In this document: piece by piece, positions 1 through 64,000 of the stretch | How positions within the stretch are numbered: position 1 is the stretch's first letter | Layout: every line of letters starts with the position of its first letter | DNA from: an uncultured Nitrospiraceae bacterium | GTDB lineage: Bacteria > Nitrospirota > Thermodesulfovibrionia > Thermodesulfovibrionales > Dissulfurispiraceae | Reading direction: 5' to 3' | Assembly: GCA_963727805.1 (NCBI GenBank) | Contig: CAVSHF010000003.1 | Location: 1,888,001 to 1,952,000, forward strand | Length of the DNA stretch: 64,000 nucleotides | Position numbers and translations under genes: made by a program | The notes under the pieces: generated by a model | The model's database searches: none | The model's input: only the letters and a program-made list of their open reading frames with translations | Told to the model about the DNA's origin: nothing

Positions 1-81
1 GGTTTATATTAGGAGAAGGCACTTCTAAATTAAAAAAACTCCAAGATTCTGGAGATAATATGTTAGGCTGGAGGTCGTAAA

Positions 82-1668
82 ATGTCCCTAAAAACCAAGA
101 TAGGACTCAGTTTTTTCCTCAGCGCCTCCATAATTGCAATCCTATCCTTATTTGAATACGTTAATTTCATGGAAATCATGGAACAGATAAAATACCTTGA
201 AGTAACCGATACGATACGGAGTGACTCGCTGCAGATCCGTAGACACGAAAAAAATTTCTTCCTTTACCCCCTCCAGGAGAAAGAGGAGTCCGAAGCCATT
301 CAGCAATATATCGTTCAGCTTAACAGCGTATTGAAGGAGAACTCAAAACTAGAGAAATCACATGAACTCACAAGGATGCAGCTTCTCATAAACGACTATG
401 GGAAAAGGATGGAGAGAATTAAGCAGCTACTTGATAATGCGCGGGCCGGCTTTCGGCAGCTACAGCCATCCCATGCGAGGTATTCTAACTTTTTCCCATT
501 AATTGAAACGGCATTAAATGATCAGCCGCTGAGAGCGGCAGAACTTTTAAAAAAGTCTTTTGGGGTGCCTCAATCCCATTCGCTGATAGAAACACTGCAG
601 GAACTTGACTCTGAGATAAACCTCATCAGGAAGACCGGCGAGGACCTCATTTCTTCATCAAGAGATCTCGATAAGGTGGCCCGCAGCGAAGTCGACACCC
701 TGATCCGCATATCACGAACTGAAATCATCGTATTCATGCTCCTGTTCTTCGTAAGTGGCATCACAACACTTTATCTGATCAACAGAAATGTAGTAAAGAG
801 GCTGAAGTTGCTAATCGGCATTGTCGAGGGGACTGGACAGGGCCAGTTCCGACAGGTTGACGTCTCTTTGGGCAAATGGGACAACGATGAGGTCGGCATG
901 CTGATCCGTGAATTCAACAACATGGAAAGGGAACTCCTTCAAAGAGAATCGGAGATTAATAGGAAGAACATGGAGCTGCTGCAGAGCAAGAAGCTCGCTG
1001 CCATCGGGACACTGGCCGCAGGAGTCGCTCATGAGCTGAACAACCCCCTCAACAATATCTACCTGTCCGTTCAAGTGCTAAAAAGAATGGCCGGAGATAA
1101 TTGTCCCGAATCGATAAATGAGATTGTTGAAGACATTACCACCCAGTCGACGCGTGTCAAGCACATCGTCGGGGAGCTCCTCGAATTTGCGAGAGGCAAG
1201 GAACCTAATCTTGCTCAGATCGGACTGAAAGACCTTATTGCGAAGGCCTATAAATCAGTAAGCGCCATAACGAACACCAATTCCGTCCGCTTCTCTGTTA
1301 AATCGGACTTGGATGAAATATCAATCGAAGCTGATCCCGATCAACTGGAGCAGGTATTTATCAATCTGTTTCATAACGCTGTCGAAGCCATGTCGGGAAC
1401 CGGGAATCTAAAGGTGGACATAGATTCCCAGGCGGCTAACGTAAGGATCAGGGTTTCGGATACCGGCCCTGGAATACCGCCCGATACCATTGAACGGCTC
1501 TTCGAACCTTTCTTCACTACAAAAGACAAAGGCACCGGCCTCGGCCTCGCTATTGTTTTCAATTTAATACTTAAACATGAAGGTGACATTCGAGTGGAAA
1601 GCGAAGAGGGAAAAGGGACCACATTTATCATAACTCTGCCGAAAGGAAAAGACAGACATGGCATTTAG
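82..1668 (+). CDS. Membrane sensor histidine kinase (HAMP, HisKA, HATPase; NtrB/AtoS-like)
   Basis: Two TM segments; H-box AGVAHELNNPL; N-box QVFINLFHNA; DTGPGI, FEPFFTTK and GTGLGL boxes. Confidence 0.93.
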   Translation: MSLKTKIGLSFFLSASIIAILSLFEYVNFMEIMEQIKYLEVTDTIRSDSLQIRRHEKNFFLYPLQEKEESEAIQQYIVQLNSVLKENSKLEKSHELTRMQLLINDYGKRMERIKQLLDNARAGFRQLQPSHARYSNFFPLIETALNDQPLRAAELLKKSFGVPQSHSLIETLQELDSEINLIRKTGEDLISSSRDLDKVARSEVDTLIRISRTEIIVFMLLFFVSGITTLYLINRNVVKRLKLLIGIVEGTGQGQFRQVDVSLGKWDNDEVGMLIREFNNMERELLQRESEINRKNMELLQSKKLAAIGTLAAGVAHELNNPLNNIYLSVQVLKRMAGDNCPESINEIVEDITTQSTRVKHIVGELLEFARGKEPNLAQIGLKDLIAKAYKSVSAITNTNSVRFSVKSDLDEISIEADPDQLEQVFINLFHNAVEAMSGTGNLKVDIDSQAANVRIRVSDTGPGIPPDTIERLFEPFFTTKDKGTGLGLAIVFNLILKHEGDIRVESEEGKGTTFIITLPKGKDRHGI

Positions 1669-2989
1669 GATTCTCATAGCCGAAGACGAAGAAATCACGC
1701 TGAAACATCTCATCAACACCCTTAAAAAAGAAGGGTACAATGTTTCGGGCATGCAAAATGGACTAGATGCTTTGCGGATGATTGAAAAGGAAGATTTCGA
1801 TCTACTTATTACCGACATAAAAATGCCTGGCATGACAGGTATGGAGCTGTTGCCAATCGTCAAATCCAAATACCCTGATACCGAAGTGATTGTGATTACC
1901 GGTTTCGGGACTATTGGATCGGCTGTGGATGCGGTAAAAAAGGGGGCTGTCGACTATATAACCAAGCCTTTCGACCTCGACGAATTGATCATCAAGGTTA
2001 AAAAAATCTTCAACCAGAAACAGCTAAAGAAAGAGAATACGGCGTTAAAGGCCTTTATCGAGAGGGACAAGCACACGCATGTCGTATCGAAAAGCGAGAG
2101 CATCAAAAAGATACTCGATAGCATAGAGGGCCTGCGGGATTCCGACTGCAACGTCTTACTCACGGGGGAAAGCGGCGTTGGAAAAAACCTCTTCGCAAAG
2201 ATGATCCATTACACGGGAAGAAGGCAGCAGAAGCCTTTCCTGTCTATAAACTGTGCTACGCTTACCGAAAACCTCCTGGCCAGCGAGCTGTTCGGATACG
2301 AGAGGGGGGCATTCACCGGGGCGGTAAAGACAAAGCCGGGCCTTGTCGAAATCGCCGACACAGGCACCCTCTTCCTCGATGAAATAGCGGAGATGACAAC
2401 AAACTTACAGGCAAAACTTCTGAAAGTGATCGAAGAAGGGGAATTTTTCCGAGTGGGCGGAACAAAACCTCTTAAGGTAGATGTCAGGGTCATTGCGGCA
2501 ACCAACAGGAATATAAAGGAGTTCATTTCAGAGGGTAAATTCAGAGAAGACCTCTATTACCGCCTGAATATAATGGAGATCTTCATCCCTCCCTTGAGGG
2601 ACCACCGTGAAGACATCGAACCACTGAGCCTCTTTTTCCTCGAAAAGCATCTGCCTAAGTACAACAACAAGGTCAAGGGCTTCACAAAAGAGGCGATGGA
2701 TATCCTGAAGCACTACAGCTTTCCCGGTAATGTGAGGGAGCTTGAGAATATCATCGAAAGAGCGATAATCCTGGAAAAATCCCAGTTTATCACTCCCGGT
2801 AGCCTTCCACAGAGCCTGACAATGTTCCAGATCGAGACCATTGGTCCCAGCAATATCATATCCATCGAGGAAATGAGTAAGCGATATGCCGAAAAAGTGA
2901 TAGATATGGTCGGCGGGAACAGATCGAAGGCTGCCGAACTTTTAGGGATATCAAGAACCAGTCTCTGGAGAATACTCAAGGGAGAGTAG
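1658..2989 (+). CDS. Sigma-54-dependent response regulator (REC-AAA+-Fis HTH)
   Basis: Receiver DLLITDIKMPG; Walker A GESGVGK; GAFTGA; C-terminal AAELLGISRTSLWR; overlaps the kinase stop. Confidence 0.95.
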   Translation: MAFRILIAEDEEITLKHLINTLKKEGYNVSGMQNGLDALRMIEKEDFDLLITDIKMPGMTGMELLPIVKSKYPDTEVIVITGFGTIGSAVDAVKKGAVDYITKPFDLDELIIKVKKIFNQKQLKKENTALKAFIERDKHTHVVSKSESIKKILDSIEGLRDSDCNVLLTGESGVGKNLFAKMIHYTGRRQQKPFLSINCATLTENLLASELFGYERGAFTGAVKTKPGLVEIADTGTLFLDEIAEMTTNLQAKLLKVIEEGEFFRVGGTKPLKVDVRVIAATNRNIKEFISEGKFREDLYYRLNIMEIFIPPLRDHREDIEPLSLFFLEKHLPKYNNKVKGFTKEAMDILKHYSFPGNVRELENIIERAIILEKSQFITPGSLPQSLTMFQIETIGPSNIISIEEMSKRYAEKVIDMVGGNRSKAAELLGISRTSLWRILKGE

Positions 2990-2993
2990 ATCA

Positions 2994-3152
2994 GTTCCAA
3001 ATTGAAACAGCCCCGCTTTTTTTTCTAATTTAGACGCTCTACCTGTGAAGTCCGCGAATCCTTGATTGCAAACATGCACCAGTAAAGTTATGTCTTTAAG
3101 GCTCCCCATTTTTGTACGCCTGGTCAGAGCCGTTCATATTTGAAACAGCCCC
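2994..3152 (+). promoter_or_regulatory. Two copies of a putative enhancer (UAS) motif
   Basis: GTTCCAAATTGAAACAGCCCC at 2994-3014 and GTTCATATTTGAAACAGCCCC at 3132-3152; imperfect palindromes upstream of a sigma-54 promoter. Confidence 0.65.
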
Positions 3153-3182
3153 CAATTCCTTCAAGTCATAATTATCATTTAT

Positions 3183-3216
3183 TATCAATAGCTTATATTT
3201 AGGCACCATTATTGCT
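3183..3216 (+). promoter_or_regulatory. IHF site plus sigma-54 (-24/-12) promoter
   Basis: TATCAATAGCTTA (3183-3195) fits WATCAANNNNTTR; AGGCACCATTATTGCT (3201-3216) has GG-N10-GC spacing. Confidence 0.8.
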
Positions 3217-3285
3217 ATCCTCATTATGACTTCTAAAATTGCCCCTTAATTTACAATGGGCAGAGGATGTAAGGAGGGAATTGGA

Positions 3286-3780
3286 TTGAGACAGATTTTG
3301 TTTGTGACTTATGATGATGAGCGTTTTGAGGAAGGACTACCCTACGCCATCGACCTTTCCAAGACCATGAAGGGAAACCTGAATGTCGTCCTGGTATATA
3401 AGAACGGCAAGCCGAACAAATTTGAGGATTTTATGTCTGCAATTACATTTGCCGAAGCCGGCGAACCAGACACAGCCAAGCAGATAATCGCCGAAGGTGA
3501 TGAAAAGTCTCGGGAATTCGAGATGAAATACCGGACGGTTGTAGAAAAGTGCGGAGTAGCCGGTGTCAGCGTAAATGTCACGACTGTAGAAGCAGATGTC
3601 TATCCGGCACTAAGGAGCCTGCTCAAACAGGGTTCAAACCTTGATATGGTGCTGCTGGCCCCTAATGTCACCGACAAGGAACATCTTTCGCCGAGGGAAT
3701 TAAAGAAGCTCCTCAGCACGCCATCCACACGGATAGTAACAATGGGGCGACACGCTTTTTCGGGCGCCGAGACAGCTTAA
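3286..3780 (+). CDS. Divergent universal-stress-protein-like protein
   Basis: TTG start after SD AAGGAGG; ILFVTYD..LPYAIDL and DMVLLAP resemble a USP alpha/beta pattern. Confidence 0.6.
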
Positions 3781-3807
3781 GGAATAAAAATAGTTAAGGA
3801 GGATTAG

Positions 3808-4725
3808 ATGTATCTCTATTTGCCGGTAGCACTCACAAGCATCAATATATTAGTACCGATAGGCCTCGGCCTTGCTGTGGGCCTGTTATCAGGTCTGTTC
3901 GGCGTAGGCGGCGGTTTCCTAATGACACCTCTGCTGATCATGTTCGGCATACCGTCGACAGTTGCCGCTGCCACGGACTCGAACCAGATAGTCGCTGCCT
4001 CTACGTCAGGCACGTATGCTCATTGGAGGGTCGGCAACGTAGACTTCAAGATGGGCCTCTATCTTCTTGCGGGCGGGTTTGTCGGTGGACTTCTGGGTGT
4101 AGAGGGCATTAAGATGCTCAGGGCAACCGGCAATGCGGGATTCGTTATCAAGATAACCTATGTGCTGATGCTTGGGATAGTGGGGACTTATATGTTCATA
4201 GAAAGCATCCAGAGCATGAGAAAAAAGAAGACGGAAGAAGTGGTTGTCGAAAAGGAAACCCGTATAGGCACATTTTTGAAGTCGCTTCCGCTTCAGACGC
4301 GCTTTGAGAAGTCGGGCGTGACCCATTCGGTCATAGTCCCAATCTTTCTCGGCTGTGTTGTTGGGATACTCGCCGCCATAATGGGCGTGGGCGGTGGATT
4401 CCTGATGGTGCCCATAATGTTCTACATCCTGCGCATGCCCATGCATGTCATCGTTGGCACGAGTCTTTTCCAGATTCTGTTTACATGTATAGAGGTCACG
4501 TTTCTCCAGTCGTACACAAACCATACGGTCGATTTCACACTCGCCGTGTTGCTGCTGCTTGGCTCTACCATTGGCGCCCAGGTCGGCGCGATCTTTGGTC
4601 GTAAGCTAAAAGGGGAGCAGCTTAAGATACTCTTGGCCGTAATTGTGCTTGTTGTAACTGTAAAAATAGTCTTCGAGCTCACTTTGAGCCCCTCACTCCT
4701 TTTATCACAGGCAGGAGGCCACTAA
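3808..4725 (+). CDS. TauE/SafE (TSUP) family sulfite/organosulfur transporter
   Basis: Duplicated GLFGVGGGFLMTP / IMGVGGGFLMVP motifs; multi-TM; strong SD. Confidence 0.92.
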   Translation: MYLYLPVALTSINILVPIGLGLAVGLLSGLFGVGGGFLMTPLLIMFGIPSTVAAATDSNQIVAASTSGTYAHWRVGNVDFKMGLYLLAGGFVGGLLGVEGIKMLRATGNAGFVIKITYVLMLGIVGTYMFIESIQSMRKKKTEEVVVEKETRIGTFLKSLPLQTRFEKSGVTHSVIVPIFLGCVVGILAAIMGVGGGFLMVPIMFYILRMPMHVIVGTSLFQILFTCIEVTFLQSYTNHTVDFTLAVLLLLGSTIGAQVGAIFGRKLKGEQLKILLAVIVLVVTVKIVFELTLSPSLLLSQAGGH

Positions 4726-5513
4726 TGCAATACTTAAGACACTCCAAAAAGGTACTCTTGCTTATCAAACTTGTCCTGCTCACATTTTTGTGTCCTTTTG
4801 CTGACGATGCTTATGCTAATCTGACTGCCAAGGCCAACCACGACCATATTACGATCGACTCTTTCTATCATGGCAGCACGGTCAGCATCAGGGGAACAGC
4901 CGAACCGGGGATGGACCTGATCATCAAAGTAAGCTCTGAAGATACCCGCCAGTCATTGCGCCAGAAGGGCAAGGTGGCAGGATTGCTGTGGATGACGGTC
5001 GGAGAGCTCGAACTAGATCACGTTCCTAATGTATATGAAGTATACAGCACGAAAAATATCGACGACATCCTGAACAAGGATGAAATTGACCGGTACGGCC
5101 TCGGGTATCAGGCGATCGAAAGACGTGCATCTATGAATGTATCCGGCGAGGAGAGAACAAAGTGGTTTAACGAATTCGTAAAGTTCAAGGAAGCTTCAAG
5201 CCTTTATTCCACTTCTACGGGGAAGATATCAGTTGCGGATAAAGATGGAAAGCAATCTTATTACATATTGACGCAATGGCCCTATCAGGCGCCTCCCAAT
5301 AACTATACTGTAACGGTTTATGCTGTGAAAAATGGAAAGGTCATCGAAACCGCCTTGGACCATGTCCTTGTGGAACAGGTCGGAGTTGTTAAATCTCTCG
5401 CTGCAATGGCGCACAATAACGGTGCCGTCTATGGTCTTATATCGATCATCGCGGCGCTCGGAGCCGGCTTTGGAGTGGGGTTGGTATTCACAAAGCAGGG
5501 AGGAGCTCATTAA
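4725..5513 (+). CDS. TIGR02186-family exported protein with C-terminal TM anchor
   Basis: Signal peptide; ITIDSFYHG and KGKVAGLLW motifs; C-terminal TM; usual TauE partner; TAATG coupling. Confidence 0.8.
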   Translation: MQYLRHSKKVLLLIKLVLLTFLCPFADDAYANLTAKANHDHITIDSFYHGSTVSIRGTAEPGMDLIIKVSSEDTRQSLRQKGKVAGLLWMTVGELELDHVPNVYEVYSTKNIDDILNKDEIDRYGLGYQAIERRASMNVSGEERTKWFNEFVKFKEASSLYSTSTGKISVADKDGKQSYYILTQWPYQAPPNNYTVTVYAVKNGKVIETALDHVLVEQVGVVKSLAAMAHNNGAVYGLISIIAALGAGFGVGLVFTKQGGAH

Positions 5514-5514
5514 C

Positions 5515-6375
5515 ATGTATGAAAACATAGTAATCGCATTCGACGGATCTGAATTCAGCCGGGCCGCCCTCCTGGAGTCTGCGAAATGGGTCCGGAGACA
5601 CGGCGGCAAAGCTGTCCTAGTACACGCCGTATTCTTCGATGAGCAGGAATACGCCATCGCCCCTGAACAGAGGGAAATGCGTTTTGAAGTCGGGAAGAAG
5701 GTATGCTTCCAGACAAAGGACACGGCCTCTGCCGAATTCGGGCTGAACGGCAACATGGAAGCATTGGTATGCGAAGGCGAGCCTCACGAAGTAATTGTAG
5801 ACATCGCAGGCTCCAAGAATGCCGACCTGATAGCAATGGGGACCCACGGAAGCAAGGGGTTAAAGAAGCTCTTCATGGGCAGCGTGGCATCGAGGGTAAT
5901 CCAGAGTTCTCCATGCGATGTCTTAGTCGTAAAACCATCACACGATGGTCCTGAGAAATACGGATCGGTCCTCCTCTCCTACGACAGCACGAAATTCAGC
6001 CAAAAAGCCCTTGGACGGGCCTGTGAACTGGCAAAGACTGAAGGTGCCGAAATAACCGCGCTATACGTTATCCCGAGATATGAGGAGATGATCGAGTTTT
6101 TTTTGTCGAACGTCATCAGGGAGAATCTCCTGCAGGATGCTCGCAGAATCATGAAGAGCGCGGTCGAGATGGCATCAAAGTTGGGTGTAACTATCAAAAC
6201 CGAAATAACAGAGGGAAATGAATCCGACCGGATCGCCGAAACCGCTCGGAGACTGAATAGCGATCTGATCATCAGAGGAACCCACGGTTGGAGCGGCATC
6301 AACAAGGCTATAATCGGCAGTGTAATCGAGAATGTCATTGTTAGCTCTCCATGTCCTGTGCTGGTTGTGAGGTGA
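5515..6375 (+). CDS. Tandem-domain universal stress protein
   Basis: MYENIVIAFDGS; DLIAMGTHG..MGSVASRVI..CDVLVV repeated twice; start moved to ATG 5515 after SD AGGAG. Confidence 0.92.
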   Translation: MYENIVIAFDGSEFSRAALLESAKWVRRHGGKAVLVHAVFFDEQEYAIAPEQREMRFEVGKKVCFQTKDTASAEFGLNGNMEALVCEGEPHEVIVDIAGSKNADLIAMGTHGSKGLKKLFMGSVASRVIQSSPCDVLVVKPSHDGPEKYGSVLLSYDSTKFSQKALGRACELAKTEGAEITALYVIPRYEEMIEFFLSNVIRENLLQDARRIMKSAVEMASKLGVTIKTEITEGNESDRIAETARRLNSDLIIRGTHGWSGINKAIIGSVIENVIVSSPCPVLVVR

Positions 6376-6379
6376 AGAA

Positions 6380-6799
6380 ATGAAAGGGTATAGAAAAGTG
6401 CTTGTTGCGGTAAACGGAAACAAAGGTGTGCTGAACTACGGGATAAATCTTGCCGGGGATGAAAAGACCTGGCTTACTGTCGTCAAGGTCATTCCGGCCT
6501 ATGAAGGAGATATCAACCTGACGGGTATCAAAAAAATTGAAGATGTATTGGACAGTGGCGGCAGGCAGGCCATAAAGGAAATCGAGGCCATCGCGCAGAC
6601 AACTGGAGCATTGATCAAGACAAGACTTGAAGAAGGCGATGTATCCGGCAGGATTGTAGAGGTTGCCCAAGAGGAACGTTGCGACCTGATCGTAATGGGC
6701 GCACCGAAGAAAAAGTGGTACAGGAAGATATTGGGAGACAATGCGGTCGAAAAAGTCATCGCCGGGGCATCATGCCCCGTCCTTGTAGTGGGCGTTTAG
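6380..6799 (+). CDS. Universal stress protein
   Basis: YRKVLVAVNG; DLIVMG..LGDNAVEKVIAGASCPVLVV. Confidence 0.9.
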   Translation: MKGYRKVLVAVNGNKGVLNYGINLAGDEKTWLTVVKVIPAYEGDINLTGIKKIEDVLDSGGRQAIKEIEAIAQTTGALIKTRLEEGDVSGRIVEVAQEERCDLIVMGAPKKKWYRKILGDNAVEKVIAGASCPVLVVGV

Positions 6800-6939
6800 T
6801 CGAAGTCCAAAGCTGTAATTAAGGGAAGCTCCGAACGGTAGCCTAAAAATATAACCAGTGCATTACAAACAACAGCGGCGATAATAGCCGGCTTGTACTC
6901 ACCTTTCCCTCCTGATAGTCATGCTGGGGTTGTCCGACA

Positions 6940-7099
6940 GCAATTTGCGCTGTCGCTGCAACCGCGTCTGCAGCATGTACAGAGAAAGCCACCTCCGCAG
7001 GCGGTTGTTTTTAGCGCCCAGCATCCTTTCGACCAGATTCCAGGCGTGGTGTTGGTGACAGTCGGGTATACCGGTAGCCAGAAACTTAACCCCACTTAG
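6940..7099 (+). pseudogene. msrA: Decayed peptide-methionine sulfoxide reductase A fragment
   Basis: TEKATSAGGCF then TAG (7012-7014, the Trp position of GCFW), a frameshift, then QHPFDQIPGVVLVTVGYTGSQKLNPT then TAG. Confidence 0.75.
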
Positions 7100-7206
7100 G
7101 TTTTACAGCATTAACGGAAAAAAATAAAAAAGCAATAACGGTAATGCTAAAATAAACCATGGACCAAAAGGCGATATCAAAGTTCGCCGGGGCATGAGGA
7201 GAAACG

Positions 7207-8064
7207 ATGAAGGTATATATCGATGGGAAATATTATGAACGCGGTGAGGCTATGATATCGGTATTCGATCATGGCCTGCTTTACGGCGACGGTGTATTTG
7301 AAGGGATACGCATCTATAAAGGGAAGGTCTTCAAGCTTAAGGAGCATATAGAAAGGCTTTATCAGAGTGCAAAGACTATTTTGCTCGACATCCCGATCAG
7401 TCGTGCTGAGATGGAAAATGCGACCATTGAAGCAGTGCATGAAAACGCAAAGGAAGACGGCTACATCCGTCTTGTCGTAACACGCGGAGAAGGCCCTCTC
7501 GGGCTTGATCCGGCCCAGTGTGCAAAGCCGAAGATCATTATCATCGTGGGCGACATTCAGCTCTATGCGCAGGAATATTATGAAAAGGGCATCGCTGTCG
7601 TTACGGCGGCATCCCGCCGCATGCCCGCGGACAGCCTCGACCCAAGGGTAAAATCCCTCAATTATCTGAATAACGTCATGGCCAAAATCGAGGCAAAGCA
7701 GGCAGGATGTCTCGAAGCCGTCTTGCTGAATCACGAAGGTTATGTTACGGAATGTACGGCTGACAATATCTTCATCGTGAAGGATGGGACGCTGCTCACG
7801 CCTGCTGCACACTACGGTGCGCTTGACGGGATCACAAGGATGACGGTGATGAATCTAGCGCCATCCTGCGGCATTGCCTCGCGCGAAACAGCCCTGACTC
7901 GCTACGATCTCTACACCGCCGATGAATGTTTCATGACCGGCACCGGGGCTGAAATCATGCCGGTTACCAAGATAGACGGAAGAGTAGTAGGAAACGGCAA
8001 TCCAGGACCTGCGACAAAAAGGCTTATCGAAGGATTCAAAAAACACATTTCAATGCAAAAATAA
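7207..8064 (+). CDS. ilvE: Branched-chain amino acid aminotransferase
   Basis: DHGLLYGDGVFEGIR, KSLNY, LDGITR and ECFMTGTGAE class IV PLP motifs. Confidence 0.93.
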   Translation: MKVYIDGKYYERGEAMISVFDHGLLYGDGVFEGIRIYKGKVFKLKEHIERLYQSAKTILLDIPISRAEMENATIEAVHENAKEDGYIRLVVTRGEGPLGLDPAQCAKPKIIIIVGDIQLYAQEYYEKGIAVVTAASRRMPADSLDPRVKSLNYLNNVMAKIEAKQAGCLEAVLLNHEGYVTECTADNIFIVKDGTLLTPAAHYGALDGITRMTVMNLAPSCGIASRETALTRYDLYTADECFMTGTGAEIMPVTKIDGRVVGNGNPGPATKRLIEGFKKHISMQK

Positions 8065-8076
8065 CGCTGGTAGGCC

Positions 8077-8985
8077 TTATCCTTCAAAATATCTCAGCTC
8101 AACCTTCTTGCGCCCGGCAACGGTCTCGTACGATTCGCTGGGATATCCGAGCGCGATTACCGCATAAACAGTCTCATCGGCTGGAATACCTATCGACAGC
8201 TTGATCTGCGGCGCCTCCTTTATTGCAGAAACCGCGAAGCCGATGAGGCATGAGCCTAGCCCCATGCTGTGAGCGGCTAGCAAGATGTTCTGCGTAGCCA
8301 GAAGGGAGTCTTCAGCCGGACAGGTAGCTCCGGGCTTTGAGCCTATAATTATCGCGGCTGCGGCGCCGTGAAACAACTTGTCTTTTCCGGAACCTTCCCA
8401 TTGTTCAATCGCTTTTCTAACTATCGGATAATGGTCCCGATAATACTTTTCCAACTCACCCTTGCCTATTAGTTTAAGCACCGTGCGAAGAAATGTTTTC
8501 TCAGCCATGGCATTCAGTTTCTTAAAGAAGGAGGAAATATGATTCGCAAAAACCATGACGGCTGTTCTTGTCGGCACTATGGTGAAGGTCCATTTTTGGC
8601 TGTTTGTTCCGGACGGTGCTGTGATACCTATCTTCGCTAGGTCTGTAAGTATCGAACGGTCAACCGGCCGGTCAACAAAGTTCCGGCACGAGCGGCGGGA
8701 AGCCATGAGCCTGACCAGGTTGACGATATCATATTGTCCGCGCGGCAGCCATGTTCTGTCAGCGGCGAAGGTTGTATACTCTCCCATCCCTTCGTCGAGA
8801 GCTGGAATTCGAATCGCAGCCTGCGGACAGGCCGCCGCACAATGTCCACAGGAGATGCAAGTCTCTCCCTTGAACTCGACCTGACCACCGATCAACAAAA
8901 TGTTCTCAAACGGACAGACATCACTGCATACACCACAGCCAGAGCAGCGGTCTAAATCTATCATTACAGGCATATTTTCAGCCAT
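8077..8985 (-). CDS. Nitroreductase with N-terminal 2[4Fe-4S] ferredoxin domain
   Basis: Two CxxCxxCxxxCP motifs; RRSCRNF, APSGTNSQ, LAAHSMGLGSC, ALGYP. Confidence 0.9.
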   Translation of the reverse strand: MAENMPVMIDLDRCSGCGVCSDVCPFENILLIGGQVEFKGETCISCGHCAAACPQAAIRIPALDEGMGEYTTFAADRTWLPRGQYDIVNLVRLMASRRSCRNFVDRPVDRSILTDLAKIGITAPSGTNSQKWTFTIVPTRTAVMVFANHISSFFKKLNAMAEKTFLRTVLKLIGKGELEKYYRDHYPIVRKAIEQWEGSGKDKLFHGAAAAIIIGSKPGATCPAEDSLLATQNILLAAHSMGLGSCLIGFAVSAIKEAPQIKLSIGIPADETVYAVIALGYPSESYETVAGRKKVELRYFEG

Positions 8986-9006
8986 CTTTCAATCCCGACT
9001 TCTACT

Positions 9007-9036
9007 ACGGAGATGGCCCTGGCGAGTCATCTCCGT
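9007..9036. other. Intergenic hairpin between cysteine synthase and nitroreductase
   Basis: ACGGAGATG...CATCTCCGT 9-bp perfect stem. Confidence 0.5.
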
Positions 9037-9044
9037 CCTACTCA

Positions 9045-9953
9045 TTAAGGCGGACATTTGCCGCATACAGAAGTAAATAGGGCCGTTGAGAGATATCTGT
9101 CTCCGCGATCAGGCAGAACTACTACGATAACCCCTTCACTCATTTCGCTCGACCTCTTCAACGCAACTTGCATGGCTGCGCCGCTCGACATTCCCATAAA
9201 GAGGCCTTCTTTGATGGCAAGCATCCTGGTGGTATCGAAAGCAGCCTCGTCGGTGACAATATGACATTCATCCAGCCTGGAAGGATCGAATATCTTCGGG
9301 ATGATGCTCTCGGTCATGTTTTTCAAACCCTGGATCCTGTGACCTTTTACCGGCTCGACTCCGATAATATATACCTTTGCGTTGAACTCTTTCAGCCTCT
9401 TGCTGACACCCATAAGCGTTCCGGTGGTACCCATCCCTGCGATGAAATGAGTGACCTTCCCCTGGGTTTGCTCGATGATTTCGCGCCCCGTAGTTTCATA
9501 GTGGGCCAGAACATTTGCTGGATTATCGAATTGATTGGGCATAAAGTAGCGATCGGGACTTTCGGCCATAATCCTGTGTGCTAGGCGTATTGCCCCATCG
9601 GTGCCCTCGTTGGCAGGGCTCAGTATGAGTTCCGCACCGAAGGCCTCGAGTACCTTTCTTCTTTCAACGCTCACGCAGGCGGGCATGGTTAGTTTTACAC
9701 GGTATTTCTTCGCAGCACCGATCATTGCAAGCCCGATTCCCGTATTGCCTGACGTGGCTTCAAGGATGATCTTGTCACGTGTAAGAAGGCCCTCCTGTTC
9801 AGCGCTGCGAAGCATATAAAAAGCGATACGGTCCTTTATTGAGCCGCCCGGATTATTGCCTTCGAGCTTTGCCAGAATCCGGACATTGGGGTTGGGATTG
9901 ATATTATCGATACTGACTAGAGGGGTATTTCCAACGCAGTCAAAAACTCCCAT
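9045..9953 (-). CDS. cysM: Cysteine synthase (CysM/CysK family)
   Basis: NPGGSIKDR PLP lysine; EATSGNTG; GMGTTGT; PDRGDRYLST. Confidence 0.88.
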   Translation of the reverse strand: MGVFDCVGNTPLVSIDNINPNPNVRILAKLEGNNPGGSIKDRIAFYMLRSAEQEGLLTRDKIILEATSGNTGIGLAMIGAAKKYRVKLTMPACVSVERRKVLEAFGAELILSPANEGTDGAIRLAHRIMAESPDRYFMPNQFDNPANVLAHYETTGREIIEQTQGKVTHFIAGMGTTGTLMGVSKRLKEFNAKVYIIGVEPVKGHRIQGLKNMTESIIPKIFDPSRLDECHIVTDEAAFDTTRMLAIKEGLFMGMSSGAAMQVALKRSSEMSEGVIVVVLPDRGDRYLSTALFTSVCGKCPP

Positions 9954-9974
9954 TTATCGCTCCTCCATAACATT

Positions 9975-10748
9975 CTATGGCTCCATTGTACCACAGGCGT
10001 TGAATCCGGCGACAACACTCTCGCACGCCCGGGCGCAAAGGCGCTTTCTCACTTCTGCCAAAGAGACCGCGTCGGATGATTCAAAAATAGGCGGGCTGAA
10101 GTACACAACCGCTTCGATCCTCCGGAAGCCGATAATTTTCCAAAAGTGAGGGGCCATTTTCATGCCCCCATGCCAGACCAACTCATCCTGCATTTCAGGC
10201 GCGTACCTGATGCTGACCGGCGCAACCGGAATGTTCCTGCCTGCAGGGACTTTAAAAAAGGTGCTTTTGAATGGCTTTATCGATCTGCCGTCTGAGGTCG
10301 TTCCTTCGGGAAAAATGATAACAGCGATGCCCGAGTCGATCTTCTGCTCTATCTCAAACATCGCATCAAGGGCAGCTCTCTTCGATTTTCTGTTGACAAA
10401 TACTGTCCCCCCAAGCGAGGCGAGCCATCCCACAAGGGGCCACCCTTTCACTTCATGATTTGACAAGAAAGCCGAAGGGCGGATGCTCCCCACCGCGAAA
10501 ACATCAAGATAGCTCATATGATTACAGACGGTAAAACCGCCGGTGCCCATTCCCGTGCCTCTTTTGACCACGTGGATGCCGAGGATTCGGCACATGGCCC
10601 GTGCCCATAACATCGTGGAGACGGCGTTGGCCCTTGTCCTCTCATGAACGCTTCCGGCAAACACAAGATTAACTCCCAGTCCCGCAAGAAGAAACACCAG
10701 GCTCGCCGGCATGAGGAGACAGATTCTGCATATTTTAAACAGCGTCAT
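9975..10748 (-). CDS. Lysophospholipid acyltransferase (PlsC family)
   Basis: NHMSYLD and FPEGTT motifs. Confidence 0.9.
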   Translation of the reverse strand: MTLFKICRICLLMPASLVFLLAGLGVNLVFAGSVHERTRANAVSTMLWARAMCRILGIHVVKRGTGMGTGGFTVCNHMSYLDVFAVGSIRPSAFLSNHEVKGWPLVGWLASLGGTVFVNRKSKRAALDAMFEIEQKIDSGIAVIIFPEGTTSDGRSIKPFKSTFFKVPAGRNIPVAPVSIRYAPEMQDELVWHGGMKMAPHFWKIIGFRRIEAVVYFSPPIFESSDAVSLAEVRKRLCARACESVVAGFNACGTMEP

Positions 10749-10819
10749 AGGATTCTTAGTACCAGTATCAGGAATGGTGCAGTAGTTTGAGTCTTGATCA
10801 ACCTGAAACAGCAGGTCGG

Positions 10820-11227
10820 TTATGTCTTATAATGTATTGCATTTACGAGTAGGTATTTTATAAGCTTCTGGAGGCTGTATTTGGCAGAAGGATGCAAGTC
10901 GTCGAAATTCACTGCAATCTCGATTACATCCTGCTTCTCAATATCTTTGGGGACCTGGATCCTAACAATGCTCCCCTGCACTTCGAGAATATTATCCATG
11001 CCGCCCGCTTCGAGGTGTACAGCTACCTTCTCGGAAATACCGGGCAGGAGACTACTGCTCGCAAAATCTGCCAGCAAGCCCGACACGCTTAAATTGACCA
11101 GATTCCCCGTGGCCGTCTGCCCGCGAAAAGCGACTGAAATAGCGCCTTCCTTTATAAAACGCTTGTAGTGCCTTCCCTCCGACAGGACCTCAAGGGTCTT
11201 TATGTGGTTGTTGAATAATTCACCCAT
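10820..11227 (-). CDS. PilZ domain protein
   Basis: RHYKR (RxxxR) and NLSVSG (D/NxSxxG). Confidence 0.8.
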   Translation of the reverse strand: MGELFNNHIKTLEVLSEGRHYKRFIKEGAISVAFRGQTATGNLVNLSVSGLLADFASSSLLPGISEKVAVHLEAGGMDNILEVQGSIVRIQVPKDIEKQDVIEIAVNFDDLHPSAKYSLQKLIKYLLVNAIHYKT

Positions 11228-11344
11228 GGCTTATCTTAGCTTCTATAAACAATTACTTCTTTAATATACCTCACCTTTTTCCCCATATGCAATTCAACAT
11301 GCCTCTCCTTGAAGCGAGGAAACCGAAACTGATAGCATACCTGC

Positions 11345-12454
11345 ATGCCGACGGTAATCGTAAAGCAGTCGTCGTATGATTACGGAGTGCTCAGGCCTCA
11401 TGTCTTTGAGATTCTTGACCGATATATCGGCTCATCCATCCATAAGAACAGCCTTGTCGTGATCAAACCAAACCTTCTGGCTCCGGCGCCTCCCGAAATG
11501 CCGGTGCTTACCCACCCACTCCTCGTGCGGGCAGTTGCGGAATATGTGATCGGGAAGGGAGCCAAGCCGCGGATCTCCGACAGCCATGCTATGGGCACTT
11601 TCAAAATGGTACTCCGAACCGGTGGCTTTCTGGACGCTCTCAATGGGCTCGATGTCGAGTTCGAAGAGTTTAAGAAATCAGTCTTCGTCGATGTTGGGAA
11701 ACCGTTCGGCAAGATAGAGATAGCCGAAGACGCCATCACCGCAGACGTGCTTATCAATCTTCCCAAGCTGAAGACCCATGCGCAGATGCTCCTCACCCTG
11801 GGAGTTAAAAACCTTTTCGGCTGCATCATCGGTCTCAGAAAGCCTGAATGGCATTTCAGGACCGGCGTAGATCGGGAGATGTTCGCGGGCCTGCTGGTAA
11901 AAATCCACACAGTCATCAATCCGTCTGTGACGCTTCTTGATGGCATACTCGCCATGGAAGGCCAAGGGCCCGGAAAGGGCGGCTTGCCGCGGCAACTTGG
12001 CGTTGTGATGGGGAGCGACAGTGCAATTGCGCTCGATATAACCGTCTGTCGAATGCTGGGAATAGCACCCGATAGCCTGTTTACCAATCGTGCCGCGCGC
12101 GAGATGGGCTTCGACGGTCCGATCGATATAGTGGGCGATCTGCCATCAATTAAGGATTTCAAATTCCCTTCCATCTCCCCCATCGTCTTTGGACCTCCAC
12201 AATTTCACGGATTCATGAGAAGACATCTCGTACAAAGACCCGCCGTCGACATGCACCTGTGCAAAGCATGCGGCGAATGCTGGCAATACTGCCCTGCAAA
12301 AGCGATCTCTCTCAAAAAAGAAGGACTTGCATTCGATTATGAGAAATGTATTCGCTGCTATTGCTGCATAGAGGTCTGTCCTCATGCAGCACTCAAGTCA
12401 AAAGAGACAGTAACGGGTAAAATCGCCAGAAAGTTTCTCAAACGGAAATCGTGA
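11345..12454 (+). CDS. DUF362 protein with C-terminal 2[4Fe-4S] domain
   Basis: IKPNL, INLPKLKTH, LGVKNLFG, AMEGQGP; two ferredoxin motifs. Confidence 0.9.
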   Translation: MPTVIVKQSSYDYGVLRPHVFEILDRYIGSSIHKNSLVVIKPNLLAPAPPEMPVLTHPLLVRAVAEYVIGKGAKPRISDSHAMGTFKMVLRTGGFLDALNGLDVEFEEFKKSVFVDVGKPFGKIEIAEDAITADVLINLPKLKTHAQMLLTLGVKNLFGCIIGLRKPEWHFRTGVDREMFAGLLVKIHTVINPSVTLLDGILAMEGQGPGKGGLPRQLGVVMGSDSAIALDITVCRMLGIAPDSLFTNRAAREMGFDGPIDIVGDLPSIKDFKFPSISPIVFGPPQFHGFMRRHLVQRPAVDMHLCKACGECWQYCPAKAISLKKEGLAFDYEKCIRCYCCIEVCPHAALKSKETVTGKIARKFLKRKS

Positions 12455-12690
12455 TTTTTATTCCAGCAGCCTTTTATTCTCGACGCTTATTTTTAAAAAC
12501 TCTTGGAGATGCTCGATAATTACGACATATACCTATAAAAATGTTATCATGCTAAAGAACCGAGCATCTTAGAGAGAGGGGAGAAGTAGGCGCATTTCGA
12601 GAAATGATGATCCAAGCTCAGCGGAAGTCCTACCATGTTTGATACTAATAATAAGGATAATCGGAAACCATCTCAGATTAAAGGAACTCC

Positions 12691-13083
12691 ATGCGAAACG
12701 TATTGTTGGCATTAATAATCTTTTTTGGCATTGTCTCATGCAGCCATAACCTTCGCGGAGAGTTTGAACAAGATCTTGACAAATATAATACCCTGCTGCG
12801 CTGGAATGAACTTGAAACTGCAAGCCTGTTTGCAGCACGACCGCTGCAGGAGGAGTTCCTCGCGCGATCAAAAGCATCTAAAGTAAGGATTTTTGATTAT
12901 CGTATTGTTAACACCAAGTATGATGAGCAGAAGAGTAAGGCGAGCGTGGAAGTGCAGATTGATTACTATCTCCTGTCTACGAGCAGAGCAAAGACACTTC
13001 AGGATGTGGAGGAATGGGCTTATATAGAGGAAAAGGGAATCAAATCCTGGAGGCTGATGAGCCCGTTGCCGGCATTCAAATAA
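12691..13083 (+). CDS. Putative lipoprotein
   Basis: Lipoprotein-type signal MRNVLLALIIFFGIVSC; SD AAGGA. Confidence 0.7.
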   Translation: MRNVLLALIIFFGIVSCSHNLRGEFEQDLDKYNTLLRWNELETASLFAARPLQEEFLARSKASKVRIFDYRIVNTKYDEQKSKASVEVQIDYYLLSTSRAKTLQDVEEWAYIEEKGIKSWRLMSPLPAFK

Positions 13084-13491
13084 ATTCTCATTTTTTACAA
13101 TCCTTCCTCACGTCCACCCGTAGAAATTTCTATCCCTGCACGCCATCAACATCCCCTCGACAATGTTGTAAAACGGCAGGCGGTTGCCACCTCTGTTTTT
13201 ATAGCCGAAGATTTATTACAACACACCCGCAGTGTGGAAAGCATGCGGATGGAGAATGATCCGACAGGCGCAAAGCTGCAATGATTGCTACGAGGGTAAA
13301 CGCTGTACATCTGAAACGTTTCGAAGCGTTTCTTCTCATTGTTTACCAAGAGTCATCGTTTTTTGATTTTTAGACAATGCGTTACCCCCTCCCTCCCTTT
13401 AATTCTGTTATTGCAATATATGAATATTCTTGATAAAATTATGGTAATATGATGTCTGAGCTAAGTTCAGTTCATCTGGAGGGGCGACGCC

Positions 13492-13716
13492 ATGACTATG
13501 CGAGTCGTATATAACGATAATACTCACGATATGATTTCTGCGTATACTCTTGATCCACTTATTGAGAGCAAAAAAATCAAAATGTTTTATCGTCCATCCG
13601 AAGATAGATGGATTACTGTTGGAGTAGATTCGGTAAGGAAGAATACTCAGGAATTAGGCCATTATGACGGCCATGAACGGCGATTGGCAAATTTAATAGC
13701 AGCGCAACTTGTTTGA
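13492..13716 (+). CDS. GSU3473-family small protein
   Basis: RVVY..DMI..LI..KI..FYR..WITVGVD..R..YDGHERR pattern; SD GGAGG. Confidence 0.7.
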   Translation: MTMRVVYNDNTHDMISAYTLDPLIESKKIKMFYRPSEDRWITVGVDSVRKNTQELGHYDGHERRLANLIAAQLV

Positions 13717-13738
13717 GTCCCTTACTCGATAGGGGACT
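13716..13738 (+). terminator. Hairpin after the GSU3473-like gene
   Basis: AGTCCCTTA-CTCGA-TAGGGGACT; weak U tail. Confidence 0.4.
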
Positions 13739-13822
13739 GTTAAAACAGACAGAAACTAGTCAAATATTCAGATTTATTGATATAATTAACATATAGACTT
13801 ATAAAGAGGAGGACATTATACC

Positions 13823-14092
13823 ATGTGTGCTTTCGAAAGTCATGTCAAGGATAAATCCCCCAATGAATCAAGAACTTTGCAGAGGCGGAAATGTGATTTA
13901 GCAACCGAATTAATGGTCCCCTGGGGAGACAGATGGAGTTGTAAAATAGTTGATATGAGTGAACGAGGGTTCGGTATTGTCACCAGTGTGAAGTTGAGGA
14001 AGGGCGATATGGTGAACATTGCAACTCCCGAGGCAAAAGCCAAAGTGGTTTGGATGGATAAGAACAGGGTAGGTCTCAGGGTCTGTAATTAG
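13823..14092 (+). CDS. Short PilZ domain protein
   Basis: RTLQR and DMSERG motifs; AKVVW..GL; SD GAGGAGG. Confidence 0.8.
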   Translation: MCAFESHVKDKSPNESRTLQRRKCDLATELMVPWGDRWSCKIVDMSERGFGIVTSVKLRKGDMVNIATPEAKAKVVWMDKNRVGLRVCN

Positions 14093-14114
14093 AAGTCATT
14101 GAGAGCTCTCTTCT

Positions 14115-14339
14115 CTATCGCTGCAGGCGTGGCTTCAGCCCGAGCTTATAGAGGACGTTCGCCATCAGGCAGAATCCGGTGGCACCGAAAATGATGAGAT
14201 TTATGCCGATGAGGACAGTGAAGATTAACCAATATGGACTATAGAGCCAAGCGAGCAAAGCGCTCGCAAGAGTAAATATTCCCGCAACGAGAAAAGCCGC
14301 GCGTTCAAGGTACCAGCTGTCGGTACTTGCAATATACAT
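14115..14339 (-). CDS. DUF2892 / YgaP-like inner membrane protein
   Basis: LER..LVAG, two TMs, TGFCLM. Confidence 0.85.
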   Translation of the reverse strand: MYIASTDSWYLERAAFLVAGIFTLASALLAWLYSPYWLIFTVLIGINLIIFGATGFCLMANVLYKLGLKPRLQR

Positions 14340-14371
14340 GGTAATGACCTCCCCTATTTTTCTTCCGTCGC

Positions 14372-17300
14372 TTATTCACCCTTTTTCATCGGGCGGGGAC
14401 GGTTCTTGTAAACTTCATAATAAAGTAATGGCACCGCTACAAGGGTAAGCACGGTCGCCGCAACCGCGCCGCACATCATAGCGATGGCCAGTCCCTGAAA
14501 AATCGGGTCAAAGAGCATGACAAAGGACCCGACCACGACTGCCGCTGCTGTCAGCATAATCGGCCTGAAGCGCACCGCGCCGGCACCGATAACAGCCTCC
14601 TTGAGATCCCCGCCTGCTCTCCATTCCATCTGGATAAAGTCGACAAGCAGGATCGAATTCCTGACGATGATACCCGACAGCGCGATAAATCCGATCATCG
14701 ATGTTGCAGTAAAGAAAGCGCCGAATATCCAGTGTCCCGGTAGGATTCCCACAAGCGTTAGCGGGATCGGGGCCATGATGATCAGCGGTACGACAAAACT
14801 CCTAAACCACGCAACGACAAGAATGTAGATTAGGACGAGCACGGCAGCAAAGGCGATGCCCAGATCCCGGAATACTTCATACGTGATGTGCCACTCACCG
14901 TCCCACTTCATCGAATATCTCTGTTCGAGCGGTGGCTGAATGGTAGAGTATTGTTTCAGCTCATACCCTTCAGTCAGATGCAGATTCCTGATCTTTTCCT
15001 TCATCTTGAGGATAACATAGACCGGACTCTCTTCTGCCCCTGCCACATCGCCGATCACATAGGTCACGCGCTTGAGGTTCTTGTGATAAATCGTCTTTTC
15101 CTGGATACTTTCTTTCATCGCCACAAGTTCGGAGAGAGAAACGAGAGAGCCGGAGGCAGACGGCACAGCGACTTCCTTCAGCGATGACAGGTCTGCGCGC
15201 TCTGCGATAGGCATGCGCATGAACAGTTCGACTGGCTCCTTGTCACGCTCGAAATGGACAGGACCGGCTACTATGCCGTTCAATGCAGTCTTCAGAGTCT
15301 GTGCGGCTGCCTCAGTGCTTACCCCATTGAGTGCCGCTTTGTCTCGATCGACGTCAAAGGTGATCTTTTTCTGGTCGGCTTCAACGTACCAGTCGACGTC
15401 CACCACACCGTCTGTGTTCTGGAAAATGTCCTTGACAGACTTTGCGATCTCGACCTGCCTTTTGGGATCAGGGCCATAGACCTCTGCAACCAGCGTATCG
15501 AGTACTGGCGGGCCCGGCGGGATCTCGGCGATCTTGATCCTTGCGCCGTACCGGTCACCGATTGTCTTGAGTCCAGGACGGATCCTCTTCGCAATATCGT
15601 GACTTTGCGCAGTCCGTTCGTCCTTGCCGACAAAATTCACTTGGATGTCCGCTACATTGCTGCCCGAGCGCAGGAAATAGTGGCGCACCAAACCGTTAAA
15701 ATTGTAAGGTGCTGCCGTGCCGATGTAAGACTGATAATCGGTCACTTCGGGGATTGTCTTAAGGTATTCACCCATCTCGCGAGCTAGAGCAGCCGTATGC
15801 TCGAGCGCCGCCCCCTCCGGCATATCGATGATAACCTGCAGTTCGCTCTTGTTGTCAAACGGCAGCATTTTGACCGTGACCATCTTCAGAGGCACGAGCA
15901 GTACTGCCAGACCAAGCAGGAGACCAACCAGCCAGAGGGCAACCATTCGTTTGTTACGCTTTTCAATCAGAGGTCGAAGTACCTTCCCGTAGAATGCATG
16001 GAGCTTTTGTCCCTCGTCTCCATTTCCTGTATGGCGAGTATTACGTAGCACCTTATAGCCAAGCCACGGGCTCACGATAAATGCGACAAGAAGTGAAAAG
16101 AGCATCGCGGCCGATGCGCCGACCGGAATTGGCCGCATATAAGGTCCCATGAGTCCGGATACAAAGGCCATAGGCAGGAGCGCGGCGATGACCGTAAAGG
16201 TGGCAAGGATCGTTGGGTTGCCGACTTCATCGACAGCACGCACGGCGGTCATGGTCGAAGCCCCGTGCATTTTAAAGTGGCGATGCATATTCTCAACAAC
16301 AACGATAGCATCATCGACCAAGATGCCTATTGAAAATATGAGTGCGAAGAGTGTGACCCTGTTAAGGGTATACCCGTACAGATAGGTGATGAGTAGCGTG
16401 AGGGCGAGCGTTACCGGGACTGCAACTGCCACGATGACTGATTCACGCCATCCGAGCGCCAGTGCGATAAGGATGACGACGGCAATGGTTGCAATCATCA
16501 TGTGCTCCAACAATTCGTCCGATTTTTCTTTTGCAGTATCGCCGTAGTTTCGCGTCACGGTAACCTGCACATCCGAAGGCAGGAGCGCCCCACGCAGGGC
16601 TTCTACCTTTTTCAAGGTCTCCTTGGCGACGATGCTGGCATTGGCACCTTTTTTCTTCGCGATAGTAATCGTAACGGCCTCGTGCTCGCCTGCGGCATCA
16701 GCAATCCCTTTTTTAGATGCCGACGGACCAAGTCCCATGAATACGTAATCAGCTGGTTCCTCAGGACCGTCGCTAATCCGCGCGACATCACGCAAATAGA
16801 CAGGCCTTCCGTTATATGCCGCCACAACGACGTTGCCGACCTCATCGGCATTTTTCAGAAATGAACCTGTTTCAACAAGCATTTCTTTATTGCCGCTCGG
16901 AAATGCGCCGGATGGTAGGATGAAATTCGCCTTTTGCAAACTTCCGATGATCTGTTGTGATGACATCTGATAAGCCTTAAGCCTTGACGGATCAATGCTG
17001 ATCAGCACTTGCCGATGCTGTCCGCCGATGAGATTAAACTCAGAAACATCCTGATCCTTCTTCAGCTCACTCGATAGTTCGGCGGCTATGCGACGGAGTT
17101 CGTATCCCGAATACCGGCCATCCTTGCTCCACAGAGTGAGCGTCAGGATTGAGACATCATCGATCGACTTCGGTTTGACGAGCGGCTGAGAAATGCCGGG
17201 AGGGATAATATCGTAATGCGACATAAGCTTGTTGTAGACCTTCACGATGCTTTCTTCCATGTTCTCCCCGACGTAGAACCGAACTATCGTGAGATTCGAG

Positions 17301-17578
17301 CCGGGTTTCGCGATGGAATAGACGTATTCGACCCCCTTGATCTCCCATAGAAGCTGCTCCATTGGGCGGGTAACACGCGCCTCAACTTCTTTAGATGTGG
17401 CGCCCGGATAGCTGATTAGCACATCAATCATCGGTACGACAATCTGCGGCTCCTCCTCACGGGGTGTGACGATTACCGCAAAAACACCGAGCAGAACCGA
17501 AGCAATCACCGCAAGCGGCGTCAGCTTTGAATTGATGAATGCTTGGGCTATTCTGCCCGAAATGCCGACTCCGGTCAT
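14372..17578 (-). CDS. RND efflux permease (AcrB/AcrD/AcrF family)
   Basis: 1068 aa; [41 protein letters not shown]. Confidence 0.95.
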
Positions 17579-17582
17579 AGTG

Positions 17583-18734
17583 TCATTTACCCTTATTCAA
17601 AATCGAGGTCTCGGCATTTGGTTCAGCAATAATGCCACCATCCACAGCCTTGTCCGTTCCAGCGATAATGGTTTTTTCTCCTGGGTTGAGTCCTGAGAGG
17701 ATTTCGATGTTACTGCCGAAGCGTTTGCCGAGACGCACGAGCCGATACGAGATGACCCCTTTCGGGTCAATAATGTAGACGCCAGTGAGCTGGCCCTTTT
17801 CAACAACAGCGGTGGCGGGGATAGTAAGAACGTCCCGCGACCCAGTCGGTATTCTTACTTTTGCATACAGGCCGGTCTTGAGCCCTGTGCTGCTTAATGC
17901 TATTTTTACAATGAAAGTCCTCGACATTGGATCGACCGAGGGTACGACCTCCGAAACTTTCCCATTAATCGTTTGATTCAGCGCATCAATAACCAGAACA
18001 ACAGGATTTCCTGTCTTAATACCTGCGGAAAGCTTTTCATCAACTGCGGCTTCGACGAGAAATGAGGACGTATCCTCGATAGTCAGAAGCTGCATGCCCG
18101 GCATTGCCATGCTTCCGACGTCGATCTTCTTCCCCGTAACAACCCCAGCAAAAGGCGCCCTGATATGCGAATAGCCCTGGAACGTCTGCGCTTCCTTAAG
18201 CAACGCTCTTGCCCGCTCATGTTCGCTCTCAGCAATCTTCTTCTGTGTCTCTACCTGATCGAATTCCTGTCGGGATAGCGCTTTTTCTTCATAAAGCTTT
18301 GCATACCGTGAAAAGGTCACCTCGGCCAATTGCTTCTGCTGATTAGCGGACTCGACAGCACTCCTAGCTGCGCTTATCTTCTGCACTAAGTCGCTATCAT
18401 CGATTGTCAGAAGGGCTTGCCCCTGGCCCACCCGCTGGCCCTCTTGCACAACCACGGAGGTGACACTCCCCATGATTTTGCTCGCAATAACACCAACGTT
18501 CTTCGCCTTGACCGTACCAAAGGTCTCATAATAATCATGGACCCTTGATAGTTGAAGTTCAGCAACAGTGACTCCAGAAACCGATACATGCTTCACCTCG
18601 GCGGTCCCGGGAGAGACCTTGTCGCGGCACCCGACGATGAGCAGTACAACTGCTATACATAACACAGTCGTTACAGTAAGTACACGTTTTTTTGTCCGTT
18701 GCTTTACTTTGTCTGCACACATAAAATTATTCAT
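17583..18734 (-). CDS. RND periplasmic adaptor (MFP)
   Basis: Lipoyl/hairpin pattern [23 protein letters not shown]. Confidence 0.92.
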
Positions 18735-18748
18735 TCCACCCCCGGCTT

Positions 18749-20131
18749 CTATCGTTCAATCGCGAAGTCCATGAGCAGTGATCCGCCCTGGAAACTTAAA
18801 TTGGCTCGCGCGAGCCTATGGTCGTTTGTGCGCGCGATATATGTCGCCCTCTGATGGTCAAGGTTCGTCTGGGCATCAAGAAGGTCGACCATCGGGGCGA
18901 GCGAATTCTGATACCTGAGTTCCACAAGCCGCTTTCCCTCTTCTGCGGTCTTGAGTGCTGAGGCAGCAAGTTCCTCGTTCTTGCGTGCTTCATCCGCATT
19001 GAGAGATGCTTCGTAAACCCTAAATGAAACTTCATTTTTCAGGGATACCAGATGCTCTTCCGATTCCGAAACCTTGAATTTGGCTTTTGCACGTTCATGT
19101 TCGCGCCTGAACCCGTCAAAGAGCTCCCAACGGAGAAAGGCCTGCACGGTCCAGCTTTCTCCTTCTGTGCCGAAAGGCTGTCGGTGATCATTAAGCTGAT
19201 ATGAGCCGCCCACTCCTATCGTCGGTAGATACCCTGCTTCAGCAAATCTGACACTCTCACGCGCGTTCTCCAGATAACGTTCCATGGCCCTCACATCACC
19301 CCGCACCGACGAATTTTGCACATAGAAATCGAGATCTCTCTGTTGAATCTCAAGCAGTTCATCGGAAACATCCACTGACTCTGACAAGCCGAGGAGAAGA
19401 CCGAGAGACCTCTTTGCAACGCTGAGATTAGTCTGTGTACTAATGAGCCCCTGGTTTGCCTCAGCCAATGCTGTTGATGCCCTTAACACGTCTGAGTAAA
19501 GTCCGAGCCCCGCGTCATAGCGCAGTTGAGCAATTCGACGATGTTCCTCTGCGTCTTTTACTCCCTGGATTGCAACCTGAACATACTGCCGCGCCGTTTG
19601 TACGGACAAGAAAGATTTTATAACCTGAAAGGCGATCTCCTGCTTTTTTCGCGTTAGCTCCTCTCCCATGGCATCTCGCTTGATATTAGCCATGTCGAGA
19701 CCAAGCATTGCTTTGCTTGAAAAGATGATCTGTTCGAGACCAAAAGATGACTGAAAGTCATTTAGGGGATGGGGTTTATTTAAAGCATCTATAGCAAAGT
19801 CCTGCTGAGAAAAGCGCTGTTGGTTGAGCTTAGCGGAAAACACCGCAGTCGGATTGTTCGTCCGCATGGAACGCTCTTCAAAAAAGAGGTGAGGGAACAA
19901 AGCGCTGCGAGCTATGCCGACATCCGCACCTTCTGCTCCGAGTGCATAGCCGAAAGCCTTCAGTTCGTGATTATCACTGAGCGCAATCACAACAGCTTCC
20001 TTGATAGATAGTGTCCGCTCACTACCGAAGACGCTCGTTCCCGCAAGAAGGACGAGCAGGGACGACAGAGCGACAATCCTGGTGTATCCATGCGCCTTCC
20101 GGATAAGATGCCGATTGTAAAAAGTGCTCAT
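18749..20131 (-). CDS. TolC family outer membrane channel
   Basis: Signal peptide; OEP repeats (YLPTI, WELFDG, DLLDAQ). Confidence 0.9.
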   Translation of the reverse strand: MSTFYNRHLIRKAHGYTRIVALSSLLVLLAGTSVFGSERTLSIKEAVVIALSDNHELKAFGYALGAEGADVGIARSALFPHLFFEERSMRTNNPTAVFSAKLNQQRFSQQDFAIDALNKPHPLNDFQSSFGLEQIIFSSKAMLGLDMANIKRDAMGEELTRKKQEIAFQVIKSFLSVQTARQYVQVAIQGVKDAEEHRRIAQLRYDAGLGLYSDVLRASTALAEANQGLISTQTNLSVAKRSLGLLLGLSESVDVSDELLEIQQRDLDFYVQNSSVRGDVRAMERYLENARESVRFAEAGYLPTIGVGGSYQLNDHRQPFGTEGESWTVQAFLRWELFDGFRREHERAKAKFKVSESEEHLVSLKNEVSFRVYEASLNADEARKNEELAASALKTAEEGKRLVELRYQNSLAPMVDLLDAQTNLDHQRATYIARTNDHRLARANLSFQGGSLLMDFAIER

Positions 20132-20538
20132 GATGCAAGCCTTGATTTACTTCTTTGTCTCTTTTGCATATAGGCAAGATATGTTTCCATCCCGCATTTC
20201 CCTGTCTTTTTCTGAAATTCCCGGCACTCCCCGAGCGACTTAACATCGTCGGCTAGAATAAGGTTACCTTTGAGAACATCGACGACTACGCCAAGAAGGA
20301 GACGCTGCATTTTACGGGGCTTCTTTTTGATAGTATAAAAGATCATTTTCCCATCGCGTCGGCCATCAAGAAACCCTCCCTTATGAAGCAGTGAAAGGTT
20401 ATGCGAGACAAGCGGCTGCGACATCCCAAGCACCCCCATTATCTGGCAAACACAAAGTTCTCGCCCCGTAAGAAGCATGAGTATCCTCAATCGCGACCGG
20501 TCTGAAAGCAGTTTCATAGATTCCACGATATCAAACAT
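20128..20538 (-). CDS. ArsR/SmtB family transcriptional regulator
   Basis: LSDRSRLRIL, ELCVCQI, SQPLVSHNL, G..IFY; start probably ATG 20538; ATGA overlap with tolC. Confidence 0.9.
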   Translation of the reverse strand: MFDIVESMKLLSDRSRLRILMLLTGRELCVCQIMGVLGMSQPLVSHNLSLLHKGGFLDGRRDGKMIFYTIKKKPRKMQRLLLGVVVDVLKGNLILADDVKSLGECREFQKKTGKCGMETYLAYMQKRQRSKSRLAS

Positions 20539-20630
20539 AAATATATTTATATTCATTTATATATAAAATGTCAAGAGATGGAAGAATAGAAGCTGCTCAT
20601 CGACAATGGCAAGGGGAGATGAACGACCGG

Positions 20631-21659
20631 CTACGGACGAAACTTCTGCTCAGCGGTCTTCTGTTTATACATCTGCATATCCGCTTCTTTGAGCATCTGA
20701 TCAACGGACCAGGTTTTGACATAACTGCACACGACCGCTCCCGTACTGATCGTCAGGAGACAGGGTCGCTTCTCCTTCCGGTTGAATTTCGCTATATTAT
20801 CATGGAGCCTTTTCATACACATATCTTTTGTACCATCTTGGAACTCAGTAATAAGAACGGCAAATTCATCTCCGCCGATGCGGGCGATAATATCGGATTC
20901 GCGGAATGTCTTCTTCAGAAGCTTCGCAAGGTCCTTTAGTGCAATATCGCCCTGAGCATGCCCATAGGTATCATTAACCCGCTTGAGTTCATTCATGTCA
21001 GCAAATATTAGCAGCACATCCTTTTTCATTCGCCTGGCGAACTTGATCGGCTGTTTAGCAAGCGTCAGGAAGCCCCGGCGATTATACAGCCCAGTCAGAT
21101 CATCCGACAATGAAAGAGCATACAGCGCGGATTCCATGTCCTTCAGTGAAGTAATGTTCTTCGAAACTACAGTCACTGCCTTGATGTTGCCCTTCAGATC
21201 TACAACAGGACTCATTGTCCACAGGAAATAGCCGCCATCACGATTGCTTCTGTGCTCGTACTGGGCGGAGCCTCCAGTTTTGATTACCTTGTCGACATAA
21301 CCGACAAATTCTGATGTTTCTTCGGGCGTGTGGAAATCGCTATAGGCCTTTCCCAAAACTTCATCCCGCGCAAGCCCTAGCCGGGACATATGCTTCTTGT
21401 TCATGAAGAGATACCGGCTTTTCTTGTCGACAAGATAGATGGAATCGTCGGTCGATTCGACCAGGGCTCGATACTTCTCTTCGCTTTCACGCAGTTCTTC
21501 CTCGATCCGCTTCCTGTCTGCAATCTCCTTTTCGAAATCCTTGATAAGCTTACGAATCCTGCTTGAATCTGGGACGGTAATGCGCAGTGCATCAAGTTCC
21601 CTGCGAAGTTCTGACAACTCCACAAGAAGCAGTTCCCTCGTCTTTTTATTGTCTTCCAT
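20631..21659 (-). CDS. PAS-GGDEF diguanylate cyclase
   Basis: Coiled coil, PAS, DDLTGLYNRR, I-site RESD and intact GGDEF. Confidence 0.93.
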   Translation of the reverse strand: MEDNKKTRELLLVELSELRRELDALRITVPDSSRIRKLIKDFEKEIADRKRIEEELRESEEKYRALVESTDDSIYLVDKKSRYLFMNKKHMSRLGLARDEVLGKAYSDFHTPEETSEFVGYVDKVIKTGGSAQYEHRSNRDGGYFLWTMSPVVDLKGNIKAVTVVSKNITSLKDMESALYALSLSDDLTGLYNRRGFLTLAKQPIKFARRMKKDVLLIFADMNELKRVNDTYGHAQGDIALKDLAKLLKKTFRESDIIARIGGDEFAVLITEFQDGTKDMCMKRLHDNIAKFNRKEKRPCLLTISTGAVVCSYVKTWSVDQMLKEADMQMYKQKTAEQKFRP

Positions 21660-21757
21660 CTCGGATTCCCGAACCTGGGTGCTCTCCGTATATTATCACA
21701 ATTACAACCAAAAACGGCTCGGGACAGACGTGGATGAAAAAAGGGGGGAGGTAAAGT

Positions 21758-21791
21758 AAAAAGGAGAAGAAGCGTGCTGCTCCTTCTCCTT
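21758..21791 (-). terminator. Rho-independent terminator after glnK
   Basis: AAGGAGAAG(A/G)AGC inverted repeat followed by a T run on the minus strand. Confidence 0.75.
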
Positions 21792-21795
21792 CTTG

Positions 21796-22191
<396 letters not shown>

Positions 22192-22207
22192 CTATAATTA
22201 AACGCGC

Positions 22208-23587
22208 TTATGATAAGTTATATGCCTTTTCACCGTGCTGTGTTTCATCAAGACCGGTAACTTCTTCCTCAAGATCAACCCTGATGCCGACGATCGCTTT
22301 GATGACCATGAAAATAACGAAGGTCGTGACGGCGGTATATGCTATAGTTGTCCCGACGGCAATCAACTGTGTCATAAACTGGCCGGGATTACCGTAAAGA
22401 AGGCCCTTGCCAGCATCATTGATTGCGGGGTCCGCAAAGATTCCTGTAAGAAGCGCACCCAGTGTACCTCCGACTCCGTGAACACCAAAAGCATCGAGGG
22501 CGTCATCATAGCCAAGCCTCGGCTTAAGAAACGCGACGGCAAGGTAAGGGATTACTCCTGCTGCCAGACCGATAACTATTGCCCCGGTAATATTCACAAA
22601 ACCGGCAGCCGGGGTTATTGCAACGAGTCCTGCAACTGCGCCAGAGGCAAGGCCGAGGACAGTAGGCTTCTTGGCATGCATCCATTCAGTAACCATCCAC
22701 GCCACTGTTGCTACTGCCGTTGCCGTGTTTGTATTGATAAATGCTGCCCCCGCCAGGCCGTTGGCCGCCAAGGCAGAGCCGGCATTAAACCCGAACCATC
22801 CAAACCATAGGAGTCCCGCGCCGATCACTACAAAAGGAAGATTGTTCGGTTTGTACGTTGGATCTTTCCTCTTTCCAAGCATGATCGCGCCGACCAGACC
22901 CGCTACACCGGCATTAATATGAACGACTGTACCGCCCGCGAAATCAAGGGCACCGAGTTGGGCGAGGAATCCGTTGCCCCAAACCCAATGTGCTATCGGC
23001 AGATAGGTAAAGGTAAGCCAGAGTATTGAGAAAAGCACCCACGCCGAGAACTTCATTCTTTCAACATATGAACCGCTTGCCAGCGCAACAGTGATCGCGG
23101 CAAAGGTCAGCTGATATACTATAAATATAAATTCGGGGATTGTCTTTGCTGCGTCGGATATGCTATTGGTGCCGACACCCGAAAGGAACAGCTTATCGGC
23201 AGCTCCGATAATTCCGCTCACATCCGTGCTGAAGGCGAAAGTATAACCATAAAGTACCCACAGAACGCTGACGATAGCATAGGTCACAAAGGACATCGCC
23301 AAGGTATTTAATACATTTTTACCCTTTGACATACCACCATAGAATAGAGCGAGTCCTGGCAGCGTCATGAGCATGACAAGAGCTGTTGCAACAATCATCC
23401 ACGCCGTATCACCTGTGTCTATTTTGTTCGGCGCGGGTGCTGGTGCAGTTGCGGCTGCAGCGGGTGCCGCAGAGGCAGCAACTGCCGCGGGAGCCGGCGC
23501 GGTGGCAGGCTTGTCCTCGGCAAAGAGAATAGCCGAGAAGGAGAGGCACAATATACTTATTAGTACGCCTATCAGTAACCTTTTCAT
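22208..23587 (-). CDS. amtB: Ammonium transporter
   Basis: [44 protein letters not shown]. Confidence 0.97.
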
Positions 23588-23611
23588 TTTTGACCTCCGT
23601 GTTTAGTTCTA

Positions 23612-24520
23612 TTAAAAGGACATTGTAAGATTTATACCGTACACAAATGTCTCGTCAAGCTTTCCGTTGGGGTTGTATGAAACACCGTCGACGGTCTTTT
23701 TAGCCTTACTCGAAAGCGGGAACCAATACTGAGTAATCGGCTGCAATACAAAGTTCTTGCCGAGAGGTACACTCAGCCCAGCCTTTACATTGCCGTCATG
23801 AAGGGCGCTGTATTTAGCTCCTGTGTATGCGTTGGTCGAGCTCTGAAAGGTATCCCAATAGTTACTGCTCCCGACGAAATAGCCGAAACCAGCGCCCAGA
23901 TCAACCGTCATGTCGCCCGTAGGCAGTTTAAAGACAGGTATAGACTGGCTGAAGGACAGATTGAAGTAAGTGCCGGGATAGCCATCAACGTCGCGGTTAA
24001 CCGCCAGTGAAGGATGGGATATTATGTCATACGTAGCGCTGACGAAGAGCTCCTGTGTTTGCTTTGCATACGCCGTCCCGTAATATATATATCCTCCGGA
24101 AAGAGCCAGCTTATCAATATTGTAGGTATAGCTGAGAGTGAGGTCGGTCTCATTCCAGCTCTTCTGGCCAACACCCACACCCTTGCCGTTAGCATCGGTA
24201 GTTTTACCGGGAATAAACGACTGGGTCTGGTGCTGGTCGGTGTCGAGGTTGCCCCAAACGGTAGCGGAAAAGCCTTTATAATTTAGAGTTATTGTCGGTT
24301 CTATTACAACGCTCTTTGTGCCGAGCTCATATCCTCTGAATATATATCTGTTGAGAACTGCGACACCTGCACTTCCCGTAACCTTCGCCTCTTCAACCTT
24401 CGGCGCTTCGGCGGCAGTTGCCGGTGACACGGCTGCTGGAGCCGCTTCTTCTGCATGAACATTTGCAGTAAAAAGGAATAAAGCCATTATGATTGGCAAT
24501 GCTAATCTTAGACCCTTCAT
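23612..24520 (-). CDS. Outer-membrane beta-barrel, TorF/TIGR02001-like putative porin
   Basis: Signal peptide; RYIFRG, ETDLTLSY, GYIYY; alternating beta pattern; terminal Phe. Confidence 0.7.
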   Translation of the reverse strand: MKGLRLALPIIMALFLFTANVHAEEAAPAAVSPATAAEAPKVEEAKVTGSAGVAVLNRYIFRGYELGTKSVVIEPTITLNYKGFSATVWGNLDTDQHQTQSFIPGKTTDANGKGVGVGQKSWNETDLTLSYTYNIDKLALSGGYIYYGTAYAKQTQELFVSATYDIISHPSLAVNRDVDGYPGTYFNLSFSQSIPVFKLPTGDMTVDLGAGFGYFVGSSNYWDTFQSSTNAYTGAKYSALHDGNVKAGLSVPLGKNFVLQPITQYWFPLSSKAKKTVDGVSYNPNGKLDETFVYGINLTMSF

Positions 24521-24567
24521 TTTGAAACATCCTCCCTTAATTTTTGGGGGCTTATGCCCGCTCTTTT

Positions 24568-24771
24568 CTAGAGAACCCCGTTGCTCAACTCCCTTGCTTC
24601 CCCTTCTCCCTCCTCCTTTCGTATCTCGTATTTCTTGATCTTGTAGCCGATTATCCTTTCAGTAATGCCGAGCGTTCGCGCCGCCTTCGCCCTTACCCAG
24701 TTGCTCTCCTTGAGTGCCTTTGTGATCTCCTCTTTTTCTATCTCGGTCACCTTCGTCTTGAGCGAACCCAT
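24568..24771 (-). CDS. Stand-alone Fis-type HTH protein resembling the NifA C-terminus
   Basis: SD GAGGAGG; EIEKEEITKALKESNWVRAKAARTLGITERIIGYKIKKY. Confidence 0.85.
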   Translation of the reverse strand: MGSLKTKVTEIEKEEITKALKESNWVRAKAARTLGITERIIGYKIKKYEIRKEEGEGEARELSNGVL

Positions 24772-24807
24772 TCAATCCTCCTCTTTCAGTACTACACGTT
24801 ACTCAAT

Positions 24808-24841
24808 AGCCAGAAACATGCCAGAGCATAACTTATTGTTT
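24808..24841 (-). promoter_or_regulatory. Sigma-54 promoter and IHF-like site of the HTH-porin-amtB-glnK operon
   Basis: TGGCATGTTTCTGGCT (GG-N10-GC) at 24823-24808; AAACAATAAGTTA at 24841-24829, one mismatch to the IHF consensus. Confidence 0.75.
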
Positions 24842-24865
24842 TTAAGGCATTTTAGAAATATTTTA

Positions 24866-24916
24866 CCGAACAATTTTGTAATATCCAACAAAATTGTAGA
24901 GTACCAATATTGTCGG
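24866..24916. promoter_or_regulatory. Three tandem ACA-N4-TGT-like palindromic boxes (putative UAS)
   Basis: ACAATTTTGT 24870, ACAAAATTGT 24888, CCAATATTGT(CGG) 24904. Confidence 0.6.
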
Positions 24917-25006
24917 AATTAGTTGCAGAAGCTGCTCAGCCTTTGCAGTTGGTTGGATCCGGACCTCTGTTGAAGTATCATATTGAGGGCCGGTATAATA
25001 GTCGAA

Positions 25007-25544
25007 ATGCCCGAAGAGAAAAAAGAGACCTGGATCACCTGGCTTGCCCTTACAACCGCATTTCTCGCCGTCTCTGCAGCAGTGACTACCATAGTATATG
25101 GGAAAGTTTGCCAACCGGGCCATACTCATCCAGGGGCAGGAGACTGACCATTGGGCCTATTACCAGGCAAAAAGCATAAAGGAGCATACTTATGAAATAC
25201 AGTGACAGACGCTCGAACTGGATTTCCTGTCGCAACAGGCGAGGATGCCCGTTGCAGTGATCGAAAAATATAAAAATACCATGGCGGACTACGAAGCCAA
25301 TATCACCCGCTATGACAAGGAAAAGTCCGAAATCAAGGCAGATGCCGAGAAACTGGCCAGACAGAAGGCGCTCTTTCAGAACATGTCTGCCAATTTCAGC
25401 TATAGTCTAATTTTTCTCCAGATCGCCATCGTAATGTCGTCGGTAGCGGCCATTACGAAGAAAAAGCCGCTCTGGTATCTCGGCCTTGCTACTGTGATCG
25501 GATGGATATTTTACTTCTCAAACGCATTTCTGCTCTTTTATTAG
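25007..25544 (+). pseudogene. DUF4337-like membrane protein pseudogene
   Basis: MPEEKKETWITWLALTTAFLAV..., +1 insertion near 25093, continues WAYYQAKSIK, TGA at 25203, then FLQIAIVMSSVAAITKKK. Confidence 0.75.
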
Positions 25545-25603
25545 ACGCCCTTCCCTTATTTTCAGCACTTTGAAATCGGCACTCTTTCCGATAAACTAGT
25601 CAT

Positions 25604-27214
25604 ATGGAAAAAGAACCGATTAGCGAAGATATAAAGAAAATCCTGCGCGATACTTTAAAACAACTGAAGGAAGAAGTAGTCATTGAGGTGTTCACAGAAA
25701 AGGGGGTGAACGAGGCATTCAATGAGGCCACCGTAAGCCTCGTCAAAGCCCTTGCAGAAATATCACCCCAGATCAAATCTTCGTTCCATGATGTCGGAGA
25801 CGACTTCTCTCGGATGCGGGGGGTTACGAGATCGCCAACGGTACTGTTGACCCCTGATAAATATACTATTCGATACACCGGGTCACCCCTCGGAGAAGAG
25901 GGGCGTTCGTTCATCGTCGCCATTATCATGGTTTCGACGGCAAGTGTCGTGCTGAAAGAAGAATCGCTACAGCGGCTCGGAGATCTTAAAGAAAAACGGG
26001 CCATTCAGATATTTGTAAGCCCGACATGCCCCTACTGCCCCCAAGAGGTCATATACGCCATCTCCGCCGCTGTCGCGAGGAACGACCTGGTGTCGGCCGA
26101 GGTTATTGAGATTTTTGAAAATCAGGACCTTGCCTTGGAAAAGGGGATCGTCTCTGTCCCTCACACATTCATAAACGGAACGCTCACCTCACCGGGAGTC
26201 GAACCCGAGGAACGTTTCATAGAGTCGCTTCTCACCCTGAAAATACCAGAAATCATGCCGGAAGTCATCTCTGACGCACCCATGGAAAGCGACCTAGTTA
26301 TACTGGGTGCCGGACCAGCAGGTATGACAGCAGCGATCTACGCCGAGCGGGCGGGATTGAAGTCCGTCGTCATCGAAAAGGCGAATATCGGAGGACAGAT
26401 TGCGATAACGCCGGTCGTAGAAAATTACCCAGGGTTCACGAAGATCGCCGGCAAATCTCTCGTAGACCTTATCACGCAGCAGGCCCTTCAATACGTGAAT
26501 ATTCACATCTCAGAGGAAATTAGGGAACTGGTCAATAAAGAAGACCGTTTTCATGTTAAGACGAACCGGGCGTACTACATCGCAAGGGGGATTGTCATCG
26601 CTACCGGAGTCAGCAGCAGGGAACTCAATGTGCCGGGGGAAAAGATGTTCTGGGGACGTGGGGTAAGCTATTGCGCCGAGTGTGACGGCTACTTTTTTAA
26701 AGACGGCAAAACAGTCCTGATTGTAGGCGGTGGAAATACTGCTGCCACTGATGCTCTGTATCTCCATACCCTCGGTGCGAAAGTCAGTATGGTCCACCGC
26801 GGGGAACAGCTGAGGGCCGAAAAGAGACTGCAGGATAGTATTTCCAGGGCGGACATACCAGTGATGTGGGATAGCGAGGTCAAGGAGATCACCGGCGACC
26901 GGGTCGTTACAGCAGTAAAGATCAGGGACAACAAAAGTGGCACGATTACCGAAATGCCTGTTGACGGCATCTTCGTCGCCATTGGATACAAGCCCAACAA
27001 CGAGATCGCCAAAACGCTCGGTCTCGAACTCGATGGATACGGTTATATAAAGACCGATAGTGAGCAGAGAACGTCTATGCCGATGGTGTATGCCGCTGGC
27101 GATATAACAGGAGGAGTGAAACAGATCGTTGTCGCTGTCGGACAAGCATCGGTTGCCGCCCTCACCGCCTTCGAGGACCTTTCGGGCCCATACTGGAAGA
27201 ACTCCAAGGTATGA
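25604..27214 (+). CDS. Thioredoxin reductase fused to N-terminal thioredoxin/PDO-like (AhpF-NTD-like) domains
   Basis: PTCPYC; GAGPAG; VENYPGF; GVSYCAECDG; VGGGNTA; AAGDITG. Confidence 0.9.
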   Translation: MEKEPISEDIKKILRDTLKQLKEEVVIEVFTEKGVNEAFNEATVSLVKALAEISPQIKSSFHDVGDDFSRMRGVTRSPTVLLTPDKYTIRYTGSPLGEEGRSFIVAIIMVSTASVVLKEESLQRLGDLKEKRAIQIFVSPTCPYCPQEVIYAISAAVARNDLVSAEVIEIFENQDLALEKGIVSVPHTFINGTLTSPGVEPEERFIESLLTLKIPEIMPEVISDAPMESDLVILGAGPAGMTAAIYAERAGLKSVVIEKANIGGQIAITPVVENYPGFTKIAGKSLVDLITQQALQYVNIHISEEIRELVNKEDRFHVKTNRAYYIARGIVIATGVSSRELNVPGEKMFWGRGVSYCAECDGYFFKDGKTVLIVGGGNTAATDALYLHTLGAKVSMVHRGEQLRAEKRLQDSISRADIPVMWDSEVKEITGDRVVTAVKIRDNKSGTITEMPVDGIFVAIGYKPNNEIAKTLGLELDGYGYIKTDSEQRTSMPMVYAAGDITGGVKQIVVAVGQASVAALTAFEDLSGPYWKNSKV

Positions 27215-27226
27215 TATCCGCGTCTG

Positions 27227-28603
27227 CTATCGCCTGTGCTCCTCAGCTGGGAAAACGACGATGAATTCGCTCCCAGTTCCAAGTTTACTCTTCACATAGA
27301 TTTTTCCGTCATTGGCATTAATGATCCATTGAGTTATGGAAAGTCCCAGTCCGGTCCCGGCCGCACGTGTATGTTCCCTCTCGACACGATAAAATCTGTT
27401 GAATATATGCGGTATTTCCTCTTCCGGTATTCCTATGCCGGTATCGCTTATTGCTACCCGGATTTCGGCATCCTCCTTGCTTGATTTGACAGTCACTCGG
27501 CCGCCGCGGGGGGTATATTTCAGGGCGTTGTCGATCAGGTTTGAAAAAGCCTGCTCAAGGAGATTCATATCTCCGTAAAGTTCAAGGTGGCGGTGCTCAT
27601 ATTGTGAGGTCAGGGTGATGCCGCTTCGGTCCGCTTTGAACTGGGACCGCTCAACTATATTTTCAAGAAATTGATCAAGGTCGAACCTTTGCTTTCTGAG
27701 CTCGAGGATCTGATTATCTACCTTCGTCAGAAAGAGAATATTATCGGTAATCCGCGACAGTCTCACCATATCTGCGAGATTATTCCTTAGCAGCTCCTCA
27801 TACTCTTCTGAGGTCCTCTTCTTCCTGAGCGTCACTTCGGTATTGCCTATAAGGGAGGTAAGCGGAGAGCGGATTTCATGGGCAACATCAGAGGTGAAGC
27901 GCCTGTAGGCCTCAACCGAATTCCGGATACTTTCAATCATGCTGTTGAATATCATCACAAGTCCCGAAATCTCCTTCCCTTGTGCTCCAAGGTCGATCTT
28001 CTCTATGGACTTGTCCTTCATTGCCTCTTCGGCACGTATCCTGAGCTTTACTGCGGGTGCGACGGCAAGGCCCGCCAGAAACCAGCTCATCAGGAAGGAG
28101 ATGCCGATTATGAAGGCCGGGAAGAGAATGGCTAGACGCTTAAGGTCTGTCAGATGCCTTTCGATGTCCTCAAGGGTTACGCCGGTACGCAGCACCTCAT
28201 TCTTACTAGCGGGATAATAAAGGAGTCGAAATTTTTCCCCTTGATAGTTGATTGTGTCGTAAGCCAACTTCCCTTTGAAGGCTGTCTGCAGCTTCTCCTT
28301 GCTGACCGGCCACCGTTGTGCGACACCACTCAAAGAACCAACTATCGCTGTGCCGTTGCGCTGGCTGATTTGATGTAAATCATCACCGTACCGTGTGATA
28401 ATTTCTTGGTCTCTATCGAGATGGTTAGCGTCTATTTTGCCTTCAGCCACCGTCTTCGACGCCCGTATCAACGTCCAGTCGACGGTTTCGTAGAGACGAT
28501 GTTGGTATTCGGTATAAACAGCAAGAATTGAAGCCATAAACAGAACCGAAAAACATACACTAAAAACAAGTGCAAGCCTCATGCGGTGCGTTTTGATGAT
28601 CAT
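27227..28603 (-). CDS. Sensor histidine kinase (CusS/BaeS-like), no adjacent regulator
   Basis: Two TMs; FTSDVAHEIRSPL; NLIDNALKY; DTGIGI; GTGLGL. Confidence 0.9.
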   Translation of the reverse strand: MIIKTHRMRLALVFSVCFSVLFMASILAVYTEYQHRLYETVDWTLIRASKTVAEGKIDANHLDRDQEIITRYGDDLHQISQRNGTAIVGSLSGVAQRWPVSKEKLQTAFKGKLAYDTINYQGEKFRLLYYPASKNEVLRTGVTLEDIERHLTDLKRLAILFPAFIIGISFLMSWFLAGLAVAPAVKLRIRAEEAMKDKSIEKIDLGAQGKEISGLVMIFNSMIESIRNSVEAYRRFTSDVAHEIRSPLTSLIGNTEVTLRKKRTSEEYEELLRNNLADMVRLSRITDNILFLTKVDNQILELRKQRFDLDQFLENIVERSQFKADRSGITLTSQYEHRHLELYGDMNLLEQAFSNLIDNALKYTPRGGRVTVKSSKEDAEIRVAISDTGIGIPEEEIPHIFNRFYRVEREHTRAAGTGLGLSITQWIINANDGKIYVKSKLGTGSEFIVVFPAEEHRR

Positions 28604-28734
28604 GCTGTCTCCCGCTAACAGATTTGTTTATATATATAATGGATACATTTGGTCAGCGTCACGATATATTCTTTATTATAACTTCCAACGGTGGAATTGC
28701 AATCATTGCCTACCGGAATTTATAACGATATACT

Positions 28735-29436
28735 ATGAAGATAAATATGGATAAGCTATCGAGAAAGAGGGCAATCGAACTCGCCGTTACGAATGACCTT
28801 TCGGGATATGATCTTTCGGGGACAGATCTGAGTGTACTCGATTTCAGCGCTGTGCAGCTGAAGGGTTCGCTACTTGATCGGACAAACTTAGGCAAAACTA
28901 TTCTAATAGGGGCCGATCTCTCGTCCTCCAGTTTAGTAAGGGCAAACCTGAGCGTTTCTAATCTCACAAGAGCAATCCTTAAAAAATCGGACCTTACCGA
29001 AGCCGACCTCAATTTTTCAGTCCTTATTGGCGCAAATTTTGACGGCGCAGTACTTGCACGGTCGAATCTTAGCCTCTCTAACCTGTCTTGTTCCCTCCTC
29101 CGTAATGCCGATTTAACGGAGGCGAACCTTCAGCAAGTCGAGGCAAGCGGTGCGGATTTCTCCGGGTCGCGAATGACGAAGGCCAACGCATATGGAGCAA
29201 ATATGGCGGGATCAAATCTGGCAGGTGCAGACATGGAAGGCTGCATACTCACCAAGGCCGACTTGACCTCTGCCGACCTTTCCGGGGCGAATCTGAAAAA
29301 CAGCGAATTGCTCAATGTGAATTTCACAGCCGCCAATCTTACCCATGCTGATCTAAGGGGATCCAAACTTACCGGTTCCACTTTTTCACGCGCTCAGCTC
29401 GAAGGGGCACAAACAGACGAGGCCGTGCACGGATAG
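28735..29436 (+). CDS. Pentapeptide repeat protein
   Basis: A(D/N)LxxA repeats over about 200 aa. Confidence 0.92.
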   Translation: MKINMDKLSRKRAIELAVTNDLSGYDLSGTDLSVLDFSAVQLKGSLLDRTNLGKTILIGADLSSSSLVRANLSVSNLTRAILKKSDLTEADLNFSVLIGANFDGAVLARSNLSLSNLSCSLLRNADLTEANLQQVEASGADFSGSRMTKANAYGANMAGSNLAGADMEGCILTKADLTSADLSGANLKNSELLNVNFTAANLTHADLRGSKLTGSTFSRAQLEGAQTDEAVHG

Positions 29437-29520
29437 CAAGAGCGCTTAATCAAGTTCACAATTCAGCTTGATAATTCATATAAAATAGACTATATCTCAC
29501 TGCGATATCGTGAACTGATA

Positions 29521-29817
29521 ATGATACGAGATTTCTTTCTTGGTTTCATAAAGTTGCACATACTTTATCATGCTTCTAAAGAGCCGATATACGGTCTGTG
29601 GCTGATAGAAGAATTATACCCCCATGGGTACAAGCTGAGTCCGGGCACACTTTATCCAACACTCCATAAGCTTGAAGAAGAGAATCTCTTAAAATCGCAT
29701 ACAGAGAATCATGATGGCAAAATTCGAAAGTATTACAAAACTACCCCGAAAGGCAACAGGACTTTGGAAGAAGCCAAAAAGAAAATAAATACCCTTGTCG
29801 AAGAAACAATGAAGTGA
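29521..29817 (+). CDS. PadR family transcriptional regulator
   Basis: LSPGTLYPTLHKLE, RKYYKTT.KG. Confidence 0.92.
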   Translation: MIRDFFLGFIKLHILYHASKEPIYGLWLIEELYPHGYKLSPGTLYPTLHKLEEENLLKSHTENHDGKIRKYYKTTPKGNRTLEEAKKKINTLVEETMK

Positions 29818-29949
29818 TTGGCGACTTCCATAATTATATGTAATATCAACTTGTTCGCGATATATCTCACCTGGCAATCGCCTAAAGAAAAATAAGTATT
29901 GAACTTGAAATCGGGCAACTTATTATAGCCTATGAGTACTGAATAACAA

Positions 29950-30822
29950 ATGGGAGCAGGTATGGAATTGAACGGATTGAAAAACCGAAGCACGGACGGA
30001 GGTTATGTAGGGAGACATAGTGTAGCTGGCAGCATTTTAAATCTTAAGAACATCAAGTTATGGATGCTTTTTGTGTCAATATCAATTCTCTGTCCTTCTT
30101 CAGCATGGGCGGGACCGCCTTTTGTTACAGATGACCCTGAACCGGTCGAATACAAGCACGGAGAATTCTATGTTGCCTCGGTAACTAATCACAATACGGA
30201 TGGAACATCGGGGACGTTACCTCATTTTGAATTCAACTATGGTCCATTACCTGACGTTCAGCTGCACTTAATAGCGCCATTCGCGTACAACAAGCCTCGT
30301 CATGAATCGATGAAATGGGGGTATGGCATGACAGAGCTTGGAGTCAAATATCGTTTTGTCCACGAGACTGATGTAATCCCTATGGTCGGTACATTCCCCA
30401 TAGTCGAATTGCCTACTGGCGACAGTACAAAAGGTCTGGGCGAAAGGGGCGTAAAGGTATTTATTCCTATTTGGTTGCAAAAGAGCTTTGGCCCATGGAC
30501 CGTTTATGGAGGAGGCGGCTATTGGAACAATCCCGGGGCTGAAGATAACAAAAATTTCTGGCAAACAGGTCTTGTAGTGATGAGAGAGCTTTGTAAAACA
30601 ATCTCTGTCGGAGCCGAAATATTCAATTTTACGGCTCGCACGAAAGGTGATAAAAATGAGACGGGATTCAACCTTGGTACTGTGATCAATGTGACTGAGG
30701 ATCATCATATATTACTTTCGGCAGGCCGTGATTTCACTGGAACAAACAAGAACACATTTAACATGTATGTTGCATATCAATTGACCTTTGCACCACATGA
30801 GGAGAAAGAAGAAGAGAAATAA
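29950..30822 (+). CDS. Putative outer-membrane beta-barrel (SphA/MetA-pathway-like 'transporter')
   Basis: Signal ending SSAWA, then GPPFVTDDPEP; LGVKYRF; LPTG; true start may be near 30064. Confidence 0.65.
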   Translation: MGAGMELNGLKNRSTDGGYVGRHSVAGSILNLKNIKLWMLFVSISILCPSSAWAGPPFVTDDPEPVEYKHGEFYVASVTNHNTDGTSGTLPHFEFNYGPLPDVQLHLIAPFAYNKPRHESMKWGYGMTELGVKYRFVHETDVIPMVGTFPIVELPTGDSTKGLGERGVKVFIPIWLQKSFGPWTVYGGGGYWNNPGAEDNKNFWQTGLVVMRELCKTISVGAEIFNFTARTKGDKNETGFNLGTVINVTEDHHILLSAGRDFTGTNKNTFNMYVAYQLTFAPHEEKEEEK

Positions 30823-30998
30823 AATGCCCTCGTGGCATAAAGCGTAACGGGTACAACCAACGAATCTTTGCCTCTAGAGGCCATTTAGCATTACGGTGGA
30901 TGTGAAAAAAGAAAGGAACACATGCAGCAAATCGGAAGTGGTAGACTGGAATTGCCAGTTTGTATGAATAATGACATCAAATGTAATCGGAGGTACGC

Positions 30999-31499
30999 AT
31001 GTTTCAAAGAGTTGCAGTTATGGTTGTGATCGTCAGCTTGTTTTTGGTTGGAGTTGCCGCGGTCCCGTATGCAGCAGATGATCTTCAGCAACAGATTACC
31101 GATGTGAAAAACGTCCTACCCAAATTCGCAATACCCATGCGTGAAGTCGGCGACAGGTTCCAGAATATGTATTTCGCGGCAAAAGGTGAAAACTGGGGAC
31201 TGGCTTATTATATGTCGAGGTATATGAATGGCGCTATGACCCCCACGAAACTTACAAAACCGGCTGAGTTCCCTGTATGGAAGGCTTTCTACGATGAGAC
31301 ATTTACACCGGTTAACAAAGCCATCTATGCCCAGAATTTCAAGGATTTCGAAAAGGAATACACTGAAGTGATTCAAAAATGCAACGACTGCCACGCCAGC
31401 ATGGGATACGGCTTCATCAAGGTTATCAAAATGGCTGCGCCAGCTGACAACGGAATTACCTATACCGTAAAATCCAAAGCGGAAGACGTTCCAAAATAA
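30999..31499 (+). CDS. Periplasmic monoheme c-type cytochrome (helical, cytochrome c'-like)
   Basis: Signal peptide; single C-terminal CNDCH; SD GGAGG. Confidence 0.75.
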   Translation: MFQRVAVMVVIVSLFLVGVAAVPYAADDLQQQITDVKNVLPKFAIPMREVGDRFQNMYFAAKGENWGLAYYMSRYMNGAMTPTKLTKPAEFPVWKAFYDETFTPVNKAIYAQNFKDFEKEYTEVIQKCNDCHASMGYGFIKVIKMAAPADNGITYTVKSKAEDVPK

Positions 31500-32025
31500 G
31501 GCATAAAAAAGGTTTTTGAATCTAATTTAGGGAGCCGCAAATTTCCCTTGAGAGAGGGGAGTTTATGGTCTTCAATTAGCGAGATATTCGATAAGCACAA
31601 TGCTTTCCGTGCGGCGAATTGATCCACGTTCCAGTCCTCACCTCAGGCATCTCGCCAATATTTGTGATGTGACCTGTCCACTCCTATGGCAATCTCCTTA
31701 TTGCTTGTGGCGTAGCCGCCACTAAACGAAATTGTAAAGAGACGACAATAGCTTCAATCACATGTAATACGATAAAGACGTGAGAAGACTTTAAGTCCCC
31801 GCGGATAATCAAGTTGCAGGAACTCAAAGGCCAAGCCAGAGTTCGGTGGTGAATTGAACAAACTGTTTCTGAAGCTTGGCACAATATGAGAGTACATCCG
31901 TATATTGACATAGGATGCCGCCTGCCAGTACTGCAAATTCAGTGCGTCAGCAGTCAATAAGGTTTCACTGAATTTCAAAAAGGGCGCCTTTGTCTATGCA
32001 AGTAAGTGCTGTATACTACAAACAA

Positions 32026-33405
32026 ATGCAGATTAAGACTCTACTATCTACCATCGAAACATTCTTCTCCCGCACTTTATGGGAGATCGAAGCCTCGAGT
32101 CTGAAGAGGACGCGCCGTCTTGTTGTCTTAGCAGTCAGGCTAGGGTATAAACTTGCGGATGATTTTCGGCAGGGCGAATTCTCGGTACGCGCATCGAGCC
32201 TCGTGTATACGACTCTGCTGACCTTTGTTCCGTTGCTGGCCATTGCATTCTCGGTGCTGAAAGCACTTGGCGCACATAATATGATCGCACCTCTGCTGCT
32301 CAAATTCCTCGAGCCTATCGGCGAGAAGAGTACAGAGATTACCGCTACAATAGTCAATTATGTGGACAGAATCAATGTCACGGTGCTCGGTACTGTCGGC
32401 CTGGCGATGCTCCTTTACACAGTCATCAGCACGATCCAGCAGATCGAGAATGCCTTCAACCACTTCTGGCAGATCACCCGGGCACGCAGTATGCTTCAGA
32501 AGTTCCGCGACTATTTAAGCGTCCTTCTAGTGGGTCCAATTTTAATCGTAGCATCGCTCGGCATCACTACGACAATCATGAGCAACAAAGTGACACAAAA
32601 GCTCAGTGAGTTCGAGCCATTCGGCACCGGCATCATCTATATCGGTGAAATCTTTCCATATCTGTTAACCATATCAGCCTTCACCCTGTTCTATTATCTG
32701 CTCCCCAATACCAAGGTGCACCTCAGGTCTGCACTGGCTGGTGGGGCTTTTGCAGGCATCCTGTGGCAAGTTCTCAGCTGGGGATTTGCAAAATTCCTGG
32801 TGTCTACTGCCCAATATTCGGCCATCTATTCAGGGTTTGCCATTATCTTGGTCTTCATGATCTGGCTATATTTCAACTGGCTTATCATGCTTGTCGGCGT
32901 GAAGGTAGCTTTTTATCATCAGTTCCCGACCGCACTCGGAATGCGTCAAGATCGTGAAATATTCACGGAACGCTTCAAATATCGCATCGCGCTGACCGTG
33001 ATGTACCTGATAGGATTACACTACTATCACGACAGGCCGCGCTGGACCTCCAGAAGCCTTGTTCGCCACCTCGGGTTGCCGGTTGCTCCTGTGATGGAGG
33101 TTCTCCATGCGCTGGAGGACTGTAAAATCCTTCTTTTGATGAAGGAAGATATGACCTATCTGCCGGCCAGAGACATTGAGACCATAACGGTGCGCGAAGT
33201 GGTTCTTGCAGTCCAGCAACAGATAGTGGGCGATAAGGCGTTCAGCAATGATCCATGCGCCATGCCGGTTATCAGCCGCCTATTGGACCGACTTGACGAG
33301 AGTATCATGCAGGCCTTTTCCGAAGAGACGGTAAAAAGCCTCATATCTGCGCCGGACGCCGTCGCCTGTGAAGCAATGCTCGCTCGGCCCGTTTCCAAGA
33401 CCTGA
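32026..33405 (+). CDS. YihY/BrkB family membrane protein with C-terminal wHTH-like extension
   Basis: RASSLVYTTLL..VP, IENAFNHFW, LPNTKV, YSAIYSGF, WLY..W; start uncertain (31990-32026). Confidence 0.88.
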   Translation: MQIKTLLSTIETFFSRTLWEIEASSLKRTRRLVVLAVRLGYKLADDFRQGEFSVRASSLVYTTLLTFVPLLAIAFSVLKALGAHNMIAPLLLKFLEPIGEKSTEITATIVNYVDRINVTVLGTVGLAMLLYTVISTIQQIENAFNHFWQITRARSMLQKFRDYLSVLLVGPILIVASLGITTTIMSNKVTQKLSEFEPFGTGIIYIGEIFPYLLTISAFTLFYYLLPNTKVHLRSALAGGAFAGILWQVLSWGFAKFLVSTAQYSAIYSGFAIILVFMIWLYFNWLIMLVGVKVAFYHQFPTALGMRQDREIFTERFKYRIALTVMYLIGLHYYHDRPRWTSRSLVRHLGLPVAPVMEVLHALEDCKILLLMKEDMTYLPARDIETITVREVVLAVQQQIVGDKAFSNDPCAMPVISRLLDRLDESIMQAFSEETVKSLISAPDAVACEAMLARPVSKT

Positions 33406-33844
33406 CATTTATCCGCTTCATGTACCTGTTCGTGCTAACATTCCTTAATGATTAGCAATCTGCAGCTTATATTTAATGCCCAATCCTTGATGCAGAGCCC
33501 CTGGATGTCAGAGTACCCCTTGGGATTGGGAGTTTCGATGTCAAGTTGACAACTCTCTCCCCTGAAACTCTCACCTGCACTAAAACATTTTATTATGTAT
33601 TTTCTATGGGAATCTAAGGAAGTTAAGGGCAACGTATTTAGCCAGATCATCTCGGTAACAAGCATAGTCGGCAACATCACGCCAGTGCGTGTCGCAGGTG
33701 CAGTTGATTATGTGATCATGTATCCATTGTGCGGATTTACTCTCGTAAATTTGTCATTGTAGCAAAATGTCATATGCAAGAATACGGGAGGCGGTTGACT
33801 AATCCCTCAGATGCTCTTATCCACGGACTTCCGTAAGGGTGTCC

Positions 33845-34570
33845 CTATTTTCGCCCACCAAAAACGGCAAACATGCCATGCTTGTAATAGCAGTCCACAT
33901 CCAAAAAACCAGCTCCTTTTAATACATTTAGTTGAGCTTCCAGTGTATCTGGCTTATTCATGCTGGAGGGAGACTTGTAACGTCGAATCACATCTTCGGG
34001 AGTATCATCTTTGATATCAATCCGCTCGATCATCCGCTTCATCCAGCGGGTCCAGAGATCAAAATACCATCCCTCCATAACCTCTGATGGAGCAAGGATT
34101 ACATCAATATTTACAAAATGCCCCTCAGTGCTTAAATGTTCATAAATATACTTGAATAATGCTGCCTTTTCCCTTAGCTCAAGATGATGAATTGCTAGTG
34201 AGGATACGATAAAATCGAACTCTCCTAACTCTATAATGCCCTCCAATATTTTTTGAAAACTCGCCTCTAAATAACGGACATTAGCAAATTTTGAAAGCTT
34301 TTCCTGCGCTTTTTCCAACATTGATTGCGAGCCATCGACCAACGTAGGGACTATAGTTTTATCTAGGAGAAGCAATTCTTGTGTTAACAAACCATCCCCG
34401 CATCCAAGGTCCAGAAGTCGATTGCCTTTTCTCCCACTGTAGAAGTAGCTGTAGAGAGAGGCCATGATGCCAATCATTCTCTGTCGGTCAACGATATAGA
34501 CATCAGCTTTCTCTAAATAGTTCTGCGAGAATACCTCATCTGACCATGCCGACTTCTCAAAGTTTCCCAT
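33845..34570 (-). CDS. Class I SAM-dependent methyltransferase (CmoA-like)
   Basis: LDLGCGDG, VSSLAIHHL; ATG 34570 after SD AGGAG. Confidence 0.88.
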   Translation of the reverse strand: MGNFEKSAWSDEVFSQNYLEKADVYIVDRQRMIGIMASLYSYFYSGRKGNRLLDLGCGDGLLTQELLLLDKTIVPTLVDGSQSMLEKAQEKLSKFANVRYLEASFQKILEGIIELGEFDFIVSSLAIHHLELREKAALFKYIYEHLSTEGHFVNIDVILAPSEVMEGWYFDLWTRWMKRMIERIDIKDDTPEDVIRRYKSPSSMNKPDTLEAQLNVLKGAGFLDVDCYYKHGMFAVFGGRK

Positions 34571-34809
34571 AGATCTCCTATAAGTATATCCAGCATCCAA
34601 AACACGACTTTCTCTTCATACTCAGCAGGCTTAGTCGTATCATACAGGCGTGTAGTACAGTAAGCAAGTTAGCACGAGTTTGTAGCTCTTCATAGTGCAA
34701 CTTTAATGTCTTTATGCGCATTGCTCTCTTAATACTCTCATACTGGATTAATTTACTGTTTTGAGAGAGACAGTCCTAAGTGCTACCCCTCTTGTAGTTA
34801 ATGTCATGT

Positions 34810-36003
34810 TCATTGTGTATTATTTTGCTCCTGATCAGAAAAATATCTCAGGGAATAGAGGATCTGCAGAATACTTAAAACTGTCAGAATCCCCAGGACC
34901 ATGATGCCGGAAATGAAGGACGCGAGGCCCCCCGCAGCCATGGTAAGTAAAGCTATCCCGTATTGCGGCAGAATGAACCGAAGTGCATCATCTGGCGGCT
35001 TGCCAGGGTATGAGGAGAGAAATATCGTATTCAGCGAAAGCATGCAAACTCCTGCAGAGGCGGTCAGAATCAAGGCCTCTTGGACAGGCATCATCTCATA
35101 AGGCCCCAGCACTATCACTCGTTTAATCCCAACGGCAATGGAAGCAATACCCATGGTCAGAGGTAAGTGTGAATAAAGCCATTGTTGGTATGCTCTGACG
35201 TGATCTCTTGTGGTCAACTGTCTAGTTCCTGCACCCTTGACTCCCTCGAAGTATCCCCACCAAAGAGTAAACGCGATGACTAGTCCCATGACACCGTCAA
35301 CACCCATGGCGAACGTCAATCGGTCCACCCGGATCCCCATAACGACACTGACGACGGCCTCGCCGATCACAATAATAGTAAAGAGGCCGAAACGCTCAGG
35401 GAGATGCATGAGATGGGGGGGGAACTTGGTATGGAGTTGTCCGGCAGTGAGAGGAGCAATAAAATCTACGACTATCGCAACGTACCAAAAAATGAAGCGG
35501 TGCTGCATTGGTATGAGAGCTGATACTACCCATAAAGTCGCAGCGATCCCGAAGCCCAACATATAACGGTTTATAAGAGGGCGAACATGCGGTATGTGTC
35601 TTGCAGCGCGAAAGTATTCAGCTACTAGCATGTATCGAACCGCTGCATACGACAGGGCGAAACCAACGGAGCTTTTGCCAAGTGCATCGGGCAGATGTAT
35701 GATGAGTGACCCTACAGCCACAATCTGTGCCATTGTGATGAGCCTGTGCCCAACGTCATCGGAATCAAAACGAGTCAAATAGAAAGTGTGGCCGACCCAC
35801 GCCCACCAGACCGGCACAAAGAGAATAGAGAAATGCAGCATTCCTATCAGCGAGTAGTCTTTATTGAGGTTTCCAGCCAACTGAGATATGGCCGCAACGA
35901 AGACAAGATCATAGAAGAGCTCTAGCCATGTCGCGTGCCTCTCCCTCTTCTCACCGGCTTCGGTCCTCAGCCTCGGAGGTCTGATAAGACCTTTTTTTAA
36001 CAT
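34810..36003 (-). CDS. Low temperature requirement protein A (LtrA) family membrane protein
   Basis: ATWLELFYDLVFV, ERFGLFTIIVIGE. Confidence 0.92.
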   Translation of the reverse strand: MLKKGLIRPPRLRTEAGEKRERHATWLELFYDLVFVAAISQLAGNLNKDYSLIGMLHFSILFVPVWWAWVGHTFYLTRFDSDDVGHRLITMAQIVAVGSLIIHLPDALGKSSVGFALSYAAVRYMLVAEYFRAARHIPHVRPLINRYMLGFGIAATLWVVSALIPMQHRFIFWYVAIVVDFIAPLTAGQLHTKFPPHLMHLPERFGLFTIIVIGEAVVSVVMGIRVDRLTFAMGVDGVMGLVIAFTLWWGYFEGVKGAGTRQLTTRDHVRAYQQWLYSHLPLTMGIASIAVGIKRVIVLGPYEMMPVQEALILTASAGVCMLSLNTIFLSSYPGKPPDDALRFILPQYGIALLTMAAGGLASFISGIMVLGILTVLSILQILYSLRYFSDQEQNNTQ

Positions 36004-36160
36004 TGGATGGGCATCATAGTTTTAAGGTGTTCAGAAGGCAAAACAATCACATGCCACTTGCCAGATTTTACCTGTGCAACATGTTTGTACTTTCATTGGG
36101 GCCTCTTTTAGGCTCATTCTTTTACTCGCTTACCAAGTTCTACCTTTTTATAAGGGAGTC

Positions 36161-37009
36161 CTAGCTGGTCTTGCTCGCAAGACTAATATGCATGTCAGTA
36201 AATATGACCGAACGCATAGATATTGAACCCAATGTTACCCTGTCTGCAAAAAAGATGATTTTATCTGCCTCATCCTGCAGCGAAAGGACATAGAGTAGTG
36301 GCAGATAATGTTCATTCGTTGGCACAGATAAGCGCGCTACCCCACCAAACTTCTGATAGTGGGCAAGTGAGTCGTGATCTCTTGACAAGATGAGTTGCTT
36401 CACTTTTTCATCAAACTCAAGTGCCCAGTCATAGGCAATGTCTTGCCAAGCCACCGTCATAAGATTATGAACAATATTTCCGCTACCAATAATTAGAACT
36501 CCCTTGTTTCTAAATGCCAGTAACTCCATCCCCAATTCATAATGATATTTTGGCTCTTTTTTGCTGTCGAGGCTGAGTTGAACGACCGGGATATCAGCAT
36601 GCGGAAACATCCGGGACAAGACCGACCAGGCACCATGATCAAGACCCCGGCTAAAATCCATTTCTGCTCGTACTTTGTGCAGAGTTTGTGCGGTGAGACG
36701 AGCTAACTCTGGTGACCCCTGAGCAGGGTACAGCATTTCGTAAAGTTTCTGAGGAAACCCGTAAAAATCATGAATGGTTTTAGGCTGTTTCACCGCTGTT
36801 ACTCGCGTACCATCTGTTACCCAATGCGCGGAGATGCACAGGATTGCTCTGGGCTTCGGGAGACATTGGCCCACTTCCGTCCATACCCTGCTAAACTCGT
36901 TATCATCAATAGCGTTTATAGGACTCCCATGCCCCACAAAAATGACTGGCATTCTGATTTCAGAATCATGAAGCTCGATTGCATTACCGAATAATTCATT
37001 AGAGGCCAT
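36161..37009 (-). CDS. ygiD: 4,5-DOPA extradiol dioxygenase (LigB family)
   Basis: FVGHGSP, SAHW, IHDFYGFP, GLDHGAW, GSGNIVHNL, PTNEHYLPL. Confidence 0.9.
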   Translation of the reverse strand: MASNELFGNAIELHDSEIRMPVIFVGHGSPINAIDDNEFSRVWTEVGQCLPKPRAILCISAHWVTDGTRVTAVKQPKTIHDFYGFPQKLYEMLYPAQGSPELARLTAQTLHKVRAEMDFSRGLDHGAWSVLSRMFPHADIPVVQLSLDSKKEPKYHYELGMELLAFRNKGVLIIGSGNIVHNLMTVAWQDIAYDWALEFDEKVKQLILSRDHDSLAHYQKFGGVARLSVPTNEHYLPLLYVLSLQDEADKIIFFADRVTLGSISMRSVIFTDMHISLASKTS

Positions 37010-37180
37010 CTAATTCATTCCTCCTCAAATAGATCCCTCAATCATGTACCGAAAATGTCCTCATCGGTTGCTGGAACCTAATGCAGAAGGGGATATTTCT
37101 GATGAAACGCCCCCTCCACATATAATATTTGAATTCTTCATTACATAAGGCACAAAGTTACTGCAATTACCCCAACGTGC

Positions 37181-37294
37181 CTATTTACTGCTTTCCTCCG
37201 TCGCTTTGTAAGATTCAGAGTATAGTCTTTTTGCGCATTCAGGACAGATAGTTTATGTTGTTTGCCCAAGCTCTTCTAATGAAATTTGATCCAT
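37181..37294 (-). pseudogene. Small interrupted ORF with a CPEC motif
   Basis: SD AGGAGG; MDQISLEELGQTT*TICPECAKRLYSE... Confidence 0.35.
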
Positions 37295-37326
37295 CTGATC
37301 AGATCCTCCTAATCCTGCTACCCTGA

Positions 37327-39273
37327 CTACATTGATTGATCACTCTCGTAGCGGTCGTATTTTCTGCATGTATCCTTTTCGCATACAAGCACGCCGTCGA
37401 TGTCTTTTCTGACGACAAATTTGTACGGCCTAAAATCCTGCACGGCCTGTTCATAAAATTGCGATGTCTCGACCTTGTATATCCCCTTTTGAAAGGCGTG
37501 CAGACTGATCAGGTACGAATACGAGAGAGTTGGATACTCTTCCACGAGGGCAGCAAAGGCCTTGAGTGTCTTTTGTGCATAATCGATATAAGCCGTCTCT
37601 CCCGTTGCGGCAGCAATCAATAAAAGGACAGAGGACGCAATGCCGTTGGCGGACTGCACCGGTGAATCCTGAATATTTTTTACGCTAATCCCTAGATAGC
37701 CCTTTCCCCCACGTTCGGCGTCAAAGAAGCCCCAACCTTCACTGTCCCAGAAGAGCTCAATCGCTGCATCGACCAAATCTTTCGCACTTTGTAAATATTC
37801 CTCCTTCTGAGTCGTCTGATAGAGTTCAAGGAGCCCCCTTGCAAAGAACAGGTAATCTTCAAGGAATCCCGACACTCCTTCCCTATGAACTATACGTCCC
37901 CCTGCATAGTATTCAGTGAGAATACGCCTGGCAGCCTTTTCCGCCAAATCGACATACTCGCTGTTGCTAAATAAATTCCCTGCAATGCACAGGGCCTCGA
38001 TCATAAGGCCGTTCCAGTTTGTGTAAATAGTTTTGTCGATATAAGGCATCTCTCTCTTTTCTTCGCGGTACCGCAGCATTGTCTTCTTTGCAGATTGTAT
38101 TAAAGCCTCTATTTCCGGAACAGACCGGCGCATACTCTCAGCGATCTTCCCAGGCTCCCTGTCGATAAAAAGGACATTCTTTGAGGGATCATGGTGCACC
38201 TGTCCGATGGTCGAGATGCCGAAGTGCATTCTGATAGACTGAAGCTCGTCAGTAGAGAGGATGGTGGCCAACTCCTCTGAAGAGAAGGTATAGTACCCAC
38301 CTTCGTCAAGCACGCCAATGTCGGCATCCTGCGAGGCATAGAAGCCCCCCATGTCATCACATCCATAAATTTTATAATAGGTGACAATCCCATCAGCCGC
38401 GTCCTTATAACGTTCTCTACCAAAAACCCTATAGGCAATCGAATAAAGTTTCAGCAATTCAGCATTGTCATAGAGCATCTTCTCGAAATGGGGGACAAGC
38501 CATTTTTCGTCGGTCGAATAGCGGAAAAAACCACCCAGAAGGTGATCATGGATACCCCCTTTCGCCATACCGTCGAGGGCGATGATAATCCCCTCACTGA
38601 TTGATTCATCCCCCTTGAAGAAATGGCAGTTGATCAGAAATTCCAATGCCGAAGCATGATGGAATTTCGGGGCCTTGCCGAGCCCGCCATAATTCATGTC
38701 CATCGCAGAGAGAGTGACAGAAACTCCCCTTTCAATCAGCTCCGATCCGGTATCAGCCTTCACATCCATCGAAGCGGAAAGCACGCTATTCTGATAAAAC
38801 TCTTCAGCGACCTCCTCGATCCGTCCTCTCTCGATGCGGTAGAGTTCGGAGAGTTTATAAAGTAGCACCTTTAATCCCGGTTTCTCCCACCGAGCCTCCG
38901 GCGGAAAGTAGGTACCGCCATAAAAAAACTTACCCTCTGACGTTAAAAAAGCGGTGAGGGGCCAGCCGCCACTTCCGCTTGTCCGCAGGACTGCATCCTG
39001 ATAACGCCGATCGATATCTGGTCGTTCGTCGCGATCAACCTTTACCGGAACAAAGTGTTCGTTGATTACAGCTGCTATTTCTTCGTCCTCAAAACTTTCA
39101 TGGGCCATAACATGGCACCAATGGCACCACGTACCTCCGATCGAAAGAAGGATCGGACGGTCCAGCTCCTTTGCACGTGCAAAGGCCTCGTCACCCCATT
39201 CAAACCAGCCGACAGGCTGGTTTTGTGCTTTACGGAGATAAGGACTTTTCGCCCCCGCAAGTCTGTTCGGCAT
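37327..39273 (-). CDS. YyaL/SSP411 thioredoxin-domain protein (DUF255)
   Basis: NRL..KSPYL, WCHWCHVMAHESF, KVDRDERPDID, GGWPLT, PHFEKMLYDNA. Confidence 0.93.
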   Translation of the reverse strand: MPNRLAGAKSPYLRKAQNQPVGWFEWGDEAFARAKELDRPILLSIGGTWCHWCHVMAHESFEDEEIAAVINEHFVPVKVDRDERPDIDRRYQDAVLRTSGSGGWPLTAFLTSEGKFFYGGTYFPPEARWEKPGLKVLLYKLSELYRIERGRIEEVAEEFYQNSVLSASMDVKADTGSELIERGVSVTLSAMDMNYGGLGKAPKFHHASALEFLINCHFFKGDESISEGIIIALDGMAKGGIHDHLLGGFFRYSTDEKWLVPHFEKMLYDNAELLKLYSIAYRVFGRERYKDAADGIVTYYKIYGCDDMGGFYASQDADIGVLDEGGYYTFSSEELATILSTDELQSIRMHFGISTIGQVHHDPSKNVLFIDREPGKIAESMRRSVPEIEALIQSAKKTMLRYREEKREMPYIDKTIYTNWNGLMIEALCIAGNLFSNSEYVDLAEKAARRILTEYYAGGRIVHREGVSGFLEDYLFFARGLLELYQTTQKEEYLQSAKDLVDAAIELFWDSEGWGFFDAERGGKGYLGISVKNIQDSPVQSANGIASSVLLLIAAATGETAYIDYAQKTLKAFAALVEEYPTLSYSYLISLHAFQKGIYKVETSQFYEQAVQDFRPYKFVVRKDIDGVLVCEKDTCRKYDRYESDQSM

Positions 39274-39405
39274 GATACCTCCTGAGCGCTCAACACGGCA
39301 AAGTATTTTTAGAGTATACGTTAGATTATAAGTATGATCCGTGTCATATCAAAAGACCTTGTTATTTGATAAACTTTGTGTAAATAATTCGATTGAGAGG
39401 TTATC

Positions 39406-39981
39406 ATGGGAAGCAAGCTTGATTTCACCGATGAGGATTTGCGCGAAGCCCTGAAAGACATCGGCGCTTATGTCGACATAACCGAAGAAGATCTGAAGAA
39501 GATATATGCCCTTGCACTTAAACATGCCCAGCAGCGACTTGCAGCTTCTGTCCCGGTTACTGCTGTTATGACAAAAGAGGTCATCTCAGTGAAAATTAGT
39601 GATGATATCCCCCATGCAGTCAAACTCCTCTCGGAAAACAATGTAAGCGGCCTTCCCGTGACTGACGAGGGGGGGCATGTAGTCGGTGTTATCTCGGAGG
39701 CCGATGTCCTCGGTACAGTAGGGATGGTAAAAGAGCATAAGTTCAAGGATGTCATGAGGTGGCTACTCGGAGAACCCATGCAGGGTGGTAGAAAGGGCGA
39801 GAAAGTAGGTGACGTAATGTCAGCACCGCCGATTACGATCCTGCCGGAGTCAGCCCTCAGTGAAGCCGCACGGATACTGACAGAAAGGAGAATCAAGCGG
39901 CTTCCCGTAGTTGACAATAAAAATTCTCTTGTTGGCATTGTCTCACGGGCGGACATTGTACGGGCCGCGCAGGAACGATGA
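39406..39981 (+). CDS. CBS-pair protein
   Basis: Two CBS domains (SGLPV..VGVISEAD; KRLPVV..VGIVSRAD); YVDITEEDL N-terminus. Confidence 0.9.
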   Translation: MGSKLDFTDEDLREALKDIGAYVDITEEDLKKIYALALKHAQQRLAASVPVTAVMTKEVISVKISDDIPHAVKLLSENNVSGLPVTDEGGHVVGVISEADVLGTVGMVKEHKFKDVMRWLLGEPMQGGRKGEKVGDVMSAPPITILPESALSEAARILTERRIKRLPVVDNKNSLVGIVSRADIVRAAQER

Positions 39982-40517
39982 ATAAACTCATTGCTAAAAT
40001 GAAAGGGGGTGCACAAATCCCTCCCCGGATGTCGATGCCGGAAATACTCTATTCGTTCGTCGGCAGCTTTGTAGGAATCGGGCTATGCAGCTATCTGTCA
40101 TACTTTTTTTTCGAGCCACGAGATCTAGTCCTGCTTATCGGATCGATGGGAGCTTCGGCCGTCCTCCTTTACGGTGCGATTAAAAGTCCTCTCGCCCAGC
40201 CGAGAAATCTCATCGGGGGACATGTAATATCAGGAATCGTTGGTGTTCTCAGCTTTCAGCTCTTTCAGGGTAATGTCGTATTAGCGTCGGCCGTTGCCGT
40301 CTCGCTGGCTATAACCGTAATGGCATTGACGAGAACGATTCATCCTCCCGGCGGCGCAACTGCTCTCATTGCTGTTATCGGCGGCGACAAGATTCACAGT
40401 CTCGGGTTTTTATACCCTTTCGTTCCCGCAGGCGCAGGAGCACTGGTGCTGCTTTTCGTTGCCCTTTTTACCAATAATATTGTACGAAGCAGGAAATACC
40501 CCGAATATTGGTTTTGA
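39978..40517 (+). CDS. HPP family membrane protein
   Basis: GASAVLLYG, SPLAQPRN, IHPPGGATAL; ATGA overlap with the CBS gene. Confidence 0.93.
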   Translation: MNKLIAKMKGGAQIPPRMSMPEILYSFVGSFVGIGLCSYLSYFFFEPRDLVLLIGSMGASAVLLYGAIKSPLAQPRNLIGGHVISGIVGVLSFQLFQGNVVLASAVAVSLAITVMALTRTIHPPGGATALIAVIGGDKIHSLGFLYPFVPAGAGALVLLFVALFTNNIVRSRKYPEYWF

Positions 40518-40881
40518 CAGGTCTTCCGGAGCTAACATGCCCCATCTGATAAGTGCTGTTCAGTTCCGGTTCTAACAAGAGATTTTTCTCTTGGTTCATT
40601 ACCAAACCAGTGTCGGATCATGTTTCTCGTTGCCTTCAGGACATGGCCGCGCTTGAAATCAGCTTCAGAATGATCGCCATAATCGCCGATCACAAGACTC
40701 AATACCCCATAGCCACTACTGTCACCCGGTATATTTTTTCAGGAAGTGCAAATGACAACATTCAACTCAATACTTACTTTGTCAAGAGTTTATTGAAGTT
40801 CCAATAAAAGGATTCGGATAGGTAGTCAATTAATGAACTTGCACTAGTGGAATTTGACAACGCTTATATAGTGTGATAGCA

Positions 40882-40901
40882 ATATATATATATATATATA
40901 T
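40882..40901. repeat. (AT)10 dinucleotide repeat
   Basis: ATATATATATATATATATAT read directly. Confidence 0.9.
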
Positions 40902-40938
40902 TCGGATGAGCTGCTCAAATACATAAGGAGGCATTGAT

Positions 40939-41223
40939 ATGAAAGAGCATGGAGAAGTGCAACCCCTTAAGAAGTTGCCCAGAGTAGGACAAACTGTAAA
41001 AAGCAAAAAGTACGGCACTTTATGGAGAGTGATGGAAAAACGCGAGGTTTGGCAAAATCTGCCTGACAAGGACCCCGAAATAACTCCCCACTTGGTCCCC
41101 GCTATTTACATAGCTTACTGGCGCATTAAGGAGGGGGTCCTTCCTGGTGTGGGAAAGATGATGGGCTTTGCTTACACAGCCTATGACACCACATTTGACA
41201 CAAACTGGGAAATTATGGGGTAG
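40939..41223 (+). CDS. Hypothetical protein
   Basis: SD AAGGAGG; 94 aa with protein-like composition. Confidence 0.75.
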   Translation: MKEHGEVQPLKKLPRVGQTVKSKKYGTLWRVMEKREVWQNLPDKDPEITPHLVPAIYIAYWRIKEGVLPGVGKMMGFAYTAYDTTFDTNWEIMG

Positions 41224-41387
41224 GAAAGGAAGGCAAAAAAACGCAAAATAAAGCCCTTCACTCAAAACTCAAAGATTGAGCTGTGGACATCGGGAATCAG
41301 CAAAATTGACTTCCATTTACTTTAGAAACTGATACCCGATTTAGATCAGGGGATACTAGCAAGAAAGTCTCACATAAAGCACCATCC

Positions 41388-41717
41388 AAGGCAGGATATA
41401 AACCATGCAGCGGCAACAAGTGATGCCTTGCCGCTACATTCTAAACTGGAATCTGTACCGAAGCGTCATGGTGAGCTTCACGCCGATGGGCCGTGTCAAC
41501 GCTAGCTCAACCAATCTGCCGATAACGATCGCCTTGGCACCAATCTTCGTGAGCCAATCGACCGATGCGACAGAATTTCATCAGTAGGATCTCAAATACC
41601 TGAGGTTAATTGATGTTCTTACATCCGTTGATGGTGTCTGTGTACATGAGCTCAACAGAGTCTTTGAGTCCCGATAAGTTCTTAAACAGCGTCTCCGCAG
41701 CGTTTATATCCTGCTTT
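41388..41717. repeat. Pair of 21-bp inverted repeats (18/21 identical)
   Basis: AAGGCAGGATATAAACCATGC (41388-41408) vs reverse complement of 41697-41717, AAAGCAGGATATAAACGCTGC. Confidence 0.6.
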
Positions 41718-41924
41718 GCGCAGGATGAGGTGAATTGGATAGTCATTGCAGATTAAAAGATAGAGAAATAACTCAACGACATCCCGCAGGACGTTATGAC
41801 TCGCATCATCCGACGATAGGCGAGCTTGACAAATGACAATTACAAAAGTTGTGCATATTCTGGGTTATAAAGTGCACGGCAAGTTCATACCGAAAACAGA
41901 AGCCTCGATTCACTCTTAGAGGCA

Positions 41925-42152
41925 TTAGACATGGACAAGTTCTCTTTTAACACGGCGGCAATTTGACACCTGGCGGGCCAATGACAGGCTGCCATATTGT
42001 TTAAGCGGACACGTGATTGTCTCATCTATGCCGCTCCGAATCAGGCAGCACCACTTCTGCCCTGAAATCAGACCAGCATAGGCACATCGACTGCCTTTTT
42101 GGTCGCATTCCTCAACATCTCTGTCCTTAATGAATTCCATGACATTAAACAT
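41925..42152 (-). CDS. Small Cys-rich hypothetical protein
   Basis: SD GAGG; six Cys in 75 aa. Confidence 0.5.
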   Translation of the reverse strand: MFNVMEFIKDRDVEECDQKGSRCAYAGLISGQKWCCLIRSGIDETITCPLKQYGSLSLARQVSNCRRVKRELVHV

Positions 42153-42382
42153 GACATAGCCTCACTTTGTATAGCTGTTTCAAGCAGCCCAATTCTAGCT
42201 AATTTAGAGCTTATAGTATGTTATCGGTCTCTTTTGTAATTTCTGTAGTCATGCTGTGCAACTCTTTGATATATCAGGTAGTCGTTATCATATTCAGAGA
42301 AAGAAGTCCCCATAAGATAGACCTTACGATAAACGTGTATATTGCAAATCATAACATGTGATTGTAGACTTAGAATTACATC

Positions 42383-42928
42383 ATGGAAGACGGGATGAGA
42401 ACAATCAAGCAGCCAATGGAAAAGATGGATGCCTCGCTTCACCTCTTTTTGTTGTTTGGAATCATTTTCCTCTTATTCTCGATCAATTCTTGTTCTTCTC
42501 ATGCTCCAGAAGACAATACTCTTACTAAAGAAACGTCCGAGGGTGTTGAAGTAAATTCAGTCAAAATCAAGGGCGAGACGATATCCGTTGGTGAGAATGC
42601 CGACATTGTTTATGACCGCATTGGAACCGGAAGTCTTACCACTGCAACTAATGACCCTGCTAACCCAAACAGTTTCCTTAAATTTCATTCTTATATTTCA
42701 GAGGGTAAAACATATCGAATCTCCATATGCAAGACAGCGGATCTGGGATTCGATCACGTTTGTAAAATATCCATTCTAAAATTTAATACACAGTCAGAAG
42801 TCGAACGAAGCTTGGACACCAAGAACCGTCGACTCCGCGATAGATTAGGTGACAAAATTGACAATAGTAAAAGCGCTCCGAAGGTCTTCACAGATGAGGA
42901 CCTGCAAAAATACGGATCGAAAAAATGA
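42383..42928 (+). CDS. Putative lipoprotein
   Basis: Hydrophobic segment then INSC; C-terminal KVFTDEDL. Confidence 0.6.
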   Translation: MEDGMRTIKQPMEKMDASLHLFLLFGIIFLLFSINSCSSHAPEDNTLTKETSEGVEVNSVKIKGETISVGENADIVYDRIGTGSLTTATNDPANPNSFLKFHSYISEGKTYRISICKTADLGFDHVCKISILKFNTQSEVERSLDTKNRRLRDRLGDKIDNSKSAPKVFTDEDLQKYGSKK

Positions 42929-42999
42929 AGAATCCTGCAGCAAGCGGAAGGAGACGGGCGTGCCTAGAATTTTATGTATGTGCGTGAAATTTTGTTTCT

Positions 43000-43761
43000 C
43001 TAATAATTTTCCAGATGATTTTTGTTCCAAACCATCTTGCACATTTCGTCACCTGCTTCATACCCTTCTCTGGCTAATTGTTTCGCTTTTAGAATATCTT
43101 TTGCGATCCCTAATCCAGATGCGTACATCATCGCGAGGCTACATTTCGCCTTAATATCGTTCTGCACAGCGGCGAGCTGAAACCATTTAAATGCTGCTTT
43201 GTCATCCTGCTCCACTCCCTGGCCATTCGCATACATCAACCCAAGATTATACTGAGCCGGTGCCAGCCCCTGTGCGGCAGCACGACGGAACCATTCGGCT
43301 GCCTTTTTATCATCTTGCTGCACCCCATGGCCGTTCCCGAACATAACGCCAAGATTATACTGGGCAGCAGAAAGTCCCTTTTCGGCAGCAACTTTATACC
43401 ATTTGACTGCTTCCTGGTCATCCTGTGCTACTCCCCAGCCTTCCTCATACATAATGCCGAGATTATACTGGGCAGCAGAAAGCCCCTTTTCAGCAGCAAC
43501 TTTATACCATTTGACAGCTTCTTTATAGTCCTTTATTACTCCTTGACCATTGGCATACATAAAGCCAAGTTTATACTGGGCACGCGCATTACCTTTTTGC
43601 GCCTCTTTAAGGAATATCTGGTAAGTAGCTGTATAATCCCCTTTGTTGTATGCTGCGACACCCTCTTCAAAATCCTCCGCAAATGACAATGAACAAGCGC
43701 AAACCACAACGCTTATCAATGAGCAAAATGACCATATCTTTATTTTCATCGTCTTCTCCAT
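43000..43761 (-). CDS. Secreted Sel1-like repeat protein
   Basis: Signal peptide; AQYNLG.MY..G.GV..D...A.KW repeats of 36 aa, two nearly identical at DNA level (108-bp offset). Confidence 0.95.
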   Translation of the reverse strand: MEKTMKIKIWSFCSLISVVVCACSLSFAEDFEEGVAAYNKGDYTATYQIFLKEAQKGNARAQYKLGFMYANGQGVIKDYKEAVKWYKVAAEKGLSAAQYNLGIMYEEGWGVAQDDQEAVKWYKVAAEKGLSAAQYNLGVMFGNGHGVQQDDKKAAEWFRRAAAQGLAPAQYNLGLMYANGQGVEQDDKAAFKWFQLAAVQNDIKAKCSLAMMYASGLGIAKDILKAKQLAREGYEAGDEMCKMVWNKNHLENY

Positions 43762-43808
43762 TAATACTGCCGCGGAACAGTACAGATCGAATATTTTGGA
43801 GCGTACAG

Positions 43809-44249
43809 TTATTGTTCTTTGAGGTTCAATAGTTTCTCGACAGTATCAAGTAAGACAGAGAATTCTGAACTTCTGACCACATAAGCATCCGGTTTATAGC
43901 CCCAGGCAAAAAAGTCTTCCTTATGCTCCAAAATAGTATAAATTATGAACGGCAAATGAGGATAAAGCTCTTTACATGTGTTTAAAAAATCAATCCCATT
44001 AATTTCGGCTTGCATAAGACTGGAAATTACGAGATCTGCTCTATTTGAGGACAAATAATCAAGGGCTGTTTTTGCGGCAGGGAAATGGACTAATCTTATT
44101 TTGTCGCCGAATCTGGCATTTAATTCCCTGGAACAAGCCTGGTAAGCGCCATGCTCTCTTTCCACGCAAACAATGACACATGTTTCACCAGACATGGCAT
44201 ATCTCACTCTGCTTTTTCCGCTGAAGTACTGGACTGATGCCTGGGTCAT
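43809..44249 (-). CDS. Single-domain atypical receiver protein
   Basis: ALDYL...ADLVISSL...NGIDFL...LPFIIYT...DAYVV; start may be 44195. Confidence 0.75.
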   Translation of the reverse strand: MTQASVQYFSGKSRVRYAMSGETCVIVCVEREHGAYQACSRELNARFGDKIRLVHFPAAKTALDYLSSNRADLVISSLMQAEINGIDFLNTCKELYPHLPFIIYTILEHKEDFFAWGYKPDAYVVRSSEFSVLLDTVEKLLNLKEQ

Positions 44250-44449
44250 AAGGGGTCTGAGACAATAACTTGGAGAGCATATTTAAATATTATAACAACT
44301 TTATGCCATATATAGAATACTGTTAACTCGATATTTTGTTGACTCAACTACCACTGGTGGGTTCTGCTCCGCAAAAAATCATCTCTGATAAGATCGGGAA
44401 ACACTAGTTCTCAGCCCCAAAACTTTTGATTTTAGCCGTTGTACTGCAT

Positions 44450-45223
44450 TTATATCAGCAGCGTATTCTCGTTTATTATCTCCTTGGCGAGTTCAGCGTA
44501 AGCTTTTGCACCGGGCGAACTGGGTGCATAAAGTGCCGCCGGCTTTCCATGCCCCGGCGCCTCTGCAAGAGTAATATTCCTCGGTATAACGGTATCGTAG
44601 ACCTTCGATTTAAAGACCTTTCTTACCTCGTCCGAGATCTGCTTGGAAAGCGATATATGTCTGTTATACATTGTAAGAAGTATCCCCTCAAGATCGAGGC
44701 CCTCGTTAAAGCTGCCCCGTATGCGCCACAAAAGTTTGATCAGAAGGCTCAGACCCTCAAGGGCGAAGTACTCGCACTGGACCGGGATGAGGACAGAGTT
44801 CGATGCGACAAGTGCATTAAGGGTAAGGAGCCCGAAGGAAGGTGGACAGTCAATAAGGATATAGCTGAATTCCTTTTTCAAGGGTTCGATGACGTGTCTC
44901 AGCGTCATCTCACGCTCGCTCCTTTCGAGAAGGTCAATCTCGGCGCCAAAGAGGTCCATGGTGGCAGAAACAACAAAAAGTCCAGGGATTTCTGTTGTTA
45001 GGACCGCTTCATGAACAGGAATTCCTCCGGCATAGATATCATAGAGGCCATACTTCATTTGCTCTTTTTTAATGCCTATCCCGCTGGTGAGGTTGCCCTG
45101 CGGATCAGAGTCAATTATAAGGACCTTCTCTTTTTCAAGAGCGAGATATGTCGAAAGGTTGAGAGCGGTAGTCGTCTTGCCGACGCCGCCTTTCTGATTC
45201 GTTACCGCAATTATTTTGCTCAC
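44450..45223 (-). CDS. parA: ParA/Soj family ATPase (orphan)
   Basis: NQKGGVGKTT, DSDPQGN, IDCPPS, PVQCEYFALEG, IPRNITLAEAP; GTG start overlaps the nifA stop. Confidence 0.9.
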   Translation of the reverse strand: MSKIIAVTNQKGGVGKTTTALNLSTYLALEKEKVLIIDSDPQGNLTSGIGIKKEQMKYGLYDIYAGGIPVHEAVLTTEIPGLFVVSATMDLFGAEIDLLERSEREMTLRHVIEPLKKEFSYILIDCPPSFGLLTLNALVASNSVLIPVQCEYFALEGLSLLIKLLWRIRGSFNEGLDLEGILLTMYNRHISLSKQISDEVRKVFKSKVYDTVIPRNITLAEAPGHGKPAALYAPSSPGAKAYAELAKEIINENTLLI

Positions 45224-46761
45224 GGCAGACTGTTCTGCAACCGATGAATATTGTACTTTTTTATCTTGTATCCAATCTGCCGGCACGAGAGCCCGAGTAG
45301 ACGAGCAGCCCTGGCCTGCACCCACCCGGTTTTTTTGAGCGCATCGAGTATTTTCGTCTTTTCGATATCCTCGATCGTTGACGGAAGCGCATCCTTGATC
45401 TGCACTCCGTAACGTGCTTTCATAGTTTGGTTCCTGATGGAAATCGGCAGTTCAGACTCGGTAATAGTGTTGCCTCTCGACATAACGACAATCCGCTCGA
45501 TGGTATTTTCGAGCTCTCTCACATTTCCCGGCCACTCATAGTTAAGCAGGATATCGAGGACATTTGGGGCAACGGTGACTGATTTCGCATTCTCCTCATT
45601 GAAACGCCGGAGAAAAAAATCGACGAGAATAGGGATGTCCTGCCTCCGTTCCATGAGCGGTGGCATCAAAATGGGAACGACATTCAGTCGATAATAGAGA
45701 TCCTCCCTGAATTTTCCACTTCGAACAAGCTCTTCAAGGTTTCTGCTCGTTGCCGCGATAAGACGTATATCGACCTTTATCGTCTTTTCTCCCCCGACCC
45801 TTTCGAATTCCTTTTCCTGGAGCACCCTGAGTATTTTAGGCTGGAGGGCGACCGGGAGGTCGCCGATCTCGTCGAGGAAGATCGTGCCACCGTCAGCAAG
45901 CTCGAAACGCCCTTTCCTCATTGCCATAGCGCCAGTAAAGGCACCTTTTTCGTGGCCGAAGAGCTCCGATTCGAGCAGTCCTTCCGGTATGGATGCACAG
46001 TTGAATTTAATAAAAGGCTCTTTCGACCGCGAGCTTATGTAATGAATCGCTTTGGCGACCAACTCTTTACCCGTACCGCTTTCGCCGAGCAGAAGTACAT
46101 TCGCTCGCGAAGGCGCCACTCGGTGGATCGACTCAAAGACCTCCTGCATTCGGTCCGATTGGCCGATGATGTTTTCGACTCTGTATTTACCTTTAAGCTG
46201 GAGCCTGAGGTTCTCCTTTTCCGCCTGAAATGCAGCGCGCTCCTTTTCGACCTCTTCGTAAAGCCTGATGGATTGGGCGAGAAGAGACGAAATTATCTTC
46301 AAAAGCCGGAGGTCCTCTTCGAAGGAGATCCCTTTGACAAAGAGACGGTCGACACTTAGAACACCGAGGATTTCGTTTTTGAATTTGATGGGGACGCAAA
46401 GAAAGGCGATATTTTCTTTTTTAATCATCTCTCTCGACCGCGTCCTGTTCAGGAAGAAAGGTTCCTCTCCGATGTTCGGGATAACAATAGGGGAGCCGTG
46501 CTTTGCGACCTGCCCGATAATGCCTTCTCCTATCCGATACCTACCTCTCTTGATCTCTTCCTCGGTCATACCGTACGCGGCGAGAATTGAAACCTCGGAA
46601 CCGTTACGGAGTGCGACGGTGCCGCGCTTCATATCGAGGTATTCCGACAAAACACGCATCACCCCCCTCAAGTTCGCCTTAAGATTCAATGAGGACCCAA
46701 GGAGTTTGCTGATTTCGTAGAGAGCAGTAATTTCGACCGTTTGTCCTGTGTTGCGTGTCAT
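45220..46761 (-). CDS. nifA: NifA-like sigma-54 activator (GAF-AAA+-HTH)
   Basis: GAF with GEGIIG..EPFFLNRT; GESGTGKE; ESELFGHEKGAFTGA; WVQARAARLLG..RQIGYKI. Confidence 0.8.
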   Translation of the reverse strand: MTRNTGQTVEITALYEISKLLGSSLNLKANLRGVMRVLSEYLDMKRGTVALRNGSEVSILAAYGMTEEEIKRGRYRIGEGIIGQVAKHGSPIVIPNIGEEPFFLNRTRSREMIKKENIAFLCVPIKFKNEILGVLSVDRLFVKGISFEEDLRLLKIISSLLAQSIRLYEEVEKERAAFQAEKENLRLQLKGKYRVENIIGQSDRMQEVFESIHRVAPSRANVLLLGESGTGKELVAKAIHYISSRSKEPFIKFNCASIPEGLLESELFGHEKGAFTGAMAMRKGRFELADGGTIFLDEIGDLPVALQPKILRVLQEKEFERVGGEKTIKVDIRLIAATSRNLEELVRSGKFREDLYYRLNVVPILMPPLMERRQDIPILVDFFLRRFNEENAKSVTVAPNVLDILLNYEWPGNVRELENTIERIVVMSRGNTITESELPISIRNQTMKARYGVQIKDALPSTIEDIEKTKILDALKKTGWVQARAARLLGLSCRQIGYKIKKYNIHRLQNSLP

Positions 46762-46770
46762 GGCGATTAT

Positions 46771-46817
46771 AGTTTAATGAAAAGTAACAATAATGTAAAG
46801 CCTGCTGACGTAATTGT
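46771..46817 (-). promoter_or_regulatory. Sigma-70-type nifA promoter with overlapping ACA-N4-TGT-like boxes
   Basis: TTTACA-N17-TAAACT on the minus strand; ACAATAATGT at 46787-46796 and ACGTAATTGT at 46808-46817. Confidence 0.55.
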
Positions 46818-46962
46818 AGGACTCACCGCATTCAACTGTGTCCCCGACCCCTGAAAGTCTTGACAAAGTCTTTGCAAGGATTGGATTTCTGATGTACCAT
46901 GAACTATACTTACGCGAGATTGTCTGGTAATTGATGGTATGCACTTTGTGAGAGGAGAAGTC

Positions 46963-47925
46963 ATGAAACATTTTTATGCTTTGCTTACCTTGTGCTACTT
47001 TTCGCTCTTAGTACTCGGTCAATGCCCCTCGTTTGCCGCAAACGAGGCAGTCCCCGGAAAGAAAGCCTCTCCGTCTGCCGCGCCCGTAATGCCTGCTAAG
47101 GCAGTCATGCACAATGATCAGGGCATTAGATTGTACGAAAAAGGTGATTTCGGCGCTGCGCTACTCGAATTCAATCGGGCGCTTGCAGAAGACCCCACAA
47201 ATGTAACTGTTTTAGTCAACCGCGGACTCACCTTTGCCAAGAGGGAGCAGTATAAAGGGGCAATCGAGAACTTCTATTATGCCCTGGATTTCGATAAAAA
47301 CAACGTGAGCGCCCTTAAGTATCTTGCCGCAGTCTACTTTCTGGCCGGAGAGTACGACAAGGCCATCAAGCTGTATGATAGGGTCACAACTTTGGATTCC
47401 TCCAGTTATGACGTTTATACGAAGCGCGGCATCGCCTATGCGGCGTTAGAGCGACACAATGCAGCCATTCAGGATTTCACCCGGACGCTGACTCTTACCT
47501 CAAAATATTTCCCGGCATACATCGGCCGCGGTCTCTCACTAACAACCAAAGGAAACTGTGCACAGGCTATTTCCGATTTCGACAATGCCGTCATGATGTC
47601 TCCCTACAACCCTTTCATCTATCTTGTGCGGTCGGAAGCCTACGCAAAATCTGGGGATTTTTCGAGCGCTCTTGTAGATCTGAATAAAACTTGTTCGCTT
47701 GGATATCTGACAGTATGCGAGTCTATCAGGCAGTCTAGGTTCGATATCGAGAATACTGAAGCATCGTTTGTCCTTCAGTATTCGTCGAAAAGAGGGGGAG
47801 AGGAACTCTATCTGTCGTCCCGCAAGAAGCTCGACTCCTTTTTCGCAACGACAGAGTCCACAGAGATGAAGAAGTTTTTTGATAACGACTTGCGCCCCTT
47901 ATCAATAGGGAGTGGCAATTACTGA
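46963..47925 (+). CDS. Secreted TPR repeat protein
   Basis: SD AGGAG, signal peptide, about six TPR repeats (NRG..AI.DF..AL). Confidence 0.88.
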   Translation: MKHFYALLTLCYFSLLVLGQCPSFAANEAVPGKKASPSAAPVMPAKAVMHNDQGIRLYEKGDFGAALLEFNRALAEDPTNVTVLVNRGLTFAKREQYKGAIENFYYALDFDKNNVSALKYLAAVYFLAGEYDKAIKLYDRVTTLDSSSYDVYTKRGIAYAALERHNAAIQDFTRTLTLTSKYFPAYIGRGLSLTTKGNCAQAISDFDNAVMMSPYNPFIYLVRSEAYAKSGDFSSALVDLNKTCSLGYLTVCESIRQSRFDIENTEASFVLQYSSKRGGEELYLSSRKKLDSFFATTESTEMKKFFDNDLRPLSIGSGNY

Positions 47926-47929
47926 CGAC

Positions 47930-48150
47930 CGAGACGGGAAAACATACTGCTTTGTGCAACCCCCAAGCGACTGCTTCAGGATTTCTCTCGGCAGTCCCAG
48001 CAAGACAATACACAAGAGCTTCTGCAAGTAGCTTTTGACATTTAATCCATCTTGAGTCGTGTCGGTATTGTATGCTGTTGGGACTCATGATTTGCGCGTA
48101 TTGTCTTGACTGGCAATCCCAGGGATAGCCAGCATGTCATAACGCGCCAT
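47930..48150 (-). pseudogene. Possible highly decayed REP-associated tyrosine transposase (Y1) fragment
   Basis: MARYDMLAIPGIA start; in another frame KCQKLLAEALVYCL and AWGLHK; weak similarity only. Confidence 0.25.
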
Positions 48151-48270
48151 TTTCAAATTGTTTTATTCAACCTTCCTTTATCTGTATAATTCAGGAGTGA
48201 TACCGGGTGCGAGTTTTCTGTTTCTCCTTGCAAAGTCTAAGCTGACCGGAAAACACTGAGGAACTATCAT

Positions 48271-49509
48271 ATGACGACGAAGTCCAGGGGAATAATTGGA
48301 GGTGGCATCTACACAACTATTGCTGCCACCAATCTCATCCCCGACACCAAGCTGCCATGCGACATATACTTCAGTAAGGGTGGCTTGATCACGTGCCTGT
48401 TTATGAAAGGAACGATCTTTTCCCACAAGGCACAGAATATTATCAGGAACAAATCAGGTCTTTACGTCAGGGCTGGGGACAAGGCATTGTTAAGGGAATA
48501 TATAGTCAGAGGCGGACAAGACCCCGCATCGGCTGAAACGCATAGTGAGACTAGAGTCCCCTTAGTTAATCTGCAAGACCTTTTTCAGATTGACCGCAAC
48601 GCGCTCGTGTCCCATTCTAAAATACCTTTTAATCTCTACCTCTTGAAACAGCAGGACGCAACGCTCCTCATCGAAGCCTCCCAAGAAAAGCCATCCCGTG
48701 TCGATGACCTGCTTCTTTCTGCACAAGGCGATTTACTCATCGTGAAATCTGACATGTCACTCTACCGAAATTACCTGAAGCAACACACGGTCAAGTTGAA
48801 CACAGTGTCGAAAAGGGTCGAATCTAAAGTAAAGGCAACCATCCTGAGGGAGAATTCCAAGTTGGTCATGCAGGAGATATTCGAAAACCCCAGAAATGAA
48901 GAGCTTATCAAGGCGTCCCAGGAGGAAGTCAATGGAGTTGTCGATGCTGTCATTAATGATAAAAACATTCTGTATGATCTTATCGAAATCAGGAATTACG
49001 ATTATTATACCTATACTCATTCGGTTAACGTGGCAGTGCTCGCCATAGGAGTTGGCATCAATACCGGCCTGTGCAGGGAAAACATCGAGCATCTTGGTAT
49101 CGGCGCCCTGCTGCACGACATCGGTAAAAGTTTAATCCCGACCGACATCGTGAATAAACCTGGCATGCTCGATGAGGCGGAATTTTCGATTATGAAGACT
49201 CACGTAACCGAAGGTGAAAAACTTCTGCGAGCACATGCTTCCGTGCAGTCCGAAGCATTTCCCGCATTACTTGAGCATCATGAAAAGCTGTCGGGTACCG
49301 GGTATCCTCGAGGACTGGCAGGAAGGGACATATCGCTGTTCGGAAGGATTGCATCGATTGTTGATGCCTATGATGCGCTCACAACCGGCAGGGCATACAG
49401 GGCTGCTTTCACGCCGTTTTATGCTCTTTCCGTGCTCACGCAGGAAACCCACGATTACGATCGAGACCTCCTCAGGACTCTTATCGAAATGCTTGGAAGG
49501 GTTCAATAG
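48271..49509 (+). CDS. HD-GYP domain c-di-GMP phosphodiesterase
   Basis: YTYTHSVNV, LLHDIGK, HHEKLSGTGYP, IVDAYDALT..R.YR. Confidence 0.92.
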   Translation: MTTKSRGIIGGGIYTTIAATNLIPDTKLPCDIYFSKGGLITCLFMKGTIFSHKAQNIIRNKSGLYVRAGDKALLREYIVRGGQDPASAETHSETRVPLVNLQDLFQIDRNALVSHSKIPFNLYLLKQQDATLLIEASQEKPSRVDDLLLSAQGDLLIVKSDMSLYRNYLKQHTVKLNTVSKRVESKVKATILRENSKLVMQEIFENPRNEELIKASQEEVNGVVDAVINDKNILYDLIEIRNYDYYTYTHSVNVAVLAIGVGINTGLCRENIEHLGIGALLHDIGKSLIPTDIVNKPGMLDEAEFSIMKTHVTEGEKLLRAHASVQSEAFPALLEHHEKLSGTGYPRGLAGRDISLFGRIASIVDAYDALTTGRAYRAAFTPFYALSVLTQETHDYDRDLLRTLIEMLGRVQ

Positions 49510-49715
49510 AATACCGCGCATTGGTTCTCTGCTACGGCTCCAAGATCATTGCGTCAATTCCGCACCATTGGCCCGATACGTTAACTATTGAATATCACCA
49601 TTCGGTCCGGAGATCATTAGCCAAATACTACTAATAGGTTTTTTATAGTGCACTGATAAGCCGAGTGTATTATACTCGTCTGGATACCCAAGTTATCGTA
49701 GATAAATAATAATTT

Positions 49716-50597
49716 CTAATCAAGGAGCAATTCGATAAATAACTCCGCAAATTCCTCAAATAGAGTTTCTGTTGTATTCTCTTTTGTACGGGGAATATCC
49801 ATGATTAACTGCTCGTTAAGAGCCTTGCTCATTTCTACAAAGAGCCTGCTCACATCTGCGCTGAATCCCATGCCAATGAGGGCCTTTTCAGTGTCCTCAT
49901 ACGAAAATTGCACATACTTAAGGCCGGGTTTATTCACCTGCTTAGCAATGACCCCAGCGACCTCATTCAACGAGATATCCCTCTGACCCAGCAGATCCTT
50001 TACCGAGGTTCCCGTATAGTCCTTTTTCATCAGGCGCTCTACAGCAAATTTTGCAATATCCTTCGTGGCAATCATTGGGAACTTCAAATCGCCCCTTATC
50101 GCCGATCCCATAATGCCCATATTTTTAATCATATCTATGTTTGCCAACACGTTTTCCATAAAGTACGTTGGCCTTATATGCAGTATATTGACGCCGTTAA
50201 GTTTGTTCAGACGCACCTCCTGATCATGCAGGCCCTTGATAGGGCCGGTTCCGTCGGGCAGATGTGCTCCCTGACTACTCAGGTTAACAATGTATTTCAC
50301 GCCGGACTTCTCAATGGCTTCAGCCAGGGAAGCTCCAATTGCGTTCTGATAGGCCCTAAAGTCAGGAGCGTTATAGTTTGGCGGGATCATCGCAAAAACG
50401 GTATCGGCACCTGAAAATGCCTTTATCAGTGAGCTCGTATCGGCCAGAGAGATTGTTGAGACTTCCGCTCCTTTGTCAGCAAACTCCTCAAGCTTTTCGG
50501 CTGTCCTCGCTACACATCTCACTTTTTGTCCTTGCAACAGAAGACTAGCCGCAATCTTGCTACCTATATGACCTGATGCCCCGGTTATAACGATCAT
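49716..50597 (-). CDS. NmrA-like NAD(P)-binding protein
   Basis: ITGASGHIG, LSSQGA, RPTYFMEN, IATKDIA. Confidence 0.9.
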   Translation of the reverse strand: MIVITGASGHIGSKIAASLLLQGQKVRCVARTAEKLEEFADKGAEVSTISLADTSSLIKAFSGADTVFAMIPPNYNAPDFRAYQNAIGASLAEAIEKSGVKYIVNLSSQGAHLPDGTGPIKGLHDQEVRLNKLNGVNILHIRPTYFMENVLANIDMIKNMGIMGSAIRGDLKFPMIATKDIAKFAVERLMKKDYTGTSVKDLLGQRDISLNEVAGVIAKQVNKPGLKYVQFSYEDTEKALIGMGFSADVSRLFVEMSKALNEQLIMDIPRTKENTTETLFEEFAELFIELLLD

Positions 50598-50658
50598 TAT
50601 TTGCTCCTTTTGAGTTTCTATACTTTAGCCATCTAAATCTTGGCTTGATTATTTTTAA

Positions 50659-50710
50659 ATTTTATCGGCAATCTTGTTATTTGTCAAAAGTAAACGACAA
50701 AGTAAACGAC
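50659..50710 (-). promoter_or_regulatory. Sigma-70 promoter with upstream 12-bp tandem repeat
   Basis: TTGACA-N17-TAAAAT (50687-50659); AAAGTAAACGAC x2 at 50687-50710. Confidence 0.6.
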
Positions 50711-50859
50711 TCTAGACCCTATCATCCTGCCATCAGGATTGTCAGACAACCTCTCACATGTAAATCAGACAAAGACCGATAGTTTGGCTGATAAAAGAGC
50801 ATTATGATATATACAACTGCATTCTCAAGGTAAATTCCTTTGTCAGCCGGAGGTGTAAA

Positions 50860-51150
50860 ATGACATGCCCGTGCTTTATTGCAGATTATGTTGGATTCTG
50901 CAATGCATCAGATGTTCTATATGTGCCTAGCATTAACGAATTAGAACAATTCTGTTTTACTCGCAGATTCGGTTCTTGCAAATTATTCGAAACCGATGGA
51001 TCGAAAAACGAAACAATCAACGGTAAATACAACAAGGCAAATATCGATCTTTGTCTAATAACTGGCCGTTATAAAGAAGGATCAAAGTCCCCGATAAATC
51101 CTCTAAGTAATGGCGGGGTACATCAAAAGTATCAGTCAGATATGTCATAG
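50860..51150 (+). CDS. Small Cys-motif hypothetical protein
   Basis: SD GGAGG; CPC..C.A....YVPS..E...FC.......C. Confidence 0.65.
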   Translation: MTCPCFIADYVGFCNASDVLYVPSINELEQFCFTRRFGSCKLFETDGSKNETINGKYNKANIDLCLITGRYKEGSKSPINPLSNGGVHQKYQSDMS

Positions 51151-51581
51151 GGTTGACTGCTGACACCTGCCATGGCAAGATAACAGGATCACACAGCAGC
51201 CAGATTTCCCTCGGCTTTCTTGTTTTTGAAACATTTCTTCAGCATGCCTGAGTGTTATGAATTCTGCTACCATCGGACGGTCATATCCCATAGCAACAGT
51301 GGACAACAGTCGTAATTCGGGAGTTTGTGCGACGGTCAATTACCGCCAGGTGCTTGCCATTCGAGAAACTGTCCAGGACCTCGTTAATGTAGCCAGGACT
51401 TTTCCCCAAAATTAAATCAGTTATAAACCCCTATTTCTTAGATAAGAGTTGTGAATGAGATGCAGGGATAAATTCTATGAAATATCGCGCTACTGCAGGG
51501 GTCGCACATTGATCTGGGGTACCCGAGGCTTTATAAGCTGTATTATTCCCTTCAATCTCGTTTATAATTTATATTGATAGT

Positions 51582-52937
51582 ATGAAATTCGAAGAACTAG
51601 AAATACCTGATGAAGTTCATGATGGAATAAGAGCGGCCGGCTTTACAGAGTGTACGCCGGTCCAGGCCATGACCCTCCCCGCAGCCTTGCAAGGTAAAGA
51701 CATTGCTGCTCAGGCACAGACCGGCACCGGCAAGACAGCGGCATTTCTTATCGCAATTTTTTCGCGGATGCTTGCCATCCCTGCTTCGGGTCGTGTCTCA
51801 TCGCCGCGAGTGCTCATCATCGCACCCACTCGCGAACTCGTCGCCCAAATAGATGCTGAGGCCAGGATACTGAGTGGTTCTACCGGATTCCGGATCGTTC
51901 CGGTTTTCGGTGGCATCGACTATGTGAAGCAGAGGAACGATCTCGCACGGGGCGTTGACGTGCTCATCGGGACCCCAGGCCGTCTTATCGATTACCTCAA
52001 GCAGCGAGTGTACAGTCTGAAGAATACCCAGTTCCTCGTCATAGACGAAGCGGACCGCATGTTCGATATGGGGTTTGTCGCCGATCTCAGGTTTCTGCTG
52101 AGACGGATGTCGCCCTATGACCAGCGCCAGTCAATGCTTTTCTCTGCAACTCTTTCACACCGCGTTATGGAACTCTCTCACGAATTCATGAATATGCCCG
52201 AAAAGTTTGTCGTGACGCCTGAACAGATGACGGTTGAACTGACCGAACAACAGATTTATCATGTTGGCAAAAGCGAGAAAGTCGGCCTTTTACTCGGCAT
52301 GATCAGGCGCGAGCCGGAAGGCCGCTATCTCGTCTTCTGCAATATGAAAGTAACGGCCGAACGTCTGAAACGTTTTTTGGACGCAAACAGTGTTGCCGCT
52401 GCAGCCATCACCGGCGACCTTCCACAGCACCAACGCCTGAAGGTGCTCGCGGATTTCAAGGCAGGCCAGTTCCCAGTCCTCATTGCGACTGATGTGGCGA
52501 GCCGCGGACTACACATCGAGGGAGTGACGCATGTTATCAACTACGACCTCCCCCAGGACCCACAGGATTATGTGCATCGAATCGGGAGGACTGGTCGCGC
52601 CGGCGCCGGAGGTAGAGCTATAAGCCTCGCATGCGAGGACTACATTTTCTCTCTCCCTGATATCGAGGACTTCATCAAGCAGAAGATACCGATCATGCCA
52701 CTCACAGACGAAATGGTCGTCACCGATTACAAGAAAGTCTCTGCCGGTCCACGCAGAAAAGGAATGCCTTCCGGCCAGAGGGGCCAGAGACCTACTGACA
52801 GGCGATCGGAACGGAAAGGCTATCAGGGGAAAAATACGTCGTCCGCGACTGCACCGGACTCGAAACCTCAGCCAGATAGACCACGCCGACGCCGCAAGCC
52901 CAGTGGGGAAAAGCCCGGCACAGAGAGCGGAAAGTAA
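51582..52937 (+). CDS. rhlB: DEAD-box RNA helicase (RhlB-like)
   Basis: AQTGTGKT, PTREL, DEAD, SAT, HRIGRTGR. Confidence 0.85.
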   Translation: MKFEELEIPDEVHDGIRAAGFTECTPVQAMTLPAALQGKDIAAQAQTGTGKTAAFLIAIFSRMLAIPASGRVSSPRVLIIAPTRELVAQIDAEARILSGSTGFRIVPVFGGIDYVKQRNDLARGVDVLIGTPGRLIDYLKQRVYSLKNTQFLVIDEADRMFDMGFVADLRFLLRRMSPYDQRQSMLFSATLSHRVMELSHEFMNMPEKFVVTPEQMTVELTEQQIYHVGKSEKVGLLLGMIRREPEGRYLVFCNMKVTAERLKRFLDANSVAAAAITGDLPQHQRLKVLADFKAGQFPVLIATDVASRGLHIEGVTHVINYDLPQDPQDYVHRIGRTGRAGAGGRAISLACEDYIFSLPDIEDFIKQKIPIMPLTDEMVVTDYKKVSAGPRRKGMPSGQRGQRPTDRRSERKGYQGKNTSSATAPDSKPQPDRPRRRRKPSGEKPGTESGK

Positions 52938-52952
52938 GGGAGGCTACCCATC

Positions 52953-54605
52953 ATGTTACAGTCCTTAAATCCAACAAGAACTGAAAACTGGCGGAAACTG
53001 AGCGACAACTATAAGCAGATCAAGGGCCTGCATATGAAAGAGCTTTTCGCAAAAGACCCCGAGCGCTTTTCCAAATTCTCTCTGCGTTTCCAGGATATCC
53101 TTATCGATTATTCAAAAAACCGTATAACCGAAGAGACGATGCAACTGCTTCTTGGTATCACGCAAGACGTTAATCTCGCTGACTCGATAGAAAAGATGTT
53201 CACCGGAGACAAAATAAACACAACCGAAAACAGAGCGGTCCTCCATATAGCATTGAGAAACCGTGCAAATACGCCCATACTGGTCGACGGCAAGGATGTC
53301 ATGCCCGACGTCAATCGCGTGCTCGACAAGATGAAAGTTTTCTCGGAACGCCTTCATTCGGGAGAGTGGACGGGCTACAACAATCAAAGGATTACAGACA
53401 TCGTTAACATAGGCATCGGAGGCTCCGATCTCGGACCAGTGATGGTAACTGAGTGCCTCAAACCATATGCAAAAGATGGCATGCGCGTGCATTTTGTCTC
53501 GAACATTGACGGTACCCACATTACTGAAACTCTGAAACAACTGCATCCGGAAACGACTCTTTTCATGATAGCGTCAAAAACGTTCACTACTCAGGAGACG
53601 ATGACGAACGCATTTACAGCACGCAAATGGTTCCTCGATCACGCCGGTGATGATCGCCATATTGCAAAGCACTTTGTAGCAATCTCGACAAATGCCGAAA
53701 AAGTGAAGGCATTCGGCATCGATACGGAAAACATGTTCGAGTTCTGGGACTGGGTTGGCGGCCGGTATTCGCTTTGGTCTGCCATCGGACTCTCGATCGC
53801 CTGTTATATCGGCTTCGACAATTTCACTGAATTACTCCAGGGCAGCCACGAGATGGATATTCATTTCCGGAGCGAGGTGTTCGAACGGAATGTCCCGGTC
53901 ATCCTTGCGCTCATCGGTATCTGGTATACAAATTTTTTCGGTGCAGAGACTGAGGTGATCTTGCCATATGACCAATATATGCATCGCTTCCCTGCCTATT
54001 TTCAGCAGGGCAATATGGAGAGCAACGGTAAATCTATTGACCGGGCCGGGAGGCCTGTATCATATCAGACAGGGCCGATCATCTGGGGTGAGCCCGGCAC
54101 AAATGGACAACATGCGTTCTACCAGCTTATCCATCAGGGCACGAAGCTCGTACCTGCAGACTTTCTTGCCCCTGCAATCAGCCACAACCCCATAGGCGAG
54201 CATCATCCGATCTTGCTCTCGAACTTTTTCGCGCAGACCGAGGGGCTCATGATAGGCAAAGGTAAAGAAGAAGTCCTTTCCGATCTTTTCGAGGAGGGTA
54301 AAAACCGGGAAGAGATCAAGCGGCTTTGGCCATATCGCGCCTTCGAAGGAAACAAACCAACGAACTCGATTCTCTTCAAACAACTCACACCACGAACACT
54401 GGGAAGCCTTATTGCCATGTACGAACACAAGATATTTACACAGGGTGTCATATGGAATATATTCAGCTTCGATCAATGGGGCGTCGAACTTGGCAAACAG
54501 CTTGCAAAAAAAATAGTGCTGGAACTGAAACATGATCATTCGGTTTCGTCACACGATTCGTCTACTAACGGGCTGATCAACGCATACAAAGAATTGCGAC
54601 GCTGA
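52953..54605 (+). CDS. pgi: Glucose-6-phosphate isomerase
   Basis: [39 protein letters not shown]. Confidence 0.98.
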
Positions 54606-54752
54606 ATAATTTTATAGCGCGGCAAGCATTTATATAGTTGTTATAAGCCAGTGTTTAAGAGTGTGTAATTATCCGAAACATCAATTCGACCCGTCCAAGG
54701 CACCAAAGCTGCCTCAAAAATGCGATAACCCAAAGGGAGGTTTTTTCTACAT

Positions 54753-56435
54753 ATGAGCAATGAGCCGAACAAAATAATCTACTCCATGGTGGGGGTGGGG
54801 AAATACTACGACAAGAAACCGGTGCTGAAGGACATCTACCTGTCCTATTTTTACGGAGCCAAAATCGGGGTCCTCGGACTGAACGGATCGGGAAAGAGCT
54901 CACTCCTTCGCATCCTCGCTGGAGTCGACAAAGATTTCGTCGGTGAGACAGTATTGTCACCGGGGCATACGGTCGGGTTCCTTCAACAGGAGCCGAAACT
55001 CGATGAGACTAAAATGGTGCGGGAGATTGTGGAAGAGGGAGTCCAGGAAGTGGTGGATGCTCTTAACGAATATAACAAGATCAACGAGAAGTTCGCAGAA
55101 CCGATGTCTGACGACGAGATGAACAGGCTAATAGAACGCCAGGGAGTGGTCCAGGAAAAACTCGAAGCACTGGATGCATGGACCTTGGACTCGCGGCTCG
55201 AGATGGCGATGGACGCCCTTCGTTGCCCTGCCGGCGATACGCCAGTAAAGGTCCTTTCTGGCGGTGAAAAGAGGCGCGTGGCGCTCTGCCGGCTCTTGCT
55301 CCAGAATCCTGATATCCTTCTGCTCGACGAGCCAACAAACCATCTCGACGCCGAGTCGGTCGCTTGGCTTGAGCACCATCTGCAAAGTTACGCAGGAACG
55401 GTGATCGCAGTCACCCATGACCGTTATTTTCTCGACAATGTTGCTGGATGGATCCTCGAACTCGATCGCGGACAGGGCATCCCCTGGAAGGGGAACTATT
55501 CCTCATGGCTCGAACAGAAAAAGAACCGACTTCAGCAGGAAGAGAAGACCGAGAGCGAACGCCAGAAGACCCTCCAGCGCGAGCTGGAGTGGATCAGCAT
55601 GTCGCCGAGGGCGCGTCACGCAAAGTCCAAGGCCCGCATAAAATCCTACGAACAGCTTCTCTCTCAAGAAGCCGAGAGACGCTCAAAAGACCTCGAAATA
55701 TATATCCCGCCAGGACCTCGCCTTGGGGATGTGGTTATCGAGGCAACGGGGGTGAGCAAGTCTTACGGTGATCGCATTCTTTTCGAGGACATGACCTTTT
55801 CGCTTCCGCCCGGCGGGATCGTCGGCGTCATCGGCCCGAACGGTGCAGGTAAGACGACCCTCTTTCGGATGATCACCGGCCAGGAAACACCGGACGTGGG
55901 AACAATAAGAGAAGGCGAGACAGTAAAGCTCGCGTATGTCGACCAGAGCCGCGATGTTCTCGATCCCGAAAAGACCGTATGGGAAACGATTTCGGGCGGT
56001 GAGGACATGATTGCCCTCGGCAAGAGAGAAGTGAATTCACGCGCCTATGTCGCCAGGTTCAATTTCTCTGGATCCGATCAGCAGAAGAAGCTCGGAATGC
56101 TCTCTGGCGGTGAGCGCAATCGTGTTCATCTTGCACGCATGTTGAAGGAGGGAGCGAATGTGCTTCTCCTCGATGAGCCGACCAATGACCTCGACGTGAA
56201 TACCATGCGTGCGCTCGAAGAAGCACTCGAAAACTTTGCCGGCTGTGCGGTGGTAATTAGCCATGACCGCTGGTTTCTTGACCGTATAGCCACACATATG
56301 CTCGCATTCGAGGGTGACAGCAAGGTTTATTGGTACGATGGAAACTACTCGGAATATGAAGCCGACAAAAAAGCTCGCCTCGGCGCCGACGCAGAGCAGC
56401 CTCACAGGATTAAGTATCGTCAGCTCACGAGGTAA
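54753..56435 (+). CDS. ettA: Energy-dependent translational throttle A (ABC-F)
   Basis: [40 protein letters not shown]; two ABC domains. Confidence 0.96.
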
Positions 56436-56501
56436 CACGACTAATTACCGAGCGTGTATGACTCAATTCCGCCTCGAGCAGTTGGCGGATCGGCCGCAAT
56501 G

Positions 56502-56534
56502 AAAAAGGGCAGATGCCTTAGCATCTGCCCTTTT
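56502..56534. terminator. Bidirectional rho-independent terminator
   Basis: AAAAAGGGCAGATGC-CTTA-GCATCTGCCCTTTT between convergent genes. Confidence 0.9.
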
Positions 56535-56559
56535 ATCTGTGAAAACAAGAATTCAAAAA

Positions 56560-56904
56560 CTATTTCGTTGCGGGTTCAGCCTTCTTCTCGGCTGCTTCCT
56601 TCTTGTCGCCAGCCTTCTTCTCGGCTGCTTCCTTCTTCTCACCAGCCTTCTTGGCTGCTGCCTTCTTTTCGGCCTTTGCCTTCTTGGCTGCTGCCTTCTT
56701 TTCAGCTGCTGCCTTCTTGTCGGCTGCCTTCTTTTCGGCTGCTGCCTTCTTGTCGGCTGCTGCCTGATCGTCAGCTGCCTTCTTGTCGGTTGCCTTCTGT
56801 TCTACCGTTGGAGCCTTCGTGTCCATAGCCTTGTCGGCTGCGAAAACTGCGGTTACGGAAAGAGCGAACAGCAAACATACCATCAGTGCTATTACTTTCT
56901 TCAT
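56560..56904 (-). CDS. Secreted Lys/Ala-rich low-complexity repeat protein (Asr-like)
   Basis: SD GGAGG; Sec signal ending VFA; (D/E)KKAA(A) repeats. Confidence 0.85.
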   Translation of the reverse strand: MKKVIALMVCLLFALSVTAVFAADKAMDTKAPTVEQKATDKKAADDQAAADKKAAAEKKAADKKAAAEKKAAAKKAKAEKKAAAKKAGEKKEAAEKKAGDKKEAAEKKAEPATK

Positions 56905-56956
56905 TCAATTCACCTCCCTTTATTTGTGGTTTAATACATCAATTGTTGATAATATT

Positions 56957-57072
56957 AGCAACTTACGTGCCATACCCCATAAAGGTCAAAATAGATTATT
57001 TAATAAAGATAATTCTCAAGCACAGAGCAAAAGGAAGACCCTCTTTTGGGGAGGAATATCCTCTTTTGGGGA
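56957..57072 (-). promoter_or_regulatory. Sigma-54 promoter and tandem UAS-like boxes
   Basis: TGGCACGTAAGTTGCT (56972-56957), full consensus match; CCTCTTTTGGGGA at 57040 and 57060. Confidence 0.8.
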
Positions 57073-57104
57073 TATTCCCATTAAACGCTGAAGACACAAC
57101 AGCT

Positions 57105-57437
57105 CTATTTGCCGAGTCGCTTGTTAATCAGGTCCTTTAGAGCGTCTTTTGACTGCCCGCCAACTGTTCGATCTGCTTCTTTGCCATCGAGATAAATAAT
57201 AACCGTGGGCGTGCCGCTAACCTTGCATTGAACGGCAACTGACGTCTGTTCATCACAATTCAGCTTTGCAAATCGCGCCTTACCCGCCATCTCTGCCGCC
57301 ACTTCTTCGTAGATCGGGGAAAATATTTTGCAATGTCCGCACCACGGCGCCCAAAAATAGACGAGCATAATCCCGCCGATCTTCTCCACTTCGGACATCC
57401 ATGTATCGGCCTTTAGTTCAACGATAATATTAGCCAT
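57105..57437 (-). CDS. Thioredoxin
   Basis: FWAPWCGHCK, KLNCDE, GTPT; start at 57437 after SD AGAGGA. Confidence 0.9.
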   Translation of the reverse strand: MANIIVELKADTWMSEVEKIGGIMLVYFWAPWCGHCKIFSPIYEEVAAEMAGKARFAKLNCDEQTSVAVQCKVSGTPTVIIYLDGKEADRTVGGQSKDALKDLINKRLGK

Positions 57438-57671
57438 GGGAACCATCCTCTTTGATAATTATTTATACCTTTTTTCCATTGCCATTGATAACAGAATGCA
57501 GAGTAAAATATATTACACCAAGAAAGAATGCTGCATCAAGCTATTGGGAGTTACAAGTTCAATTGGAGCAGACGACATGCCGCATGTCTATTTAAATTGT
57601 ATGTACCCTTCCTGTTCGCTGTACGGTTTCTTAGGAACAACCGAACTGACACAGTGTGTTATAATTATTTC

Positions 57672-58040
57672 ATGAGGAAGATTATCATAATCCTGCTATT
57701 ATTCCCCACAGTCGCACTGGCGCAACCGACAATAATATTTGACACTGAAACCCATGATTTCGGGATAGTACGGGGTGACGAACCTCTCAAACATACCTTT
57801 GAGGTCTGGAATAAGGGGACAGAAGACCTGATTATTAAGAGGCTTGACGCACCCTGAGGATGTACTGCCGCAATGGCTAGTTCGAGTCAGATCAAACCCG
57901 GAGAAATAGGAAGCATAACTGTAACGGTGAATGTGCAACAGTACATCGGCAAGGTTACAAAGGAGATTGCGGTCTATAGTAATGACCCAGGAAAGCCGCG
58001 GGTGAACCTGCTGCTCAAGGCTGAAATTAGGAGCAATTGA
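57672..58040 (+). CDS. DUF1573 (Ig-like) exported protein with in-frame TGA at codon 62; candidate selenoprotein
   Basis: Signal peptide, HDFG, HTFEVWNKG..LII..LDAP-TGA-GCT, IKPGE.G.I.V, VYSNDP; frame stays open for 60 sense codons after the TGA. Confidence 0.8.
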
Positions 58041-58234
58041 TTCCCCTCAAACAGATAGCCACATCCGGACCATGCCGGAGCATATATTAGCCCAGATGAT
58101 TTTAGATAATGTTGTTTTATAGAGATTTTGTGAATAATTTCGGGGATGGCAATCTACCCAGCGAGGTTATATTTATATATCGAACATTTGATCCAGTCGA
58201 CATGTACGCACACGAAATAAAGAATACTGCAGTA

Positions 58235-58513
58235 CTACCTGATAATCCTGAGCCCCGCTTTATTATCCCCAACCCAGACCACTTTTGCCTCTACAGCGGG
58301 ACGAATAATGTTCACTGTGTTCCCCATACTAAGCCGTGCACTCGTAGCGATGCCAAAGCCGCTTTCGCTCATATCGACTATTTTGCAGCTCCATGTGTTT
58401 CCCCTTAGATCTGCAAATTCCGTCACTACCGCGCAGTCGAGTCTCGGCCGGCGTCTTTTTTCGCAATAAGTGTCCTCCTGTGGCTTCTTGAAAAAACGAT
58501 CCCACACTCCCAT
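58235..58513 (-). CDS. Short PilZ domain protein
   Basis: RRRPR and DMSESG; EAKVVW..AGL. Confidence 0.85.
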   Translation of the reverse strand: MGVWDRFFKKPQEDTYCEKRRRPRLDCAVVTEFADLRGNTWSCKIVDMSESGFGIATSARLSMGNTVNIIRPAVEAKVVWVGDNKAGLRIIR

Positions 58514-58524
58514 ATTGATATATT

Positions 58525-58540
58525 AGCATATTTTGCGCCT
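58525..58540 (-). promoter_or_regulatory. Putative sigma-54 promoter of the PilZ gene
   Basis: AGGCGCAAAATATGCT with GG-N10-GC spacing. Confidence 0.45.
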
Positions 58541-59433
58541 GAAATAAATAATAATTCATATTATTGATACACTTATTCATTCTTTCCTGAAGCCTGCTAA
58601 TAGTAAAAATAATCGACATACAGTCTTTTAAATACCGCCAGAGGTAGTAAATAAAATTAAATAAACACACTAATTTGTTTCTAGCTAGTAGCTTTATGGT
58701 ACTGAAAAACTACATATTGTGTAAACAAAATCTAGGACATCAATGAAGTGATTATATTTAATAATCAATAACATAACCCCATCGATCAGCAGTAATTCAT
58801 GTTTTATTTCTGTGATGGTTGTCACCAATTCTTAATATTGTCTACTTCGATGCTAATTTTATAGCAGATAACAACAAATTACTGGTATACTAATAAAAAA
58901 TGGGCTATCATAAATTAAGGTTATTGTGGGGATTTTAATTATTTTGAGTATTGGCGAGCATGTTAATAAAAGCACATACAGAAACTCCAGGATAAGCCGT
59001 CCATTTGGCTGTTCGCTTTCATCCGCTAAAGTGATAGCTATATTTATCGATAATTACCTTAGAGACTTCTGAAATCTAAGTATGGTCCGGATAGGAATAT
59101 TTCCTCATTTCTCCCCTATATCGGATTTCGACGCTGATGTGCCATTTATGATTTGCAACACTTGGACCTTCTCGGTTATCACTACTGTAACTGAGAGGGC
59201 GGAGCAGTATTCTTTAATCAATGTGTACGCCTCGTAAGGAGTTGTAGCTATAGTGAAGGCCCTAGTCATCATAAGCGGTTTTTTGTTGATATTCTCCTGT
59301 GCAGGCAGCGAAAAAAGATGAACTGCTCTCCAAAAGAGCTTGAACTCATACGTGAACACAATCTGTCTGGCGCTGTCGTTCTTTTTAAGAACGCCATTAA
59401 TGAACTTAACCATGCGAAAATGTAAATAACGAG

Positions 59434-60801
59434 ATGGCACAAAAAATTGCCTTATTGGTTTTGGGAGACGTTTTGATATCGATCCTGGCGCTTTGTGTCG
59501 TTTTCCAATATATCGCATCCCAATTTGAGAGTGCCAGGGGGATGCCATTTCCAGGAATCCTGGAGAGTATTGTTTTTGTCTCCGTAACACTTTTTTCCTC
59601 ATATTTCCTAGAGCTGTACAGTCGGAAAAAAGTCTTTAGATTTAATTTGAAAGAGATGCCTGCCATTATCCTTCTTGCCATTGCAGTTTCCTTCTTTGTA
59701 TTGACGTCTATTTTCTTTATGTTCCCTTCCATAGCACTCGGACGACGCGCATTGCTCCTGTCCCTAGGCATCTACGGGCTATTGCAGTGCGCATGGCACA
59801 TCTCATATAAATCCTTTCTAAATCTGTCGGGAATGAAGCAAAAGGTCCTTATACTCGGGATTGGCGACCTCGCGAGAAAGATGGAACAGATCATGTTCTT
59901 GCATAAGACACAGTATGCCTTTGCCGGATACTATGACTTGTCATCGCAAATTTTACAGGATAGCACGTCCCCATTAGAGGCCACATGCGGAAGTCTTGTG
60001 GAGACCGCTAAAAGAGAGAAGATAGATAAGCTTGTGGTAGCCGTTACGGAACGAAGGGGAGTATTACCTCTCAAGGAACTCCTGAACTGTAAGTTTGCCG
60101 GTGTTGATATTGTCGATGCGCCATCTTTTTATGAAGAGGTCATGGGTAAAATGCTTCTGGAAAGCATTGCACCGGGCTGGTTCATATTCGCAGATGGGTT
60201 CAAACTGAATCAAACAATAAAATTCTTCAAGCGGCTCTCCGACATCTTTTTGGCCTCTGTCGGCCTCATACTCACTGCCCCTTTGTTTCCACTTGTTGCA
60301 CTGCTGATCAAGATCGATTCTAAAGGTCCTGTCTTTTACCGTCAGTTGCGGGTTGGAGAGGGGGAAATTAATTTTATGCTCATTAAATTCAGAACGATGA
60401 AGCAAAACGCGGAAACGCAAAGCGGTGCTGTCTGGGCCCAAAAGCATGACACGAGGGTAACTAGAATAGGGAGCATCCTCAGAAAGGTGCGCTTGGATGA
60501 ACTTCCGCAGTTTATTAATGTGTTGAAAGGTGAAATGAGTTTCATCGGTCCGCGCCCGGAAAGGCCTGAGTTTGTTGAAAAGCTTCAACGAACGATACCA
60601 TATTACATCCATAGGCATTTCGTTAAACCTGGCATTACCGGTTGGGCCCAAATAAAGTATAGGTATGGCGCCTCCGAGGAGGATTCTCTCGAAAAACTCC
60701 GTTATGATTTATACTATATTAAGAATCTCTCACTGTTGCTGGATACGTCGATCACAATAGATACGATTAAAGTCGTTCTCTTCGGAAAAGGAGCGCGATA
60801 A
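59434..60801 (+). CDS. Priming sugar-phosphate transferase (TIGR03013 PEP-CTERM/XrtA-type)
   Basis: N-terminal TMs; ERRGVLP; KR..DI; KFRTM; RLDELPQF; GPRPERP; KPGITGWAQ. Confidence 0.92.
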   Translation: MAQKIALLVLGDVLISILALCVVFQYIASQFESARGMPFPGILESIVFVSVTLFSSYFLELYSRKKVFRFNLKEMPAIILLAIAVSFFVLTSIFFMFPSIALGRRALLLSLGIYGLLQCAWHISYKSFLNLSGMKQKVLILGIGDLARKMEQIMFLHKTQYAFAGYYDLSSQILQDSTSPLEATCGSLVETAKREKIDKLVVAVTERRGVLPLKELLNCKFAGVDIVDAPSFYEEVMGKMLLESIAPGWFIFADGFKLNQTIKFFKRLSDIFLASVGLILTAPLFPLVALLIKIDSKGPVFYRQLRVGEGEINFMLIKFRTMKQNAETQSGAVWAQKHDTRVTRIGSILRKVRLDELPQFINVLKGEMSFIGPRPERPEFVEKLQRTIPYYIHRHFVKPGITGWAQIKYRYGASEEDSLEKLRYDLYYIKNLSLLLDTSITIDTIKVVLFGKGAR

Positions 60802-60810
60802 GGAGGAAAA

Positions 60811-61641
60811 GTGAAAACACGGCTTTTGTTGACAATGATAATTCTGCTTGGATTGCTTGGCACAGCCTATGGTGAAAGCTATGTGATAGGGCCAGAAGAT
60901 ATGCTTCAGATCAACGTCTGGGGCAATTCTGAATTGAGTGTCAGCATCCCTGTCAGGCCGGACGGCATGATCTCAGTACCCTTGGTTGGCGATGTGAAGG
61001 CAGACGGTCTTACGCCTGACCAGCTTAAGGAGTTTCTGGAGAAGGAGTATATGAAGTTCATCAAGGCCCCTAACGTAAGCGTCGTGGTAACTGCTATAAA
61101 CAGCTTCAAAGTCTATATCGTAGGCGGTGGAATATCAACCGGCGACAAAGGCGGCGGAGTATCATCGGGTATGATAACCCTCCGGAGAAGCACCACACTC
61201 CTGCAGCTCCTAGCCCAGATCGGGTCTCTCCAGGATGCTGATCTGAAAAGTGCCTATCTTTTGAGGGCTGGGAAGAAAATGCCGGTCAACTTTATGAAGC
61301 TGATCGAAAATGGTGATGTAACGCAGGACATCGATCTCAAGCGAGATGATGTCGTTTTCATTCCGCCCGATCTTGAAAACCGCATCAAGGTGGTCGGCGC
61401 AGTAAAGACCCCGGGGATGTTCCATTATATAAAGGGCATGACCGCTCTTGATGCTGTATTGAGCGCCGGAGGGTTCACAGAATTCGCTAGCCAGAATAGT
61501 GTCATAATCATCAGGCAGGAAGGCAGTGAAGTCAAGCATATCGCAGTAAAATTAAAGGACGTCATTAAAGGCGGCGATATGAGTCAGAACGTTCCACTAA
61601 AGCCCGGAGACATGGTAAACGTTAAATCGGGTATATTTTGA
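60811..61641 (+). CDS. Polysaccharide export protein (Wza/SLBB)
   Basis: YVIGPED, VRPDGMISVPLVG, SLBB domains. Confidence 0.9.
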   Translation: MKTRLLLTMIILLGLLGTAYGESYVIGPEDMLQINVWGNSELSVSIPVRPDGMISVPLVGDVKADGLTPDQLKEFLEKEYMKFIKAPNVSVVVTAINSFKVYIVGGGISTGDKGGGVSSGMITLRRSTTLLQLLAQIGSLQDADLKSAYLLRAGKKMPVNFMKLIENGDVTQDIDLKRDDVVFIPPDLENRIKVVGAVKTPGMFHYIKGMTALDAVLSAGGFTEFASQNSVIIIRQEGSEVKHIAVKLKDVIKGGDMSQNVPLKPGDMVNVKSGIF

Positions 61642-61660
61642 TAGATTGTGAGGGGGAGTC

Positions 61661-63232
61661 ATGTCGGAAAGTAGCCTGAATACTTTTGATATAAAGCGTT
61701 ATTGGGGACTCATCTTGCAGCGGAGATATCTGGCCCTATCAGTAGCCTTGACGGTTTTGTCCCTGTGCACGCTGGCCAGTTTTATTTTGCCCAAAGTCTA
61801 TGAAGCGACTTCTACGATTTTTATTCAAAGAAGCACGCTCATCAATCCTCTCATCAAGGGAATTGGGGTTACGAGCAATTCGGAGGAGGGACTCAGGACA
61901 CTTAGGGACAGCATAACCAGCAGAAACATAATCAGCCGAGTGATTGAAAAGCTCAATCTGGACGCAGGTGACGTAAAATCGCAAAAGCACGAAGGGCTTG
62001 TCAGCGCCATAAAGAATAATATTTCGATTACTGTTAAAGGTGGGGGGGGCAGTCAAGGAGCTGATCTCTTCATAATATCGTACCGCGGGTCCGATCCGAA
62101 GAAAGTCAGGGACATCGTTAACACACTTGTGGAAGAGTATATCGCCGAAGCTCTTGGCTACAGAAGGTCCGATGCCTCCGGGGCCTTTGAATTTGTCCAA
62201 AACCAACTTGCTGAGTATAAGACCAAGCTTGAGGAATCAGATAAGGATATCCGGGCATTCAGAGAGAGGAATCCGGACATAGTGCCGCAGACCGAAGGTG
62301 CGGTTCTTACGCGGATGGAGGCCTTTCAGACCCAGAAGATCGATGCGGATATCAAGGTCCAGGAGTTAATGCGCAGGAGGGACAACCTGAAAAAGCAATT
62401 AACTGGAGAGAAGGAACTCACTGTTGCTTTTGTGACCCGTGAGGGATCGCCCGAAGCTCGCCTATCCTATCTGAACAGTCAGCTAGTCCTTCTGACAACC
62501 AAATATACGGACCAGCATCCCGAGATACGTAAAACAAAAGCAGAGATAGAAGAGCTAAAGAAACAGATATCACATGCTAAATCAGCCCCTGCCGATACCG
62601 GGAGTTCTGAAACATCAACCCTCAACCCTATATACCAGCAATTAAAAGAGGACCTTGCGAGAACCGATGCGGAAATTGATTCACTTAAGGCCCGTTCCTC
62701 TGAACTGTTGCACCAACAGCAACAGGCCAAAAGTGTCTTGGGTGGCATGCCGAAGGAACAGGAAGAATGGACTAAGCTTCAAAGGGACAGAACTGTCTAT
62801 CAACATATCTACGACGATTTGCTGAATAAGGTCGAGACTGCTCGTGTCTCCAAAGATCTGGAGTTCACTGACAAGGCCACTACATTCAAAGTCGTCGACC
62901 CCGCAGTGCTGCCCGTTTTTCCTGTCCAGCCCGATAGGATCAAGTTCATACTAGTTGGAATATTTCTGGGTATCGCTGCCGGTGTAGGGACCGTCCTCAG
63001 CATAGATTATCTAAATCATTCCTTTAAGGACGAGGATTCCATCGAAAAGAGTCTCAACTTACCCGTACTCGTGGCAATACCCTCGGTGGTTATTGAAGGG
63101 GATACCATGGCGGTGAGGCAGCTCGATAAAAAGGTGATGATTGCCGCATCCGTATATTTAGGCATTATCCTTTTGCTGCTAGTGAAAGAAGTGTTGTACA
63201 AATATGTTGGCGTCACAATTATCGGTCTTTAG
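61661..63232 (+). CDS. Polysaccharide chain-length determinant (Wzz/Wzc N-terminal)
   Basis: TM - coiled coil - TM; YTDQHP; FKVVDP. Confidence 0.9.
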   Translation: MSESSLNTFDIKRYWGLILQRRYLALSVALTVLSLCTLASFILPKVYEATSTIFIQRSTLINPLIKGIGVTSNSEEGLRTLRDSITSRNIISRVIEKLNLDAGDVKSQKHEGLVSAIKNNISITVKGGGGSQGADLFIISYRGSDPKKVRDIVNTLVEEYIAEALGYRRSDASGAFEFVQNQLAEYKTKLEESDKDIRAFRERNPDIVPQTEGAVLTRMEAFQTQKIDADIKVQELMRRRDNLKKQLTGEKELTVAFVTREGSPEARLSYLNSQLVLLTTKYTDQHPEIRKTKAEIEELKKQISHAKSAPADTGSSETSTLNPIYQQLKEDLARTDAEIDSLKARSSELLHQQQQAKSVLGGMPKEQEEWTKLQRDRTVYQHIYDDLLNKVETARVSKDLEFTDKATTFKVVDPAVLPVFPVQPDRIKFILVGIFLGIAAGVGTVLSIDYLNHSFKDEDSIEKSLNLPVLVAIPSVVIEGDTMAVRQLDKKVMIAASVYLGIILLLLVKEVLYKYVGVTIIGL

Positions 63233-63243
63233 GGAGGCAAGAA

Positions 63244-64000
63244 TTGAGCAGAATCGAAAAGGCTCTGGAAAAAGCAATCCAGATGAGGCAATCAACCAAG
63301 ACTTCTTATCCTGAACGGGAAAATAATGTTGAATTAAAAGGACCATCCTCACTGCCGGAATTTCAAATCAGGGAAATCATGATTGATCCATCCACGGTAG
63401 ATCGGCATGTGGTATGTATTACAGACCCGCATTCTGCCGCCTCCGAACAGTACCGTAAGCTAAGGGCGCGCATACTCGCAGCCACAAAGCAGGATTTTCA
63501 CAATACCATTATGGTGACTAGTGCCGATGTTGGAGAAGGAAAGTCAATAACCTCGATAAATTTTGCCGTTGCCCTAGCACAGGAAATGGATCACACTGTT
63601 CTGCTGGTCGATGCCGATTTAAGGAAACCTTCGATCCATAGATATCTCGGTATAAAAGCGGATCGCGGCTTAAGCGACTATCTATCTGGGAAGGTGGACC
63701 TGTCAGACGTTCTTATACATACAGGGATCGGCAAACTGGTGCTTCTGCCGGCGGGCACGCCATCCCGGAACCCGGCTGAGCTCCTCTCTTCCAATCGTAT
63801 GAAGGACCTTGTGCAGGAGATGAAACACCGTTATAGCGACCGGTATATTATCTTTGATACATCGCCCGTGCTTGTATCAGCCGATGCGATCTCGATGAGC
63901 AGTCATGTCGACGGAGTTCTTTTTGTCATTTATGCGGCAAAGACTCCAGAGCATACAGTTAAAAAGGCGATCGGGCTGCTTCAAAGCGCCACCATTCTGG
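63244..64000 (+). CDS. Polysaccharide biosynthesis tyrosine autokinase (partial, runs off the window)
   Basis: TTG start MSRIEKALEKA after SD GGAGG; EQYRKLR, GEGKS, LLVDADLR, IIFDTSP. Confidence 0.9.
   Translation, partial: MSRIEKALEKAIQMRQSTKTSYPERENNVELKGPSSLPEFQIREIMIDPSTVDRHVVCITDPHSAASEQYRKLRARILAATKQDFHNTIMVTSADVGEGKSITSINFAVALAQEMDHTVLLVDADLRKPSIHRYLGIKADRGLSDYLSGKVDLSDVLIHTGIGKLVLLPAGTPSRNPAELLSSNRMKDLVQEMKHRYSDRYIIFDTSPVLVSADAISMSSHVDGVLFVIYAAKTPEHTVKKAIGLLQSATIL

Follow-up and report, generated by a model that had tools for sequence, protein, structure and literature searches.

The closest described system is a family of predicted selenoproteins defined by the DUF1573 domain. It was first reported in 2007 as OS_HP2 (PMC1976440), was equated with pfam07610 and a UxC motif in 2008 (PMC2398784), and is entered as 'DUF1573 domain-containing protein, pfam07610, UGC' in catalogues of prokaryotic selenoproteins from 2022 and 2026, where the passages on the family class it as 'predicted with high confidence' and not as 'experimentally verified' (PMC9312934, PMC13188914). 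The bacterial SECIS model in the legend to Fig. 2 of one of these has a loop of 3-9 nt with a G within its first two positions, a stem of 4-16 bp, a distance of 16-37 nt from the UGA and an energy of -7.5 kcal/mol or lower (PMC13188914). The original prediction for the gene described here left open whether the family was already catalogued as a selenoprotein; since it is already listed as a predicted selenoprotein family, the present result amends an annotation and is not a discovery.

In the window (the whole 64-kb stretch of DNA analysed), a DUF1573 (PF07610) gene occupies 57672-58040 on the forward strand. Its frame opens with the ATG at 57672, holds a single internal TGA at 57855-57857 (codon 62) and ends with the TGA stop at 58038-58040. 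With the internal TGA read as selenocysteine (Sec), the product is 122 aa long and U-G-C forms residues 62-64. The PF07610 profile matches this read-through product over residues 22-118, spanning the TGA, with 87.6 bits (cut-off 26.1), and the alignment places the TGA, which recurs at this column in relatives and is likely to encode Sec62, at the first Cys of the C-G-C motif. The frame that had been predicted to run through the TGA to 58040, free of other lesions, is thus borne out. Residues 1-17 (57672-57722) form a putative Sec-pathway signal peptide, recognized by eye from a basic start, a hydrophobic core and an A-x-A end; residues 1-20 have low pLDDT in the structure model. All six public proteins matching the query span the N-terminal half only and stop at the TGA position, which indicates that gene callers truncate the window gene. 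The gene is real, its UGA is very likely recoded as Sec, and it belongs to the known DUF1573 selenoprotein family; the public calls therefore need correction here, and probably also for its many relatives.

Upstream of the gene lies an extended -10 box (57655-57665; TG-n-TATAAT at 57657-57665), intact as predicted, whose end is 6 nt from the ATG. A promoter scan omitted this box because the scan also requires a -35 hexamer. No Shine-Dalgarno-like site was found upstream of the ATG at 57672. Among 39 loci whose start codons were chosen by hand, 29 have a TAnnnT motif whose end lies 5-8 nt ahead of the start, with no Shine-Dalgarno-like site, versus 2-7 of 39 for the motif in windows farther upstream; genome-wide, the same placement is seen in about 227 of 2257 long genes. 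From these sequence patterns, a leaderless mRNA is likely for the window gene (57655-57674) and across the gene family. None of the contigs from four of the 22 listed sequencing runs spans the window gene itself. In RNA run X19, one contig, possibly derived from DNA, represents a relative with about 94% likeness across 57655-57905; it crosses the TGA codon with no difference listed there and, because it extends upstream past the -10 box, gives the leaderless start no support.

A thioredoxin gene (WCGHC; 57105-57446, reverse strand) lies divergently from the DUF1573 gene, as had been described. The functional link suggested by this arrangement is not supported, as the thioredoxin gene stands beside the DUF1573 gene in none of the other loci compared for it, in which the flanks of the TGA loci covered only about 1.5 kb. 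In a homologous locus of the same genus (genome G001), a gene for a Lys/Ala-rich protein directly faces the DUF1573 gene with no thioredoxin gene in between. This small, repetitive protein with a putative signal peptide is encoded in the window at 56560-56904 (reverse strand) and in L002:914-1282 and L016:1156-1254, so that it is found near both DUF1573 paralogs of the genome as well as near the G001 homolog. It has a weak match, below the cut-off, to the acid-shock Asr type. A conserved operon can be rejected for the stand-alone DUF1573 genes, whose neighbours differ from one lineage to another (among them uvrA, pcm, fumarase and kdsA) and are mostly unrelated housekeeping genes. In the window, a stand-alone PilZ-domain gene (58235-58513, reverse strand) converges on the DUF1573 gene. 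Beyond it, the region 59434-64000 (forward strand) is, judging from its translations, probably where a locus for exopolysaccharide export begins, with genes presumably for a sugar transferase, an export protein, a chain-length determinant and a tyrosine kinase.

The in-frame TGA is not peculiar to this assembly. A paralog in the same genome (C5:538513) has it at the identical position. A search of 201 genomes of the same class with the family alignment gave 93 matches in 80 of them; by a hand tally of the result table, 79 of these matches contain a TGA. When 40 distinct fetched loci were aligned at this column, TGA was present in 38; of the other two, L021 has its TGA one codon earlier, while the second represents a distant Ig repeat. 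As the genomes of the class are kin, these counts, and those given below for the hairpin, are not independent. Constraint is equal on both sides of the codon, with pN/pS of 0.40 upstream and 0.39 downstream in 15 sequences at least 50% identical (values uncorrected, with pS near saturation). Two refuting conditions named with the original prediction, a TGA confined to this assembly and a genome lacking Sec machinery, did not hold; the window gene has a single in-frame UGA where C-G-C has its first Cys, and relatives keep this column. Outside the class, a search with a Cys pattern returned 78 C-G-C loci across many phyla, a search in which TGA forms could not be counted; each of the 77 distant homologs compared, which were chosen by that same pattern, has Cys at the column.

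Relatives of the gene occur in more elaborate contexts. Among 20 wider regions, chosen for diversity and for their long frames, three loci (L147, L148 and L149) have the TGA-bearing domain fused to SCO1/SenC. A fusion of DUF1573 to a domain that carries two CxxCH motifs, as in c-type cytochromes, at the C-terminal side is present with TGA in L150, L155, L159 and L160, and in Cys form in L158 and L162. A sister subclade has one extra residue after the Sec, mostly giving U-x-x-C, and sits among nosD/F/Y/L, ABC transporter, SCO and redoxin genes. For 11 of the 21 nosZ genes found in the class, a TGA-bearing match follows on that contig and strand, 6-17 kb downstream. In a quick tree of 80 rows, in which 26 of the 77 Cys loci were included and many forks stay open, the nos-linked subclade forms its own branch (support 99) with the window protein outside it; the branch length of the window protein is ordinary. 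A nosZ gene was not found in the genome of the window protein, and a literature search linking selenoproteins with nitrous oxide reductase and nosD returned nothing.

Several further observations were made on these relatives. Loci of the sister subclade in nos clusters are L147:5878-6786, L149:6199-7125 (reverse strand), L148:3776-4726, L146 near 7257-7568, L151:5298-6626 and L152:6510-7058. These members, with U-x-x-C or with U and no Cys, have SCO1/SenC or a carboxypeptidase-regulatory-like domain as fusion partner, and their hairpin keeps the loop AGUUC or GGUUC displaced by one codon. In genome G003, L144:6206-9812 encodes a tandem-domain U-A-C DUF1573 protein with a different hairpin and is clustered with genes for rhodanese and cytochrome c554 and with two fragments of the UGSC family; these fragments may represent another selenoprotein split at a TGA.

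The structure model of the 122-aa product is a beta-sandwich with pLDDT 90.7, and an ASH/PapD-like fold is predicted. In the model, the loop that joins strand 53-59 to strand 64-68 contains U62 and G63, and C64 opens the second strand. The SCO1/SenC and cytochrome c fusions, with the nos, SCO and redoxin surroundings of one subclade, hint at a role in redox chemistry or copper maturation. By analogy with these relatives, the window protein may act as a periplasmic selenol/thiol redox or copper-handling factor in the maturation of metalloproteins, a proposal to which we would give slightly less than even odds. A narrower version, in which Sec-DUF1573 would be a dedicated periplasmic selenol-based copper/thiol factor for metal centres and the sister UxxC subclade would tie NosZ assembly to selenium, is tentative and rather doubtful.

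The most probable alternative accepts the insertion of Sec and takes the protein to be a structural or adhesion-type Ig module, in which the U/C pair would be a stabilizing bond or a metal site without turnover. Its closest folds are non-catalytic ASH/PapD-like domains, and the domain is found repeated in many large surface proteins. A search of proteins represented at 50% identity returned mostly such multi-repeat proteins, and the motif C-[GSA]-C is present in none of 63 long multi-repeat matches versus 82 of 87 shorter ones. In CsgC, a periplasmic protein of Ig fold, the CxC disulfide is reported to raise the melting point strongly (PMC3173608). Two of the TGA homologs, L023 and L152, have no second Cys, so that an Se-S bond is not universal in the family. 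Against a purely structural module, the retention across the class of Sec and of a dedicated hairpin would argue for a reactive site, and the SCO and cytochrome c fusions point the same way. We consider this alternative unlikely, and a reactive selenol is preferred.

Two hairpins downstream of the TGA had been proposed as SECIS elements, and the second of these is conserved. It lies at 57874-57889, with a 5-bp stem that includes one G-U wobble in the window copy and a loop AGUUCG (57879-57884) that begins 21 nt after the UGA; this 6-nt loop, 5-bp stem and 21-nt distance, and the G of the loop, fit the bacterial SECIS model in geometry and loop sequence. Over 37 sequences, 91.9% of cells are paired and two-sided changes occur at four of six pairs, figures that are inflated by the relatedness of the sequences; none of 500 shuffles equalled the percentage paired, and slid controls gave 11-37%. 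At least four of the five stem pairs are kept in 36 of 38 TGA loci versus 1 of 77 Cys loci, the latter drawn from other phyla than the former. In the same peptide, the Ser codon in the loop is AGT in 27 of 27 TGA loci versus 2 of 74 Cys loci. The first hairpin was rejected: it is the minimum-energy fold of the window copy alone, does not surpass shuffles (z 0.27) and is absent from the alignment consensus. A genome-wide hairpin scan was likewise set aside as evidence, being unspecific (1068 of 13063 TGA sites passed).

The energy of the conserved hairpin bears on whether this particular copy is still decoded. Over nt 15-42 after the U, the window copy reaches -3.6 kcal/mol, the weakest of 39 loci, versus -8.0 for the paralog; 33 of the 39 reach -7.5 kcal/mol, although the segment used in the published model may differ. 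A 46-nt segment of the window copy gives -7.7 kcal/mol, but for another fold, and the pairing probability of the conserved stem in the free ensemble is below 0.01, a competing fold being dominant. With the wobble and the -3.6 kcal/mol, readthrough of the window copy may be low. It could be supposed from this that the family uses Sec while the window copy is decaying or poorly read, RF2 (prfB is present) terminating most ribosomes at codon 62 and the C5 paralog supplying the function. Yet all five stem positions pair, the loop is the family consensus, and the sole change is a synonymous G-C to G-U that is also found in another locus; the gene has no other lesion and its branch length is ordinary. 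Decay is accordingly improbable, and there is a high probability that the window copy is still read through.

The genome (3.9 Mb in 5 contigs, 100% complete) encodes the whole Sec machinery. As the original prediction noted, no sel gene lies within the window; profile and tRNA searches of the genome found selA (608 bits), selB (354 bits), two selD genes and one tRNA-Sec (selC) elsewhere. Each of the two selD genes (C3:482960-483883 and C5:157506-158420) has an in-frame TGA with a downstream hairpin. Within the class, selA was detected in 188 of 201 genomes. Five draft genomes (G139, G176, G184, G207 and G208) have a TGA-bearing match and no selA match, for which incomplete assembly may be the reason.

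A variant tRNA or an altered code could instead make the UGA a codon for Cys or Trp. This had been entertained in part, as a UGA-to-Cys recoding, and would agree with the Cys found at the column in every distant homolog compared, themselves chosen by a Cys pattern. Such decoding is very improbable. The sole tRNA with a UCA anticodon is 98 nt long with a long variable arm and is called SeC, which leaves Cys recoding without support; and as TGA terminates 559 of 1629 open frames of at least 300 codons and prfB is present, it is an ordinary stop elsewhere in the genome and a changed genetic code is excluded. The idea that the TGA arose by sequencing error or is a stop that forms a pseudogene, for which the six truncated public matches might be cited, is refuted: the paralog and 38 of the 40 distinct loci have a TGA at this column, downstream constraint is unchanged, and the relative's RNA contig crosses the codon with no difference listed.

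The reading of UGA as Sec is supported by the conservation of the TGA, the full Sec machinery and the covarying hairpin, and it is highly probable that UGA codes for Sec in this family. The gene very likely yields a 122-aa, probably exported, Ig-fold selenoprotein by reading through the TGA. As in established bacterial Sec decoding, SelB would bind the G-U loop 21 nt downstream of the UGA and deliver Sec-tRNA(Sec) in competition with RF2. By comparison with relatives and by analogy, the product would then be exported and cleaved after residue 17, its U-G-C would form a reversible Se-S bond or bind Cu(I), and its clients would be metalloproteins under maturation. For this explanation as a whole, Sec readthrough with a periplasmic redox or copper role in metalloprotein maturation, we estimate a probability of roughly 0.8. 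If the copper-maturation reading is true, DUF1573 would gain a function, and selenium supply would be tied to N2O reduction in genomes with the nos-linked variant, a point that concerns relatives and not the window gene. The stand-alone domain, of 105 residues, is an easy test object.

With the OS_HP2/DUF1573 selenoproteins, as described in the passages cited above, the window protein has in common the Pfam domain, the UGC motif, a single Sec and a downstream SECIS-like hairpin. The window protein represents a different branch: against the narrow model NCBIfam NF041425 (OS_HP2_seleno), which all 14 aligned members match (best E 1.5e-26), it scores 79.6 bits, below the cut-off of 100. The window protein is therefore filed in the DUF1573 selenoprotein family and not under NF041425. 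The catalogue passages on the family make no mention of leaderless mRNA or of a nos-linked UxxC branch, and members from this lineage may appear in the reviews' supplements. In fold, the best match is PDB 2QSV, an uncharacterized tandem-domain protein of Porphyromonas gingivalis (E 1.6e-7, TM 0.76 by query length); its sequence match is weak (E 0.03), the aligned domain lacks a C-G-C motif and the entry names no function. Further likeness in fold is to the ASH/PapD-like domains of HYDIN and VesB. To the redox-active periplasmic Ig folds CsgC and nDsbD, the likeness is by analogy only: CsgC contains no Sec and is neither among the Foldseek matches listed nor among the sequence matches. CsgC is nonetheless described as an exported Ig-like sandwich whose CxC motif lies where a loop meets a strand and for which a potential of -139 mV was measured (PMC3173608); it offers a possible model for how the U-G-C of the window protein could be redox-active.
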